Shown here: in pieces, positions 1 through 64,000 of the stretch
Layout: the number at the start of each line of letters is the position of its first letter
Numbering within the stretch: position 1 is the first letter of the stretch
Assembly: GCA_951406725.2 (NCBI GenBank)
Contig: OX597815.1
Span: 189,720,001-189,784,000, forward strand
Direction of reading: 5' to 3'
Source: Octopus vulgaris
Taxonomy: Eukaryota
Length of the DNA: 64,000 nucleotides
The notes under the pieces: model-generated
Database searches by the model: none
Seen by the model: only the letters and a program-made list of their open reading frames with translations
What the model was told of the DNA's origin: nothing
Program-made: the position numbers and the translations under genes

Positions 1-32
1 GAAGTGAAAGCACGCTATATAAATAAAATTAT

Positions 33-35
<3 letters not shown>

Positions 36-77
<42 letters not shown>

Positions 78-237
78 GTAACATCGAAAAAATACCTTAG
101 GAATGAGAACCCAGGTTTGAAATTTCCCAAGACACCTGATGAAGTCTGGAGAGTATATCAGCAGAAATGTTGTGTTAACAACAAACAAGATGAGGACAAA
201 TATCTGTCAAATGTAAATAATGTAAATAATGTAAATA
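36..237 (+). mobile_element. Family G element (headless copy): (AAT)n + ~155-bp body containing a hammerhead motif
   Basis: AACATCGAAAAA..TACCTTAGGAATGAGAACCCAGG...AATGTAAATAATGTA; same body at 18687-18850 (-) and 19073-19240 (+). Confidence 0.8.
131..176 (+). ncRNA. Hammerhead ribozyme motif, type I minimal (stem II degenerate)
   Basis: GACAC CTGATGA AGTCTG..CAGCA GAAA T GTT GTGTT; stem I GACAC/GTGTT. Confidence 0.55.
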
Positions 238-630
238 TGAAGGTTGAAAAATTTCATGACTCAAGTGGCTACATTGGGCAGACAAGTATGACTCATACAC
301 GTCAGTAGACTATGCGTTTACAACAAGATGTAATCGCAATGCATTATAAAGCAGTAAACAAATGAAATTGGATAGAAAAAACACCAGTTGACAGCACTAC
401 ATTTGTTTTATATAGAATTCCACAAAACTGAGAATAACTATGGAAATTCTACTAATAGCAAAATACAAACCAAAACTAGCACATACATATATCACACATA
501 AAAATTTATGTTTTATCATGAAATACCATTGAAAAATTTTGAATCCTATGTTCAGGATTTTATCAGTTACAAAATTATCCCCAAAACTTTTATGACTTAA
601 TTCAAGATACACTAACTATATGCCTTTATT

Positions 631-866
631 CTTTACTCTTTTACTCTTTTACTTGTTTCAGTCATTTGACTGTGGCCATGCTGGAGCACTGCTTTTAGTT
701 GAGCAAATCGAGCCCAGGACTTATTCTTTGTAAGCCTAGTACTTATTCTATCAGTCTCTTTTGTCGAACTGCTAAGTTACAGTGATGTAAACACACCAGC
801 ATCAGTTGTCAAGCGATGTTGGGGAGACAAACACAGACACACAAACATATACATACACACACATAC

Positions 867-920
<54 letters not shown>

Positions 921-1082
921 GACAGACTTCTTTCAGTTTCCTTCTACCAAATCCACTCACAAGGCTTTGGTCAGTCCAGGGGTATAGTAGAAGACATTTG
1001 CTCAAGATGCCATGCTGTGGGACTGAACCTGGAACCATGTGGTTCGTAAACAAGCTACTTACCACAGAGCCACTCCTATGCC
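631..1082 (-). mobile_element. SINE family A, full length (tRNA-like head, CORE-like CCTTGGGCAAG segment, internal (TA)n, (GAGTAAAA)n tail)
   Basis: Matches many copies in the window, e.g. 55570-55984. Confidence 0.9.
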
Positions 1083-1348
1083 ATTATAAAGATTTCATTT
1101 GAAAATGCAATTGTGAAAGTCTCAAAATGTCAGCCAAATGGATTTAGTAACTTTTTTTTAACTAGTTCTAGCTTGAGAGCTGCAGCCATGCTGGAGCAAT
1201 CCTTAATGAGAAGGATCAAGCTTGGTTACGTTTTCGATATAATGTGCACACACGAAAACACACATGCACACAGCTACACACAAACATGTAGATAAGAATT
1301 GGAGAAAAATAAGAAGAAAATAATACTCAATACATTTAATTAGGGTTA

Positions 1349-1617
1349 TCATCATCATTTAACGTCCATTTTCCATGCTAGCATGGGTTGGACGATTTGA
1401 CTGAGGACTGGTGAACCAGATGGCTGCACCAGACTCCAATCTGATCTGGCAGAGTTTCTACAGTGGGATGCCCTTCCTAACGCCATCCACTCTGAGAGTG
1501 TAGTGGGTGCTTTTACGTGCCACCGGCACGAGGGCCAGTCAGGTGGTACTGGCAACGGCCATGCTCAAATGGTGTTTTTTACATGCCACCTGCACAGGAG
1601 CCAGTCCAGCGGCACCA
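1349..1617 (-). mobile_element. Family C non-autonomous retroposon (GTTGGCGTTAGGAAGGGCATCC segment, (GAT)n tail)
   Basis: About ten copies in the window; 3' end CCATGCTAGCATGGAAA..GACGTTAAA(TGA)n. Confidence 0.85.
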
Positions 1618-2255
1618 CATTACATAGGGTTTCTAAGGCACAGATATGAGACTACATCTTCAGACGTACAGATTCTCAATAAAGAGAATTGTAGAATAAT
1701 TTTAAAATGGTTTTAGGTTAAAATATTTGGATTTCCAATTGTCGCTTTAGGTCACATAAATACTCTGGCAAAGCTGCAAATAGCAGTTGATTCTAAATAT
1801 GGTTATAGGCAGTCTCTAAGAAGCTTCAGGTAGTTGACTGTAAGACTTGAGACTTGAGCAATATCAATTACTGAAGCACCACAAAGCAAGACGACTTGTT
1901 TGATGGTGTCTGGTTACATGTTCATTTCCATGTCAAGCACAGCTAATTGGTGTAGTTTTCGAGTAGTAATATATATACCTTGATATAGAACTCTAGGCTT
2001 CTATGTTACTCCTGTGGCCATACCAGTTAACAATAGATTATGCATGTGTGTGTGTGTGCACGCATGCGTATGTCTGTTTGTGTGTGGAGTTTTATCAAAT
2101 TTAATCGTATTTGTTTTGGTTTTCAGCAAGTTTTAATGCTTCTGTTTCAAGCTTTCCGCCATTTTCTATTTGCTTCACTTTGTGTTCTTTCAGTTATTCT
2201 TATTCTTTCATACACAAATGTATCTATCTATCTATCTATCAATATATATATATAT

Positions 2256-2440
2256 CATCATTATCATCATCATCGTTTAACGTCTGTTTTCCATGCTAGC
2301 ACGGGTTGGATGGTTTGACCAGGGTCTGGGAAGCCAGGAGGCTGCACCAGGCTCCAGTCTTATCTGGCAGTGTTTCTACAGCTGGATGCCCTTCCTAACG
2401 CCAAACACTCCACGAGTGTAGTCCAACCACTCCACGAGTA
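2256..2440 (-). mobile_element. Family C, 3' part
   Basis: Same tail sequence as 1349-1617. Confidence 0.85.
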
Positions 2441-2557
2441 TATATATATATATATATATATATTTCATTATCTATCTATCTCACTATTTATCTATCTATC
2501 TATGAAGGAGCCACCATAATGTTGTTTGGTCTGATAGAAATAATAGCCAAATCTTCC

Positions 2558-2779
2558 TTAACCCATTAGAATTTGAACTGACCACCTCCAGCTCAAATAC
2601 TCCACCTTGTTTTTGTTTCCAAACTGGCCTGAGATCCAACTTTTCAGATTTACTTTGCAATGTCATGTAAACATGAATAATCACATTGAAATCTCAAAGT
2701 TAATTAATAATTAATTAAAAAGGAATGTGAATAAATAAGCATCACATTTGAAAGAGTAATCTGAACGCTGAAGAGTTAA
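2558..2779. mobile_element. piggyBac-like MITE (degenerate)
   Basis: TTAACCCATTAG... / ...CTGAAGAGTTAA imperfect TIRs with TTAA at both ends. Confidence 0.5.
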
Positions 2780-3167
2780 ATGACATGTTGCTATGTTTTG
2801 AATAAGGAAATGCTTGATTCACTTTGTCTGAAAATAATACAGGATAGTCATGGTAGGAATGTCTTTCACATTAGGTATGTTTGATCAGAGTCGACCTGGG
2901 TGTAAACAACTTAAGTATGTCTTCCCAGGGGTATGGAATATTTAAAACAATAGATATACCTGTGGATTGCACCTAGCTGTTTGTTAAAACCTGGCTGGGA
3001 GCAGAAACAAAAACTACAACAAAAAAACTAGTGATAGAATAAATGGTATTGTTGATACAAAATGATAAGACAAATCAGAAGAATGAGGAATAAACAGCTA
3101 TAGTGATGGTGGTTTCTTTCGTTAATACAAGTCAATGTTTATTGAAATGAGGGATAATAATTGAAAG

Positions 3168-3545
3168 AGTGGAGGTGCAATGGCCCAGTGGTTAGAGCAG
3201 CGGACTCGCAGTCGTAGGATCGCGGTTTCGATTCCCAGACTGGGCGTTGTGAGTGTTTATTGAGTGAAAACACCTAAAGCTCCACGAGGCTCCGGCAGGG
3301 GATGGTGGTGATCCCTGCTGTACTCTTTCACCACAACTTTCTCTCACTCTTATTTCCTGTTTCTGTTGTACCTGTATTACAAAGGGCCGGCCTTGTCACT
3401 CTCTGTGTCATGCTGAATATCCCTGAGAACTATGTTAAGGGTACACGTGTCTCAGCCACTTACACGTTAATTTCAGGAGCAGGCTGTTCCGTTGATCGGA
3501 TCAACCAAAACCCTCATCGTCGTAACCGACGGAGTGCTTCCATCC
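3168..3545 (+). mobile_element. SINE family D1 (tRNA-derived head)
   Basis: A box TGGCCCAGTGG, B box GTTTCGATTCC; 12-bp TSD AATAATTGAAAG at 3156-3167 and 3546-3557. Confidence 0.9.
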
Positions 3546-3577
3546 AATAATTGAAAGGTTACCCAAGTATATAATGC

Positions 3578-4005
3578 AGCCAGCTGGCAGCATTGTTAGC
3601 ATCCCAGACAAACTGCTTTGCAGCTTTTCATCCGTCTTTACATTCTGAGTTCAATTCCTGCAAAGGTCGACTAAATTTTAATCTTTTAAGGGTCGATAAA
3701 ATAAGTAGCAGTGAAGTACCTGGATCAACGTGATAGATTCCCTCTTACCTCAAAATCTGCTGGCCCAGTACCAAAACTTGAAATCCAAAGCGAAGAGCTG
3801 ATGGAAACATTATCATGCTGGACAAAATGGTCAGCGACATTTTGTCTGGCTTTACATTCTGAGTTCAAATGCCACCAAGGTCATCTTTGCCTTTTATATT
3901 TTTGGGATCAATAAAAGAAGTACCAATCAAATATACTGGGGTCAATATAATCAACTAACTCTTCTCCCAAAATTTCAGACCTTATTTCTATAGTAGAAAG
4001 GATAT
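3578..4005 (+). mobile_element. Two diverged tandem SINE family B1 copies
   Basis: TTCTGAGTTCAAAT...GGGTCGATAAAATAAGTA motif present twice. Confidence 0.7.
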
Positions 4006-4559
4006 TACCCAAGTATATTGTAGGTACTTATTTCATTGATGGAAAGTTATGTTTGTCATGAAAATGAAAAGAAAATGTAAAAATTATTGATCGAAGACAG
4101 GTAAAAAATGAATAAATAAATGTATAACCACTTAACTGAATAGGATACAAAAGAATTAAAAATGAAGGTAAGAACATAGAAATTTGGAAATAAAAAGATG
4201 AAGGTAATGAAACAGAAAGAGAAAAAGAAATGGAAGAAACAGAAGCAGAAATTGAGAGAATAAAAGAAAAGCAAACTTGGAAGAAGTGAATCTAAGAAGA
4301 AAGAAAATAAGACAGTTAATGGGAAGAAGGTAAAAAGAGCTGAATTCGCGTAAAAAATATTTGTTGGAAAGATGGGGAAAAAAAAAAAATTGCAGAAATG
4401 GGATACAATGTTTATTCAGATTAAGACTACTTTGATATTGGAAGCAATAAAGTGGGTTAAAAGGAGTCATGGTATAAGTGCTTATGTGATATCACAAACT
4501 CATAGGAAAACAATATCAACAAACTTGTAAAACACACATCAAATATGGAGTGATTTTTG

Positions 4560-5505
4560 ATGAGCTGACAGAATTGTTAATGTGCCGGACAAAATGCTTA
4601 GTGGAGTTTTTCTTTCGGCTTTGTGTTCTGAGTTCCAATACCAACGAGGTCAGCTTTGCCTTTCATCCTTTCTAGGTCGCTAAAAGAAACACCTATTTCT
4701 TTACTACCCGCAAGGGGCTAAACACAGAGAGGACAAATAAGGACAGACAAATGGATTAAGTCGATTATATCGACCCCAGTGCATAACTGATACTTAGTTT
4801 ATCGACCCCGAAAGGATGAAAGGCAAAGTCGAGCTCAGCGGAATTTGAACTCAAAACGTAATGGCAGATGAAATATGGCTACGTATTTCGTCTGGCGTGC
4901 TAACATTTCTGCCAGCTTGCCGCCTCTCTGAGTTCCAATACCAACGAGGTCAACTTTGCCTTTCATCCTTTCTAGGTTGATAAAAGAAATACCTATTTCT
5001 TTACTACCCACTAGGGGCTAAACAGAGAGAGGACAAACAAGGACAGACAAACGGATTAAGTCGATTATATCGACCCCAGTGCATAACTGGTACTTAGTTT
5101 ATCAACCCCAAAAGGATGAAAGGCAAAGTCGACCTCGGCGGAATTTGAACTCAGAACGTAGCGGCAGACGAAATACCTATTTCTTTATTATCCACAAGGG
5201 GCTAAACATAGAGGGGACAAACAAGGACAGACATAGGTATTAAGTTGATTACATCGACCCCAGTGCGTAACTGGTACTTAATTTATCGACCCTGAAAGGA
5301 TGAAAGCAAAGTCGACCTTGGCGGAATTTGAACTCACAACATAACAACAGACGAAATACGGCTACGCATTTCACCCAGCGTGCTAACGTTTCTGCTAGCT
5401 CGCCACCTTTAATTAAAGAAATACCATTGAGCATTGGAGTTGATATAATCACCTTCCACCTTCTGCTAAAATTGCTGGCCCTGTATCAAAATTAGAAAGA
5501 ATTAT
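4560..5505. mobile_element. Nested cluster: older + strand B1 SINE interrupted by - strand B2 monomer (4691-4925) and B2 dimer (4990-5408)
   Basis: B1 5' part 4560-4694 resumes at ~5415; host segment 4627-4694 is duplicated at 4927-4994. Confidence 0.85.
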
Positions 5506-5576
5506 ATAGTGGCTTCTTACAAAGGTGAGCTATATCTCTTTGTCTATATCTAAGGTATCTATTTAAGGGTTGATGA

Positions 5577-5680
5577 CAGTGGTTCTCAGCCAGATTCCAT
5601 ATGGCCCTTAGGGATCCATATAAGATTTTGTTGTTAAAATCTATCTACAATACACAAAAGATTTTAATAATTATTTTTAT
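5577..5680 (+). mobile_element. hAT-like transposon end fragment
   Basis: Starts CAGTGGTTCTCAGCC, like hAT/Charlie TIRs; partner end not found. Confidence 0.4.
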
Positions 5681-5682
5681 AT

Positions 5683-6112
5683 GGTGCAGGAGTAGCTGTA
5701 GGTACAGGAGTGGCTGTGTGGTAAGTAGATTGCTTACCAACCACATGGTTCCGGGTTCAGTCCTACTGCATGTCATCTTGGGCAAGTGTCTTCTACTATA
5801 ACCTCAGGCCGACCAAAGCCTTGTGAGTGGATTTGGTAGATGGGAACTGAAAGAAGCCCGTTGTATATATGCCTATATTTATATATATATATGTGTGTGT
5901 CTATTTTTCTGTGTTTGTCCTCCCCAACATCACTTGACAACCGATGCTGGTGTGATTACATCCCCATAACTTAGCAGTTTGGCAGAAGAGACTGATAGAA
6001 TAAGTACTAAGCTTACAAAGAATAAGTCCTGGGGTCGATTTCTTTGACTAAAGGCGATGCTCCAGCATGGCTGCTGTCAAATGACTGAAACGAGTAAAAG
6101 AGTAAAAGAGTA
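5683..6112 (+). mobile_element. SINE family A
   Basis: Full head-to-tail match to family A. Confidence 0.9.
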
Positions 6113-6120
6113 TATGATTC

Positions 6121-6302
6121 TTAAAAATTGCAGTAGAGTCCAGTTGAACAGACAGCCATGAATATTACTTGTCAGTACAACTACTGTATTGATCTCTTAG
6201 AGAGATTTTAGAACTAATATATGTATAGATACATATTTAGTAATATTTGTAGCTGCTTCAACATGGCTGTCCATTCAAACGGACTCTACTGTGATCTGTT
6301 AA
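6121..6302. mobile_element. MITE-like element with ~40-bp imperfect TIRs and TTAA ends
   Basis: TTAAAAATTGCAGTAGAGTCCAGTTGAACAGACAGCCATG vs CATGGCTGTCCATTCAAACGGACTCTACTGTGATCTGTTAA. Confidence 0.6.
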
Positions 6303-6556
6303 TCCTAAGAGGGCATCTCCTCTAGCTGGTTAACGCTATAGAGCTGCATCCAATAAATTGTGAGCAGGGGAGGGCACCCCTACTATGTTCTAGCAATGGG
6401 ACTAGTAGACCAGTCCTGGTTTTGGATTATTTTTGCTGGTCTTCAGTACACTGAGCCCATCACTAGAAGATGGTAGGGGTGTGCTCCCTTGCTCACAGTT
6501 TACCGGATGCTGCTCTGCATCATTAACCAGCTAGGGGCGATGTCGACTTGAGGTTA
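6300..6556. mobile_element. Palindromic element: ~100-bp inverted arms around a hammerhead-like spacer (6405-6449, -)
   Basis: Arms 6300-6400 and 6456-6556 are imperfect reverse complements; second copy at 7153-7302. Confidence 0.75.
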
Positions 6557-6569
6557 TTGGGGTTAATAC

Positions 6570-6712
6570 AGTGTTATTGCGTGCTCAGGAAAGGAAAGAA
6601 AAGAAAGAGGTTTTCATGTTTCGAGCGGAGCTCTTCATCAGAAATATAGAAAAAGTCCAAAGAAGGGAAGACGGAGAAAGAAAATTGCCAACGATACACA
6701 CACGGTCACATA
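6570..6712 (-). mobile_element. Family H Penelope-like terminal fragment with degenerate HHR (6612-6644)
   Basis: Minus strand TTT CTGATGA AGAGC TCC GCTC GAAAC ATG AAA; cleavage triplet mutated. Confidence 0.65.
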
Positions 6713-6804
6713 TGGAAAAAAAAATAAATAAACACACACATACATACAAAGACACATATATACACACACATATATATATATACCTATCTATCTATATGTG
6801 TGTG

Positions 6805-7075
6805 CAGTGAATGTTTGTGTCCCTTTGATCTTGACATCACATGATGGTTGTAAATGAGCTTCACTGTCATACAAGCAGTGTCATTTCCATACTTCCAGGT
6901 AACATGTCTGGCCAAAGGGAAATATTACCTTGTTTGGAAGTGGTCGAGGGCTGATAATATTACTTTGCTTGGAAGCAGGTGAGGCAAGGTAATCTGGCTG
7001 TAGAAAACCTGACTAATTGAATTATGTCTCACTCCTCATGTGAACATGGAAAAAATAGACATTAAAATTACAATG
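6805..7075 (+). mobile_element. Older SINE-like element with a family-C-type tail
   Basis: Similar segments at 12720-12850 (-), 42690-42843 and 58175-58400. Confidence 0.55.
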
Positions 7076-7152
7076 CCAATAATGAAGATTATTTTCTTAA
7101 ATTCTTTAAATTCTTGGACTTAACAAACTTTCATCTCGAGCAGACTTTATAT

Positions 7153-7302
7153 ATTGTGAGGGGAAGTGAGCTACTACCATCTCTAGCAGATGAGCTGTCC
7201 AGTACTGAAGAGCGGCAGAAATAGCCCAAAGCCAGAACTGGTCTACTGGTCCTGTCACTAGAAGGTGGTAGGGGTTCGCTTCCCTGCTCGCAATTTATCG
7301 GA
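7153..7302 (+). mobile_element. Second, shorter copy of the palindromic HHR element (HHR at 7199-7249)
   Basis: CCAGTA CTGAAGA GCGGC AGAAATA GCCC AAAG CCAG AA CTGG TC TACTGG inside inverted arms. Confidence 0.7.
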
Positions 7303-7724
7303 AGAATGTTGAAAATAAAATAGGAATGGGTGGAGCTGAGAAGAAGTTTGGTATGGAGGGAAAATATGAAGAAATACAAGAGAATGTTGGGATAAAAATA
7401 CAGGGAGAGAAACTGGAAGAATGATAAATGAACAATGAATAATGCAAGAGAAGGAAATGAAGAATAAGTTGGTGGGGGTGGGGAATAAATGAAAGAAAGG
7501 GAATAGGGTAAGAGACATATGAAGAATAAATAGTAGTTTGGAAGGAGGAAGAAAGAAAGGCAAATTTAAGAAATTGGTGGCAAAAGGAAGTGAAGATATA
7601 TAAAAGTGATGTGAAAGGAAAATATTATGGAGATGAAGAGAGGAAGAAAATTTGGAGGAAAAGGGAAGAATGAAATATATGAAGGAAAGAATTTGGAAAA
7701 GAACCAAAACAGGAGTTTAAGGAA

Positions 7725-7872
7725 ATTCTTTTATTCTTTTATTCTTTTACTTGTTTCAGTAATGTGACTGTGGCCATGCTGGAGCACTGTCTTTAGTCGA
7801 ACAAATCGACCCCAGGACTTATTCTTTGTAAGCCTAGTACTTATTCTACTGGTCTCTTTTGCCGAACCGCTA
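7725..7872 (-). mobile_element. SINE family A, 3' fragment
   Basis: Tail match. Confidence 0.85.
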
Positions 7873-8573
7873 CATGAAATGCTGCAAACTACATCAAATA
7901 CAGAATAGACAACACATTAGAAAGTGATAAACGCAGAATCTGTGGACAAAATGGTGAAACCATATGACATATTACCAGCCAATGTATGCCACTAGCCCAG
8001 AAGGAATATAAGAGACGCCACAACAATATAGCTAGGCTTGTCCATCGGACACTTTGTAACAAGTATGGACTTGACAGAGCAAACTGTTGGTATGATCACA
8101 AACCTGAAGGCATCATCGAAAGTGATAATGCAAAGATCCTGTTGGATTTTATGATTCAGTGTGACCACGAGATACAGAATAGGAAGGCATAGTCTTAATT
8201 GAGAAAGAAAGTAAACGATGCTGGATCACAGATATAGCATGCCCAGCTGACAACAAGGTATGCAATAAAGAAGAAAGAAAAGTCGAGAGATGTGACAGGT
8301 TAGCTTAGGAAGTTAAGCAGTTGTGGTCGATGAAAAAGGTGGTAGTTGTACCAATAATTGTCGGAGCCCTTGGAACAGTGAGTAAGAATCTTGAAAAGTA
8401 CATAGAATAAATAAGGGCCGCAATAAGTGTGGAGCACTTGTAGAAAACAGCACTGCTTGGAACCACTCGAATACTGCGGAAGGTGCTCAAAAAATAAGAG
8501 GTGTTACCTTAGTTACTGGTAGTGAACAGCTGACACTGTAGTACATCTCTAGCATTAGAAGCTGTGCAAAGGC
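7873..8573 (+). pseudogene. 5'-truncated R4/Dong-like non-LTR retrotransposon: CCHC knuckle, restriction-like endonuclease and 3' UTR, with stops and a frameshift
   Basis: Translates RICGQNGETI*HITSQC...YKRRHNNIA...RK[PD]IVLIEKESKRCWITDIACPADNK...VVVVPIIVGALG...KTALLGTTRILRKVL; followed by (AAT)n. Confidence 0.88.
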
Positions 8574-8623
<50 letters not shown>

Positions 8624-8630
8624 TTAATAA

Positions 8631-8866
8631 TGATTGTTCGAGCCCTGGGAGCAGCGAGTGAAAATCTCGAGAAGTACATGGAATAAATAGGGGCCGCAAT
8701 AAGTGTGGAGCACTTGCAGAAAACAGCACTGCTTGGAACGACTCGAATACTCTGGAATACTCTCGAATACTCTGGTGCTCAAAAAATAAGAGGTGTTACC
8801 TTAGTTCACTGGTAGTGAACAGCTGATACAGTAGTAGATCTCCAGTGATAGAAGCTGTGCAAAGGC
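8631..8866 (+). mobile_element. Second 3' fragment of the same R4/Dong-like element
   Basis: Repeats ~8355-8573, again ends AGAAGCTGTGCAAAGGC(AAT)n. Confidence 0.88.
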
Positions 8867-8907
8867 AATAATAATAATAATAATTATTATTATTATAATA
8901 ATAATAA

Positions 8908-9305
8908 TCCTTTCTACTATGAGTACAAGGTCTGAAATTTTGGGGGAGGGGACTAGTCGATTTAATTGACCCCAGTGTTTCACAGGTACTTAATTTATCA
9001 ACACCGACTGGATGAAAGTAGAAGTCGACCTCAGTGAAATTAGAACTAAAAACATAGCGGCAAAGGAAATACTTATTTCTTTACTCCCCACAAGGGGTTA
9101 AACACAGAGAGGACAAACAAGGACAGACAAACGGATTAAGTCGATTACATCGACCCCAGTGCGTAACTCATACTTATTTAATTGACCCTGAAAGGATGAA
9201 AGGTAAAGTCGACCTCAGCGGAATTTGAACTCAGAACATAGCGGCAAACGAAATACCGTTAAGCATTTCGCCCGGCGTGCTAACGATTCTACCAACTCGC
9301 CTCCT
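8908..9305 (-). mobile_element. SINE B concatemer (B2 unit + headless B1 unit)
   Basis: Two GGATGAAAG..GTCGACCTC units joined at GAAATAC. Confidence 0.85.
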
Positions 9306-9423
9306 TGCTTCTGATAGGTTGCTTTGGAAAAGGTGCTTGAGGACTCTACCCCAACAACCTTCCTAGGAATGATGGACGGAGAAGATGGATGGATGAATGG
9401 ATATCTACAACGACACCACAAAT

Positions 9424-9822
9424 GGTTTCAAATTTTTGCCACAAGCCAAGCTATTTCTGGAAGTGGGTAAATCAATTACATTGATCCCAGTGCTCAGCTG
9501 GTACTTATTTTATCGACCCCGAAATGATGAAAGGCAAAGTCAACCTCGGCGGAATTTGAACTCAGAACATAGCGGCAAACAAAATACCTATTTCTTTATT
9601 ACCCACTAGGGGCTAAACACAGAGGGGACAAACAAGGACAGACATAGGTATTAAGTCGATTACATCGACCCCAGTGCGTAACTGGTACTTATTTAATCGA
9701 CCCCGAAAGGATGAAAGGCAAAGTTGACCTCGGCGGAATTTGAACTCAGAACATAGCGGCAATTGAAATACCGTTAAGCATTTCGCCTGGCGTGCTAACG
9801 ATTCTACCAGCTCTCCACCTTA
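9424..9822 (-). mobile_element. SINE B concatemer (B2 unit + headless B1 unit)
   Basis: Same architecture as 8908-9305. Confidence 0.85.
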
Positions 9823-10324
9823 ATGAAGGTAAATATAACGTCAATAACAAACACTACAGATGATAAAGAGTCTCTGCTGATAGGTGGTGTATAGTAATGG
9901 CAAACCACTGTAACAGGATTTTGTGATTTGCAATGGCTTATTTCAATGAAAAATTAGATATTAAATATTTACACTTGCTTTGTTTATAGATAAATCAGTG
10001 TACAGAAAATGTAGAAGACATAATCTCTTTCCCCTTCTTTATTCACTTTGTTATTTATTTATTTATTTATTTATTTAGCTTGTTATATATCTGTTTATTT
10101 ATTTATCTTTTTATTTATTTAGTCTGTTCTTTCTTAGGTTTTATTATTTGGTACAAAGTTTATGGCATCTTTTACACTTGCTAAACTCTATGTTTCAACC
10201 TTATGCATGCTTAGGCACGAAATATATGCTGGCAACATTTATGAATAAATAAAATGTCTATATATACGTTTTTAAACATTTCTATCTCTCTCACTCTCTC
10301 TCTCTATATATCTATCTATCTATC

Positions 10325-10431
10325 TTTTTTCCCCTTTTTTTCCCCTTTTTCTTTTTCCATCTTTGAAAAGGAAAGCTGTACATTTGTATTTGTCCCCTCT
10401 GTGTTCAGCCCTATGTGGCCAATAAAGAAAG
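10325..10431 (+). mobile_element. Putative LINE 3'-end fragment within a (TATC)n tract
   Basis: TTTGTCCCCTCTGTGTTCAGCCCTATGTGGCCAATAAAGAAA; longer relative at 10986-11378. Confidence 0.55.
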
Positions 10432-10487
<56 letters not shown>

Positions 10488-10556
10488 ATATATGTGTGTG
10501 TGTGTGTATATATATATATATGTGTGTGTGTGTATATATATATAGATATATATACT

Positions 10557-10964
10557 CTCTTTACTCTTTTACTCTTTTACTTGTTTCAGTCATTTGACTG
10601 TGGCCATGCAGGAGCACTGCCTTTAGTTGAGCAAATCGACCCCAGGACTTATTCTTTGTAAGCCTAGTACTTATTCTATCGGTCTCTTTTGCTGAACCAC
10701 TAAGTGATGGGAACATAAAAACACCGGCATTGGTTGTCAAGCAATGCTTGGGGGACAAACACTGACACACAAACATACACACATATATATATACATATAT
10801 ACACTGGCTTCTTTCAGTTTCCATCTAACAAATCCACTCACAAGGCTTTGGGCAGCCTGAGGCTATAGTAGAAGACACTTGCCCAAGATGCCACGCAGTG
10901 GGACTGAACCCAGAACCATGGGATTGGTAAGCAATCTACTTACCACACAGCCACTCCTGCGCCT
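10557..10964 (-). mobile_element. SINE family A
   Basis: Full match. Confidence 0.9.
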
Positions 10965-10985
10965 GTATCTATCTACCTATCTATC

Positions 10986-11378
10986 TGAACCCGGAAATTG
11001 AAAACAAAGGGTTACCCACTTGCAAACAAATGTGGTAACATGTAACAATATTGACCGAGGTTACCGTGGTCTTTTCCGTAGGCTTTTCTTCCCACGGATA
11101 AACCTTATCTGCTTTCCCTTTACACATTACATTATGACACTGTGATACACGATCCCTATTGATCGTTTTTTTTTTCTTTTCCCCTTTTTTTCTTTTTTTC
11201 TTCTTTTTTCTTTTCTTTTGTTTCTTTTCCTTTTTTTTTCGTTCTTTTTCTTCTTTCCCTTTTACGATCCCTTTTGATCAAAAACCTACCCCATTTTCTT
11301 TTTTCTCCAAAAAAAGAAAAGCTCTACTTTGTAATCTGTCCCGTCTGTGTGCAGCCCTGTGTGGCTAATAAAGAAACA
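10986..11378 (+). mobile_element. Putative LINE 3' UTR (T-rich tract, AATAAA) flanked by (TATC)n
   Basis: Ends CTGTCCCGTCTGTGTGCAGCCCTGTGTGGCTAATAAAGAAA. Confidence 0.55.
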
Positions 11379-11810
11379 TATCTATCTATCTATCTCTCTA
11401 CCTATTTCTTTGTCTATCTATCTATCTATCTATCTATCCATCTATCTATCTATCCACCTTTCTTTCTTTCTTTCTTTCCTTCTTTCTTTCTCTTTCTCTC
11501 CCGTTACTGTTACAATTCAGTATTTCTCTAATGTTGCTTTCCTTTCTTCTCTTGTTTTTGAATTTCACTTTTTCTGATTCTAATTCATTTCAGAATAAAT
11601 TTTTATATCCTCTTCTTTTCTTGCACTCATTCACCAAATTCCTCTCCTTTAATTCTTTCCAGACATTTAAATCTCCCCCCCCCCCCCTCTTACTCTGTCA
11701 CTCTCTGTGGTTATAGATAAATAGATAGATAAATAGACTGATAGATATAGATATAAATATGTATATATGTGTGTGTGTGTGTGTGTGTATATATTTATAT
11801 ATTTATATAT

Positions 11811-12030
11811 TCTTTTATTTTTTATTTGTTTCAGTCATTTGACTGTGGCCATGCTGGAGCACCGCATTTAGTCGAATAAATTGACCCCTTTGTAAGCCTA
11901 GTACTTATTCTATCAGTCTCTTTACCAAACTACTAAGTTATGGGGAAGTAAGCACACTAGCATCAGTTGTCAAGCGATGGTGGGGGGACAAACACAGACA
12001 CACAAACATACACACACGCATATATACACG
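11811..12030 (-). mobile_element. SINE family A, 3' half
   Basis: Tail match. Confidence 0.85.
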
Positions 12031-12132
12031 TATATATATCAGGTCATCCCATAAGTTCTGTCTGAATTTTGAATAGCAAATATGCATGCATGCATGTATG
12101 TATGTATGTATGTATGTATGTATGTATGTATG

Positions 12133-12166
<34 letters not shown>

Positions 12167-12231
12167 TGTATGTAGTCCAGCCCATGCCAGCATGGAAAAC
12201 AGACGTTAAAGGATGATGAGAGCGACTATAT

Positions 12232-12685
12232 ATGATGATGATGATGATGATGATGATAATGATGATGATGATGATGGTAATGATGATGATGATGATGGTA
12301 ATGGTGATGATGATGATGGTGATGGTGATGATGATGATGGTGATGGTAATGGTGGTGGTGATGATGATGATGATAATGGTGATGGTGATGGTGGTGATGG
12401 TGATGGTGATGGTGATGGTGGTGGTGATGATGATGATGATGATGATGATGGTGATGGTGATGGTGGTGATGGTGATGGTGATGATGGTGATGGTGATGGT
12501 GATGGTGGTGGTGATGATGATGATAATGATGATGATGATGATGGTGATGGTGATGATGATGATGGTGATGGTGATGATGATGATGGTGATGGTAATGGTG
12601 GTGGTGATGATGATGATGATGATGGTGATGGTGATGGTGGTGATGGTGATGGTGATGATGGTGATGGTGATGGTGATGGTGGTGG

Positions 12686-12720
<35 letters not shown>
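12232..12720. repeat. Compound (GAT/GGT)n microsatellite adjoining a family C tail fragment (12176-12220)
   Basis: Pure triplet array; source of poly-D/G, poly-M/V and poly-I/T ORFs. Confidence 0.95.
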
Positions 12721-12722
<2 letters not shown>

Positions 12723-13106
12723 AACGATGATATATGCTCCCTTCACATTCAGTTTTTCAAGCGAGCATGTCATTTGTTGGCTACATGTTATTGGGGTATT
12801 CTTTTACAGTTGGATGCCCCCTTCTTGTCATGAAACCTTACCTGTTTTTCAAGTGTGAGCCTTTTTTCTGTCTCATTTATCTTCATTAAACTCTGAACTT
12901 TTAAACAATTTGTTGACAAGAAATATCAAGTTATGTCATCGTTTACTCGTCAACACTTTTCTTTCCATGGCAACTACATGTAAACATTCACACATCACAA
13001 ACATGCACACACAAATATACACCATACACACACACACATGTGTATAGTTTCAAATTTTGGTACAATGCCAGCAATTTCAGGAGAGCAGGTAAGTCAATTA
13101 CCACAT

Positions 13107-13415
13107 ATCACATGATCACATGACCGACCAGGCTATCAGATGTTGATATACATCGCTGGTCACAATGCGCTTTGCATTGTTTTAGCCTTCAAATGACACC
13201 ACCTCACTGGCTAAGCGAGCAGGCCAACAGAAGAAAGAGTGAGAGAAAGTTGTGGCGAAAGAGTACAACAGGGATCGCCACCACCCCCTGCCGGAGCCTC
13301 ATGGAGTTTTAGGTGTTTTCACTCAACAAACACACACAACACTCTATCTGTGAATCGAAACCGTGATCCTACGACCGCGAGTTCGCTGCCCTAACCACTG
13401 GGCCATTGTGCCTCC
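13107..13415 (-). mobile_element. SINE family D2 inserted into a B1 SINE
   Basis: TSD CAATTACCACAT at 13095-13106 and 13415-13426. Confidence 0.9.
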
Positions 13416-13436
13416 AATTACCACATGTTACCACAT

Positions 13437-13854
13437 TACCACATATACTCAGCTATAAGTTGCACTTTTTGTCCTTGAAATTTTCACCTAAATTTGGGGG
13501 TACAACTTATTAGCGTATCCTATAAAAAAAAATCTTCAGATATTTTCTAGGTACAAGCCATGTCTGAAGTTCCAACACTTGGAATAACCAAAGAGGATGA
13601 AATTTTACATTATAAGCAACGGTTTCTAAAATGCATGGACTTAATTGGATAACAGTTATTGTAAGTCATCTCCAGCTTCCTGAAAGCTTGGTTACCAAGC
13701 AACAACTATGTTGGTGTGATTCCTAATTGAACTTTGCTCTCCAGCATCAAAAAAGTCACTGTGTCAGGTCAATGATAAAATTCCCAATTTGAACCTTGTA
13801 AGTTGGGAGTGCATCTTATAGGCGAGGGCGTTATATAGTTGAGTATATATGGTA
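13437..13854. mobile_element. Tc1/mariner/pogo-type MITE
   Basis: TACCACATATACTCAGCTATA vs TATAGTTGAGTATATATGGTA; TA ends; subterminal ..CTTAT repeats. Confidence 0.7.
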
Positions 13855-13943
13855 CATAATACCCAGTGCTCAACCAGTGCTTATGTTACTGACCCCAGGA
13901 GGATGAAAGGAAAAGCTGACTTCAGTGGAATTTGAACTCAGTA

Positions 13944-14300
13944 GCATGTAAAAAGCACCATCCGAATATGGCTGATGCCAACGCCGCCTGACTGGCGTCC
14001 GTTTCGGTCACATGTAAATGCACCGACCGATCGTGGCCATTTGCCAGCCTCTTCTGGCCCCTGTGCTGACTGGCGTCCATGTCGGTGACATGTAAAAAGC
14101 ACCGACTGATCATGGCCGTTTGCAAGCCTCCTCTGGCCCTTGTGCCAGTGGCACGTAAAAAGTACCCACTACACTCACGGAGTGGTTGGTGTTAGGAAGG
14201 GCATCCAGCTGTAGAAACACTGCCAGATCAGCCTCCTGGCTTCCCAGACACCGGTCAAACCGTCCAACCCATGCTAGCATGGAAAGTGGATGTTAAATGA
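13944..14300 (+). mobile_element. Family C with internal ~50-70 bp tandem units, followed by (GAT)n 14297-14590
   Basis: Repeated CATGTAAAAAGCACC..CGATCGTGGCC units, then family C tail. Confidence 0.85.
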
Positions 14301-14405
14301 TGATGATGACGACGATGATAATTAAGATGATGATGATGATGAAGAAGATGATGATGATGATGAAGAAGATGATGATGATGATGAAGACGATGATGATGAT
14401 GGTGG

Positions 14406-14436
<31 letters not shown>

Positions 14437-15188
14437 GGTGGTGATGATGATGACGATGATGATGGTGGTGATGATGATGATGATGATGATAATGATGGTG
14501 GTGATCATGATGATCTCGATCCCGATGATGATGAAGATGATGACGACGCCGACGACGATGATAATGATGATGATGATGATGATGATGAATGTAAAAATTG
14601 ACAAAATGCCATTAAGCATTTTTCCTAGTGTGCTTGCTGTTCTGATATCTCACCACCACACAAACACTTACATATATGAGTGGCTGTGATTCAACTTTAC
14701 ACTACCTGATTCACTTGCAAGGCATGAGCAGCCCCATTGAAGACACTTGCTCAAAGTGTCATGCCATGGGGTTGAACCCAAAACCCTGTGATTGAAAAAC
14801 AGAGTTCTTAACCACAAAGCTGTGCCTTTGCTTTTGAATAAGAACAAGACAATGGATATATGCAATGAGACTTTTTCTTAAATTTGTTTATTTTTTACCC
14901 CTGACATAAAAACCAATGTTGTTGTATAAATCTCAAAAATTGTGAGACATGTTGGCAAAACTGATTACAGAACTAATTAATTTCAAGTAATTATGTAATT
15001 TAGAAGTGTATTTTGAAAGAATAATCATGTTTCCTGAGAAAACAACAAACTTAAGTGTAAAAATCTTGCACATACATGTCTTATAATATTTCCTAAAACG
15101 AAAATGTTTAACATATTAATAAACATAACAAACATGTGATACACCAGGTATTGTTGCTAGTGTGTGTGTTGATATAGATATATGCAGT

Positions 15189-15189
<1 letters not shown>

Positions 15190-15224
<35 letters not shown>

Positions 15225-15466
15225 TGTGTATGTGTGTGTGTACACGTGTGTGTGTGTGTGCATGTTTGTGTGTGTGTGTTTGTGTGTGTGTGTATATGTG
15301 GGTAAATATATATATATATAGAAACATATATACATATACATGTGTATATATAGATATGTATACATTTATATATATATGTATATCTATCTATACACATGCA
15401 CGTGTGCACGCACACACACACACATGTATTTATAGAGAGGGACAACAGATAGATAGACAGACAGAC

Positions 15467-15538
<72 letters not shown>

Positions 15539-15551
15539 GGATGGATGGATG

Positions 15552-15589
<38 letters not shown>

Positions 15590-15750
15590 CCAACAGATAG
15601 ATAGATAGGTAGGTAGGTAGGTAGGTAGATAGGTAGGTAGGTAGGTAGGTAGAAAGATAGGTAGATAGATAGATAGATAGATAGACAGATAGACAGACAG
15701 TTAGAGAAACACAGACAGACAAACGGACAGACGGACAGACAGAGTCAGAT
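15190..15750. repeat. (TG)n, (TA)n and (GATA/GGTA/GACA)n microsatellites
   Basis: Direct reading. Confidence 0.95.
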
Positions 15751-16212
15751 GGATTGATGCATACATTCGTGTTCAACCTTATATACACTCACATGCACCC
15801 ACATATACAAAACAAGCATGTCTGGGTGTTCATGCAGCTGTATATAGACAGATAAAAGAATATTCATATACGCTCAAAGTATCACATCCATGCACTACAC
15901 ATGTGGGTATGTATACTTCTATTTACAGAACACTGTTGGAATATCGAAGCTGCACCAAACCATACACACGGACACAGCTCAATTTCCATCTACGATTACA
16001 GATATATCTCTGGAGGAAATCTCAGCAACACGTTGACTATACTGATTGCAAAATATCTCCATGTAAATCTTCACTCTACTTCCATTTTGCAATGTTTAAT
16101 GTTCTTTTTTTCTCTGCATTCTAATTTCCTCTTCTTTGCCTTTTTTCCTTTGCACAAATTTCTGTATATATTATTTTGTTTCAATTCTTTTCTTTGCCTG
16201 ATTATGGAATGC

Positions 16213-16734
16213 GATGTTTCTGTGTGTGAGTATGTGTGTATGTGTGTGTGTGTGTACGTGTATAAATGTTTAAGTATATATAATACATGTATGCATGTCC
16301 ATGTATATATATGTGTGTATATATATGTATATATATATATATATAGTTATATATTTGTAGTTATATATATGCATTTATGTATGTTTATATCTATGTGTAT
16401 GTGTGTGTGTATAAATGTTTAAGTATATATAATACATGTGTGCATGTCTATGTATATATATGTGTCTGTATATATATATGTGTGTGTGTATTTATTGTTA
16501 TATGTGATGTTTCTGTGTGTGTGTGTGTGTGTGTACATGTATAAATGTTTAAGTATATATAATACATGTATGCATGTCTATGTATATATATGTGTGTATA
16601 TATATGTATATATATATAGTTATATATTTGTAGTTATATATATGCATATATGTATGTTTATATCTATGTGTGTGTGTATAAATGTTTATGTATATATAAT
16701 ACATGTATGCATGTCTATGTATATATATATATGT

Positions 16735-16782
<48 letters not shown>

Positions 16783-16797
16783 GTGTCTGTGTGTGTG

Positions 16798-16828
<31 letters not shown>

Positions 16829-17160
16829 ATTTATTGTTATATACTTGTAGTTATGTATATGCATATATGTATGTTTATATCTATGTGTATGTGTGTATCT
16901 GAGTATGTGTGAGTGCATATAGATGTTCATGTATATATAATACATGTGTGCATGTGTATGTATACATATGTATGTTTATATATATATGTATATATATAGT
17001 TATATACTTGTAGTTATGTATATGCATATATGTTTATATCTATGTGTGTGTGCACGTGTATGCGTATCAATCTACCTATCTAGCTGTTTCCCCCTCTCAC
17101 TCACATACACACACTCTCTCCCTCTCTTTATACACACACACACACACATGTATACATAAA
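16213..17160. repeat. TA/TG low-complexity tract with a ~293-bp higher-order duplication
   Basis: GATGTTTCTGTGTGTG...TATAAATGTTTAAGTATATATAATACATG starts at 16213 and 16506. Confidence 0.85.
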
Positions 17161-17304
17161 ATTAATATAAACAGCAGTTTGCAATGTTTCACCAGAAAGT
17201 AGAACTATAATTGCCACTAACTGTAACTTGTGTATTATGAATTACCTACATTGCTAGAAATAAGTGCTAAATGACTAAACCATTAATGCATTTTTCTTCC
17301 CTTT

Positions 17305-17507
17305 TAGGCACAAGGCCTGAAATTTTGGGGGAGGGGCCCAGTTGATTAGATCTACCCCAGAATGCAACTGGTATTTAATTTATTGATCCCGAAAGGAAGA
17401 AAGGCAAAGTCGACTTTGGTGGAATTTGAACTTAGAACGTAAAGACAGATGAAATACTGCTAAGCATTTCACCCGGCGTGCTAATGTTTCTACCAGCTCA
17501 CCAACTT
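17305..17507 (-). mobile_element. SINE family B1
   Basis: Full monomer match. Confidence 0.85.
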
Positions 17508-17570
17508 TTCAAGTAATGTTTCAAGTAATATCTTAAACACAGTGTGTGTAATGTGTTTGTGTTTGTGAGT

Positions 17571-17734
17571 AGGCGCAGGAGTGGCTGTGTGGTAAGTAGC
17601 TTGATTACCAACCACATGGTTCTGGGTTCATTCCCACTGCATGGCACCTTAGGTGTCTTCTACTATAGCCTTGGGCCGACCAAAGCCTTGTGAGTGGATT
17701 TGGTAGACGGAAACTAAAAGAAGCCTGTCATATA

Positions 17735-17789
<55 letters not shown>

Positions 17790-17992
17790 ATATGTTTGTG
17801 TGTCTGTGTTTGTCCCCCAACATTGCTTGACAACCGATGCTGGTGTGTTTACGGCCCTGTAACTTAGTGGTTCGGCAAAAAGAGACCGATAGAATATGTA
17901 CTAGGCTTCCAAAGAATAAGTCCTGGGGTCGATTTGCTCCAGCATCGCTGCAGTCAAATGACTGAAACAAGTAAAAGAGTAAAAGAGTAAAG
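17571..17992 (+). mobile_element. SINE family A
   Basis: Full match. Confidence 0.9.
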
Positions 17993-18007
17993 ATATATAC
18001 ATATATA

Positions 18008-18244
18008 CACAGTTGCCCAAAAGTCACTCGGCAGTAAATCAAAATTCCATAAATGCTATCTGTCATTCCGTATTGACTCAAATGGAAAAAAATGTATCAC
18101 TCAAGAAGGACTTCAGTTTGAACAATTTCCATGATGCTTCATATGGAAAAACTTTTATCAAATTCATTTAGTTTTTAAACATGAATATAAACCTCGGAAT
18201 TAAATGGTTTTGATTTACTGTCAGGTGACTTTTGGCCAACCCAG

Positions 18245-18246
<2 letters not shown>
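18008..18246. mobile_element. Tc1/mariner-type MITE
   Basis: GTTGCCCAAAAGTCACTCGGCAGTAAATCAAAA vs TTTTGATTTACTGTCAGGTGACTTTTGGCCAAC, in TA context. Confidence 0.75.
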
Positions 18247-18277
<31 letters not shown>

Positions 18278-18686
18278 GAACATGTATGTGTCGATGCTGA
18301 AATGAAATGTATACTCTTTACTCTTTACTCTTTTACTTGTTTCAGTCATTTGACTGTGGCCATGCTGGAGCACCGCCTTTAGTCGAGCAAATCGACCCCT
18401 CCTGCACCTGTATGTATACAATTATATGTGCATTGACAGCAGCAATAGAGTCCTTTGGCCCTAATGTCCACCTGTGTAGATGTTCTAACACCTTCAGTCA
18501 TATTTAATGACAATTATTGTTTTCCTTTTTGGTGAAACTCTGCTAATTAGCTGCCTCAGTTAATTATTTGTATACACATTAGTGATTCGCCAAATCATCC
18601 ATAAAATTATTTTTATGGAGTTTTTATGGAGTTTTTTTTTTATGGAGCTTGGCTGTCCAGAAAGAAGTAAACTGTACCAACCTTTC

Positions 18687-18849
18687 TGAGGATTATCTAG
18701 ATTATTTACATTATTTACATTTGAAAAATATTTGTCTTCATCTTGTTTGTTGTTAACACAACTTTTCAGCTGATATACCCACCCAGCCTTCATCAGGTGT
18801 CTTGGGGGAAATTTCGAACCTGGGTTCTCATTCCTAAGGTATTTTTCGA

Positions 18850-18850
<1 letters not shown>
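18687..18850 (-). mobile_element. Family G body, inverted copy, HHR at 18755-18801
   Basis: Minus strand GACAC CTGATGA A GGCTG..CAGCT GAAA A GTT GTGTT. Confidence 0.8.
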
Positions 18851-18892
<42 letters not shown>

Positions 18893-18952
18893 ATTATTAT
18901 TGTTATTATTATTATTATCATCATCATTATTATTATTATTATTATTAATATT

Positions 18953-19024
18953 ATGCCCGTAGGCATATGGCATTAGAGTGTAGGCTACTAACCCCAAGAT
19001 CCCGAGTTCGATTCCAGGCAGTGA

Positions 19025-19077
<53 letters not shown>

Positions 19078-19240
19078 TTGAAAAATACCTTAGGAATGAG
19101 AGCCCAGGTTTGGAATTTCCCCAAGACACCTGATGAAGGCTGGAGGGTATATCAGTCGAAACGTCATGTTAACAACAAACAAGATGAGGACAAATATCCG
19201 TCAAATGTAATTAATGTAAATAATGTACATAATTCCTCAT
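18953..19240 (+). mobile_element. Family G full element: tRNA-like head + (AAT)n + hammerhead-bearing tail
   Basis: B box GTTCGATTCC at 19006-19015; HHR at 19125-19170. Confidence 0.75.
19125..19170 (+). ncRNA. Hammerhead ribozyme motif, type I minimal
   Basis: GACAC CTGATGA A GGCTG GAGGGTATAT CAGTC GAAAC GTC ATGTT; full core, GUC site, one stem I mismatch. Confidence 0.7.
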
Positions 19241-19255
19241 CTTTTATAGACCTGT

Positions 19256-19491
19256 ACCTATTTCTTTATTGCCCACAAGGGGCTAAACACAGAGAGGACA
19301 AACAAGGACAGACAAAAGGATAAAGTTGATTACATCAACCCCAGTGCGTAACTGGTGCTTAATTTATTGACCCCGAAAGGATGAAAGGCAAAGTCAACCT
19401 CGGCGGAATTTGAACTCAGAACGTAACAGCAGACGAAATATGGCTACACATTTCACCCACCATGCTAACGTTTCTGCCAACTTGCCGCCTT
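19256..19491 (-). mobile_element. SINE family B2
   Basis: TSD TTTATAGACCTGTACCT on both sides, overlapping the element 3' end. Confidence 0.9.
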
Positions 19492-19765
19492 TTATTTATA
19501 GACCTGTACCTTCTGAGGATGTTTCAGCCTAAAGCTGAAACCATATAGCAAAGGAATATCACAGTCACTAATTTCTGGCCATCTATGGTCACTGCCAGCA
19601 CATTTGTATACAGTTATACGGGTGTTGACAGCAGCAATAAAGCCCTTCATTTCTTATATCTAGCAGTGTAGGTGGTCTAACATTCTCAGTCATATCTAAT
19701 GACATTTATTGTTTTCGTTTTTGTTGAAACTCTGCTAACTAGCTGCCTCATTAAATGATATATAC

Positions 19766-19929
19766 AGGCGCATGAGTGGCTGTGTGGTAAGTAGTTTGCT
19801 TACCAATCACATGGTTCCAGGTTCATTCCCACTGCATGGCACCTTGGGCAAGTGTCTTCTACTATAGCTTCAGGCTGACCAAAGCCTTGAGAGTGGATTT
19901 GGTAGATGGAAACTGAAAGATGTCCGTCG

Positions 19930-19972
<43 letters not shown>

Positions 19973-20177
19973 TTGTGTGTCTGTGTTTGTCCCCTCAACA
20001 TCGCTTGACAACCGATGCTGGTGTGTTTATGCCCCCGTCACTTAGCTGTTCAGCCAAAAAAGAGACCGATAGAATAAGTACTAGGCTTACTACAAAGAAT
20101 AAGTCGTGGGGTCAATTTGCTCAACTAAAGGTGGTGCTCCAGCATGGCCACATTCAAATGACTGAAACAAGTAAAAG
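19766..20177 (+). mobile_element. SINE family A
   Basis: Full match. Confidence 0.9.
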
Positions 20178-21077
20178 TGTATATGTATGTGTGTGTGTGT
20201 GTGTAAGTGTGTGTGTGTGTATGTATGTCACACTTCAAAACCACACTTTTTTACTCCTTGAACCAGGACTAAAGTCAGGTTACCTACAGAAAAGAGATTT
20301 AATTCCATGCATGCAAGACACTAACAGTTTTGTTCTTTTGTTCAAACCATTACTGCCTTGAAATGAAATTCTTCATTTTTCTCACAAGCAAAAGTTACAC
20401 TGCATCTTTGACTTGAAGCTTCCATTACATTATGATTTTTACCTTATCTACAACTGAACAGGTAATTTTGAATTCTGAAGGAGCTGTCTCAAGCAAGCAC
20501 AGTATAAATTTTGACTAAGCTATAGCTCATTTTTATCAGGATTGTCAAATGAGTGCTTGTGTTTATAAAATCGATTTATGAATGACAACTCAGTTGCTCC
20601 AGTATAATTTTTACATTCATCTCCGTTGTTTATTTCCTTTTTAGCACTACATGTAGAGTAATCGCTCACCATATTGCATTTCACCTATCGCAGTTTATTA
20701 TTTAAGCTTACGTCAATATCTCTGTGGTGTTGTTTTGCATTTATAATAAAATAAAAATATACAAATTATAAAAATGATAAAATACACAGTACAGTACTGT
20801 TTCTACTTTACAGATTTTCACCTATCGTGGGGTGGGGTTGAGGGTTGGAAAGTAATACCCGTCAATGGATTGCTATAATCAATTTTGCCAAATGGGTACA
20901 AATTACCTAGAGGGCAATTCGCATAAATTCTACTGTTACATAACTTTTGTTAACCTTTTATTTACCTGTCTTTTCCATTGAGCTTTATAGCATTATAACC
21001 TCTGATACAACAACCAATCTTCTTACATACTGAATGAATAATCTTAACACAGTTTTTTTTTTATATCTTTCTATACT

Positions 21078-21297
21078 TAAGGCGGCGAGCTGGCACAAAC
21101 GTTAGCACACCGGGCAAAATGCTTAGCTGTATTTCATCTGTCTTTACTTTCTGAGATCAAATCTCACTGAGGTCAACTTTGCCTTTCATCCTTTCGGAGT
21201 CAATAAATCAAGTACCAGTTGCATACTGAGATCGATCTAATCGACTGGCACCTTCCCCAAAAATTTTGGGCCTTGTGCCTAGAGTAGAAAAGAATAT
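21078..21297 (+). mobile_element. SINE family B1
   Basis: GGCGGCGAGCTGGC head, GCCTTTCATCCTTTCGG core. Confidence 0.85.
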
Positions 21298-21989
21298 CTT
21301 TATATACTTACGCCCTATCACAAAATTTTAATCAATTAGATTCAGGAATTCTTTAGCTATATTAGTCATTACTATAAGATTAAATACTGCCTTTACCATA
21401 AAATGTTCCTTTGCTTATTCCTGTTCTTACCTGTGCATATCCAGTGTTTTTTAATTATCTAATCTTACCAGAAAACTTACAATTTCTCAGCACCTCATAA
21501 TAATGCCCAGTCCGCATTATAAAGACATTTTCATAAGAAGATATCAAAGATAACATTTTACCAATTTGTCGACCAAGCTCTCCAAGATACTAAGCAGGGG
21601 ATTTGATTGTTGGTGTATGTACACCCAATATCTCATTGGTTTCTGGTATGGTGTGAAGATCTATGTCAGTAATATCAGTGTACCCAGCAAACCATGACGT
21701 GTAAGCTGCATGCTGATTGGTCAAAACCATATTTCAAAAATTCAGTTTGTTGGAGCCTTCTAAGAGGTACAAAAAGCAGAATTCAGTTATTTTACTACAG
21801 TTGTCAAGAACTCAACTGTCAGTTAAATACATTTTGAAATCTGATGATTACTATGAATGTATGAAAATACTAATTGAACTTTAGGAACATTACAAAATAT
21901 GGTTTTAATGTTCAACACAATTCAACATTGTAAAAAAATTGTTTTAAATACAATAATGAAACAGGGGAAAGCCAGATCGTGTTGCAACA

Positions 21990-22179
21990 TTATGCCGGTG
22001 GTATGTAAAAAGCACCCACTACACTCTCAGAGTGGTTGATGTTAGGAAGGGCATCCAGCTGTAGAAATACTGCCAAATCAGACTGGAGCCTGGTGCAGCC
22101 TTCTGGCTTCCTAGACCTCAGTCGAACAGTCCAACCCATGCCAGTATGGAAAACAGATGTTAAACGATAATGATGATGA

Positions 22180-22182
<3 letters not shown>
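21990..22182 (+). mobile_element. Family C
   Basis: Tail match. Confidence 0.85.
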
Positions 22183-22220
<38 letters not shown>

Positions 22221-22223
22221 TAT

Positions 22224-22523
22224 GTGGAGGCCCAGTGGTTAGGGCAGCGGACTCGCAGTCGTAGGATTGCGGTTTCGATTCCCAGGCCGGGCGTTGTGAG
22301 TGTTTATTGAGCGAAAACACCTAAAGCTCCACTAGGCTCCAGCAGGGGGTGGTGGCGATCCCTGCTGTACTCTTTCGCCACAACTTTCTCTCACTCTTTC
22401 TTCTGTTGGCCTGCTCGCTTAGCCAGCAGGGTGGTGTCATTTGAAGGCTAAAGCAATGCGAAGCGCATTGTGACCAGCAATGTGTAGCAACATCTGATAG
22501 CCTGGTCGGTCATGGTGATCACG

Positions 22524-22528
<5 letters not shown>
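22224..22528 (+). mobile_element. SINE family D2 inside (TA)n
   Basis: tRNA-like head; ends GGTCGGTCATGGTGATCACGGTGA. Confidence 0.9.
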
Positions 22529-22558
<30 letters not shown>

Positions 22559-22779
22559 TTTAAATGATGTTCAACAAAAATGAGGTTTGATCTTCCAATT
22601 GCTTATATGCACCTCATACCATAACTCCATCCCCTCCATGGTTAACTGTTGCTTACAAATACTCTAAATTCCATGTTTCAGGTTTATTATGCTACACATA
22701 TAATAGCCAAGAAATGGAAAATTGCCAAAGTTTACTTTTGTTTGGCCATTATTATCGATAACCGAAACACCTCCCCTGT

Positions 22780-23045
22780 TGCAGAAATCTTTAACCCAGC
22801 TAACATATCTGATCTTATTGGCTTTTTACTTATAATTCTTCATTCTTATCCAAGGTCTTTCAGTGCTGTTCTGACACAACATGGTGACATATACATAGAA
22901 TCTGCAACCTTTCAAACATTTGCAAGTTGTTGTTGTATAATTTCTCTTTTAACTGCCTTCTTTGCTCTTTCAAAAACTATCTGTCACCTCTTAGATCTCT
23001 TCTTCTCTCAACAATAACTGTATTCAGTCCTCCTCTTAGCCTTGC
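22780..23045 (-). pseudogene. Decayed Tc1/mariner-like transposase N-terminal (HTH) region
   Basis: Minus strand ...AVKREIIQQQLANV*KVADSMYMSPCCVRTALKDLG*E*RIISKKP resembles the mariner/Tc1 HTH-linker pattern; several stops. Confidence 0.45.
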
Positions 23046-23442
23046 TATTCATTATTTAACCAACTCATTAATTAAAGAAATGATCAATTAGTTAGTTGGT
23101 TAGATATTTAGCCGAATGACTAACAATAAAGAAGTGATATTGAACCAGTGCATGTGTTTATCATTACTGGTGTAATGACCCTCCCAAGATGCTACAAGAT
23201 TTATTTCAACCCACAGATTCATATGAAGAATCTTGCAAATCAAATAATGTGAACTATATTATTCCTTGTTCAGTTATTAGTAGTGAAAAAAATATTAGTC
23301 ATAAAATTATTCAATTTCATTTTCCACATTCATATAATATGACTTTGCTCAAGAGTACATTCATCAATACGTTTTTTCCCATTAGTTTCCAGTCGCATGT
23401 TTATTAAATCAAAGTTACAATTAATCCAAGATGACAATTAAA

Positions 23443-23482
<40 letters not shown>

Positions 23483-23569
23483 GCAATGAAGAAAAAATTT
23501 ATTAGAAAAATTTGAAAAGGCAACAGACCAATAAAATGTTTGCATCAACCACATCTATATCTATATCCA

Positions 23570-24014
<445 letters not shown>

Positions 24015-24055
24015 ACTCTCTCTCCATATATATATATATCACTCTGTATATATAT

Positions 24056-24396
24056 GTGAAGGTGCATCGCATGGCTCAGTGGTTAGACAGTCGAGCTTAC
24101 AATCATGAGGTTGTGAGTTCAAATCCTGGACCGAACTGTGTGTTTTCTTCTTGAGCAAGACACTTTATTTCATGTTGCTCCAGTGGACTCAGCTGTAGAA
24201 ATGAATTGCAACATCACAGGTGCCAAGCTGTATCAGCCTTTGCCTTTCCTTTGGATAACATCGGTGGTGTGGAGAGGGGAAGCTGGTATGCATGGGTGAC
24301 TGCTAGTCTTCCATAAACAACCTTGCCCGGACCTGTTCCTAGGAGGGTAACTTTCTAGGTGCAATCCCATGGTCAGTCATAACCGAAGGAGGTCTC
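24056..24396 (+). mobile_element. SINE family E (tRNA head + CORE-like TTCTTGAGCAAGACACTT)
   Basis: A/B boxes TGGCTCAGTGG and GTTCAAATCC; second copy at 42217-42551. Confidence 0.85.
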
Positions 24397-24448
24397 AGCA
24401 GTACATATATGTATATACACACACACACACATATGTATATATATATAT

Positions 24449-24790
24449 ATAAATTAGAAAAAATCACCTTTTATCAATTCAAAATGAAAAATTAAATTAC
24501 ACCATCTAGAAAATTACATATAATAGAAATATTAGATATAAGATTTTAAAAAATATACTGATGATTAAGTAATGTGCAAAATAATCAATAAAACGTATAT
24601 ATTTTATAGAATAACATTATTATACCAAATATATACGCTTTATTTATTATTTTGCGCATTACTTAATCATCAGGATATTTTTTTCATCTTATATTTAATA
24701 TTTCTATTATATGTAATTTTCTAGATGGTGTAATTTAATTTTTCATTTAGAATTGATAAAAGGTAGATTTTTCTAATTTATTTATATATT
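24449..24790. repeat. AT-rich inverted repeat, ~150-bp arms, each arm with a CTGATGA core remnant
   Basis: 24449-24602 is the reverse complement of ~24630-24790. Confidence 0.85.
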
Positions 24791-24895
24791 ATATTTTGTG
24801 AAATTTGATTTAGTATTTATAAATTGAATTTTTCCCTGTAAGTTAGGAATAATATTCCCTCAAATTATTATTATTATTATTATTATTAGTATATA

Positions 24896-24924
<29 letters not shown>

Positions 24925-24926
<2 letters not shown>

Positions 24927-25510
24927 TGTTATATTTCAGAATGGTCATTTTGCCAGTTTAGTCATTAAAAATACACGCACTATATATTTGGTGTTACTTT
25001 GCTTCAGTGTTATTTATTTTTTACATTAATCTTAGTCTTATTTCCGCCAGAGTTCTTTCGTCACACTCCTGTGACCGCATCAGTGGTCCTTTGTTTTCTT
25101 CTTTCTTATTTGTGTCTCTCCTTACTAACCGTCAACCATTTTGTATACAAAATACAAAATGGCTTACGGTTAGTAAGGAGAGACACAAATAAGAAAGAAG
25201 AAAACAAAGGACCACTGATGCGGTGCCATTTGTATTTTGTATACAAAATGGTTGACGGTTAGCAAGGAGAGACACAAATAAGAAAGAAGAAAACAAAGGA
25301 CCACTGATGCGGTCACAGGAGTGTGACGAAAGAACTCTGGCCGAAATAAGATTAAGATTAATGTAAAAAATAAATAACACTGAAGCAAAGTAACACCAAA
25401 TATATAGTGCATGTGTTTTTAATGACTAAACTGGCAAAATGACCATTCCGAAATATAACAATATCTGTTTCAACACACGACTTCACATAAAAAATCTTGC
25501 ACAACAAATA
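24925..25510. mobile_element. Near-perfect inverted repeat (~235-bp arms) with HHR-like motifs at 25047-25086 (-) and 25301-25340 (+); Penelope-like terminal repeat
   Basis: CCA CTGATGC G GTCAC AGGAGT GTGAC GAAA G AA CTC TGG; extra partial copy in the spacer; flanked by (TA)n. Confidence 0.75.
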
Positions 25511-25521
25511 TATAAACGTAC

Positions 25522-25616
<95 letters not shown>

Positions 25617-25683
25617 TATACATACATATATATATACATGTATATACATATAATCAAAATAAGCAACAAGGATATCTAAGGTA

Positions 25684-25774
25684 GTGTAGTACAATCGTTT
25701 CATGCTACATCATTTTTATTAAACACAGTAAGTATTACATCAGTTTTAAAATGTAGAGCAATCTTCAGCCACAC
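25684..25774 (-). ncRNA. Hammerhead ribozyme motif, type I, long stem II insert
   Basis: GTGTGG CTGAAGA TTGC(TC)TACAT...ATGTA GCAT GAAAC GATT GTA CTACAC; 6-bp stem I, GUA site. Confidence 0.72.
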
Positions 25775-25999
25775 ATAGATTTTTTTTAATTAAATGGACA
25801 ATGTACATTTTTATACTTATTTCATTTACCAACATTACAGGTTAATTTCATCATTAAGAATATGGTAGTAGAATGTCCTTGCCCATCTGTAGATTTTTTA
25901 TCATTGAGTTCACTTTGTTATTTAGATCAACCAATGGGAAGGGGGTTTCTTCATTTGTTTCAATAGAGACAAACAAGACATTTTTCTATTTACTCTCTC

Positions 26000-26393
26000 T
26001 CTCTTTTACTTGTTTCAGTCATTTGACTGCGGCCATGCTGGAGCACCGCCTTTAGGCAAGCAAATCGACCCCGGGACTTATTCTTTGTAAGCCCAGTACT
26101 TATTCTATCGGTCTCTTTTGCCAAACTGCTAAGTGACGGGATGTAAACACATCAGCATTGGTTGTCAAGCAATGCTAGGGGGACAAACACAGACACACAA
26201 ACACACACACACATATATATACATATATACGACAGGCTTCTTTCAGTTTCTGTCTACCAAATCCACTCACAAGGCATTGGTCGGCCCGGGGCTATAGCAA
26301 AAGATACTTGCCCAAGATTCCACACAGTGGGACTGAACCCGCAACCATGTGGTTGGTTAGCAGAGCAAGCTACTTACCACACAGCCACTCCTG
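26000..26393 (-). mobile_element. SINE family A
   Basis: Full match. Confidence 0.9.
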
Positions 26394-27066
26394 TAGAAAG
26401 AAGAAAGGGTAGTACATATGTCAAAGCCATAAATCCATCCTCATTTTGAGGAATTTAACTTAGGCCTATTTGAAAGTATTTTAGCAAAAGTTAGTTGGCT
26501 GAAGCTAGTGGGGTAGGGAGAATAGAGACTACTAATGCTCTAGAGATTTCTAATGTCCCTTACCATTTAACAGCCATAATTTCACTTGTGAATTTTAAAT
26601 AACTATCCTTTAGATAATTTTCCAAAGGATTCCAATAAATTTTAGTACCTTATATAGGGATAGAAAATATAGAGATCATTTCATATTTATCTAAATATAT
26701 ATATATCAATTTCTATTAATATAGATTCACAGTTAGTTAGTAAATAGCGATTTATTTTATTAATAAGTTAAATTAAACAAATATGCTAGACATAATATTT
26801 ACTAACTGTAAAAAAAACCCTTATCAATTAGCACATATATCAAGAGTCTATATGATATATTAAAAAGTAATGGAAGGGAGGTAATCAAGATGGACTAAAT
26901 AATTTCACTAGATATATAGAAGTTTTGCAATCCCATATAAAAGAGTATCAAAATATTCTAATTTCACTTTATTCAAATTTATTTATATTATAAAATTTCT
27001 TAATAATCTATTCAGGTTAAATAAAAGCTAGTATGGTATATAAATTCTTTATTTGGTTACAAAATA

Positions 27067-27330
27067 TTAAGAAAATTTAGGAATGGTCAGAATGCTATTA
27101 TTTAAAATACTTAAAAATACGGGTGGCACAATGTATGCAGGATATCCTAGTTCAAAACGGTTATTCAATAAGTTTATATTATTTGTATCTTTCAAAATTT
27201 CATATGTCTCCATAGAACAAAGTTCACATCCATCCCTACTATTTTTATAGGGCTGTGCCTTTCTTATTATATCCCATTTTAGGTTAAATTCAATATTTTT
27301 TTCTTTCAATTCCCAAATTTTACTGTACAA
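27067..27330 (-). pseudogene. Penelope-like retroelement ORF C-terminus (end of GIY-YIG endonuclease region)
   Basis: SKIWELKEKNIEFNLKWDIIRKAQPY...CELCSMETYEIL...LLNNRFEL fits the IW.LK......I.W.I......Y....C.LC..E...I...LLN.R.E pattern of PLE ORFs; no RT present. Confidence 0.82.
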
Positions 27331-27334
27331 TATG

Positions 27335-27653
27335 TGTGATTAGCAAATGAGTGTGTAGGAGTGGCGTGGGAGTTTGAGGTCAATGACAAAAAAGGATGAT
27401 AGCATGCAAAAAAGTGAAAGTTTTGAAATTTTTAAACTTAACTGTCTCAAACCACCCGTTTTCATGATATTTCAGCATCCCTTTGCAGTCCCTTTCAAAT
27501 CATTTCTAGAGGAAGCGATTTGCAGTCCCTTTTAAATCGCTCCCAGAGCACTGTTATTTGCAGTCCCTTTCAAATTGTTTCAAGAGGACTGAAATTTGCA
27601 GTCCCTTTCAAATCACTCCTAGGGGACTGCAGGCCTTACTTTGAGAATCACTG
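27335..27653 (-). mobile_element. hAT-like element end with four subterminal TTTGCAGTCCCTTTYAAAT repeats
   Basis: Terminus reads CAGTGATTCTCAAA on minus strand; repeats at 27482-27615. Confidence 0.6.
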
Positions 27654-28379
27654 CTTTAGAGCCTTATGCTTTAATCCAGTATGAGCCAAAAACGTTAAAA
27701 AGCTCCCCAGAAATAAATATTTGGTAATGAATATACAATATTAGCATAATCTACTATAATGCATAATATTATATGCAATATTTTATATTAAGAAATATGA
27801 GGAACAATTCCAAATATATTTTGATCATATGATCTCCTCTGTGAACTATGGACTTCATCAAATATGCCAAAGAAATGATGAAAAAATTGTTAAGTAAATG
27901 CACAGAATTGTACAATTGTTCTCAAAGGAAATCAGAGTTGTATAGAAATTCAGAGATGCTATTCATATGAAAAATAATGCATAATTTGATGTTAGCATAT
28001 CTTTTTTGGTTGAGGTCACTAAAAAGTTAAGCAGAAATATATGTCATGAGAAAAAGTATATATATTAGTCAATGAGTAATATTGTTCCTATTTTTTTTTT
28101 CTCCATCAAGTACAAGAGATAACGTGAGACAGATTCTAAGAAGACTTGTTATCAATATGTTCAATTTCCTCAAACTTATGTGACTACAACTCTGCCTCTT
28201 GTCCTATCTTTCCTCTTTCGTAGCACTTATCATTAATAAATTTGTTTCACTTTTACCATTGTTCTGATATTGAATTATTTCCACCTTTGATATAAACTTG
28301 TTGAACAAATTTAGCTGTCCATCGACAAACTATGAACGCAACTATCTATAACACATTGCTAGGCATTGCCTTTGTTAAT

Positions 28380-28490
28380 TAAAATAGGTTTCTAAGTCAT
28401 CAATCATGTTAAGAATCTTCCCTGGTATAGAAAGAAGAGAGAAATCTCAAATAATTTAAAATTTATGGACTGTTTACCCATTCTTTCATG
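28380..28490 (-). pseudogene. Decayed LINE reverse-transcriptase fragment
   Basis: Minus strand FSLLSIPGKILNMI, matching the (NYRP)ISLLS.PGK.. motif. Confidence 0.55.
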
Positions 28491-29172
28491 TTTCTGTGTT
28501 CTACATGAATTTTGAGTGTATCTACAAATTATAGATTCTTTTAGCAATAACTCATTTCACATATTTAGATATGGGAGGTACTTGGTACTATCATTCAACA
28601 CAATTCTTTTGTATTCTAGTTTTGCAAGTCAGTAAATAAATTACTTCAGTTCTGTAATATATTACAAATCTTTTAACAAGACATTCGATGTCAAATCTTA
28701 ATCTTTGTTCCAACTTTCTTCAAAAGTCAGACAAAAAGACATTCTTCTTTTCATATATTTCAAAGTTATAATTCTTACACCAAACACTATATATTTCTAA
28801 ACAGATCCAGCCTCTTTAGGAGCAGATTTAAGATAACTTTTTTGTTTTCCAGCTGGTTTACTAAATACTGGCATAAAATAAACCAATTTAGCAATTAAAT
28901 TGATAAAGGGAATAAAAATAAAATTCCCATATCAGCACTTCAAACAGTTGGAAGTTCAAGTTTGACTTCCTTTCTTTTAAAGACACCAGTTATTCTTCCT
29001 TTTATGCTTTCTGGTTTTGGTCATTATACTGCAGCCATGCAATGAGAGTGAGTTCTGTCTTTGAGAATGGTTTGTCTGATATTTCATTGATCTATATTTT
29101 ATTGAATACCAAAGTCACCTCTTGTTACAGTACCATTATTCTAACTAATGGCATTACATCAAATACATAAAC

Positions 29173-29390
29173 AAGGCAGCAAGTTGGCCGAATTGTTAGT
29201 ACACCAGGTGAAATGCTTTGCGACATTTCATCTGTCTTTTATGTTCTGAGTTCAAATTCTGTTGAATTTGATTTTGGCTTTCATCCTGTAAGGGTTGATA
29301 AAATAAATATCAGATGAGCACTGGGGTTGATATAATCAATTTATGCCCACCACTGAACTTGCTGGCCTGTGCCAAAACTTGAAACCATTA
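29173..29390 (+). mobile_element. SINE family B1 (diverged)
   Basis: Core match. Confidence 0.75.
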
Positions 29391-29451
29391 TATCAGACCC
29401 ATGAACAAAAACACCGAGACACACTATTACATAGATTTACACAAATTATAT

Positions 29452-29795
29452 TGAGTGGCTGTGTGGTACGTAGCTTGCTTACCAACCACATGGTTCCAGG
29501 TTCTGTTCCACTGCATGGCACCGCGGGCAAGTGTCTTCTACTAGTGGTTAGAGCATCGGATCGCTGTCAAGGGATCGCAGGTTCGCATCTCAGACCAGGT
29601 GATGAGTGTGTCTATGAGCAAAACACCTAAGCTCCACGCGGCTCCGGCAGAAGGTAATGGCGAAATTCTGCTGTCCTCCTGCATCTTGCTGCTCATCTGC
29701 GACGGACTGGCGTCCCATCCAGGTGGGGAGCCTATAAGCCAAGGAAACTGGGAAATCGGCCCTTATGAGCCAGGGATGGTTCAAGAATGAAAAAA
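29452..29795 (+). mobile_element. Composite SINE: family A 5' fragment + D-type head + F-type tail
   Basis: AAAACACCTAAGCTCCACGCGGCTCCGGCAG (D) followed by CTGCGACGGACTGGCGTCCCATCCAGGTGGGG (F). Confidence 0.75.
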
Positions 29796-29879
29796 GAATG
29801 AACAGTGGCTCATCTGCTTCACTGAATCAATCTACTTTGTGTAGTAGTATTGGATTAAATCAAGTTCCACCACCAGCTC

Positions 29880-30100
29880 GATGCTCTGGTACTTAGTCAA
29901 CAGAAAGATCCTCAGATACCACATAAGAAACTTGATATTGTTTCCCATGACAAAAATGGTAAAAGTGTGTTGATTAACATAGCAATATCAGATGAAGAAT
30001 TGAGCTGAAAGCTGAGGAATTACACCATCTTTGCTATTGAATTAAAAAATATTACAGTATTTATTAAATGTGTTCATCACCATATTGTATTAAGCATCAC
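29880..30100 (+). pseudogene. Older R4/Dong-like endonuclease remnant
   Basis: IPHKKLDIVSHDKNGKSVLINIAISDE resembles the KPDIV...LIDIA..D motif. Confidence 0.5.
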
Positions 30101-30101
30101 C

Positions 30102-30330
30102 TTAACCCTTTCGTTAACTGTATTTATTTTGAGATGCTCAGTGTTTCTTTCAATTACTTTAAATATAACAAAGAATTTAGTAAAATAACTTAGTTATCAT
30201 TAAGCTAGTGTTAGGAACATAAATTGTGACTAAGGTTTGATGAAAAATTTTAATTCAAAATTTATGTAAACAAGACATTTGTACTACAGAGCCAGAAGTG
30301 GTTTCAGCCAGGTTGGTAACAAAAAGGTTG
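30102..30330. mobile_element. piggyBac-like MITE
   Basis: TTAACCCTTTCGTTA... / ...GTAACAAAAAGGTT; end fragment of the same family at 34398-34466. Confidence 0.7.
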
Positions 30331-30854
30331 GGGGATACACAGCTATTTTTGTGAAGATTATCAACCTGTAAGACTGGAGACAAGCACATTCTGAAACAGT
30401 GTAACTTTAGGATCTCTAAATATCACCAGGGCATTATAATATAATAGTTATTGACTTTGTTAGCCTTTGACATCTCTGTCAATTGGTCCTTAATTTTTAA
30501 GTACATTTTATACATAAATATTTTGAGAATGGAGACTCTTGATATCATTCTCAAACCATGAAAACTAAAAATAAACTAGCAAAAAGGAAGAAGAAACCAA
30601 GATTTTTTATTTTTTTTTTTTTTTGCTTGAAGAAAATAAAATTTTTTTAATGATGTGTGATAAGAATGATAGTCAGCTGTAGAGACATCAAATCATTTAG
30701 AAAATTAATTTATTTGGAGACACTTGTCTGTAAAGAATATAGAATAGGAAATATGAGATTTTTATTATAATTTTAAAATTGGAAAGTTCCTAAAATGTAA
30801 TTAGGAGAATTTGTTGGTACAAGGTATTTATTGTTGTTGCGATTTCCTCCTCCC

Positions 30855-30906
30855 GATAATAATAATAATGATAATAATAATAATAATAATAATGATAATA
30901 ATAATA

Positions 30907-30959
<53 letters not shown>

Positions 30960-30970
30960 AATAATAATAC
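30855..30970. repeat. (AAT/GAT)n microsatellite
   Basis: Direct reading. Confidence 0.95.
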
Positions 30971-31389
30971 AGTTGTAGTGTTTATTATCTGCTAAGATAA
31001 CAGAAGCTAGAAATATGTCACATTTCAGAATACAACATCATTATAATATTCTTATAATCTTATAAGGTTTGGTCTTATAATCCTATAAGCAAGCAGAATT
31101 GATAACACACTAGGCAAAATGCTCAAAGGCATTTTGTCACTTTATTTTCTGAGTTCAAATTCTGCCAAATCCAATTTTATCTTTCATCCTTTTGGGGTCA
31201 ACAAAATAAGTACCAGTTAAGCACTAGAGTCAATGCAATCAGCTTATCTCTCCCCCAATATTGCCAGCCTTGTGCCAAAAATTGGAACCAATATTCTTAT
31301 AATCTTTAACAGATTTAAGCCACTGGATTTCTGCCATGCTGGGGGCATCATCATCAAGGCTTATCAACTCCAATGGCTTTCTGACTTCT

Positions 31390-31648
31390 GTGCACGTAAA
31401 AGTACCAACCGATCGTGGTTGCTGTCAGCCTCCCCTGGCACCTGTGCTGGTGGCACGTAAAAAGCACCCACTACACTCAATGAGTGGTTGGCGTTAGGAA
31501 GGGCAACCAGCTGTAGAAACACTGCCAGATCAGACTGGAGCCTGGTGCAGCCTCCTGGCTTCCCAGACCCTGGTCGAACTGTCCAACCTGTGCTAGCAGG
31601 GAAAACGGACATTAAACGATGAGGATGATGATGATGATGATGATGATG
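31390..31648 (+). mobile_element. Family C
   Basis: Match; a diverged B1 copy lies at 31088-31295. Confidence 0.85.
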
Positions 31649-32179
31649 AAAAGAGTGACAATAAGGCCAATTCTAGCTCAAAAGGGCCACATCTTGAAAG
31701 AAACTAAATACACTTAGGTATTCTTGTTTCATTCAGATTACAAATACACACTCATCCAAATATGCAATAGACTTCTGGACAGATCCATCTACGAAATTTC
31801 CCTCACTATTTCAGTCACTCAAAGGCTACGGTACAATACAGCTGCCCAGAGTCCTGAATAAAATGACCAAACCCAGAGCCATATGGTTACAAAGTGAATT
31901 TTTTAACATCTCAAACATACCAAGTTATTTATTTCTATTTTATTGATGTGATCAAATGTTAAACAAAATTTCATCCTGTTATTCTTATATTGGTTTCAGT
32001 CATTGGAGAACGGCCATGCTGGGGCACTGTCTTCAAGTATTTTATTTCTGTCCTGTACTTATTTAACTATCAACATCCTTTTCTATTTTTTTTTTTTTTT
32101 TGTCATAGAGGAATGACACATGCTATGTTAATTTACATCAACGCAGACTAATACAGATATGGTCTTTCATACACACTCA

Positions 32180-32241
<62 letters not shown>

Positions 32242-32460
32242 CACTCATTATAGGTTTCCAAATAGCTTTTTTCTACCAAATTCTACTCAAGTTATTGGTC
32301 AACCAAAGTGTTAGTAAAATATACTAAACTAAGGAGCCATGCATCAGGTTCAGACATGGAATTATGGTATCACATGCATTTTGTAATCAATAAAATTGTT
32401 GATTTAAGGTTCAACCAGCCCACCAACTCAACCACATATTTACAAACACCAGGAACTCAA

Positions 32461-33040
32461 ATCATCATCATCATCATCATTGTTTAACGTCTATTTTCCT
32501 TGACGGCATGGGTTGGACGGTTTGACTGGGGTCTGGAAAGCCAGCGGCTGCACCAGGCTCCAGTCTGATCTGGCAGTGTTCTACAGCCAGATGCCCTTCC
32601 TAATGCCAACCACTCCAAGAGTGTTGTGGGTGGTTTTTATGTGTCACCAGCACAGGAGCCAGTTAGGTGGGCCTAGCATCAATCATGTTCAGATAGTGCT
32701 TTTTACGTGTCACCAGCATGGGAGCCAGTTAGGGGGCACTGGCATCAGCCACATTCAGATGGTGCATTTTACATACCTATTTCTTTACTACCCACAAGAG
32801 GGGACAAACAAAGACAGACATAGGTATTAAGTCGATTACATCGATCCCAGTGCATAACTGGTACTTAATTTATCGACCCCGAAAGGATGAAAGGTAAAGT
32901 CGACCTCGGCAGAATTTGAACTCACAACGTAACGGCAGACGAAATACCGCTAAGCATTTCACCTGGTGTGCTAACGCTTCTGCCAGCTCGCTACCACCGG
33001 TACAGGAACCACTCAGTGGGCCACTGGCATCAGTCACAAC
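32461..33040 (-). mobile_element. Family C interrupted by SINE B2 (32773-32996)
   Basis: Family C internal repeat unit resumes after the B2 head. Confidence 0.8.
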
Positions 33041-34586
33041 TCCAAAAAGTGTTGTTGCTTTGTTAGAAACTGGTTTGACCTCTCTCAATAAGAACTTAAA
33101 TGAACCTCATACATACATATGATGGATTGCTGCACAGCTTCTGTCAAGCCAGTTTCATTCATAAAATATTATTTGAACCATGGCCTTAGTAGAACAGACT
33201 TACCCAAGGTGCTGCACAGAGATTTCCAATCTAGAAATACATGGTTGTGAAGAAAACTTCTTAATTACACAGACAAACCTGAACTCAAACATCAAATTAA
33301 TGAAGTTAATCATTTAGAGCAATATACCTCTAAAAAGACATCGAATAAATTAATCAAATAAAATAAAATATTAGGTATGGCATTTGAACTTACAACATAT
33401 ATCTTCAATTGCCTATTCAATTATAACCATAATTCTTGTTTTTCTTTCCATTGTAGCTTATCACACAGTAATTGGACATAAACATTAAATTATTTATGAT
33501 AATTATATTTTCATGAAAAATCAAAGGTTTATAACAGAAACAATGACAATTCATTATCTTTGGTCATTATTTCTGTAAAGCTCTAAATTAAATATCCAGA
33601 ATGATTGAAATGAAACTAATCTAAAGACATATATAATTACAAATGGGTGTATTTGTTGAAAGTATTCAAGTGGTATCTGATTTCCAAGATTTCATACAAC
33701 TTATATTTAATAAAGAAGAATGAAAGCCGAGTGCTAACAACATTGATAATTAAAGATGTTTGAAAAATATTGTGTGAAAGAAACGGAATTCCAAATATTG
33801 AACAGCAATTACCATTTTTTATTTTACTCAATTAATTTAGTTTTGACATTTATTACAAAAAACATATTCATATTTTATTCATAAGGATTTTAATTTGATG
33901 AACAGCTTCTTGTTATTATTTTAAAGAACTGACTTCTTGATAAAATCACAAACAGTAAACATTTTGTTTAATTTTTCATAGCAAAGATTGCTATCCTTAA
34001 TCTGTGTATTTTGATATGAAAGATTCAATATTTACAGATAGAAAGTAATTAATATAATAGCTTGATTATTAATAATTATGTACAAGAGAAGAATTTATAT
34101 TTCTTTAATAAATATTGAAGAAAGAAGGTCACAATTGATAAGCGTTAACGATTAAACGAAAATACATTCATTTCATTCTTTTTAATAGCCTTAGAAGAAT
34201 ATGGATAAAAGTGGATATTAGATAAAGAGAACGTCTCATGTTCTCTCTAAACTGTACATCTGTGCAGATACATGCATAGTTTGTAACCACAACTCAAAAG
34301 AGATCAATTTAAGCACAAGAAATGAATGTGGACACAAAGATAGGCCACCAAAAATAAACTAGTTGAATAGTAAGAAGTTTGCTTCCTAACTACAGGGTTG
34401 TTATATTCAAAGTGATTGAAAGAAACACGGAGCATCTCAAAATAAATACAGTAACGAAAGGGTTAAATCTTTTAATGGCAGTTTCAGGTAAGATGGTATC
34501 AAACAGGTTAAAAATAATGACCATCATCAGTATGATACTATAGGTTCTAATTGTTACTGTTGCTAGAAACAATAGCACCATTTTAA

Positions 34587-35030
34587 GGAGTAGCTCTGTG
34601 GTAAGTAGCTTGCTTACCAACCACATGGTTCTGGGTTCAGTCCCACTGCATGGCACCTTGGGCAAGTGTCTTCTACTATAGCCTCAGCCAAATAAAGCTC
34701 TGTGAGTGAATTTGGTAGATGGAAACTGAAAGAAGCCCTTCATATCTTTATATATGTATGTATGTATGTAATATATATGTATGTATGTATGTAATATATA
34801 TGTATGTATGTGTATATATGTATGTATGTATGCATATTATGTGTGTGTGTGTGTATGTGTTTGTTGCCCAACACTTACCAACTGGTGTTGGTGTGTTTAC
34901 GTCCCCGTAACTTAGCAGTACCAGACTCAAAAAGAATAATTACTGCTGTCTGTTCATTTGATTAGAAATTCTTCGAGGCAGTGCCCCAGCATGGCCACAG
35001 TCTAATGACTGGAACAGGTAAGAGAGTAAT
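34587..35030 (+). mobile_element. SINE family A (diverged)
   Basis: Head and tail match. Confidence 0.8.
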
Positions 35031-35429
35031 AGATCTTGTACAGTATAGCCCAGTCACCATCTGTGAGGGAATACAGCTTAGTAACATCTACCACACTTTC
35101 ACTAATAGTTTTAGGGGCCTGTGTAATCACAAGCAGAGATAAACACCTCTCAGTCATCTCACCCTTGACCCAGTGAACATGCAGGCTATGATAGCTAAAG
35201 GGGCAGAGAGTTGCATCAACATCTGGCTAGAGTGGAACAATGTAAAACAAAGTGTTCTTCTCATAAACACAATATATAAACCCATCCAAAGATAACTCAC
35301 AATTTTGTGAACATCCTAACCCGTGCACCCCGACAAAATGAAATATGAACTGGAAATTATTTGCTTGGTATCTGAAGCACCTGGAAAACCATAGAATAAT
35401 TTAGTAGTATTAATAATAATAATATTTCG

Positions 35430-35750
35430 GTTTTGGATTTGGATTTGGTTTACCAGATTCTTTAAATGAGTTCGTGTGTTGAAGCATATTCTGTTGTGTC
35501 TGGGGAGAGTCATTTTCTTTTTGTGCCTTATAATGTAACACACTCACTGGTAAAATTTCCACTTATTTCTTGTTTTCCTTTTCCCTAAAATTTGCGTTGG
35601 GTCTTGCAAGACTATTGAAGATCATTGAAAAGGTTGCAAGATGCAACGAGAATTTTAGGAAAATAAAAATAAGAAATTTTATTGGTGAACGTGTTACATT
35701 ATAAGGCACAAAAAGAAAATGACTCTCCCCAGACACAACAGAATAATAAT
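35430..35750. repeat. Inverted repeat (~120-bp arms) related to the 24925-25510 element
   Basis: TATTCTGTTGTGTCTGGGGAGAGTCATTTTCTTTTTGTGCCTTATAATGTAACAC and its reverse complement at ~35691-35745. Confidence 0.8.
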
Positions 35751-36284
35751 AATACTTATTATACAAATGCAGGCATTGCTATAGGTGCAGACATGTATGT
35801 GTGGTTGAGATGCCTACTTTGTAACCACATGATTTCAGGCTCAGTCCCACTGTGCAGCCCCAGGCTAACCAATGATTCGTGAGTGAACTTGGAAGATGGA
35901 AACTGTGTGGAAGCCTAATGTATATATATATATGTATGCATATGAGTAATAATTTTTTTTTATTCGTTTCAGTCATTTGACTGAAATTAAAACTTTCTAC
36001 CAAAATTTCATGTTAACCTATGTTCCAAACTCTGACTTAATATTGGTTAAGTTGTTTTAATAATTTTGTTTATCCTTTTCAATATTAATTGTAACCAAGG
36101 CAGTGTAGTTCAACAGAGATATGGTGACAAAAGGTCTACTCTTCAAGAGATAGGTCAACAGAGCTTTCATTTAAACACAGGGTTCGGCACGCTAGGATAA
36201 ATTACCTCAAGTAGGGTAAAACTGAAATTCTTGGAAGTAATGAGACCACATTAGACGTAATGAGAACACATTAGACGTAAGATG

Positions 36285-36792
36285 TGACCCCCTTCGGTCA
36301 TAAATGACCAAGGGATTGCACCTAGAAAGTTACCCTCCCAGGCACAAGTCTGGGCAAGGTTGTTTATGGAAGACCAGCAGCCGCCCATGCATACAAGCCT
36401 CTCCGCTCTACGCCCCCGATTTTATCCAAGGGAAAGGCAAAGACCGATACAGCTTGGCACCAGTGACATCGCAGCTCATTTATTAATGTGTAAGTGGCTG
36501 AGCACTCCACAGACGAGTGTAACCTTAACGTAGTTCTTGGGGAGATTCAGCGTGACACAGAGTGTGACAAGGCTAGCCCTTTGAAATACAGGTACAACAG
36601 AAACAGGAAGAAAGATTGAGAGAAAGTTGTGGTGAAAGAGTACAGCAGGTTTCACCCCCACCCTGCCGGAGCCTAATGGAGCTTTAGGTGTTTACGCTCA
36701 ATAAACACTCACAATGCCTGGTGTGGGAATTGAAACTGCAATCCTACGACCACGAGTCTGCTACCTTAACCGCTGGGCCATTGCACCTCCAC
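36285..36792 (-). mobile_element. Chimeric SINE: D1 5' part (36481-36792) fused to E 3' part (36285-36480)
   Basis: Each half matches its parent family elsewhere in the window. Confidence 0.8.
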
Positions 36793-37223
36793 AAGTAAAA
36801 TTATATTTAAAAAAGCATGTTCCTTGTTTACTAGAGAAATTTTTCTTCTGGCAACACTGCTTCTGTTCAATGTAATGAATGTGCAAATAGATTAATATAA
36901 ATAGATTCAATAAAATGGATACAATAAACCTTTTGAATTCAAAGAATCTATGATTTTCTTCCTTTCAAATCAAGAGGGTAATGTTGGTGCAAATAAATAT
37001 ATTTTGGGGTAATTGGTTAAAAAAGTTCTCCAAACCCTGCTTTAACAGCTTTAATTTTTCTGTAGAAGTTATTAAAAAATGATATTAAAAATTATTTTCA
37101 TATTTTTATCCCTACAACTATTTGTAAAGGAATCACTTTTTCAAGATCAGTGACGAATAGTTACTGGAAAAAGGATATTAATATTTGCATTGGGAACTCC
37201 TTTCCTCGAAGACTGGTGATTGT

Positions 37224-37268
37224 CGTATGCTGATGATGGGTCAAGACCCAGAAACTGCAGTCTGTGCG
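37224..37268 (+). ncRNA. Hammerhead ribozyme motif, type I minimal, single copy
   Basis: CGTATG CTGATGA TGGGT CAAG ACCCA GAAAC TGCA GTC TGTGCG; full core, GUC site; stem I has three G.U pairs. Confidence 0.72.
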
Positions 37269-37742
37269 TATCACTTAGGTTGATGAGGGAAGGATGACCT
37301 CCCTTAGCAAAGTGTGCCTAAAGCCAGCTGGAGGAGATGTTCTCCTGGGGCTACACGCTACAATAACACCCACCCTTAGTGGTTAGCCATATTGAGATGG
37401 CAAATATACCTCACATATTTGTAAAGGATTTTGCTTAAAAGCTTCAGATTTCTTTTAAAATTACAGATAGACTAGAAAGCAAAACCTGAGCAGAGACTAA
37501 TAAAAAAAAAGGGGTCGAAAATGAAATGAAACTAAATAAAATAATTATTTCTATGGTTTTGTTGTGGTTAGATAAAGGCATTGAATGTCTGCAACAGCAG
37601 TTACAATATGTGTCCACTGAGAAAACTATAGAGGAATCAAACAAGGTAGCACTTAAATGAAACATTCTATGAAGCAAGCATTTACAGAAGGCGCTTCTAC
37701 ATTATAACTCATTCTGCTAGATGTAACACCGAATCTCTTTCA

Positions 37743-38178
37743 ATCATCATCATCATCATTGTTTAACATCTGCTTTCCATGCTAGCATGGGTTGGACGAA
37801 TGACTGAGGGCTGGTGAACTAGATGGCTGCACCAGGCTTAAATTTTGATCTGGCAGTGTTTCTACAGCTGGATGACCTTCCTAACGCCAACCACTCCGAG
37901 AGTGTAGTGGGTGCTTTTACATGCCGCCGACATGGGGTCAGGTCCAGTCAGGCAGTACTGGCAACGACCTCACTCAAATCTTTTACATATGCCACCGGCA
38001 CAGGTGCCAGTAAGGCGATGCTGGTAATGATTATGCTCGAATTGTGTCTTTTACATGCCACCAGCATGGAGGCCAGATAGCCACTCTGGCAACAATCACG
38101 CTCGGATGGTGCTCTTAATACCCTACAAGCACAGAGCTCGAGTGCCAGTAAGGCGACGCTGGTAACGATCACGCTCGA
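37743..38178 (-). mobile_element. Family C with tandem internal units
   Basis: Match. Confidence 0.85.
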
Positions 38179-38839
38179 TAAAAAAAGGAAAATACTTTGA
38201 CGAATGTAGTTTTGGATGCATAACTCCTGAACAAAAAAATAAAAGGTCCATTCCTTAGTCCTTGACTCTGTTATAACCATCACAACTAAGATCATACTGC
38301 AGAACCAGCATCATAGTTTTAGCCTCATGTGTGGAATGCCCCTAATAATTGTTCTGCTTGATTAATCAGAACAAATTTAGGATTTAACTACAACAGGTAT
38401 TCACCTTCTAAAAGCTTTAACAAATTACATGCAAAAATAAAAGAAAAAATTCTAAACCTATTACGATTTTACTGTATTGTGTCCAAACCTCCTTCCTCTC
38501 CTCCTTCAGGCTCTGAATTAACCCCTACACCAAGTTCTCCCTTTCCAAAAACATCAGCTTTTTTGAAATTCCCTCCATGCCAATGTTTTTTTCCCTGTAG
38601 CTGTCAACTTGTAATTTCCAGCTATTCATGAGGAACATTAATTGTGTCGATCTGACTGGTCTCAGAAGACCCTGTGAAGGATACGGTTGCAGGTCCTTCC
38701 TCCAGACCAAACTAATAAATATAAATGCTCTGGATGAGAAAACATAAACAATCTACCTGTAATAACAGCACATCAACACAGTTTTCAAAAGTAATCTCTG
38801 AAGCTTTCTCACCTAATTAAAATCTCTCCAATAGAATTG

Positions 38840-39002
38840 CATGCATAGACACACACACACAGGTGCATTTGTGTACATGCACAGACACAGACACACACAC
38901 GCACATACATGCAAACATATACGTATGTGTGTATATATGTGTATGTATATATATGTGTGTATGAGTGTGTTTATGTATCTCTCTCTTTCTCTCTCTCTCT
39001 CT

Positions 39003-39036
<34 letters not shown>

Positions 39037-39385
39037 GAACATATATATGTATATATATGAACATATATAATGGTATATATTCATATGCATATACAAATAT
39101 GCATATATATATACATATATACATGCACATATACATACATATGTGTATATCTGTCTAACTACCTACCTGTTTATATATACATACATACATACATACATAT
39201 ATACACATATATATATATATATATATATGTATATATGAACATATATAATGGTATATATTCATATGCATATACACATATGCATATATATTTATACATATAT
39301 ACATGCACATATACATACATATGTGTATATCTGTCTAACTACGTACCTGTTTATATATACATACATACATACATACATATATACA

Positions 39386-39431
<46 letters not shown>

Positions 39432-39580
39432 TCATACATATCATATGTGCATATATATATATGTATATTTATGTATCTATCTATATGTATATAATATACA
39501 TACAATTATACATCTGCGTATATATATATTTATATATATATATATATATATATATACAGATGTATATGTGTATGCATTGC
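38840..39580. repeat. TA/CA low-complexity tract with a ~178-bp duplication
   Basis: GAACATATATAATGGTATATATTCATATGCAT occurs twice. Confidence 0.85.
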
Positions 39581-39959
39581 TGTATATTCTGTGCAATTAT
39601 GGGAAGTCTTAGTTGAAGGGAACGGGATGCCCTCTAGAGATCAGAACAGAATAACTGAATGATTTTCTGCAGAAGTGAATTCTAAAAGTTAGGAATTACT
39701 GACATGTGTGGTTCAAGGAGGGAAACAGGAAATGCCATGAAATGAAGTTTTGTCTAGTAAACACTTAAGGTGGAGATTTTTGCAGAATCATTAAAGCATC
39801 AGACGTAATGTCTTCTAGTATTTAATTCCAGCCCTTTGTTTTCTGAGTGCAAGTCCTTGCCTTCCCCCTTTCCAGAGTTAATAAAATAAATGCTGGCCGA
39901 ATACCTTAGTCCATTTAGACAACAGATAGGTAAGCGTAGTGAAGGCATGTGGTTTAGTA

Positions 39960-40370
39960 GTGGCAAGCTGGCAGAAATGTTAGCACGCTGGGCGAAATAT
40001 GTAGCCGTATTTCACCTACCGCTACGTTCTGAGTTCAAATTCCGCCAAGGTCGGCTTTGCTTTTCATCCTTACGGGGTCGATTAAATAAGTACCAGTTAT
40101 GCACTGGGGTCGATGTTATCGACTTAATCCGTTTGTCTGTCTTTGTTTGTCCTCTCTGTGTTTAGCCCCTTGTGGGTAGTAAAGAAATAGGTATTTTGTC
40201 TGCCGCTACATTCTGAGTTCAAATTCCGCCGAGGTCGACTTTGCCTTTCATCCTTTTGGGGGTGATAAAATAAGTACCAGTTACGCACTGGGGTCGATGT
40301 TATCGACTTACTCCCTTTGTCTGTCCTTGTTTGTCCCTTCTATGTTTAGCCCCTTGTGGGCAATAAAAAA
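39960..40370 (+). mobile_element. SINE B2 dimer (full unit + headless unit)
   Basis: Junction AAAGAAATAGGTATTTTGTCTGCCGCTAC at ~40181-40209. Confidence 0.9.
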
Positions 40371-40912
40371 AAGAATAAAAATAAAATAAAATAAGAATCA
40401 TCTTTGCATGGAAATGCAAGCATTCTCTGCAGGGTTCTTGAAGCATGATCAGTAAACAAGTGTCACCTTAGTCTGCTGGCTCTAGGCAGCTGACACTTCC
40501 AATCATACCCAGCAAAATAAAGATGAGAGTTTATATGATATAACAACAACAACAACAATGATAATAATAATCTTTCACAGCTACAAATCAAAGTGATACC
40601 AGCTAAAGTTTGGGAAAGTGAACGTGATATGCAAGATCACCCACTTCATGGTGTTTTTTGATATTCTTTGCCTTAGTAAAAGATGCAATGCTTGTGGCTG
40701 AAATATCTTAAAAGTGTGGGGAGGGGGTAATCTCTGACTAAGCAACAACAACAACAACAACAATGGAAAATGATGTAAATAATTCTTGAGAGCTGTTTTA
40801 ATGTTTCTGCAAATATAGTTAATATTTTACAAAAAACATCCAAAATAATAGTATCCAAAATAAATATGAAACCCAAGTTAACAGAACTTTCAAAAATTGT
40901 TGTATAGTATAA

Positions 40913-41562
40913 GTGCAGGAGTGGCCATGTGGTAAGTAGCTTGCTTACAAACCACATGGTTCCGGGTTCAGTCCCACTGCGTAGCACCTTGGGCAAGTTT
41001 CTTCCACTATAGCCTCGGGCCAACCAAAGCCTTGTGAGTGGATTTGGTAGATAGAAACTGAAAGAAGCCCGTTGTATATATGTACATATATATATGTGTG
41101 TGTGGAGGTGCCATGGTCCAGTGGTTAGGGCAGCAAACTCGCGGTCGTAGGATTGCGGTTTCGATTCCCAGACCGGGCGTTGTGAGTGTTTATTGAGCGA
41201 AAACACCTAAAGCTCCAGGAGACTCTGGCAGGGGGTGGTGGCGATCCCTGCTGTACTCTTTCACCACAACTTTCTCTCACTCTTTCTTCTGTTGGCCTGC
41301 TCACTTAGCCAGTGGGGTGGCGTCATTTGAAGGCTAAAACAATGCGAAGCGCACTGTGACCAGCGATGTGTAGCAACATCTGATAGCCTGGTCGGTCATG
41401 TGATCACGTGATATATATATATGTGTGTGTATATGTTTGTGTATGTATGTTTGTCCCCCCAGTGTCACTTGACAGCCGATGTTGGTGTGTTTACATCCCC
41501 GTAACTTAGCAGTTAGGCAAAAGAGACCGATGGAATAAGTACTAGGCTTACAAAGAATAAGT
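40913..41562 (+). mobile_element. SINE A with SINE D2 (41103-41412) nested in its internal microsatellite
   Basis: A 5' half, full D2, A 3' half. Confidence 0.88.
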
Positions 41563-42216
41563 GCTATTTCTGCTATTTATTACACTTTCTTTTTTCCTTC
41601 ATTCATTTTCAAATGTTTTTGGTTTGCCATAATTGCTTATTTCTGCTAATTAAATAGCATTCATTATATCGTATCTCCTATTATTCACAGTATCTTTTTT
41701 TATAATATGGCCATCACTCCTAATCGAATATGACTTGGTAGCAACGTGCACAATGAATTTCTCTAAAACTATTTTTTAAGAGCTCATGTAATCATGGCAA
41801 ACTCAAATACACAAACACACTTTTAATCCTCCCACCCTTCACTCAAAAGAACATCCGAAACATGACAGCTAGAGGGAGAGAGCGGGTTCCAACTTCTTAC
41901 ATAATAAATGCATTAAAAATAAAACTTCCTTGATAATGGAAAGTTCACAATGACAACATCACAAACCCCCAAGGAGCCATTATTTAGGAAGTTTACTACA
42001 TAAACATTACAGGAATGCTAAATGGTTTGGTGAATGGAACGGCAGTACAATACTGGAGCATGACATATCATTGTATAATTAGTTTCTTTTGATGGCATTC
42101 AATCAATGCTTCCAAGTGAAATGGTGCAGTTGATGGAATCTACACCAGATTCTTAACATTCTTAACCCCAGAGCTATTTATTTAATTTTATTTTATATTT
42201 GCTTTTTAGCTCCAGT

Positions 42217-42551
42217 GTGAAGGTGCATAGCTTAGTGGTTAGAGCATAGAGCTTAAGATCGTGAGGTTGTGAGTTCAAATCTGGAACCAGGCTGTGTGTG
42301 GTGTTCTTGAGCAAGACACTTTATTTAATGTTACTCCAGTCCACTCACCTGTAAAAATGAATAGCAACATCACTGGTGCCAAGCTGTATTGGCCTTTACC
42401 TTTCCCTTGGACAACATCAGTGGTATGGAGAGGAGAGGCCGGTATGCATGGGCGACTGCTGGCCTTCCACAAACAATCTTGCCCTGACTTGTGCCTCAGA
42501 GGGTAACTTTCTAGGTGCAATCCCATGGTCATTCATGACCAAAGGGGGTTT
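42217..42551 (+). mobile_element. SINE family E
   Basis: Matches 24056-24396. Confidence 0.85.
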
Positions 42552-42919
42552 CCTCCTCCTTAGATCCAGTGGTTAGGTTTCTCATGGATATCTCTGGTTC
42601 CCCATGTTAGTTTCAAATATTGGAACAAGGCCAGCAAGTTTCTATATTTAGAATCCCCTTAAATATATGTGTGTGTGTGTGTGTGTGTGTTTCTCTTGAT
42701 GCTGTGCAATACTTGCAAATAAGCGTCACCATCATACTAATACTGTCACTTGCTTCTAATCTTTCATGAAAACATGTGCAGCCATGGGGAAATATTAACT
42801 TGTTTAGAAGCAAGTGAAGGTAGGTGACAGGAAGAGCATCTAACTCTTTACTCTTTCTTTTACTCTTTTACTTGTTTCAGTCATTTGACTGCGGCCATGC
42901 TGGAGCACCGCCTTTATAA

Positions 42920-43268
42920 TAATTTCAAATTTTGCCACGAGGGTAGCAACTTTGGGGAAGGGGATGAGTCGATTACATTGACCCCAGTGTTCAACTTGTC
43001 CTTATTTTATCGACCCCTAAAGGATGAAAGGTAAAGTCAACCTCGGCGGAATTTGAACTCAGAACGTAAAGACAGACAAAATTTTGGAGGGGAAGGGTAC
43101 CAGTTGATTAAATTGACCCCAGTATGCAGCTGGTTCTTAATTTATCAACCCCGAAAGGATAAAAGGCAAAGTTGACATCGGTGGAATTTGAACCTGGAAC
43201 ATAGCGTCAGGCAAAATACTGCTAAGCATTTCGTCAAGTTCGCTAACGATTCTGCCAACTCACCACCT
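42920..43268 (-). mobile_element. Two tandem SINE B1 units
   Basis: Core motif twice. Confidence 0.8.
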
Positions 43269-43552
43269 ATAGAAAAAAAACTACCTGAATTATTTCCATC
43301 TGACTTTGCAAGCATAGAAACAATGATCATTATTATAATGATGATCACACACATGACATACTTCAGCTCTAAACTCTAATGTACCATGCAATGGGATCAA
43401 ACCCCAAAGTATATGATTCGAGGGTAAATTTATTAAATAATAATGTTTTTTGAACCCTAGAAGAACTGGAGGTGAAGCTGGCCCTTGCACGGTTTGAATT
43501 CATGCCGCTGTATCACTGTGATAAGGCATTTATTGTTTTCTTCTAAAAATCT

Positions 43553-43990
43553 CAGGAGGCATGGCTGTGTGGTAAGAAGCTTGCTTCCTAACCACATGGT
43601 TCAGGGTTCAGTCCCACTGTGTGGCACCCTTAGGTAAGTGTCTTTTACTATAGCGTCAGGTTGATCAAAGTGTTGTGAGTGGATTTACGTAGATGAAGAC
43701 CGAAAGAAGTCCATCATACATATGTATGTATATGTGTGTGTCTTTGTGTCTGTGTTTATCCCCACCACCACCAACACCACTACTACTACTACTATTTGGC
43801 AACCGGTGCTGGTGTGTTTGTATCACCATAATTTATTGGTTCAGCAAAAAAGACTAATAGAATAATTACCATGCCTTTTAAAAGAGAAGTATTGTGGTTG
43901 ATGCATTTGAATAAAAATTCTTCAAGGCAATGCCCCAGTATGGTCACAGTATAATGGCTGAAACAAATAAAAGAAAAAATAAAAGAAAAA
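43553..43990 (+). mobile_element. SINE family A (diverged)
   Basis: Head and tail match. Confidence 0.8.
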
Positions 43991-44169
43991 GTTATATCTA
44001 ATACCAGAAATTATTGTTGTACTTTACCTTGTTTAGCATGTACAAAAATATAAAACACATCTTCCACTAGCAAAGGAACCTGTACAAGCTGTCGGAAATA
44101 ACAGCCAAATTCCTGTTAAACCACACTCTCTAAATCTAATAGAACACATCAAGTGTGTTACATTGTTAA

Positions 44170-44567
44170 TCTCTCTATATATAAAGCTGAAGTTGTCCGT
44201 GTATGGCAGGTTTGGTAGCCTTCAACTAACACTATCTCCTCCGAGACCCTGCAGCACAAGTTGACCAAAATTGAGAGTATGATAGAAGAAGGCTTGCTCT
44301 TCCTTCCGTAGAAGATAAAATTCAAATCGGACCATGTTAAGACCAAAAATTATTTACATCAAAGAGGTGCTTTTTTTCTATGAAAATCCCTATTTTTTAC
44401 GATTTTTTTACTGCTGTGTCGCCATTTATCGGTGTATTTCAACCAGAAAAATGTTCACTTAAAGAGAATAACAAGCTACATAATGCAAAATTTTTACTTT
44501 TCAAAAATTCCAATTCTAAAGGGTCGAAAAGAAAACAAGCCTGAGCAACGCTGGGCTATACTGATAG
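44170..44567 (+). mobile_element. Non-autonomous Helitron
   Basis: A|TC 5' end (TCTCTCTATATATAAAGC), subterminal hairpin GCCTGAGC AAC GCTGGGC, 3' end ATAG|T (CTAG-like), no TSD. Confidence 0.7.
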
Positions 44568-45598
44568 TTTTTAATAAATGAAATATGTTTCCCAATGAGT
44601 TTCTGGACAAACCTATAATCTATCCGGGACCTAACTGTTAGTTAATTTGCTGTGCATATTCATAAGAGAACCTTAACTTTAAAATTACTAATGAATGATT
44701 AATTTCGAATGTAAAAGCTTGGCAAGGGTTAATATAGCATACCAACACAATGATGCTATCTTGCATAAATGATAGTAAACATTAAAATATGGAACCTAAA
44801 TAGATTTTTTTTTTTTAATGTTTCCATAGGAAATCTGATTATGATCATTAGTAGAATGCACTAATGACTAAATAAAAACAAACAAAAATATTATCAACCG
44901 ATTTCACATTACAGCATCTGGTAGTTTCAATATTTTTTCAATAAGAATTTAAATATCTTTTAGTATTTTCATGCAGCGCTTTCTTTCTGACAGGAAATTG
45001 ATTATGATCAGCTTTTTATAATTAGGGAAACAACTGTTTTAACCTTATCAGTAGAAAGAGAAATGTATATAGATAATTTTAATAGGAACTAAAATATGTC
45101 CTAAGGTTTCAGCTGACTAGAAATGTAAATTGTTAGGATAATAACTACAAGATAATATCAGAAGGAAACTCCATGCATCCATTATCAGTATGGAGAAATG
45201 GATGTGAAATCAAGAATGAATAAATTAAATGCTCTGACTAGGAAACTGAATATGTTTTGATATTCACAACAGGAAATTGATTGTGTTTTAATGGCCTCAC
45301 TAGGAAATTAAATGTATTGATAGAGAAACTAAGTATCTGATAGCAGTTTAAATAACAACCAGTAGAGAGAAAATAGTGCAGCCAATTTAGTGTGTTCGGG
45401 TTTCCTTTTGCTTGACTCCATATTAGGAAGTGGGCAAGAGAAATAAAGTCATAAATTTTGAGTGAGTACTCAAGCTATAAAGCTCTAAAATAACGTTGCT
45501 TCTGATCGTTAGATCTTGACGAGTTTATTGAGTCATTTTTGATGAGTTACACTTCTTGTCTCTTTGTTGTCAATGATTTTAATACTTTTTTTTTTCAG

Positions 45599-45816
45599 CT
45601 CTTTACTCTTTTACACTTTTACTTGTTTTCAGTCATGTGACTGTGGCCATGCTGGCGCACCGCCTTTAGTCGAGCAAATCGATCCCAGGACTTATTCTTT
45701 GTAAGCCTAGTACTTATTCTATCAGTCTCTTTTGCCGAACTGCTTAGTTACAGGGATGCAAACACACCAGCATCAGTTGTCAAGTGATGTTGGGGGGCAC
45801 AAACACAGACACACAA

Positions 45817-45901
<85 letters not shown>

Positions 45902-46062
45902 TATGATAGGCTTTTTGCAGTTTCCGTCTACCAAATCCACTCACAAGACTTTGGTTGGCCTGAGGCTATAGTAAAAGACACTTGCCCAAAGTGCCATACA
46001 GTGGGACTGAACCCGGAACCATGTGGTTGGTAAGCAAGCAACTTACCTCACTCCTGTGCCTA
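45599..46062 (-). mobile_element. SINE family A
   Basis: Full match. Confidence 0.9.
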
Positions 46063-47454
46063 TATATGGTATGAAATCTATAAAGTCAGGTAGAAAACCA
46101 ACCATCCACTGACTTAAGAAACCTTATCTTTATAAAATAACATTGACAACTACATGTGAAAAATTAAGAAGTTCAAACTATGATTCACTTTAAAGAAATA
46201 ATTGAAAATATTAAAAACTAGTTATGGTTAGAAGCTGCTTAATATAAACTTGTCATACAAATACTGTAGATGCAACATTGTGCTTATATTGCAATCATAT
46301 TCTTTGATGTGTATTTACAAAGGCAAAGTGGATGTCTCTGACATATTTAGGGTGCTGAATCTAGGAATTACTCTTAAATGTTTGGTTGCTATCTTTTATG
46401 TGTTGGACGAAGCAGAAACGACTAGGACTTTACTTTCCAACAGCAACAACATATAATCTTTTAAAAGTGTTGATATTTCATTCAAAACAAAAGCTTATTG
46501 AAATAAATGTTTTGTTTGGTAAATTCAAAGCAGACATTTCATCTACGTCATCATTATCATGTCTTTATTGGCAGATTTTTCCGAAACAGTCTGTCATTGT
46601 GTCACAATCTAAACCACGAATTAACTGTAGCAAATAAGAAATTTTGTTTGAAGTTTTTAATGTGACTTCTGTTAAAAGAAGTGGAAATAGAATAGGTAAA
46701 TAGAAGAATATCTAGTTCACAAAAGGTAAAAAAAAAAAATTAATGATTTATAAAGTAATTATTATCTATTTTCCAAGAAGCAAATTCTCTCTGAAATGAT
46801 ATTAAGAAATTATATTTGCTTCAATTATTTGTTACGATATTTTATTATCATGTTTTAGTACTTCATTGTCTAACATGGTTGCTAGCCAATCAAAAACATC
46901 TATTATCCATACACCAATTTTATCTTTATTCACTTCTCATATTTACTCAGTATATAGAAATTCCACTTTGTATTGTAAACTGTGTAATCTTTAAATTGAA
47001 ACCAAAATTTAAGAACTCATTGTCTCATGTCACATATGAACCCATATTTATCAAATTATCTTATATATTTCCATTAGGTGTAAATTGATTTGGCTTCGAG
47101 GCAGCTAACACTGTTTTCACTATAATACGTACCTAATTACTAACGGTATATCAATTGTGTGAGAGAAGAAAACGCAGGGTTTTCAAACAAATTAATGCTA
47201 ATGATAGACTCAGCTGCTGTTTCATAAATAATCAAAAGATATTTATACATATCAAAAGAATCCAATTACATTTTACCTTAACTTTTAATGTGATGTTATT
47301 TCATTGTTGTTTGATTCTTGTAGGAAATATTTACCAATGTTTTCCTTTTCTTTTCATAGAATCCAATATTACTTTGAAATATCAAATGAATAGCTGGAGA
47401 TCAAAGAAAAAGTGGGTAGCATTACATTTTAAGAATTGTTCAGACTCCAATTTT

Positions 47455-48045
47455 CATGATGACGATGGTGATGGTGGGTGGTAGTGGTGGTGGTGGTGGT
47501 GGTGGTGGTGGTTGTGGTGATGACGCCAACATCGATGACAATGATGACAACGACGATGTTAAGGAGAGGGGAGAGAGAGACGAGGGGAGGGTGATGATGA
47601 TGATGAGAACGATGGCAATGGCGATGATAAGAAGGAGGGGAGAGAGACGAGGGGAGGGTGGCGATGGTGGTGGTGATGACGATGAGAATGATGACAACGA
47701 CGATGATAAGGAGGAGGGGAGAGAGACGAGGGGAGGGTGGTGATGGTGGTGGTGGTGGTGGTGACGACGATGATATTGATGACAATGATGACAACGATGA
47801 TTATAAGGAGGCGTGGAGACGAGGTGAGGGTGGTGGTGGTGGTGGTGGTGGTGGAGATGATGATAATGATGGCGACGATGAGCACGATGACCATGATGAT
47901 GGTGATGATGGCGATGACAACAGTGATGACAACAACAACGATAATGATGAATGACAGTGGTAATGGTGAAGGTAGTGAGTGATACATATGATGACAACAA
48001 CAACAACAGCTGCAATGTTGACAATGCTGACGAAGATGACGATTT
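47455..48045. repeat. GAT/GGT/GAC low-complexity tract with recurring AGGGGAGAGAGACGAGGGGAGGGTG units
   Basis: Unit seen three to four times in 47560-47835. Confidence 0.85.
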
Positions 48046-48113
48046 TTGGAAATAGAAATAATACATTTCTAAATCTCTGATTTAGAGAGATTTATGTATT
48101 TGCAGCACAATAA

Positions 48114-48697
48114 AGTGATAGCATGCTGTTAACTTAATGTGACAGTCCCATGAAAGGGAAGAATGCTACTGTTATTTAGTCCTAGGAAACACTGTTCCCT
48201 GTTGGACTAGACATATTTCCTGTGTCCTTATGTTTTCAAAGTGGAGACAAGCTCCTCCGCTCAGCAAAACCAGCAACCAGAGACTAGTTTCATATGCATT
48301 GCTCATCATCAGTCTGGAGTAGCATGGCTTGCTAGCTGTCGATGCTTATCTGCCTTTGAAAACATAAGGACAGAGGAAATGTTATTTCTTAACTTCCCAC
48401 AAGGGGCTACACACAGAGGGGACAAACAAGGATAGACAAACAGATTAAGTCAATTACATAGACCCCAGTGCGTAACTGGTACTTAATTTATCGACCCCAA
48501 ATTTGAACTCAGAACGTAGCAGCAGACGAAATACCGCTAAGCATTTCGCCCGGCGCTAGCGTTTCTGCCAGCTCGCCGCCCTAAAACACAGGAAATGTGT
48601 CAAGTCCAACAGGAAATGGTGTTTCCTAGGGCTAAATAACAGTAGTATTCTTCCCTTTCATGGGACTGTCACATTAAGTTGACAACATACTATCACT
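48114..48697. mobile_element. Kolobok-like MITE, ~125-bp TIRs, right arm interrupted by SINE B2 (48383-48582)
   Basis: ATAA|AGTGATAG...CTATCACT|TTAA (AG..CT termini, TTAA-type target); SINE TSD ~CAGAGGAAATGT/CACAGGAAATGT. Confidence 0.75.
48277..48317 (-). ncRNA. Hammerhead ribozyme motif inside the MITE spacer
   Basis: CCAGA CTGATGA TGAGC AAT GCATA T GAAAC TA GTC TCTGG; perfect 5-bp stem I, GUC site, imperfect stem II. Confidence 0.68.
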
Positions 48698-50034
48698 TTA
48701 AAGATGATGATGTAGATGATGATGCTGATGCTAACGAGAAGTAGAATATGAAAAATCATGTTGATGATAATACCCATTTATAATTGGGAGGGAAAAAATG
48801 GGTAAATGAACAGTGTCGAAACATCACCAAAACCAAAGTGCTAAGCCTTTACAAGTGGAACTAGAACTTATATAATACCAACAAAATATCTTGATTAAGG
48901 AATTCCAAAAATGAAAGGTAGATATAACCTTAAGCATACATTTATTTCTGAATCAAGAGAAATATTTCTCGCAAGAAACATTACTCAACTTACAATAATC
49001 AATATCAAATATTTTGGTATATTTACATTGATAAAATATGAAGAGGCAATCATTGTATAGTTTCATAAGCTGTTTGCAAACCAACTAAAGAGAATTATTA
49101 CCAGAGACAAGGAAGAGATTAAACAAAGCACTGAAGGAAAACAATCGCAATAACTATCAGAAAATTAAGTAAAAACCAGAGAAATATTAACCAAATATGG
49201 ATAATAATTTCTGCAAATTGATTTTATTGAGCATAATAAGGATTTAGGCAGGAAGGTAGGAGAAAGTAATAAAAGTGAAATATAAGAGTAAAAAAATATA
49301 TAAAACTAAATAGAAAACAAATTAGAGTCCATAAAGAATAAGATAATAAAATAAAATAATCAATATTGAAAATAAATTAGGGGATGTTAATTAATTAAAT
49401 TTGTAATGGAGAGCATAATATAAAACCTTTCTGATCAAATTCAGATTTTTATCAAATTTGTTTGTCAGTTAATCACTTAGGAACATATTTTGCTTTTTTT
49501 TATTATTAAAATCAGTCATCAATAACTCCTGTCATTATTTGTATAGAAATAATTTTTGTTTATTCTTCTCTTCACCATATTTGCAAATCTATGTGTCAAT
49601 AAAAGATATTTCTGAAACACACTACTGTCTTTTCCTTTCTCTGTTGTTATATTTGTTTCATATTTCCAGTTTTTCTCTATATGAAGGCACAGAAGAGAAA
49701 GGTTTAAAAATAATATATCTTACCATAAGTGACAGTTATAAAATAATAACTTAGTTTCTTTCAAAAGCCAGGTTCTACTTCTTAGATTGCGGTTTCAGAA
49801 CAATATTGCAATCTATAAATAGTCATCTGTACAAAAACAATATTTTCTCCATGCAGATGTCACCCTCAGTAGGTTTTCTAATTGCACACCATACAAGCTA
49901 TATCAGTAAAGATATAGCTGTGAGGTTAAGGAGTCTGCATAGCAACCATGAGGTTTTAGGCTTGATTCCACTGCTTACCACCTTTCACGGTTCAGTTTGG
50001 TACACAGAAACTGTACAAAGCCTGGTACACAGAC

Positions 50035-50375
50035 CACGTAAAAAGCACCATCCGTTCATGGCCGTTGCCAGCGCTGCCCCAACTGACCTCATGCTGGTGG
50101 CACATAAAAAGTACCATCCGTTCGTGGCTGTTGCCAGCCTCGCCTGGCCCCCGTGCCAGTGGCACATAAAAAGCACCATCCGATCGTGGCCGTTTGCCAG
50201 ACTCGTCTGGCACGTAAAAAGCACCCACTACACTCATGGAGTTGTTGGCATTAGGAAGGGCATCCAGCCGTAGAAACATTGCCAGGTCAAACTGGGCCTG
50301 GTGCAGCCTTCTGGCTTCCCAGACCCCAGTTGAACCGTCCAACCCATGCTAGCATGATAATGGTGATGATGATGA
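50035..50375 (+). mobile_element. Family C with tandem internal units
   Basis: Match. Confidence 0.85.
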
Positions 50376-50811
50376 TATATATATAAACCCAAGCTTAACA
50401 AACAATGATTAAGTTAATCTTATTTGGGGTTTAAAAATCTTATCCCTATAACTAAAACACAAAAAATATCTAAAAAGTACTGCTGGCATCATTTCTTAAA
50501 ATAAACATTGAAAAATGGTTTGGCATCATCTCTAAAAATAGCCAAGCCCCTACTACTGCTGTCCACAGGAACATATATAAAGAACAAAAGACAGCCAGTC
50601 AAGCACAGTTGAAACATTCCTGTCACAACCTGGGACCTTGAAGACTGCATGCAAGAAAGTATACTAGTCCCTTAATATTTGATGTTCAATATTTCATCTA
50701 TTCAATAAGACAATCAATACTTCATTTCATTTTACTATATATTCTATATTCTACTTTAATATTATAAAGAATACAAATAAAACATAAAAAGCAGACAGAG
50801 TTGGAATTCCT

Positions 50812-50841
<30 letters not shown>

Positions 50842-50846
<5 letters not shown>

Positions 50847-50978
50847 ATCCAAACAAGAAAGCACAAAAAAAACACAACAACGTGGGAACATGGAACAAAT
50901 ATAGTATTATTGGACGCTCAGGAAAGAAGGAAAGAAGGAGGGTTTAACGTTTCGAGCGGAGCTCTTCGTCGGAAACAT
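50842..50978 (-). mobile_element. Family H fragment in (TA)n, HHR variant at 50942-50976
   Basis: GTTT CCGACGA AGAGC TCC GCTC GAAAC GTT AAAC (U4C variant). Confidence 0.7.
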
Positions 50979-51138
50979 ATATATATATATATACATTTAA
51001 TGCATGTAATAAAGTGATCCATATGTTGAGAACCTCAAACATATTCTTCAGACGCAAACCACATGTATTATGACCTTTAAATAAATAATATTTATCTGTC
51101 ACCTGATGGAGAACCTTTTTGTTGAATTTTCTATCAAG

Positions 51139-51293
51139 GTGTGGTAAGTAGCTTGCTTACCAGCCACATGGTTCTGGGTTCAGTCCCACTGCATGGCACC
51201 TTGGGTAAGTGTCTTCTACTATAACCTCAGGCTGACCAAAGTCTTGTGAGTGGATTTGGTTGACAGAAACTGAAAGGAGCCTGTTGTATATAT

Positions 51294-51371
<78 letters not shown>

Positions 51372-51820
51372 CAAAGCAAAGTTGTGTGTTATAAACAAAT
51401 TATATTACCTGATCTGAATGTTTTTATGTAAACTATTTTCTGACTCATCAGAGAGGATACACAAAGCCTTACAATTTACTTTTGAAAATCTTTTTAAATA
51501 AGTGAAACCGGTTAAGTTAATAAATACTTTTAAAAGACTCCTGCATTTTCAGATATTTTTAACTTACACACACGCACAGACACACTCACATGTATATATA
51601 CGTATGTATGTATTTATGTGTCTGTACTTGTCCTCCCACCATCGCTTGATAATCGATGTTGGTGTGTTTACATCCCCATAACTTAGCAGTTCAGGAAAAG
51701 AGTCTGATTGAATAAATACTAGGCTTACAAAGAATAAGCCCTGGGGGTCAATTTATTCGACAAATGTGGTGCTTTAGCATGGCCACAGTCAAATGACTGA
51801 AGCAAGTAAAAGAATAAGGA
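51139..51820 (+). mobile_element. SINE A with a ~200-bp insert (51371-51566) in its (TA)n
   Basis: A halves separated by foreign sequence. Confidence 0.8.
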
Positions 51821-51837
51821 TATATATACATATATAC

Positions 51838-51875
<38 letters not shown>

Positions 51876-52754
51876 ATATATTCATATATATATGTCTGTA
51901 TGTATGTATGTATGTATATACACACACACACACGCATAAACACATACACAAACACACATACGCATACACATATATAAATAGAGAGAGAGAGAGTGTTTGT
52001 GTGTGAGAGAGAAAAAATAATAAACATCAAGAGCACAATAATAATGTTTTTTTGGGGGACATTGGATCTTGAAGCAGATAAGCTATAAATGATAACATAA
52101 AAATATTAAGTTAAAAAATCCTTTCAGAGAAGTAAAAGTATGATGATGATGATGATGACGACGATGACGATGATGATGATGATGATGATGATTTTGATGC
52201 AAGAAAGAGAAGGAGAGGGAGGAAGTGTAAGAGGAAAAGGGGAGGGGAGGAGGAAGGGTGAAGAAGAAGAAGAAGAAGAAACAATAATGCCTTAAAGTTA
52301 GCATGTGATTTGTTCATAAAATATGCAAACTCAAAAATTTAATTAAGTTATCAGGAAATCTACAATACATAATTCTAAATCATCATAAAAATTTTGGAAG
52401 CTGTTACGTTTTGACAGCTAAAAATTAAAACCCATCATTAGTTTTGTATTGAAAATTTTGGGAAAGATAATTGTTTCCTATCAGCTCTACCATACTTTCA
52501 TACAATTTTTTTTTTGTGCATTGTGAATCTGGATATTTGCCTAGGAAATATCTTGGTACCTTGGTTTATAATTTTCAAGTGGAAGTATTTGCTGATTTTC
52601 ATCAAAGCAGACAGAATCAGGTAGCATGGTGTTCCTTGCCTGTAGGAAGAAAATTGTCATGTTACTGGACAATAATTTGCCATTGTCTGTAACTGAAAAC
52701 AAATGGAGATAAATGCACAGTTTTGTTGTTAATAAATTCCATTATAATTGAATA

Positions 52755-53362
52755 GGCATAAGAGGGGCTGTGTGGTAAGTAGCTTGCTTACGAACTACAT
52801 GGTTCCGGGTTCAGTCCCACTGTGTGGCACCTTGGGCAAGTGTCTTCTACTATAGCCTCGGGCCGACCAAAGTCTTGTGTGGATTTGGGAGATGGAAACT
52901 GAAAGAAGCCCATCGTATATATGTTATATATGTATATATATATGTATATATATATATATATATATATACATATATATATGTATATATAGGGAGAGTTTAT
53001 GAAATAAACAATAGACGAAGACAGGCGGTGTACAAAACAAACAGGAATAGAAAAAGTCTTTTACGTTTCGAGCCAATGCTCTTCTACAGAAAGGGAGACA
53101 GAAAAAAGAAGGAGAAAAAAAAATGTGTGTAGTGGCTAATGATCTATCATGGTGTGTATATGTTTATGTGTCTGTGTTTGTCCCCCCAACAACACTTAAC
53201 AACCAATGCTGAAGTGTTTACATCCCTGTAACTTGGTGGTTTGGCAAAAGAGACTGATAGAATAAGTACTAGACTTACAAAGAATAAGTCCTGGGGTCGA
53301 TATGCTCGACTAAAGGTGGTGCTCCAGCATGGCCACAGTCAAATGACTGAAACAAGTAAGAG
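52755..53362 (+). mobile_element. SINE A with nested family H fragment (52988-53152, -; HHR variant 53058-53093)
   Basis: CTTT CTGTAGA AGAGC ATTG GCTC GAAAC GTA AAAG on minus strand. Confidence 0.8.
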
Positions 53363-54321
53363 AGACCCCCGAAAAGATGGAAAGCAAAGTCGACCTCAGT
53401 GGAATTTGAACTCAGAACGTAATGGTAGACGAAAAACTGCTAAGCATTTCACCTGGCATGCTAATTATTCTGTCAGTTTGCCACCTTCAGTTGGAGTAAT
53501 AAAATTTAGTAGTAATAATAATGATGATAATAATAATAATAATAAATTATTACTCTGGCAATAATGTAAATGTCCGTAAATAATGAAAAAATAATGAAAA
53601 TGACTAAATATTCAAAGAAGTGGTCATTAAATCTTTAAGTAACATTCTATCCTGATTAAAAGGAGATTTTAGTCTGACCCAATTTCTTAAGGAGATATAT
53701 CTTAGAACATTCTCTAGAAATGGTAGGCTTCCATATAAGTGAAATTTTTTATACCACTAAACAGAGGTCTGTTGATATGACTGTCATATTGGCAAAAAGA
53801 GCAATAGAAGTGATTTATGATTCTTCCTCGTCATCAATATTTTTGCTGTTGTTTAACCCCAGGTCAGACCTGAAGGAGCAGAACGTTCTTGAAAATCATT
53901 CAAGTCATGAGTTATTTTGTTTGTCTCTTTTGTTTTGTTATATTGATCTTTTATTTGTTGTAGTCATTAGACTGTGACCATGCTGGTGCACTGCCTTGAA
54001 GAAATTTTAATCAAATGAATCAACTACTCAACTAAAGTACTCTTTTTTTTCTTTTTTTTTCTAACATAGTATTTATTCTTATACCAATTATACGTACATA
54101 TATATGTACGTACATGTCCGTGTATGTAAGTATTCCTATGTTGTATATATATATATATATATATATAAAATAAATATAAGAGAGTGGTCACTATATGGCT
54201 CACTCTAGCACCAGTTAATCCAAAAGGTTTCAACCACAAAAATACATGTTTCCCATGAAAGTCAGTACGATTGTTAGCTCACACGGACAGGGCAAATAAA
54301 AAATAACAAAAATACAGATTA

Positions 54322-54403
54322 TTTTGGGACAATTGTTTCGCTATTAATGAATTAAATGTAATTTTACTTACAAAAAAATCCACTTGTAGCTCGTCAGCCA
54401 AAA
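54322..54403 (-). ncRNA. Hammerhead ribozyme, type I, complete consensus core
   Basis: TTTTGG CTGACGA GCTA [~43 nt] TAGC GAAAC AATT GTC CCAAAA; 6-bp stem I, G-C closed stem II, palindromic stem III, GUC site. Confidence 0.85.
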
Positions 54404-54559
54404 CTATCAGGATGAAATCCACTCAATCACACGCCAGATTTTACCATAACGATAAATACGCGTGTGGTTCAATTGATTACATCCGACGTTATAATTCAAA
54501 TGCCCCAACCAACAGCATTTATAATTATAATAATATATATATATATATATATATATACC

Positions 54560-54760
54560 ACTTCCATCTTTTAGTATCTGACCTCGTCTGTATCACTAGC
54601 GATTTTTTTTCCTCCGTCTTCCCTTCTCGGGATCTTTCCTTCTCCTATGTTTCCGACGAAGAGCTCCACTCGAAATGTCCCTTCTTTCCTGAGCGTCCAA
54701 TAATACTTTATTTCTTCCACATCCTTGCGTTGTTGTCTTTTTGTTTTCTTGTTTGGATTA

Positions 54761-54765
<5 letters not shown>
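54560..54765 (+). mobile_element. Family H fragment in (TA)n with degenerate HHR (54649-54680)
   Basis: GTTTCCGACGAAGAGCTCCACTCGAAATGT; reverse complement of 50842-50978. Confidence 0.7.
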
Positions 54766-54803
<38 letters not shown>

Positions 54804-55569
54804 TTATATAAATAAGGATAAGATCATTATTTAAAATACCAATTATACATACATATATATGTATGTACATGTCCGTGTATGTAAGTATTCCTATGTTGTG
54901 TATACATATATATATATATTTGTACTATTCATGTGTATCCCACTGATGAGGCAGAGTATATTTTTATACAGAATCAGAAATCTGGATCAGGAATTATCCA
55001 ATAATTTTTTGTTAGTTTATTTATCTATTTCTCTTTTCACCTTGTGTTGTATGAACATGAAGTGGTTTTAGACTCAAGTTTTGACTGCTATCTCTAGCAT
55101 GGGGATATCTCTTAGATACCCTTAATTATAATGTACATATATATATATGTTTATGGCAGGCTTCTTTCAGTTTCTGTTTGCTAAATCCACTCATAAGGTT
55201 TTGGTCAGAAGACACTTACCTAAGATGTCCTGCAGTGGGACTGAACCCAGAGCCATGTGGTTAGAAAGCAAGCTTCTTATCACACAGCCATGCCTGCACC
55301 TATATATATATATTCATATACACATATAGACCCACATGCAAAGAGTATTATATTAACAGTGAGAAAGACAGATATCTCATTCTAAATCAAGAACAAAATG
55401 CTAAAAGTTATTTGCTGCTGTTATTAACCATAATCAGCTTTAGGGTTTTAGTGAGAAATGATACCTGGCCACATGGAGATTAACTCTAGAGTACATCAGA
55501 TATTGATATTTTTTTCTGAGTAGAAGACCACCATTTTGTGAAGTGATTTTTCCATTGAAAAATGAATAT

Positions 55570-55984
55570 AGGTGCAGGAGTGGCTGTGTGGTAAGTAGCT
55601 TGCTTACCAATCACATGGTTCCGGGTTCAGTCCCACTGCGTGGCACCTTGGGCAAGTGTCTTCTACTATAGCCTCGGGCTGACCAAAGTGGATTTGGTGG
55701 ACGGAAACTGAAAGAAGCCCGTTGTATATATGTATATGTTCATGTATATATGTTTGTGTATCTGTGTTTGCCCCCCCCCCCCCCCCTCCAACATCGCTTG
55801 ACAACCGATGCTGGTGTGTTTACGTCCCCGTAATTTAGCGGTTCGTCAGAAGAGACCGATAGAATAAGTACTAGGCTTACAAAGAATAAGTCCTGGGGTC
55901 GATTTGCTCGACTAAAAGCGGGGCTCCAGCATGGCCACAGTCAAGCGACCGAGACAAGTAAAAGAGTAAAAGAGTAAAAGAGTA
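55570..55984 (+). mobile_element. SINE family A (CpGs largely retained, probably young)
   Basis: Full match. Confidence 0.92.
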
Positions 55985-56498
55985 TAGAGAAATTGTACCT
56001 GACAAAAATATTGGCTTCAAATTTTGGTAGATGGTGAGAAATTTTGTGGGTGGAGTAAGTTGATTGCACCAGCTCTGGTACTTACTTTATTGACCCCTCT
56101 ATGGATGAAAGCTAAAGTCGACCATGGCAGAATTTGAGCTCAGAATGTAAAGATAGAGTAAACACTTCTTAGCATTTTGCTTGGTGTGTAATGGGTTCTG
56201 CCAGCTTGCTGCTTTATAACAGACAAAATATTAAGATCAGTATAATGAACTGAAATAATTAACTAAAACCCTTAAAGACAGTTCCTCATCAAGGCTTCAG
56301 TAAAAATAAAATAAATAATGAAATTTATAAGTGAAACAAAACTACAAAAGAATATATTTAAATCCATTATTTTTACAGCAAATTAGCTGTCATTTTCAAA
56401 ATCTGTCATAAGACGTATTAAACTTCAAATTTTCATTACATTTGAAAACAAGTAATTACAGAAGTCCTTACAATGCTTTTTATTTTGTTGTCGTAAAA

Positions 56499-56736
56499 AT
56501 ACCTATTTCTTTATTACCCACAAGGGGCTAAACATAGAGGGGACAAACAAGGACAGACATAGGTATTAAGTCGATTACATCGACCCCAGTGCGTAACTGG
56601 TACTTAATTTATCAACCTCGATAGGATGAAAGGCAAAGTCGACCTCGGCGGAATTTAAACTCACAACGTAACGGCAGACGAAATACCACTAAGCCTCTCG
56701 CCCGGTGTGCTAACGTTTCTGCCAGCTCGCCGCCTT
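56499..56736 (-). mobile_element. SINE family B2
   Basis: TSD TAAAAATACCT overlapping the element 3' end; diverged B1 at 56015-56215. Confidence 0.9.
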
Positions 56737-57114
56737 AAAAATACCTGTGACCTTTGCATTATGTTTGTGACTGGGGAAGAAGGAAGGTCTCTTGAAACTG
56801 GGGACCTGGTGTGAATGCTTGCAACAGAGAGGACTTTGCTAAAGGATTAGGGCTAGGGTTAGGGTTGTGATCAAGGTGGTGATGAGAAACCAGGCAGCGG
56901 ATTCCAGTTGACTTAAATGATTAACTTAAATATTTTGATGTAATATATGATAAGTGCAGGTGGCTGTATGGTAAGAAGTTTGCTTCTGAATTACATGGTT
57001 CAAGGTTCAGTCCCATGTGCAGCACCTTGGACAAGTGTTTTCTACTATAGCCTCAGGTCAACCAAAGCTGTGTGATTGAATTTGGGAAATGCATACTGAA
57101 AGAAGCCAAGTGTG

Positions 57115-57328
57115 TACACAAACATGACAGAAGTAAATAGACACCCCATAAAACATTGCTTTATGCTTATTTTAGCTTGGAACGGTTTATATTTTTTATT
57201 AATGGACATTTTTTTATGTTTCAGGCTCTATATATGACTGTTTAATCATGCCACATACGAAAGAAGCCTTGGAACTGTCCGAATTTCAAAGAGGTCATAT
57301 TGCATGTCAATCTGAAGGTGGACTTAGT
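57115..57328 (+). pseudogene. Tc1-like transposon left end with transposase N-terminus, truncated
   Basis: TACAC..GACAGAAGTAAATAGACACC terminus; ORF from 57248 MPHTKEALELSEFQRGHIACQSEGGLS resembles Tc1 MP..KELS.F.RG.I......G.S. Confidence 0.7.
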
Positions 57329-57799
57329 GTAAAATCATGGAAGACCTCAACCACATGGTTTCAGGTTCTGTCCCACTTCATGACATCTTGGGCAGAAGTC
57401 TTCTACAATAGCCCCAGGACACTTAAAGCCATATAGTGGATTCAGAAGTAGAAGTATGGGGTGGGGTGTCATGTGGTGTATCAGTGCCCTGCTGTATCCC
57501 CTATTTGTTGGTGATTCCCTACTACTCCTTGTGGATGACCCCTTTGCACCACTTAGGCGACAACCCTCCAGCCTATGGGTCTGTTTGGGAAGTCATTACT
57601 GATGAGGGCTTTACAAGGTCAGGGTGCACATCCTGCCACAACCTCTCCTAGCTGTCCTTTACAACTCACAGGGGTAACTTTGGGTTTATTCTTTGATATG
57701 CAGGTTCTTACCCGGCATTTTGGTAGATGGAAAATAAAATAGAAGACTGTCGTATCTTTTGGCTTTTATTTCTTTTACTCATTGGTTTTGGCCAGTGCC

Positions 57800-57831
<32 letters not shown>

Positions 57832-57922
57832 GAGAGAGGGAAAGAAAGAGAGAGAGAGAAAGAAAGAGAGAGAGAAAGAGAGGGAGAGAGAAAGAGAGAG
57901 AGGGAGAGAGAGAAAGAAAGAG

Positions 57923-57967
<45 letters not shown>

Positions 57968-58150
57968 CGAAAGAGAGAGAGACGAAAGAGAGAGAGACGA
58001 AAGAGAGAGAGACGAAAGAGAGAGAGAAAGAGAGAGACAAAAGAGAGAGAGATGGACGAAAGAGAGATAGAGAGGAAAGAGAGAGAGAGAAAGAGAGAGA
58101 GGGGGAAAGAGATAGAGAGAGAGAGGGTGAAAGAGAGAGAGAGAGAGAGT
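57800..58150. repeat. (GA)n/(GAAA)n microsatellite
   Basis: Direct reading. Confidence 0.95.
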
Positions 58151-58634
58151 GTGTGTATGTGTGTGTGTTTGAGTCTCCCTGACTTGACATCGTGTGATAG
58201 ATGTAATTGAGTGTCACCTTCATAAAAGTGGTGTCATTCGTTTTCAATCCTCCACAGAAAAGTGTTTGGCCGAGAGAGAACATTACTTAGCTCAGAAACG
58301 GGTAAGACTTGGCAACAGGAAGAAGGTTATCTAGCTGTAGAAAATCTTGCCTCAATGAACTCTCTTTAACCTCCGGTAAGCATGGAAAAGTGAAGGTTAA
58401 TAAAGTGAGTAAGAACGTAGATGTAGAACAAATCTGAGGTGGAGGAAAATGTGCTTCCTTTCGTGATTGAATAGACATTTGTGAAAATATCGAATGAAGT
58501 GTTAATCCTTTACACCTAAATTATCAATGTGCAAAAAACATAAAGAATTATTATTATTTATGGTCATTTCTGCTTACTTGAGGGTAAGGCGTTTTGTTTG
58601 ATGGATAGTATAAAATTTTCTGTTTTTACTGGTG

Positions 58635-58639
58635 CATAC

Positions 58640-58675
<36 letters not shown>

Positions 58676-58799
58676 TCACACACACACACAAACACACACA
58701 CATTCACACATACACATGCGCACACACATATGCACAGAGAAACATACACGCAAATATATATACATATGTATATACATATAAACATATACATATTTATAC

Positions 58800-58834
<35 letters not shown>

Positions 58835-59485
58835 CGGCGGTGAATTAGCATGGCCGCAGCTCTGAGCTGAAACTAGAGAAGAAAAAAAATATATATATAT
58901 ATAGAGAGAGCGGTATAAACATATATATATATACATATATATACATATACACACATACATGTATATATATATTATATATATTATCCATCTGTTGCTATTT
59001 ATTCATGTATATAGATATTCATACATACGTCTGTGTGCTTGTGCGTGTGTGTGTTTGTATGTATGTATGCATGTATATGTATGTATGTATGTGTGTATGT
59101 ACGTATGTATGTACAAATGTATGTATGTATGCATGTATGTATGTATGTATGTATGTATATGTGTATGTATGTATGTATGCATGCTTGTATGTATGTATGT
59201 GTATGTATGTATGTGTGTATGTATATGTATGTACGTATTTATGTATGTATGTATGTACGTACGTACGTATTTATGTATGTATGTATGTATGTATGTATGC
59301 ATTTATTTATGTATGTATGTATTATGTATGTATATGTATGTATGTATGTACACGTGTATGTATGTATGTATGTATGCTTGTATGCATGTATGTATGTGTG
59401 CTTGTATGTATGTATGTATGTGTGTATGTATATGTATGTATTTATGTATGTATGTATGTATGTAAGCATGCATGTATGTATGTGT
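58635..59485. repeat. (CA)n, (TA)n and (TATG)n microsatellites
   Basis: Direct reading. Confidence 0.95.
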
Positions 59486-60671
59486 ATCCACGCAAATTAT
59501 TCAAATGTCAATAATTTGGCAACATCCACCCCAGCTATAATTGCTCGCACGCAACAATATTGTCGAAACATAAGTAACCCTCAGAGTTCATTGAGGCTTT
59601 CTGTGTTTTTGCCGGTTACTTCCCACGGAGGAAATACTTGAAGTGTTATGAATTATCAACAATAGATGTCACGGGGGTTAAATCCCATCACTGTCAAATT
59701 TCCCTGAAAGGAATGGCTGCGAATATAACTGACTCTTCTTCTTGTTGAGATATCTCGAAAAACCATAGAATAAAACATAAAATATTGATTACTATATTCA
59801 GCTTTCTATTAACATCATATTTTAAATTAATGTCTTCCATACATCCTATGTGGTACACGGTTATCACTATAAAGCAGCATCAAATTTTATTAAACATCAG
59901 CATAAAGAATATGAATTCATCCATAAGGATTTCATATCATAATTTGGATCTAAGGATGTTACATATGAATGTGAAGAAATTGATATACTTTGATTTCCTC
60001 ATTAGAGGTATGAAATCACAAAGGAGACGATATCCTCAGTTTTTAATTATACTATTTACAATGTTATAACAACATGCCTTTTATTAATAATTCTGCAAAT
60101 GTAAGAACTGGTAATCTTATTAGCTTCTATGAGATCTTACGCTCGAGTGACCGAATGCAGATTCAGTTATTGATTCAATTAGAGATGCTTCTATTTGATC
60201 TTCCACTACTGTAGGAAATATCTTTTATCGAATGAAGTCTTTCTTATTCCTTTAACTGAAATATAATTTTGATCCCTCGCACTGATAAATTGAATTGATC
60301 ATAGCTAAATGCAAAGTGAAGCTAATATACTAGAATATATCAGCCAGTCTGAAAGCGGGTTCTCCTCTTTGCAAACAAATAGGCACAGACAGGGATTTTA
60401 CTGACCATGAATTCTAAGACATTCCTCTGTTACTCATTGATGTGTGTCTGAAACAAAATAAGAATCTAAAGATGTGACTGACCTATTTTTCGTATTTTTA
60501 AGTACTTTCAGAGGAGAGAAAAAAACACAGGCTTGGATCTTCAATAGACATCAAAGCTCTATTGGATAATACACGCAATTTAATTCCCTCCTAAACACTC
60601 TAGAATCTATTTCTCTACACTTTCTAGATAATGATTTAGTTTGATATATACATATACACACATATATATAC

Positions 60672-60711
<40 letters not shown>

Positions 60712-60796
60712 TGTGTGTGTATGTATATATATTATAGTCATATTTATATATTTATATTCATATATATATATATATGTATATATATCTATATATATC

Positions 60797-60903
60797 TTAG
60801 CCAGCGGGGTGGAGTCATTTGAAGGCTAAAACAATGCGATTGCATTGTGACCAGCGATGTGTAACAACATCTGATGGTCTGGTCGGTCACGTGATCACGT
60901 GAT
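60797..60903 (+). mobile_element. SINE D2 3' fragment in (TA)n
   Basis: Ends GGTCGGTCACGTGATCACGTGA. Confidence 0.85.
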
Positions 60904-61739
60904 ATATATATATATATGAGTCAAATTCCATTCAGAATTTATAAACAAATTCAAGATTCTCAAGATAGAAGCCATTGGCTCAAGGTTCTGTGCAGTGGAA
61001 TCAAACCAGAACTGCATGGTTGGAAAATGAGCTGCTTAACCACACAGCCATAACTTGCGACCACATTTAGCTGAAATAAAAAAAAAATTAGGATCAAACA
61101 AGAAATTACAGACAACTAAAGATTACTTCTTCAAGATTCCAATAAACTGGACCTTTTAAACAGAAAACCTGTTCACTCAAATTTATGCAAATAGAAAATA
61201 AATTCATTTAAATCTAATATCAGTTCAATAGAAATGACTGCTGGCTACTCTATTATCATGTAAATGACTATACCAATCAGTTTGATAGCTTTTGCCTTAG
61301 AATTATCTAATTCTAATCTTGACACTATATCAAACTTAATTGGTTATCTAAATATATTTCAAGTAATCTTATTATCCAGGCAGCATTGTTATTTGAGCAT
61401 TCATAATTTGAGCAGGTCTTCTTGGACTGGTGAGGTCATTGCAGTTGGTGTTCAATTCCAAATTCTACAGTTTAATGTTAGTAGAGAAAGTATGAAGAGA
61501 AAGGAACTCTTAGAAAAGTTTGCACTTTTTGAGAGGAAGCCTTGAGGAAAGCATTTAGTACGGATGCTGGTAGGACACAAATACAGGCACCGTAACAAGG
61601 AGGAGAGGAAAGGCAGAATGAGTAATTTGGTTTGACTATCTTCAGAGAGATAGCAACCACTGCAGTTACCTAAGAAGAGAAGTCAAGCCTGATCAAAACC
61701 ATTCCAGTCAAGACTACTCCATCACTCCATATTTTTCAT

Positions 61740-62130
61740 TATCATCATCATCATCGTTTAAAGTCTGCTTTCCATGCTAGCATGGGTTGGACGATTTGAC
61801 TGAGGACTGGCGATCTAGATGGCTGCACCAAGCTCCAACCGGATTTGGCAAAGTTTCTACAGCTGGATGCCCTTCCTAACGCCAACCACTCTGAGAGTGT
61901 TGTGGGTGATTTTACGTGCCACCAGCACAGGGGCCTGTCAGGCGGTACTGGCAGCAGCCACACTCAAATGGTCCTTTTTATGTGCTACCTGCACAGGAGC
62001 CAGTCCAGTGGCACTGGCAACGACCTCGCTTGAATGTTTTTTCACGTGCCACCAGCACAAGTGCTAGTAAGGCGACGCAGGTAATGATAGTAAGGTGATG
62101 CAGGTAACGATAGTAAGGTGACGCAGGTAA
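61740..62130 (-). mobile_element. Family C
   Basis: Match. Confidence 0.85.
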
Positions 62131-62502
62131 CAATTTTGTGAATCAAAAGTTTTATTGCTCTATTATATTGTTTGTTTCTTAAGATGATAATTTATGATTT
62201 GAGAGCGAGAGATTGACAGAATCAATAAACATGAGACTAAATACTTTGTGATACTCGTTAGAACTATTTTTACATTTGCAAAAAAATTTCAAATCTTGAT
62301 GAAGTTATATTTCGTCATTTCAATGGTACAGAAGTTGATTCAATCAAATCAACTGTCAACCTTGGTAAACATTCAATCGCTCAACAATATACAGGCAGTG
62401 TCGAAATCCTTATTCCACAGTTGGCTTTAAGGCCTAATGAAATGTGAGGTTGGTTGGAAAACACTGCGATTACATCAATATTATCAATATATAAGACACA
62501 AC

Positions 62503-63010
62503 GGAGGTGCGTGGCTTAGTGGTTAGGGTGTTGAACTCATGATTGTAAGGTTGTGGTTTCGATTCCTGGGCCAAATGATGTGTTGTGCTCTTGAGTAAAA
62601 CACTTCATTTCACGTTGCTCCAGTCCACTCAGCTGGCAAAAATGAGTAACTCTGCGATGGACCGGCGTCCCATCCAGGTGGGGAACCTATATGCCAAGGA
62701 AACCGGGAAACCGGCTCTTATGAGCCTGGCATGGCTCGAGAAGGAACATTTAGTGGAGGCACATGGCTTAGTGGTTAGGGTGTTGAGCTCATGATTGTAA
62801 GGTTGTGAGGTTGTTGTTTCGATTCCTGGACCAGGTGATGCGTTGTGTTCTTGAGCAAAACACTTCATTTTCACGTTGCTCCAGTCCACTCAGCTAGCAA
62901 AATTGAGTAATCCTGCGATGGATCCAGGTGGGGAATTTCTACGCCACTGAAACCAGGAAACCGGCCCTTATGAGCCTGGCATGGCTCAAGAACGAACATT
63001 TATTTATTCA
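62503..63010 (+). mobile_element. SINE family F tandem dimer (tRNA head + CORE-like segment + F tail)
   Basis: Two ~250-bp units; one TSD pair ATAAGACACAAC at 62491-62502 and 63011-63022. Confidence 0.9.
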
Positions 63011-63394
63011 ATAAGACACAACACAACCAACACATAAACACACACATATCCCCATCATTCAATCATTTATGTAGAAAATAATATACAGAAGGAAGTCTAT
63101 GGAAGACATAATTGAATCCTGAGGAATACTAGCATTGACATAATATGCATGTAATGAGCATCATTAACATACACTCTATTAGAGCGATCAGAGATTTAAA
63201 AAAATGTCTCAATCATCTTTTATATGCCATGTACATTGTTTACAATCTTTTCTAAAAATGTAGAAACTTTTCAATTCTATCATGACATTTCTGAGCTGAA
63301 TTTTATATTTGCTAACATAGGGAGATGAATCATTGTAAATTTGCTGAATTAGTAAAGGGCAAATATTTTATTTTTTCATAGTTGGAATTTATAG

Positions 63395-63560
63395 GAAATC
63401 AGAAGACAAAGACTGGTGTAGCAACAACAAGCAAGTGTATTAGTTTGATGGTCAGGAAAAATGGAAAAGTCTTTTGTGTTTCGAGCCTACGCTCTTCAAC
63501 AGAAAGGAATAAGAGAAAATAAACAGAGAGAGAATGAAAAAAAAACTTGTAGATTTCAGC
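63395..63560 (-). mobile_element. Family H fragment with degenerate HHR (63471-63506)
   Basis: CTTT CTGTTGA AGAGC GTAG GCTC GAAAC ACA AAAG. Confidence 0.6.
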
Positions 63561-63688
63561 TGTCCAGCACATCTATATTATCCGTTAATTTAAATTTTAG
63601 CATGTTAAAATGCTAAATCATCAAACTAAAACATTTTTGAAAATTACTAATTTTTAATCTCACAACATGAGATATTCAGCAACAGTAC

Positions 63689-63991
63689 TTTGTAGCAAAG
63701 ATTGTTTGCCAACATAACATGGCAGTCCTGGTTTAGGAATAATGTTGCTGTAATTTAGCCCCAGGAGACATCGTCTTCAGCCAGCTATGAAGAGAAATAA
63801 CCCAGAAATTACAATACACAGATATTGTTTTGAGCTGAGTGAGGATACTAGATTCCCTTGTTCAAAAAATGTAAGGACACAGTTCGTGTCATATAGCCAG
63901 CTGGACACGATGTCTCCTGAGCTAAATTACAGCAACATTAGTCCTAAACCAGGACTACCATGTTATGCTGGCAAACAATCTTTACTATAAA
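63689..63991. mobile_element. MITE with ~100-bp TIRs, related to the 48114-48697 element
   Basis: AAAGATTGTTTGCCAACATAACATGG vs CCATGTTATGCTGGCAAACAATCTTT; shares a TGYTRCTGTWATTTAGYCCYAGGARACA motif. Confidence 0.75.
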
Positions 63992-64000
63992 ACATTTTTA

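Follow-up and report, generated by a model that had tools for sequence, protein, structure and literature searches.

A decayed hammerhead retrozyme of Octopus vulgaris and a palindromic copy probably made during Penelope-like insertion

The window, a stretch of 64,000 nucleotides of Octopus vulgaris DNA, contains a palindrome whose spacer resembles a hammerhead ribozyme. This poses the question whether the palindrome is an element in its own right, transcribed into a rod-like RNA with a ribozyme at its tip, or the product of some insertion process acting on a repeat of another kind. We favour the latter and put its probability at about 85%: the window would hold decayed copies of a 361-nt hammerhead repeat that occurs in head-to-tail and permuted form (F1), and the palindrome would be a head-to-head inversion, likely made by the enzyme of a Penelope-like element (PLE) at insertion.

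An inverted-repeat search confirmed the arms of about 100 bp and the hammerhead-like spacer of about 55 nt that a sequence-only reading had described. Positions 6300-6400 and 6456-6556, 101 nt each, are 77% complementary (78/101 ungapped) and enclose 55 nt. The element does not consist of arms and spacer, as had been assumed, for unit sequence spans 6239-6556 and a further piece lies at 6123-6216 (Table 1). The inverted arm takes the place of the native left arm and removes the internal loop of stem I; its head-to-head junction with the main segment was found at the window locus alone. Together, the three pieces form a circular permutation (110-217 on the left, 2-109 on the right) of one inverted insertion plus the AT-rich spacer, an arrangement unique to the window, for which two adjacent insertions and a local rearrangement are both possible origins. 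The AT-rich spacer itself is likely target DNA. Over 6123-6556, no reading frame stays open for 110 codons or more. In copy 1, the core residues G12 and G10.1 were assigned by the established hammerhead numbering, and the ribozyme is predicted to be inactive.

Table 1. Features of the two retrozyme copies in the window. Unit positions count from the first base after the cleavage site; A and B are the two sites at which 3' ends cluster.
Feature	Position	Strand	Description
Extra unit fragment	6123..6216	+	Unit positions 110-217, of which 14 nt are deleted; ends 3' at site B and faces the main segment tail-to-tail
AT-rich spacer separating the two 3' ends	6217..6238	.	22 nt
Copy 1, main retrozyme segment	6239..6449	-	Unit positions 320 to 170, with start site A at its 3' end; 84% identical to the F1 majority
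Copy 1, decayed type I hammerhead	6402..6449	-	Runs from 6449 to 6402; cut site after 6408; G12 to A, G10.1 to C, stem II broken
Inverted arm	6450..6556	+	Unit positions 2-109, head-to-head with the main segment; 82% identical to the F1 majority
Short duplication	6557..6566	+	Unit positions ~101-109, where the arm meets the neighbouring Penelope-type repeat; basis: sequence
Copy 2, native fragment	7148..7302	+	Unit positions 266 to 60: left arm, hammerhead and right arm of a ~55-bp stem; 90% identical to the F1 majority
Copy 2, decayed type I hammerhead	7199..7249	+	G12 to A, A15.1 to G; cut site after 7243

Copy 2 retains the motifs reported for it: the 5' strand of stem I (7199-7204), CTGAAGA (7205-7211), a GGC/GCC stem II, a CCAG/CTGG stem III and the GUC site. 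Its hammerhead, too, is predicted to be inactive, and the loss of G12 from both window copies could be verified in the sequence. Copy 2 is not a second palindrome of about 100 bp, as had been proposed. It is not inverted and folds into a single long stem (z -6.0), which corresponds to the native, imperfect stem I extension of F1, about 55 bp in length.

Several other repeats lie in the window. On the minus strand, 6567-6718 belongs to an abundant Penelope-type pLTR-like repeat with a minimal hammerhead (3,673 candidates) and is cut short at the inverted arm. A common SINE-like repeat flanks the locus on both sides (5699-6117 and 7727-7872), the two copies facing opposite ways and being 85% complementary over 146 nt. 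The plus strand at 7900-8200 resembles, by eye, what is presumably a LINE remnant with a restriction-like endonuclease region. Further away, at 25064-25324, a near-perfect hairpin of about 260 nt gives a sub-threshold MIR2630 match and is likely a MITE or another inverted insertion. For one local LINE the nearest named homologue is an Argonauta sequence, as fits an octopod host.

A first genome search returned at least 667 F1 candidates, and all 40 that were scored matched, so the repeat is not a chance resemblance. Three genome searches yielded 74 loci, of which seven duplicates were dropped (L006, L023, L038, L039, L045, L052 and L072), leaving 67. The unit measures about 361 nt, and its end runs straight into its own start, giving permuted, head-to-tail copies. 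Segments scoring longer than one unit make up 32 of 105, a figure raised by one search that selected for the junction and by a few gapped alignments. Two loci (L064 and L033) carry two complete hammerheads in tandem, and among the loci examined dimers were the longest arrays, with no long array found. The earlier view that the element fits neither a MITE nor a tandem retrozyme is thus wrong in its second half: F1, permuted and multimeric, is of the tandem retrozyme type.

F1 copies are 88% identical to their majority sequence in the median and 94% at most, and the family thus looks old. In 60 copies not chosen by their core pattern, the G12 position of CCGAAA is G in 45, A in 11 and another base in 4, and the preceding position is C in 46, T in 12 and another base in 2. 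These paired G-to-A and C-to-T changes support the proposal that G12 was lost through CpG decay, and the GAAA core is indeed restored across genomic copies. Of 63 complete cores, 18 are intact. The sequence-only reading had named a spacer no better conserved than the arms as evidence against itself, and this is what we find: at non-CpG sites, conservation is 0.90 in the hammerhead and 0.87-0.92 in the arms. As such uniformity is to be expected of dead copies, it has no bearing on the ribozyme. Column counts show that F1 possesses the full core and three stems of a type I hammerhead. The Rfam scan of the window lists no hammerhead among 150 of its 158 matches, and a scan of four loci at gathering score gave 0 matches. 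The best match of F1 is Hammerhead_HH9, whose 15.4 bits fall short of the cut-off (52), and none was found for F2, a sister family of F1. Four contig sets that we presume to be RNA contain only diverged pieces, none of which extends across the stretch searched for.

Folded as a circle, the F1 majority reaches -141 kcal/mol (z -7.4, 60 shuffles). In the predicted fold the hammerhead caps the imperfect stem I of about 55 bp and the remainder is branched. The idea of a rod-like RNA with an apical ribozyme therefore survives in part, as the native RNA is predicted to carry its hammerhead at the tip of a long stem; the rest of the unit is predicted to be branched, where a viroid-like or deltavirus-like RNA would be a rod over its whole length, with ribozymes in both polarities. 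Isolated hammerheads of 59-61 nt gave no significant z, except for the minus strand of copy 1 (-2.3), in a fold that is not a hammerhead.

Covariation of the stems, which had been named as a check, is indicated between families and not within F1. RNAalifold on 36 native F1 copies produced no useful consensus and did not recover the structure, and pair covariation inside F1 does not exceed shuffles. Subfamily variation is located at N7, the stem II bulge and loop III. Changes in the stem are mostly A-U/G-U or G-C/G-U, and 6/7 of those at subfamily level keep pairing via G-U. F2 has a unit of 353 nt and 2,568 candidates, and it is predicted to fold like F1. The two families are identical at 223 of 346 aligned positions (64%). 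When the 110 F1 pairs are compared with F2, 58 are the same, 10 are kept by one change, 18 are kept by two and 24 are broken. Changed pairs are thus kept in 28/52 cases (p 0.001), and the double changes alone are significant at p 0.004, both against random letters at the same positions and both based on predicted folds and one pairwise alignment.

For F2, 25 loci less the query locus (L139) and one duplicate (L154) left 23. Its copies (L140-L163, e.g. L148:635-1719 and L144:1003-1783) are mostly 90-98% identical to the majority and have a short palindromic stem III; F2 is younger than F1. A dimer and a trimer (L148) show spacings of 350-352. At L219:4590-5113, a third related hammerhead repeat is likewise inverted head-to-head; it lies between AT repeats, and one of its arms carries additional sequence. 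The PLE next to it has inverted terminal repeats and an RT/endonuclease frame of 428 codons.

Judged by its sequence, the element is a non-LTR retrozyme, and its hammerhead a genuine type I ribozyme that was lost by CpG decay in the window copies. With the metazoan non-LTR retrozymes of Cervera and de la Pena 2020 (PMC7229834), which include mussel repeats of about 350-390 bp, F1 shares the type I hammerhead, a non-coding unit, head-to-tail multimers, a highly self-paired predicted circle, a mollusc host and the presence of PLEs in the same genome. That study gives a monomer of about 170-400 nt and a GC content below 45% as criteria for the class. The 361 nt of F1 and 353 nt of F2 lie inside this range, and the GC content of the F1 majority (46.8%; lower in decayed copies) is slightly above the 45%. 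Unlike those retrozymes, F1 consists mostly of dispersed copies shorter than a dimer and decayed by about 12%, and is known here from genomic sequence. Its frequent head-to-head inversions and its two fixed 3' ends are not described in the available part of that paper.

How, then, are these units inserted? The 5' ends of F1 copies are scattered, whereas the 3' ends cluster at unit position ~170 (A) and at ~217-231 (B), about 60 nt apart. For F1, 39 of 103 segments end at A, 30 at B and 34 elsewhere; in F2, the numbers are 14, 20 and 5 (n=39). The DNA beyond these ends is, by eye, mostly AT-rich and has no poly(A). Purified PLE protein is reported to cut AT-rich DNA, to extend both strands and to start reverse transcription at two internal sites, which define the tail (PMC11167929), and an inverted 5'-truncated copy with the tail at one side is described as standard for PLE insertions (PMC8557442, PMC3846280). 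F1 shares with the insertions described in these three sources the 5' truncation, the adjacent inverted 5'-truncated copy, the optional tail at one end, the AT-rich or microsatellite targets and two start sites downstream of the hammerhead. It differs from them in having no ORF, a full hammerhead of the tertiary type in place of a minimal one, and a tail of about 47-60 nt against 30-40 nt. PLEs with a GIY-YIG-type motif are abundant in this genome. As 3' ends at two sites about 60 nt apart in AT-rich DNA are the 'tail' signature of PLEs, these elements likely mobilise F1.

Inversions are frequent. They occur in 26 of 67 F1 loci (15/39 among loci not picked by a palindrome query) and in 18/23 F2 loci, and their junctions vary between loci and are spread all round the unit. 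At least one end lies at neither A nor B in 21 of the 44. The other 23, F1 and F2 taken together, have both ends at A or B: 19 combine A with B, four have A at both ends and none has B at both (p 0.0013 against 0.5). This use of one site at each end in 19/23 cases suggests that both cut DNA ends were primed on one RNA, one per site. The coupling is unexplained by the available account of the PAc protein in vitro, because there the start site was no different between strands (PMC11167929). No target duplications were evident by eye around 10 inversions.

We propose the following sequence of events. Tandem master copies would be transcribed and self-cleaved to monomers, which would probably be circularised. 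A PLE protein would then cut AT-rich DNA on both strands, and reverse transcription would start at A (unit ~170) and at B (unit ~217-230), likely on the same RNA. The two 5'-truncated cDNAs would finally be joined head-to-head. If one cDNA runs through the hammerhead and the other stops near the cut site, a palindrome with a hammerhead spacer would result, as in copy 1.

An alternative keeps the element and its PLE carrier and attributes the inversion to a single cDNA that folded back and primed itself, a step that the long native stem would favour; endonuclease cutting would determine the second end. Self-priming has been proposed for rotifer Penelope (PMC3846280). The short arm of copy 1 lies within the span of the long arm, and subfamily marks and rare variants are common to both arms of a locus about 2-3 times more often than to shuffled arms. 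In F1, the two arms agree at 89 of 110 diagnostic sites against a mean of 0.57 and a maximum of 0.75 in shuffled arms; in F2, concordance (17/27) is inside the shuffled range. The F1 figure fits a single template, and would also fit subfamilies active at different times or gene conversion. Against self-priming, the long arm does not cover all of the short arm in 8/26 F1 and 10/18 F2 inversions, some of the F1 cases being fragmented copies, and the short arm cannot have been copied from it there unless the centre was later deleted. Often, too, the short arm has its end at B and the long arm at A (L029, L062, L067). We thus consider self-priming unlikely.

It is also conceivable, albeit improbable, that the unit is no free retrozyme and instead represents a solo pLTR, together with its tail, that belongs to an autonomous PLE. 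Every insertion signature is PLE-like, and frog retrozymes resemble pLTRs (10.64898/2026.07.22.740005). At many loci, however, the 3' part of the unit runs into its own 5' part, and dimers and the trimer have no ORF between their units. The unit loops into itself without an ORF, RT and GIY-YIG included, and no PLE ORF is linked to it in the loci examined; nor did any of 30 loci from one GIY-YIG-like PLE family reveal an autonomous PLE of which the unit forms an end. A related repeat beside one PLE was considered as a link to a partner and rejected as a separate insertion.

A distinct palindromic element, spreading as a rod of about 250 nt capped by the hammerhead, was the picture that the locus first suggested, and it is now largely refuted; we regard it as very improbable. 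Copy 1 does fold into a long rod, and its permuted pieces could pass for a composite opened from a circle. The hammerhead forms the spacer at 7/67 F1 loci, of which six come from a query-biased search, and at 1/39 loci from unbiased searches and 0/23 in F2. Each of these loci has a different junction. Because of these low counts and variable junctions, the palindrome with a hammerhead spacer is a minority outcome and not the element itself. The tail-to-tail joint at 6123-6449 occurs in 1/67 loci, the window alone, and the genome search found no second copy of it among 40 scored of 764 candidates. Type I hammerheads use the internal loop of stem I for a tertiary contact, and a perfect arm removes this loop. 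Two further readings would account for the inverted arms and for the physical linkage of an L1-type LINE to many copies: a DNA transposon, such as a MITE, whose hammerhead-like centre arose by chance, and a SINE that such a LINE carries. Both are rejected as negligible possibilities given the permutation and variable 5' ends, the lack of fixed termini, terminal inverted repeats, poly(A) tail and, at 10 loci inspected, any common duplication, and the position of the LINE within the unit, whose sequence it duplicates.

We therefore return to insertion by a PLE enzyme as the preferred reading. The architecture, for which no description had been known to the sequence-only reading, combines a by-product known from PLEs with a class of element that is also known: inverted 5'-truncated copies beside a hammerhead-bearing pLTR have been described for PLEs (PMC8557442, PMC3846280). 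The mobiliser of animal retrozymes was left open between LINEs and PLEs (PMC7229834), and a preprint has already argued, from co-occurrence and from similarity to pLTRs in vertebrates, that retrozymes derive from PLEs as non-autonomous forms (10.64898/2026.07.22.740005). We arrive at the same carrier, and at dispersed monomers beside tandem forms, from the anatomy of the insertions. The fixed pair of 3' ends, the AT-rich target sites and the inverted 5' copies give direct genomic support for PLEs as retrozyme mobilisers, and from the rule of one site per end (19/23) follows a concrete prediction for the in vitro system that exists for PLEs. In the literature searched, which lies largely outside subscription papers, Repbase reports and supplements, we found no description of a cephalopod retrozyme, of inverted retrozyme insertions or of Tx1 elements associated with hammerheads; species tables may list octopus elements.

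The retrozymes are themselves linked to an L1-type LINE. A fragment of it occupies the same place in the left arm at four F1 loci (L009, L012, L016 and L026), and where both LINE ends are seen (L009, L016) it is flanked by 20-nt duplications of the unit's own sequence. Since the LINE lies inside the unit between duplicated unit sequence, the retrozyme is the target of the LINE. The 3' end of the LINE is present in 28/30 fetched loci and continues into F1 (15) or F2 (12) in 27 of the 28. In both families the insertion point is about 25 nt upstream of the hammerhead (L009, L012, L016, L026, L089-L138, L164-L178), at a motif, CAYCTCTAGC, that is common to F1 and F2. Intact LINE 5' ends adjoin the upstream half of F1 or F2 (L127, L128, L129, L165 and L167), so that LINE insertions were independent at least across subfamilies. 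The upstream half is missing from 11/13 F1-linked 8-kb stretches, many of which end at A or B. It is therefore likely that the PLE route copied many of these LINEs again as cargo, and the 27 joints do not represent independent events.

Domain matches of the LINE comprise an APE endonuclease, an RT and a zinc knuckle, of which only the RT is above cut-off. It is a putative member of the Tx1 clade. Tx1 families that target other transposons and satellites are known (Tx1D, Mariner-N4, U2, microsatellites and satellites; PMC4494074), and like them the octopus LINE inserts at one site of another repeat. Its target differs from those in the available part of that source, being a motif common to two hammerhead retrozyme families. 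Joined to the PLE reading, this would give a three-tier parasite system. The retrozymes would record PLE insertion, with one RNA primed at two fixed sites by two cut ends to yield palindromes with a one-sided tail. In two families they would also be the specific target of an L1/Tx1-type LINE, which would land about 25 nt upstream of the hammerhead and then be carried along by PLEs. We give even odds to this joint picture, of which no description was found in the literature searched. If it is true, a LINE specific for hammerhead retrozymes would extend the targets of sequence-specific LINEs by a new class, and it could rely on the transcription and ribozyme of its host retrozyme to form its own RNA ends. 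Among individual copies, one LINE looks near full length (L136) and another locus (L166) holds a LINE-in-LINE tandem; the LINE's own 5' end resembles its target.

Follow-up and report, generated by a model that had tools for sequence, protein, structure and literature searches.

A hammerhead-bearing inverted-repeat element in octopus DNA is probably a PLE-type fold-back insertion and not a Kolobok-like MITE

The window, i.e., the whole 64,000-nt stretch of octopus DNA analysed here, is repeat-rich animal DNA with a GC content of 0.358 and without a recognisable gene. Its reading frames of at least 45 aa, taken across the whole window and filtered for low complexity, were compared with Pfam; none of the 427 matched a mobile-element family, and the seven matches obtained, unrelated to mobile elements, were weak and in every case fell short of the curated cut-off. 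No reverse transcriptase or endonuclease linked to the family described below was found among these frames. The locus of interest, at 48114-48697, comprises the following features together with its tail and two distant relatives.

48050-48113, minus strand: tail outside the arm, on one side only, containing a short hairpin; outer limit approximate; element sequence and no host flank
48114-48241, minus strand: arm (the "left TIR"), 3' of the hammerhead (HHR) in the HHR sense; homologous to 63692-63789, 63877-63988 and 37308-37415
48242-48353, minus strand: imperfect hairpin with the HHR at its tip, judged by folding z-scores
48277-48317, minus strand: type I HHR motif, stem I 48317-48313 / 48281-48277
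48312-48306, minus strand: HHR core, with stem II at 48305-48292, a palindromic stem/loop III and predicted cleavage after 48282
48354-48366, minus strand: 13-nt strand pairing with 48229-48241, kept in one-armed copies; likely fold-back point
48367-48697, plus strand: inverted truncated duplicate of the arm (48367-48382 plus 48599-48697), tail-less and interrupted by an insert
48383-48585, minus strand: later SINE-like insertion of repeat family D12, with a 13-bp target duplication (48370-48382 / 48586-48598)
37119-37428, plus strand: distant relative, a 297-bp unit with one arm and an intact HHR (core at 37230), flanked by 13-bp direct repeats
63640-63991, plus strand: distant relative, an inverted pair whose turn-around lies inside the HHR, with tail-like sequence on the left only

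The sequence-only reading had described terminal inverted repeats of about 125 bp with AG...CT termini and TTAA/ATAA flanks. Inverted arms are indeed present, the outer pair at 48111-48225 / 48586-48700 (115 nt, 91% complementary) and the inner pair at 48215-48241 / 48354-48380 (27 nt), and they merge into a single 128-nt arm pair once the SINE-like insert is set aside; what that description lacked is this insert, which splits the right arm. The insert has 11 further window matches at E<1e-30 and visible A/B-box-like motifs, and 48383-48585 may be a tRNA-derived SINE. The terminal letters are likewise there, with ATAA preceding the AG at 48114-48115 and TTAA following the CT at 48696-48697; RR/YY termini hold at 48114/48697 only if the element is cut there, the computed arms reaching 48111/48700. 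The arms at 48111-48225 and 48586-48700 differ at ten positions. At eight of these the right-arm letter is the family's commonest or near-majority other letter, and at the remaining two the loose-end lines hint at the right-arm letter likewise; the two-sided p for such uneven decay is 0.11 for 8:2 and 0.002 for 10:0. Gene conversion or a second template could possibly underlie uneven decay of arms that are presumably of the same age. A-to-I editing was rejected as the source of changes in this copy, these being mixed and mostly C to T.

The hammerhead that had been placed on the minus strand of the spacer was found at 48317-48277 exactly as written. A type I descriptor, composed after the motif had been seen and requiring the core, the stem III pair and at least five pairs in stem I, with stem II optional, matched two sites in the window, 48312(-) and 37230(+), and gave no match in 100 shuffled windows or in 20,000 shuffles of the spacer. 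The surrounding hairpin (48242-48353) folds with z -2.0 on the minus strand and +0.3 on the plus strand. Stem II is broken in the 48277-48317 copy, with GAG opposite UAU, and the local fold of lowest energy does not form a hammerhead (z -0.45); this copy is probably inactive. Measured from the arm end, the predicted cut lies at 171 nt in the 48114-48697 copy and at 153 nt in the 37119 copy. Rfam reported no hammerhead at 48100-48720, at 37100-37450 or among the 150 of 158 window matches listed; this negative is uninformative, because Rfam also missed intact control motifs at 3-4 metagenome loci, including L001, L002 and L005.

A search with the HHR motif yielded five loci in metagenome contigs, none of which shared the arm, and the arm motif had no match in viral contigs and prokaryote genomes. 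One of the five, L003, was set aside as a chance match. In L004, the hammerhead segment (319-426) has an inverted partial copy at 1484-1597, 1.1 kb apart; the broken frames between the two resemble the N-terminus of a mariner-type transposase and may derive from one. Intact type I hammerheads occur in the contigs L001:1-1445, L002:1-1284 and L005:766-799; the first two are tandem arrays whose repeats measure 1021 bp (L001) and 727 bp (L002), more than the 150-450 bp given for animal retrozymes in the available text of PMC7229834.

To extend the analysis to the family, public reads and contigs were placed on 48085-48400 and considered together with the relatives inside the window. Three DNA runs from three organisms contributed 2388, 1879 and 2420 placed contig pieces, and one RNA run, of which about 6% was drawn, contributed 453 placed reads; in each run fewer than half of the query's words matched, and the source animals may be sister species. 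Run X20, an insect metagenome with a small share, forms no part of this evidence. Listings cover 40 of the 132 variant rows, 15 of the 33 joints and 24 of the 630 loose ends.

The HHR is not confined to the 48114-48697 copy: it recurs across the reads and contigs of all three organisms, and stem II can form in the consensus, the family's majority letters restoring its pairing. The majority letters at 48293, 48295 and 48296 account for 95-99% of the DNA depth in all three DNA runs (G at 48293, 98-99%; G at 48295, 96-98%; T at 48296, 96-98%), and 80, 77 and 80 of 83 RNA reads, respectively, carry them. With these letters GAG pairs with CUC in stem II, closing a 6-nt loop; a fourth pair, A-U, is seen in the two loose-end lines behind 48292, and a change at 48276 (54-99% of the DNA depth) adds a sixth pair to stem I. 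At the level of sequence, the family's majority HHR is thereby shown to have all three stems. Core variants are absent from the 40 of 132 variant rows listed, and one loose-end line (X3) has core position 3 changed. The HHR is joined to at least 31 nt of arm in 9 of the 24 listed pieces, each with 19-38 other letters. Since the majority letters restore stem II in a high-copy family, the HHR is a family trait. Over the core the summed depth is 99,000-211,000, against 24-73 for single listed contigs, which is no copy number as such and points to hundreds or thousands of copies. The motifs at 37230, L001, L002 and L005 likewise have a paired stem II, each with a differing sequence, the L loci having been selected by the hammerhead motif itself; pairing kept across diverged HHR subfamilies implies selection on RNA. 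The RNA run covers both strands, and its reads neither start nor end preferentially at the predicted cut, for which 453 reads of ordinary RNA-seq are a weak test. At 48285, in loop III, T to A occurs in 29 of 100 RNA reads and in less than 1% of the DNA depth; the reads concerned carry at least 12 other differences and probably reflect one diverged expressed copy rather than editing.

The sequence beyond the left arm was found to be shared among copies. Reads and contigs of other copies cover 48050-48113, with near-fixed other letters at 48097, 48099 and 48101 (16-27 contigs per DNA run), and the loose-end motif before 48102 is matched as well by only 1 of 1318 window controls as by 48050-48113, and by 0 of 1318 as by 6150-6240. 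The left ATAA is therefore element sequence and no target duplication, because the left flank is a tail common to other copies. No tail-like match was found beyond the right arm, nor any target duplication of at least 7 nt at the arm ends. Among the listed loose-end lines, five cover the family end and read ATAAAG (4), ATAAG (1) and TTAAAG (0). Many arms end near 48111 without the tail hairpin, as does the inverted arm, and 25 contigs of X7 share a boundary near 48111 with diverse flanks.

The segment 37200-37300 has the same hairpin layout as 48242-48353 with other sequence, and neither 37119-37428 nor 63689-63991 has AG/CT ends or TTAA. The latter had been singled out as a related MITE without a hammerhead; the relationship holds, whereas the absence does not, as a decayed 3' half of the HHR is kept, with a local match to the 37230 HHR at p=0.0035 (2000 shuffles). 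Its tail match at 63640-63689 is weak, 18 of 1318 and 13 of 2098 controls scoring as high, and direct comparison of 48060-48113 with 63640-63692 gave p=0.13. Further distant relatives occur at 6131-6556 and 7160-7302, the arm profile matching 6252-6333 (E 0.0002); the tail-bearing end at 6175-6225 faces a long hairpin with a degenerate hammerhead-like motif at its tip, repeated at 7205. In hammerhead-like cores at 136(+), 19130(+), 6641(-) and 63499(-), A9 is followed by an unpaired base, a trait of minimal PLE hammerheads, and the core at 19130(+) lies inside an inverted pair at 18692-19233. An unrelated hairpin family (24923-25514, 35437-35745 and 23147-23250), with differing arm lengths, shares a tail of about 45 nt that is confined to one side (0 of 2098 controls); one-sided-tail hairpin anatomy is thus common in the window, since this unrelated family shows it too. 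A variant hammerhead-like motif, with a base other than A at core position 9, lies in the arms of 24923-25464, which are 97% identical.

Copies of the family vary in the point of inversion and in the presence of a second arm. Among the 15 joints listed of 33 in total, seven switch strand, all at different coordinates and in one contig each; two jump backwards without a change of strand, as expected of tandems, and six are same-strand skips. Loose ends begin exactly behind 48366 in all four runs (20 reads; 38, 20 and 41 contigs), and the copies continue there with some 20 nt unrelated to the arm. RNA depth drops from 19 at 48360-48370 to 0 at 48371-48381, and DNA depth in the second of these intervals reaches 40-58% of that in the first; the 48366 junction may recur in many copies, or contigs may have been mislaid between the two arms. 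If recurrent, it may mark a fold-back hot spot or an amplified subfamily. The arm-to-HHR RNA depth of about 2:1 is compatible with MITE and PLE models alike, and deletions within a palindrome can mimic variable junctions.

Taken on the minus strand, the unit, about 320 nt overall, consists of a short 5' segment, an HHR-tipped hairpin, the 128-nt arm and the tail, and the 48114-48697 locus holds a sense copy running from 48366 to about 48050, with a tail-less inverted arm on its 5' side and a 13-nt overlap. We consider it probable that this is a non-coding PLE-mobilised unit, either pseudo-LTR or retrozyme, and that its cDNA turned back on itself at the unit's own stem. The link to Penelope or retrozymes, one of two options in the sequence-only reading, is borne out by the HHR, the inverted truncated copy and the one-sided tail, all of which match published PLE insertions. 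Three marks carry the comparison: an inverted truncated duplicate with a variable junction, tested as a PLE-type mark, is present; an extension is found on one end only, strong at 48050-48113 and 6175-6225 and weak at 63640-63689; and a type I HHR lies near the 3' end. The "TIRs" are thus likely an inverted truncated duplicate that arose on insertion, and the element a decayed insertion, a known kind of debris. The HHR would then likely sit in a retroelement, where it is expected, because the arms read more simply as a PLE inverted truncated duplicate.

According to the proposed mechanism, a PLE reverse transcriptase with a GIY-YIG endonuclease, acting in trans, would copy the unit RNA from its 3' end; the cDNA would fold back at the 13-nt hairpin-closing stem (48354-48366), and fold-back priming would produce a second, inverted copy of the arm, so that just one side has a tail. 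Intact family members are predicted to self-cleave after 48282, probably as dimers, since stem III is a two-pair palindrome; this would release unit-length RNA from longer transcripts. The SINE-like element would have inserted later, with decay following. The unit could be a pseudo-LTR belonging to a coding PLE, or it could be a retrozyme-like parasite that is free of one.

The sequence-only reading itself favoured a Kolobok-like cut-and-paste MITE. In the available text of PMC9587614 and PMC6004289, Kolobok elements are defined by TTAA duplications and RR..YY ends; tests for a TTAA duplication, for symmetrical ends at a fixed position and for a constant arm-spacer-arm unit all came out negative. 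A true MITE, in which a fold-back HHR unit was adopted by a cut-and-paste transposase and amplified as DNA with the HHR as passenger, nevertheless deserves consideration, the candidates being Kolobok or, if the ends are cut one base further out, a TA-targeting Tc1/mariner transposase. Such an element would account for the AG..CT ends and right-side TTAA of the 48114-48697 copy, for the boundary near 48111 with diverse flanks in the X7 contigs, and for the non-zero DNA depth at 48371-48381 together with the 2:1 ratio of arm to HHR. It is nonetheless unlikely: the family's end letters are ATAA and not TTAA, the left flank is the common element tail, the relatives at 63689 and 37119 are without AG/CT ends and TTAA, and no transposase was found in the window. 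RNA depth across the junction is zero and the strand-switch joints vary; a MITE predicts one dominant junction, and a uniform one is unsupported, because seven differing switches and one-armed copies are seen instead. That a retrozyme-like RNA element folded back into a perfect hairpin, which a DNA transposase then adopted and amplified as a MITE subfamily carrying a working hammerhead, i.e., a switch from class I to class II, is likewise improbable.

A different account would have the copies be scattered pieces of a tandem retrozyme array that spread as circular RNA, the inversions being added later by DNA-level fold-back repair. The canonical type I HHR, whose stems I and III are the same as in the L001/L002 tandem repeats (motif-selected loci), agrees with this, as does a unit of about 300-320 nt, within the retrozyme range in the available text of PMC7229834; the 297-bp unit with its 13-bp terminal repeat, the two go-back joints and the uneven departure of the two arms from the family majority can be read in the same way. 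We nevertheless regard the array as very improbable, as head-to-tail closure of the unit was non-significant (120 of 1318 controls score as high), tandem copies of the unit are absent from the window, and the two outer ends share one arm boundary, an outcome not expected from random repair. A Helitron 3' end is marked by a hairpin plus CTRR, and a non-autonomous Helitron/Helentron-type element, with the tail hairpin as rolling-circle terminator and the HHR hairpin as captured cargo, would fit the short hairpin near the unit's 3' end in three window copies, the CTRR-like tetramer about 9 nt past the hairpin in the 6175-6225 copy and the lack of a target duplication, yet we give it the least credence, because the 48050-48113 copy is without CTRR at the expected place, many arms stop near 48111 without the hairpin, the inverted arm has the same boundary without it, and HHR pairing kept across diverged subfamilies implies RNA-level selection.

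Hammerheads in PLEs and in animal retrozymes are already known (PMC4209133, PMC7229834 and PMC7761336, in their available text), and a dependence of retrozymes on PLEs has been proposed in bioRxiv 10.64898/2026.07.22.740005, where the accessible part of the argument rests on co-distribution and pseudo-LTR homology. The literature listings examined showed no report of an HHR inside a MITE; in the literature text available, "Kolobok" and "hammerhead" occur together only as unrelated passages of one paper. The accessible portions of PMC13282606, PMC6962438, PMC8969392 and PMC13565253 contain no description of the family, and three short element motifs had no match within the abridged sequence cells of the PMC8557442 supplement. 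If the PLE reading is true, repeat libraries of such genomes may list PLE fold-back insertions under MITEs, and a high-copy family would pair a canonical retrozyme-type HHR with PLE integration marks; this would lend structural support to the dependence of retrozymes on PLEs and offer an easy test set, a gain of modest value. Had a subfamily truly become a MITE, it would represent a rare switch between transposon classes.

Compared with Kolobok and the Xenopus T2-MITEs, as far as described in the available text of PMC9587614 and PMC6004289, the 48114-48697 copy is alike in that it can be cut to AG..CT with TTAA on one side; the family differs in having no TTAA duplication, asymmetrical ends with a tail, a unit that is not fixed and relatives without RR..YY ends. 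With animal non-LTR retrozymes the octopus unit shares, according to the accessible text of PMC7229834, a non-coding unit of about 300 nt, low GC and a canonical type I HHR; such an HHR in a 150-450-nt non-coding unit is present here, as seen in the majority letters, the 297-bp relative and the absence of a coding match. The strongly self-paired RNA and the proposed PLE dependence are further likenesses in the available part of bioRxiv 10.64898/2026.07.22.740005. In contrast to the retrozymes so described, the octopus unit is seen as dispersed monomers and inverted partial copies.

The available text of PMC4209133 gives the canonical metazoan type I HHR a 6-bp helix I, a 4-bp helix II and a short palindromic helix III, and notes pairs of opposite-strand HHR motifs 100-700 bp apart for metazoan PLEs. 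The minimal metazoan PLE hammerheads covered there resemble the octopus motif in their dispersed, variable families, palindromic loop 3 and variable position after A9, whereas the octopus helix II has 4 bp instead of 7-8 and its helix I extends, past an internal loop, to form a long stem. Endonuclease-positive PLE insertions come closest. As far as PMC8557442 describes them in its available text, an inverted 5'-truncated copy by their 5' end produces the flanking inverted repeats, one end bears a tail of 30-40 bp, and an HHR lies close to the 3' end; the octopus unit is alike in its inverted truncated duplicate, one-sided tail and HHR near the 3' end, its tail being seemingly longer at about 60 nt. 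A target duplication that is absent or variable is a further likeness to PLE insertions in the sources available. In the accessible account of Pen2a_Av (PMC3846280), the inverted pseudo-LTR overlaps the direct one by 15 bp and palindromic junctions are read as self-priming; the corresponding overlap and palindrome at the 48114-48697 locus measures 13 nt. Differences from PLE insertions, as described in these sources, are a seemingly fixed 5' end about 20 nt beyond 48366, an HHR that is canonical and not of the minimal kind, and the absence of a linked RT/GIY-YIG frame among the reading frames of the window. On this comparative analysis, the family likely works like a PLE-mobilised HHR unit.
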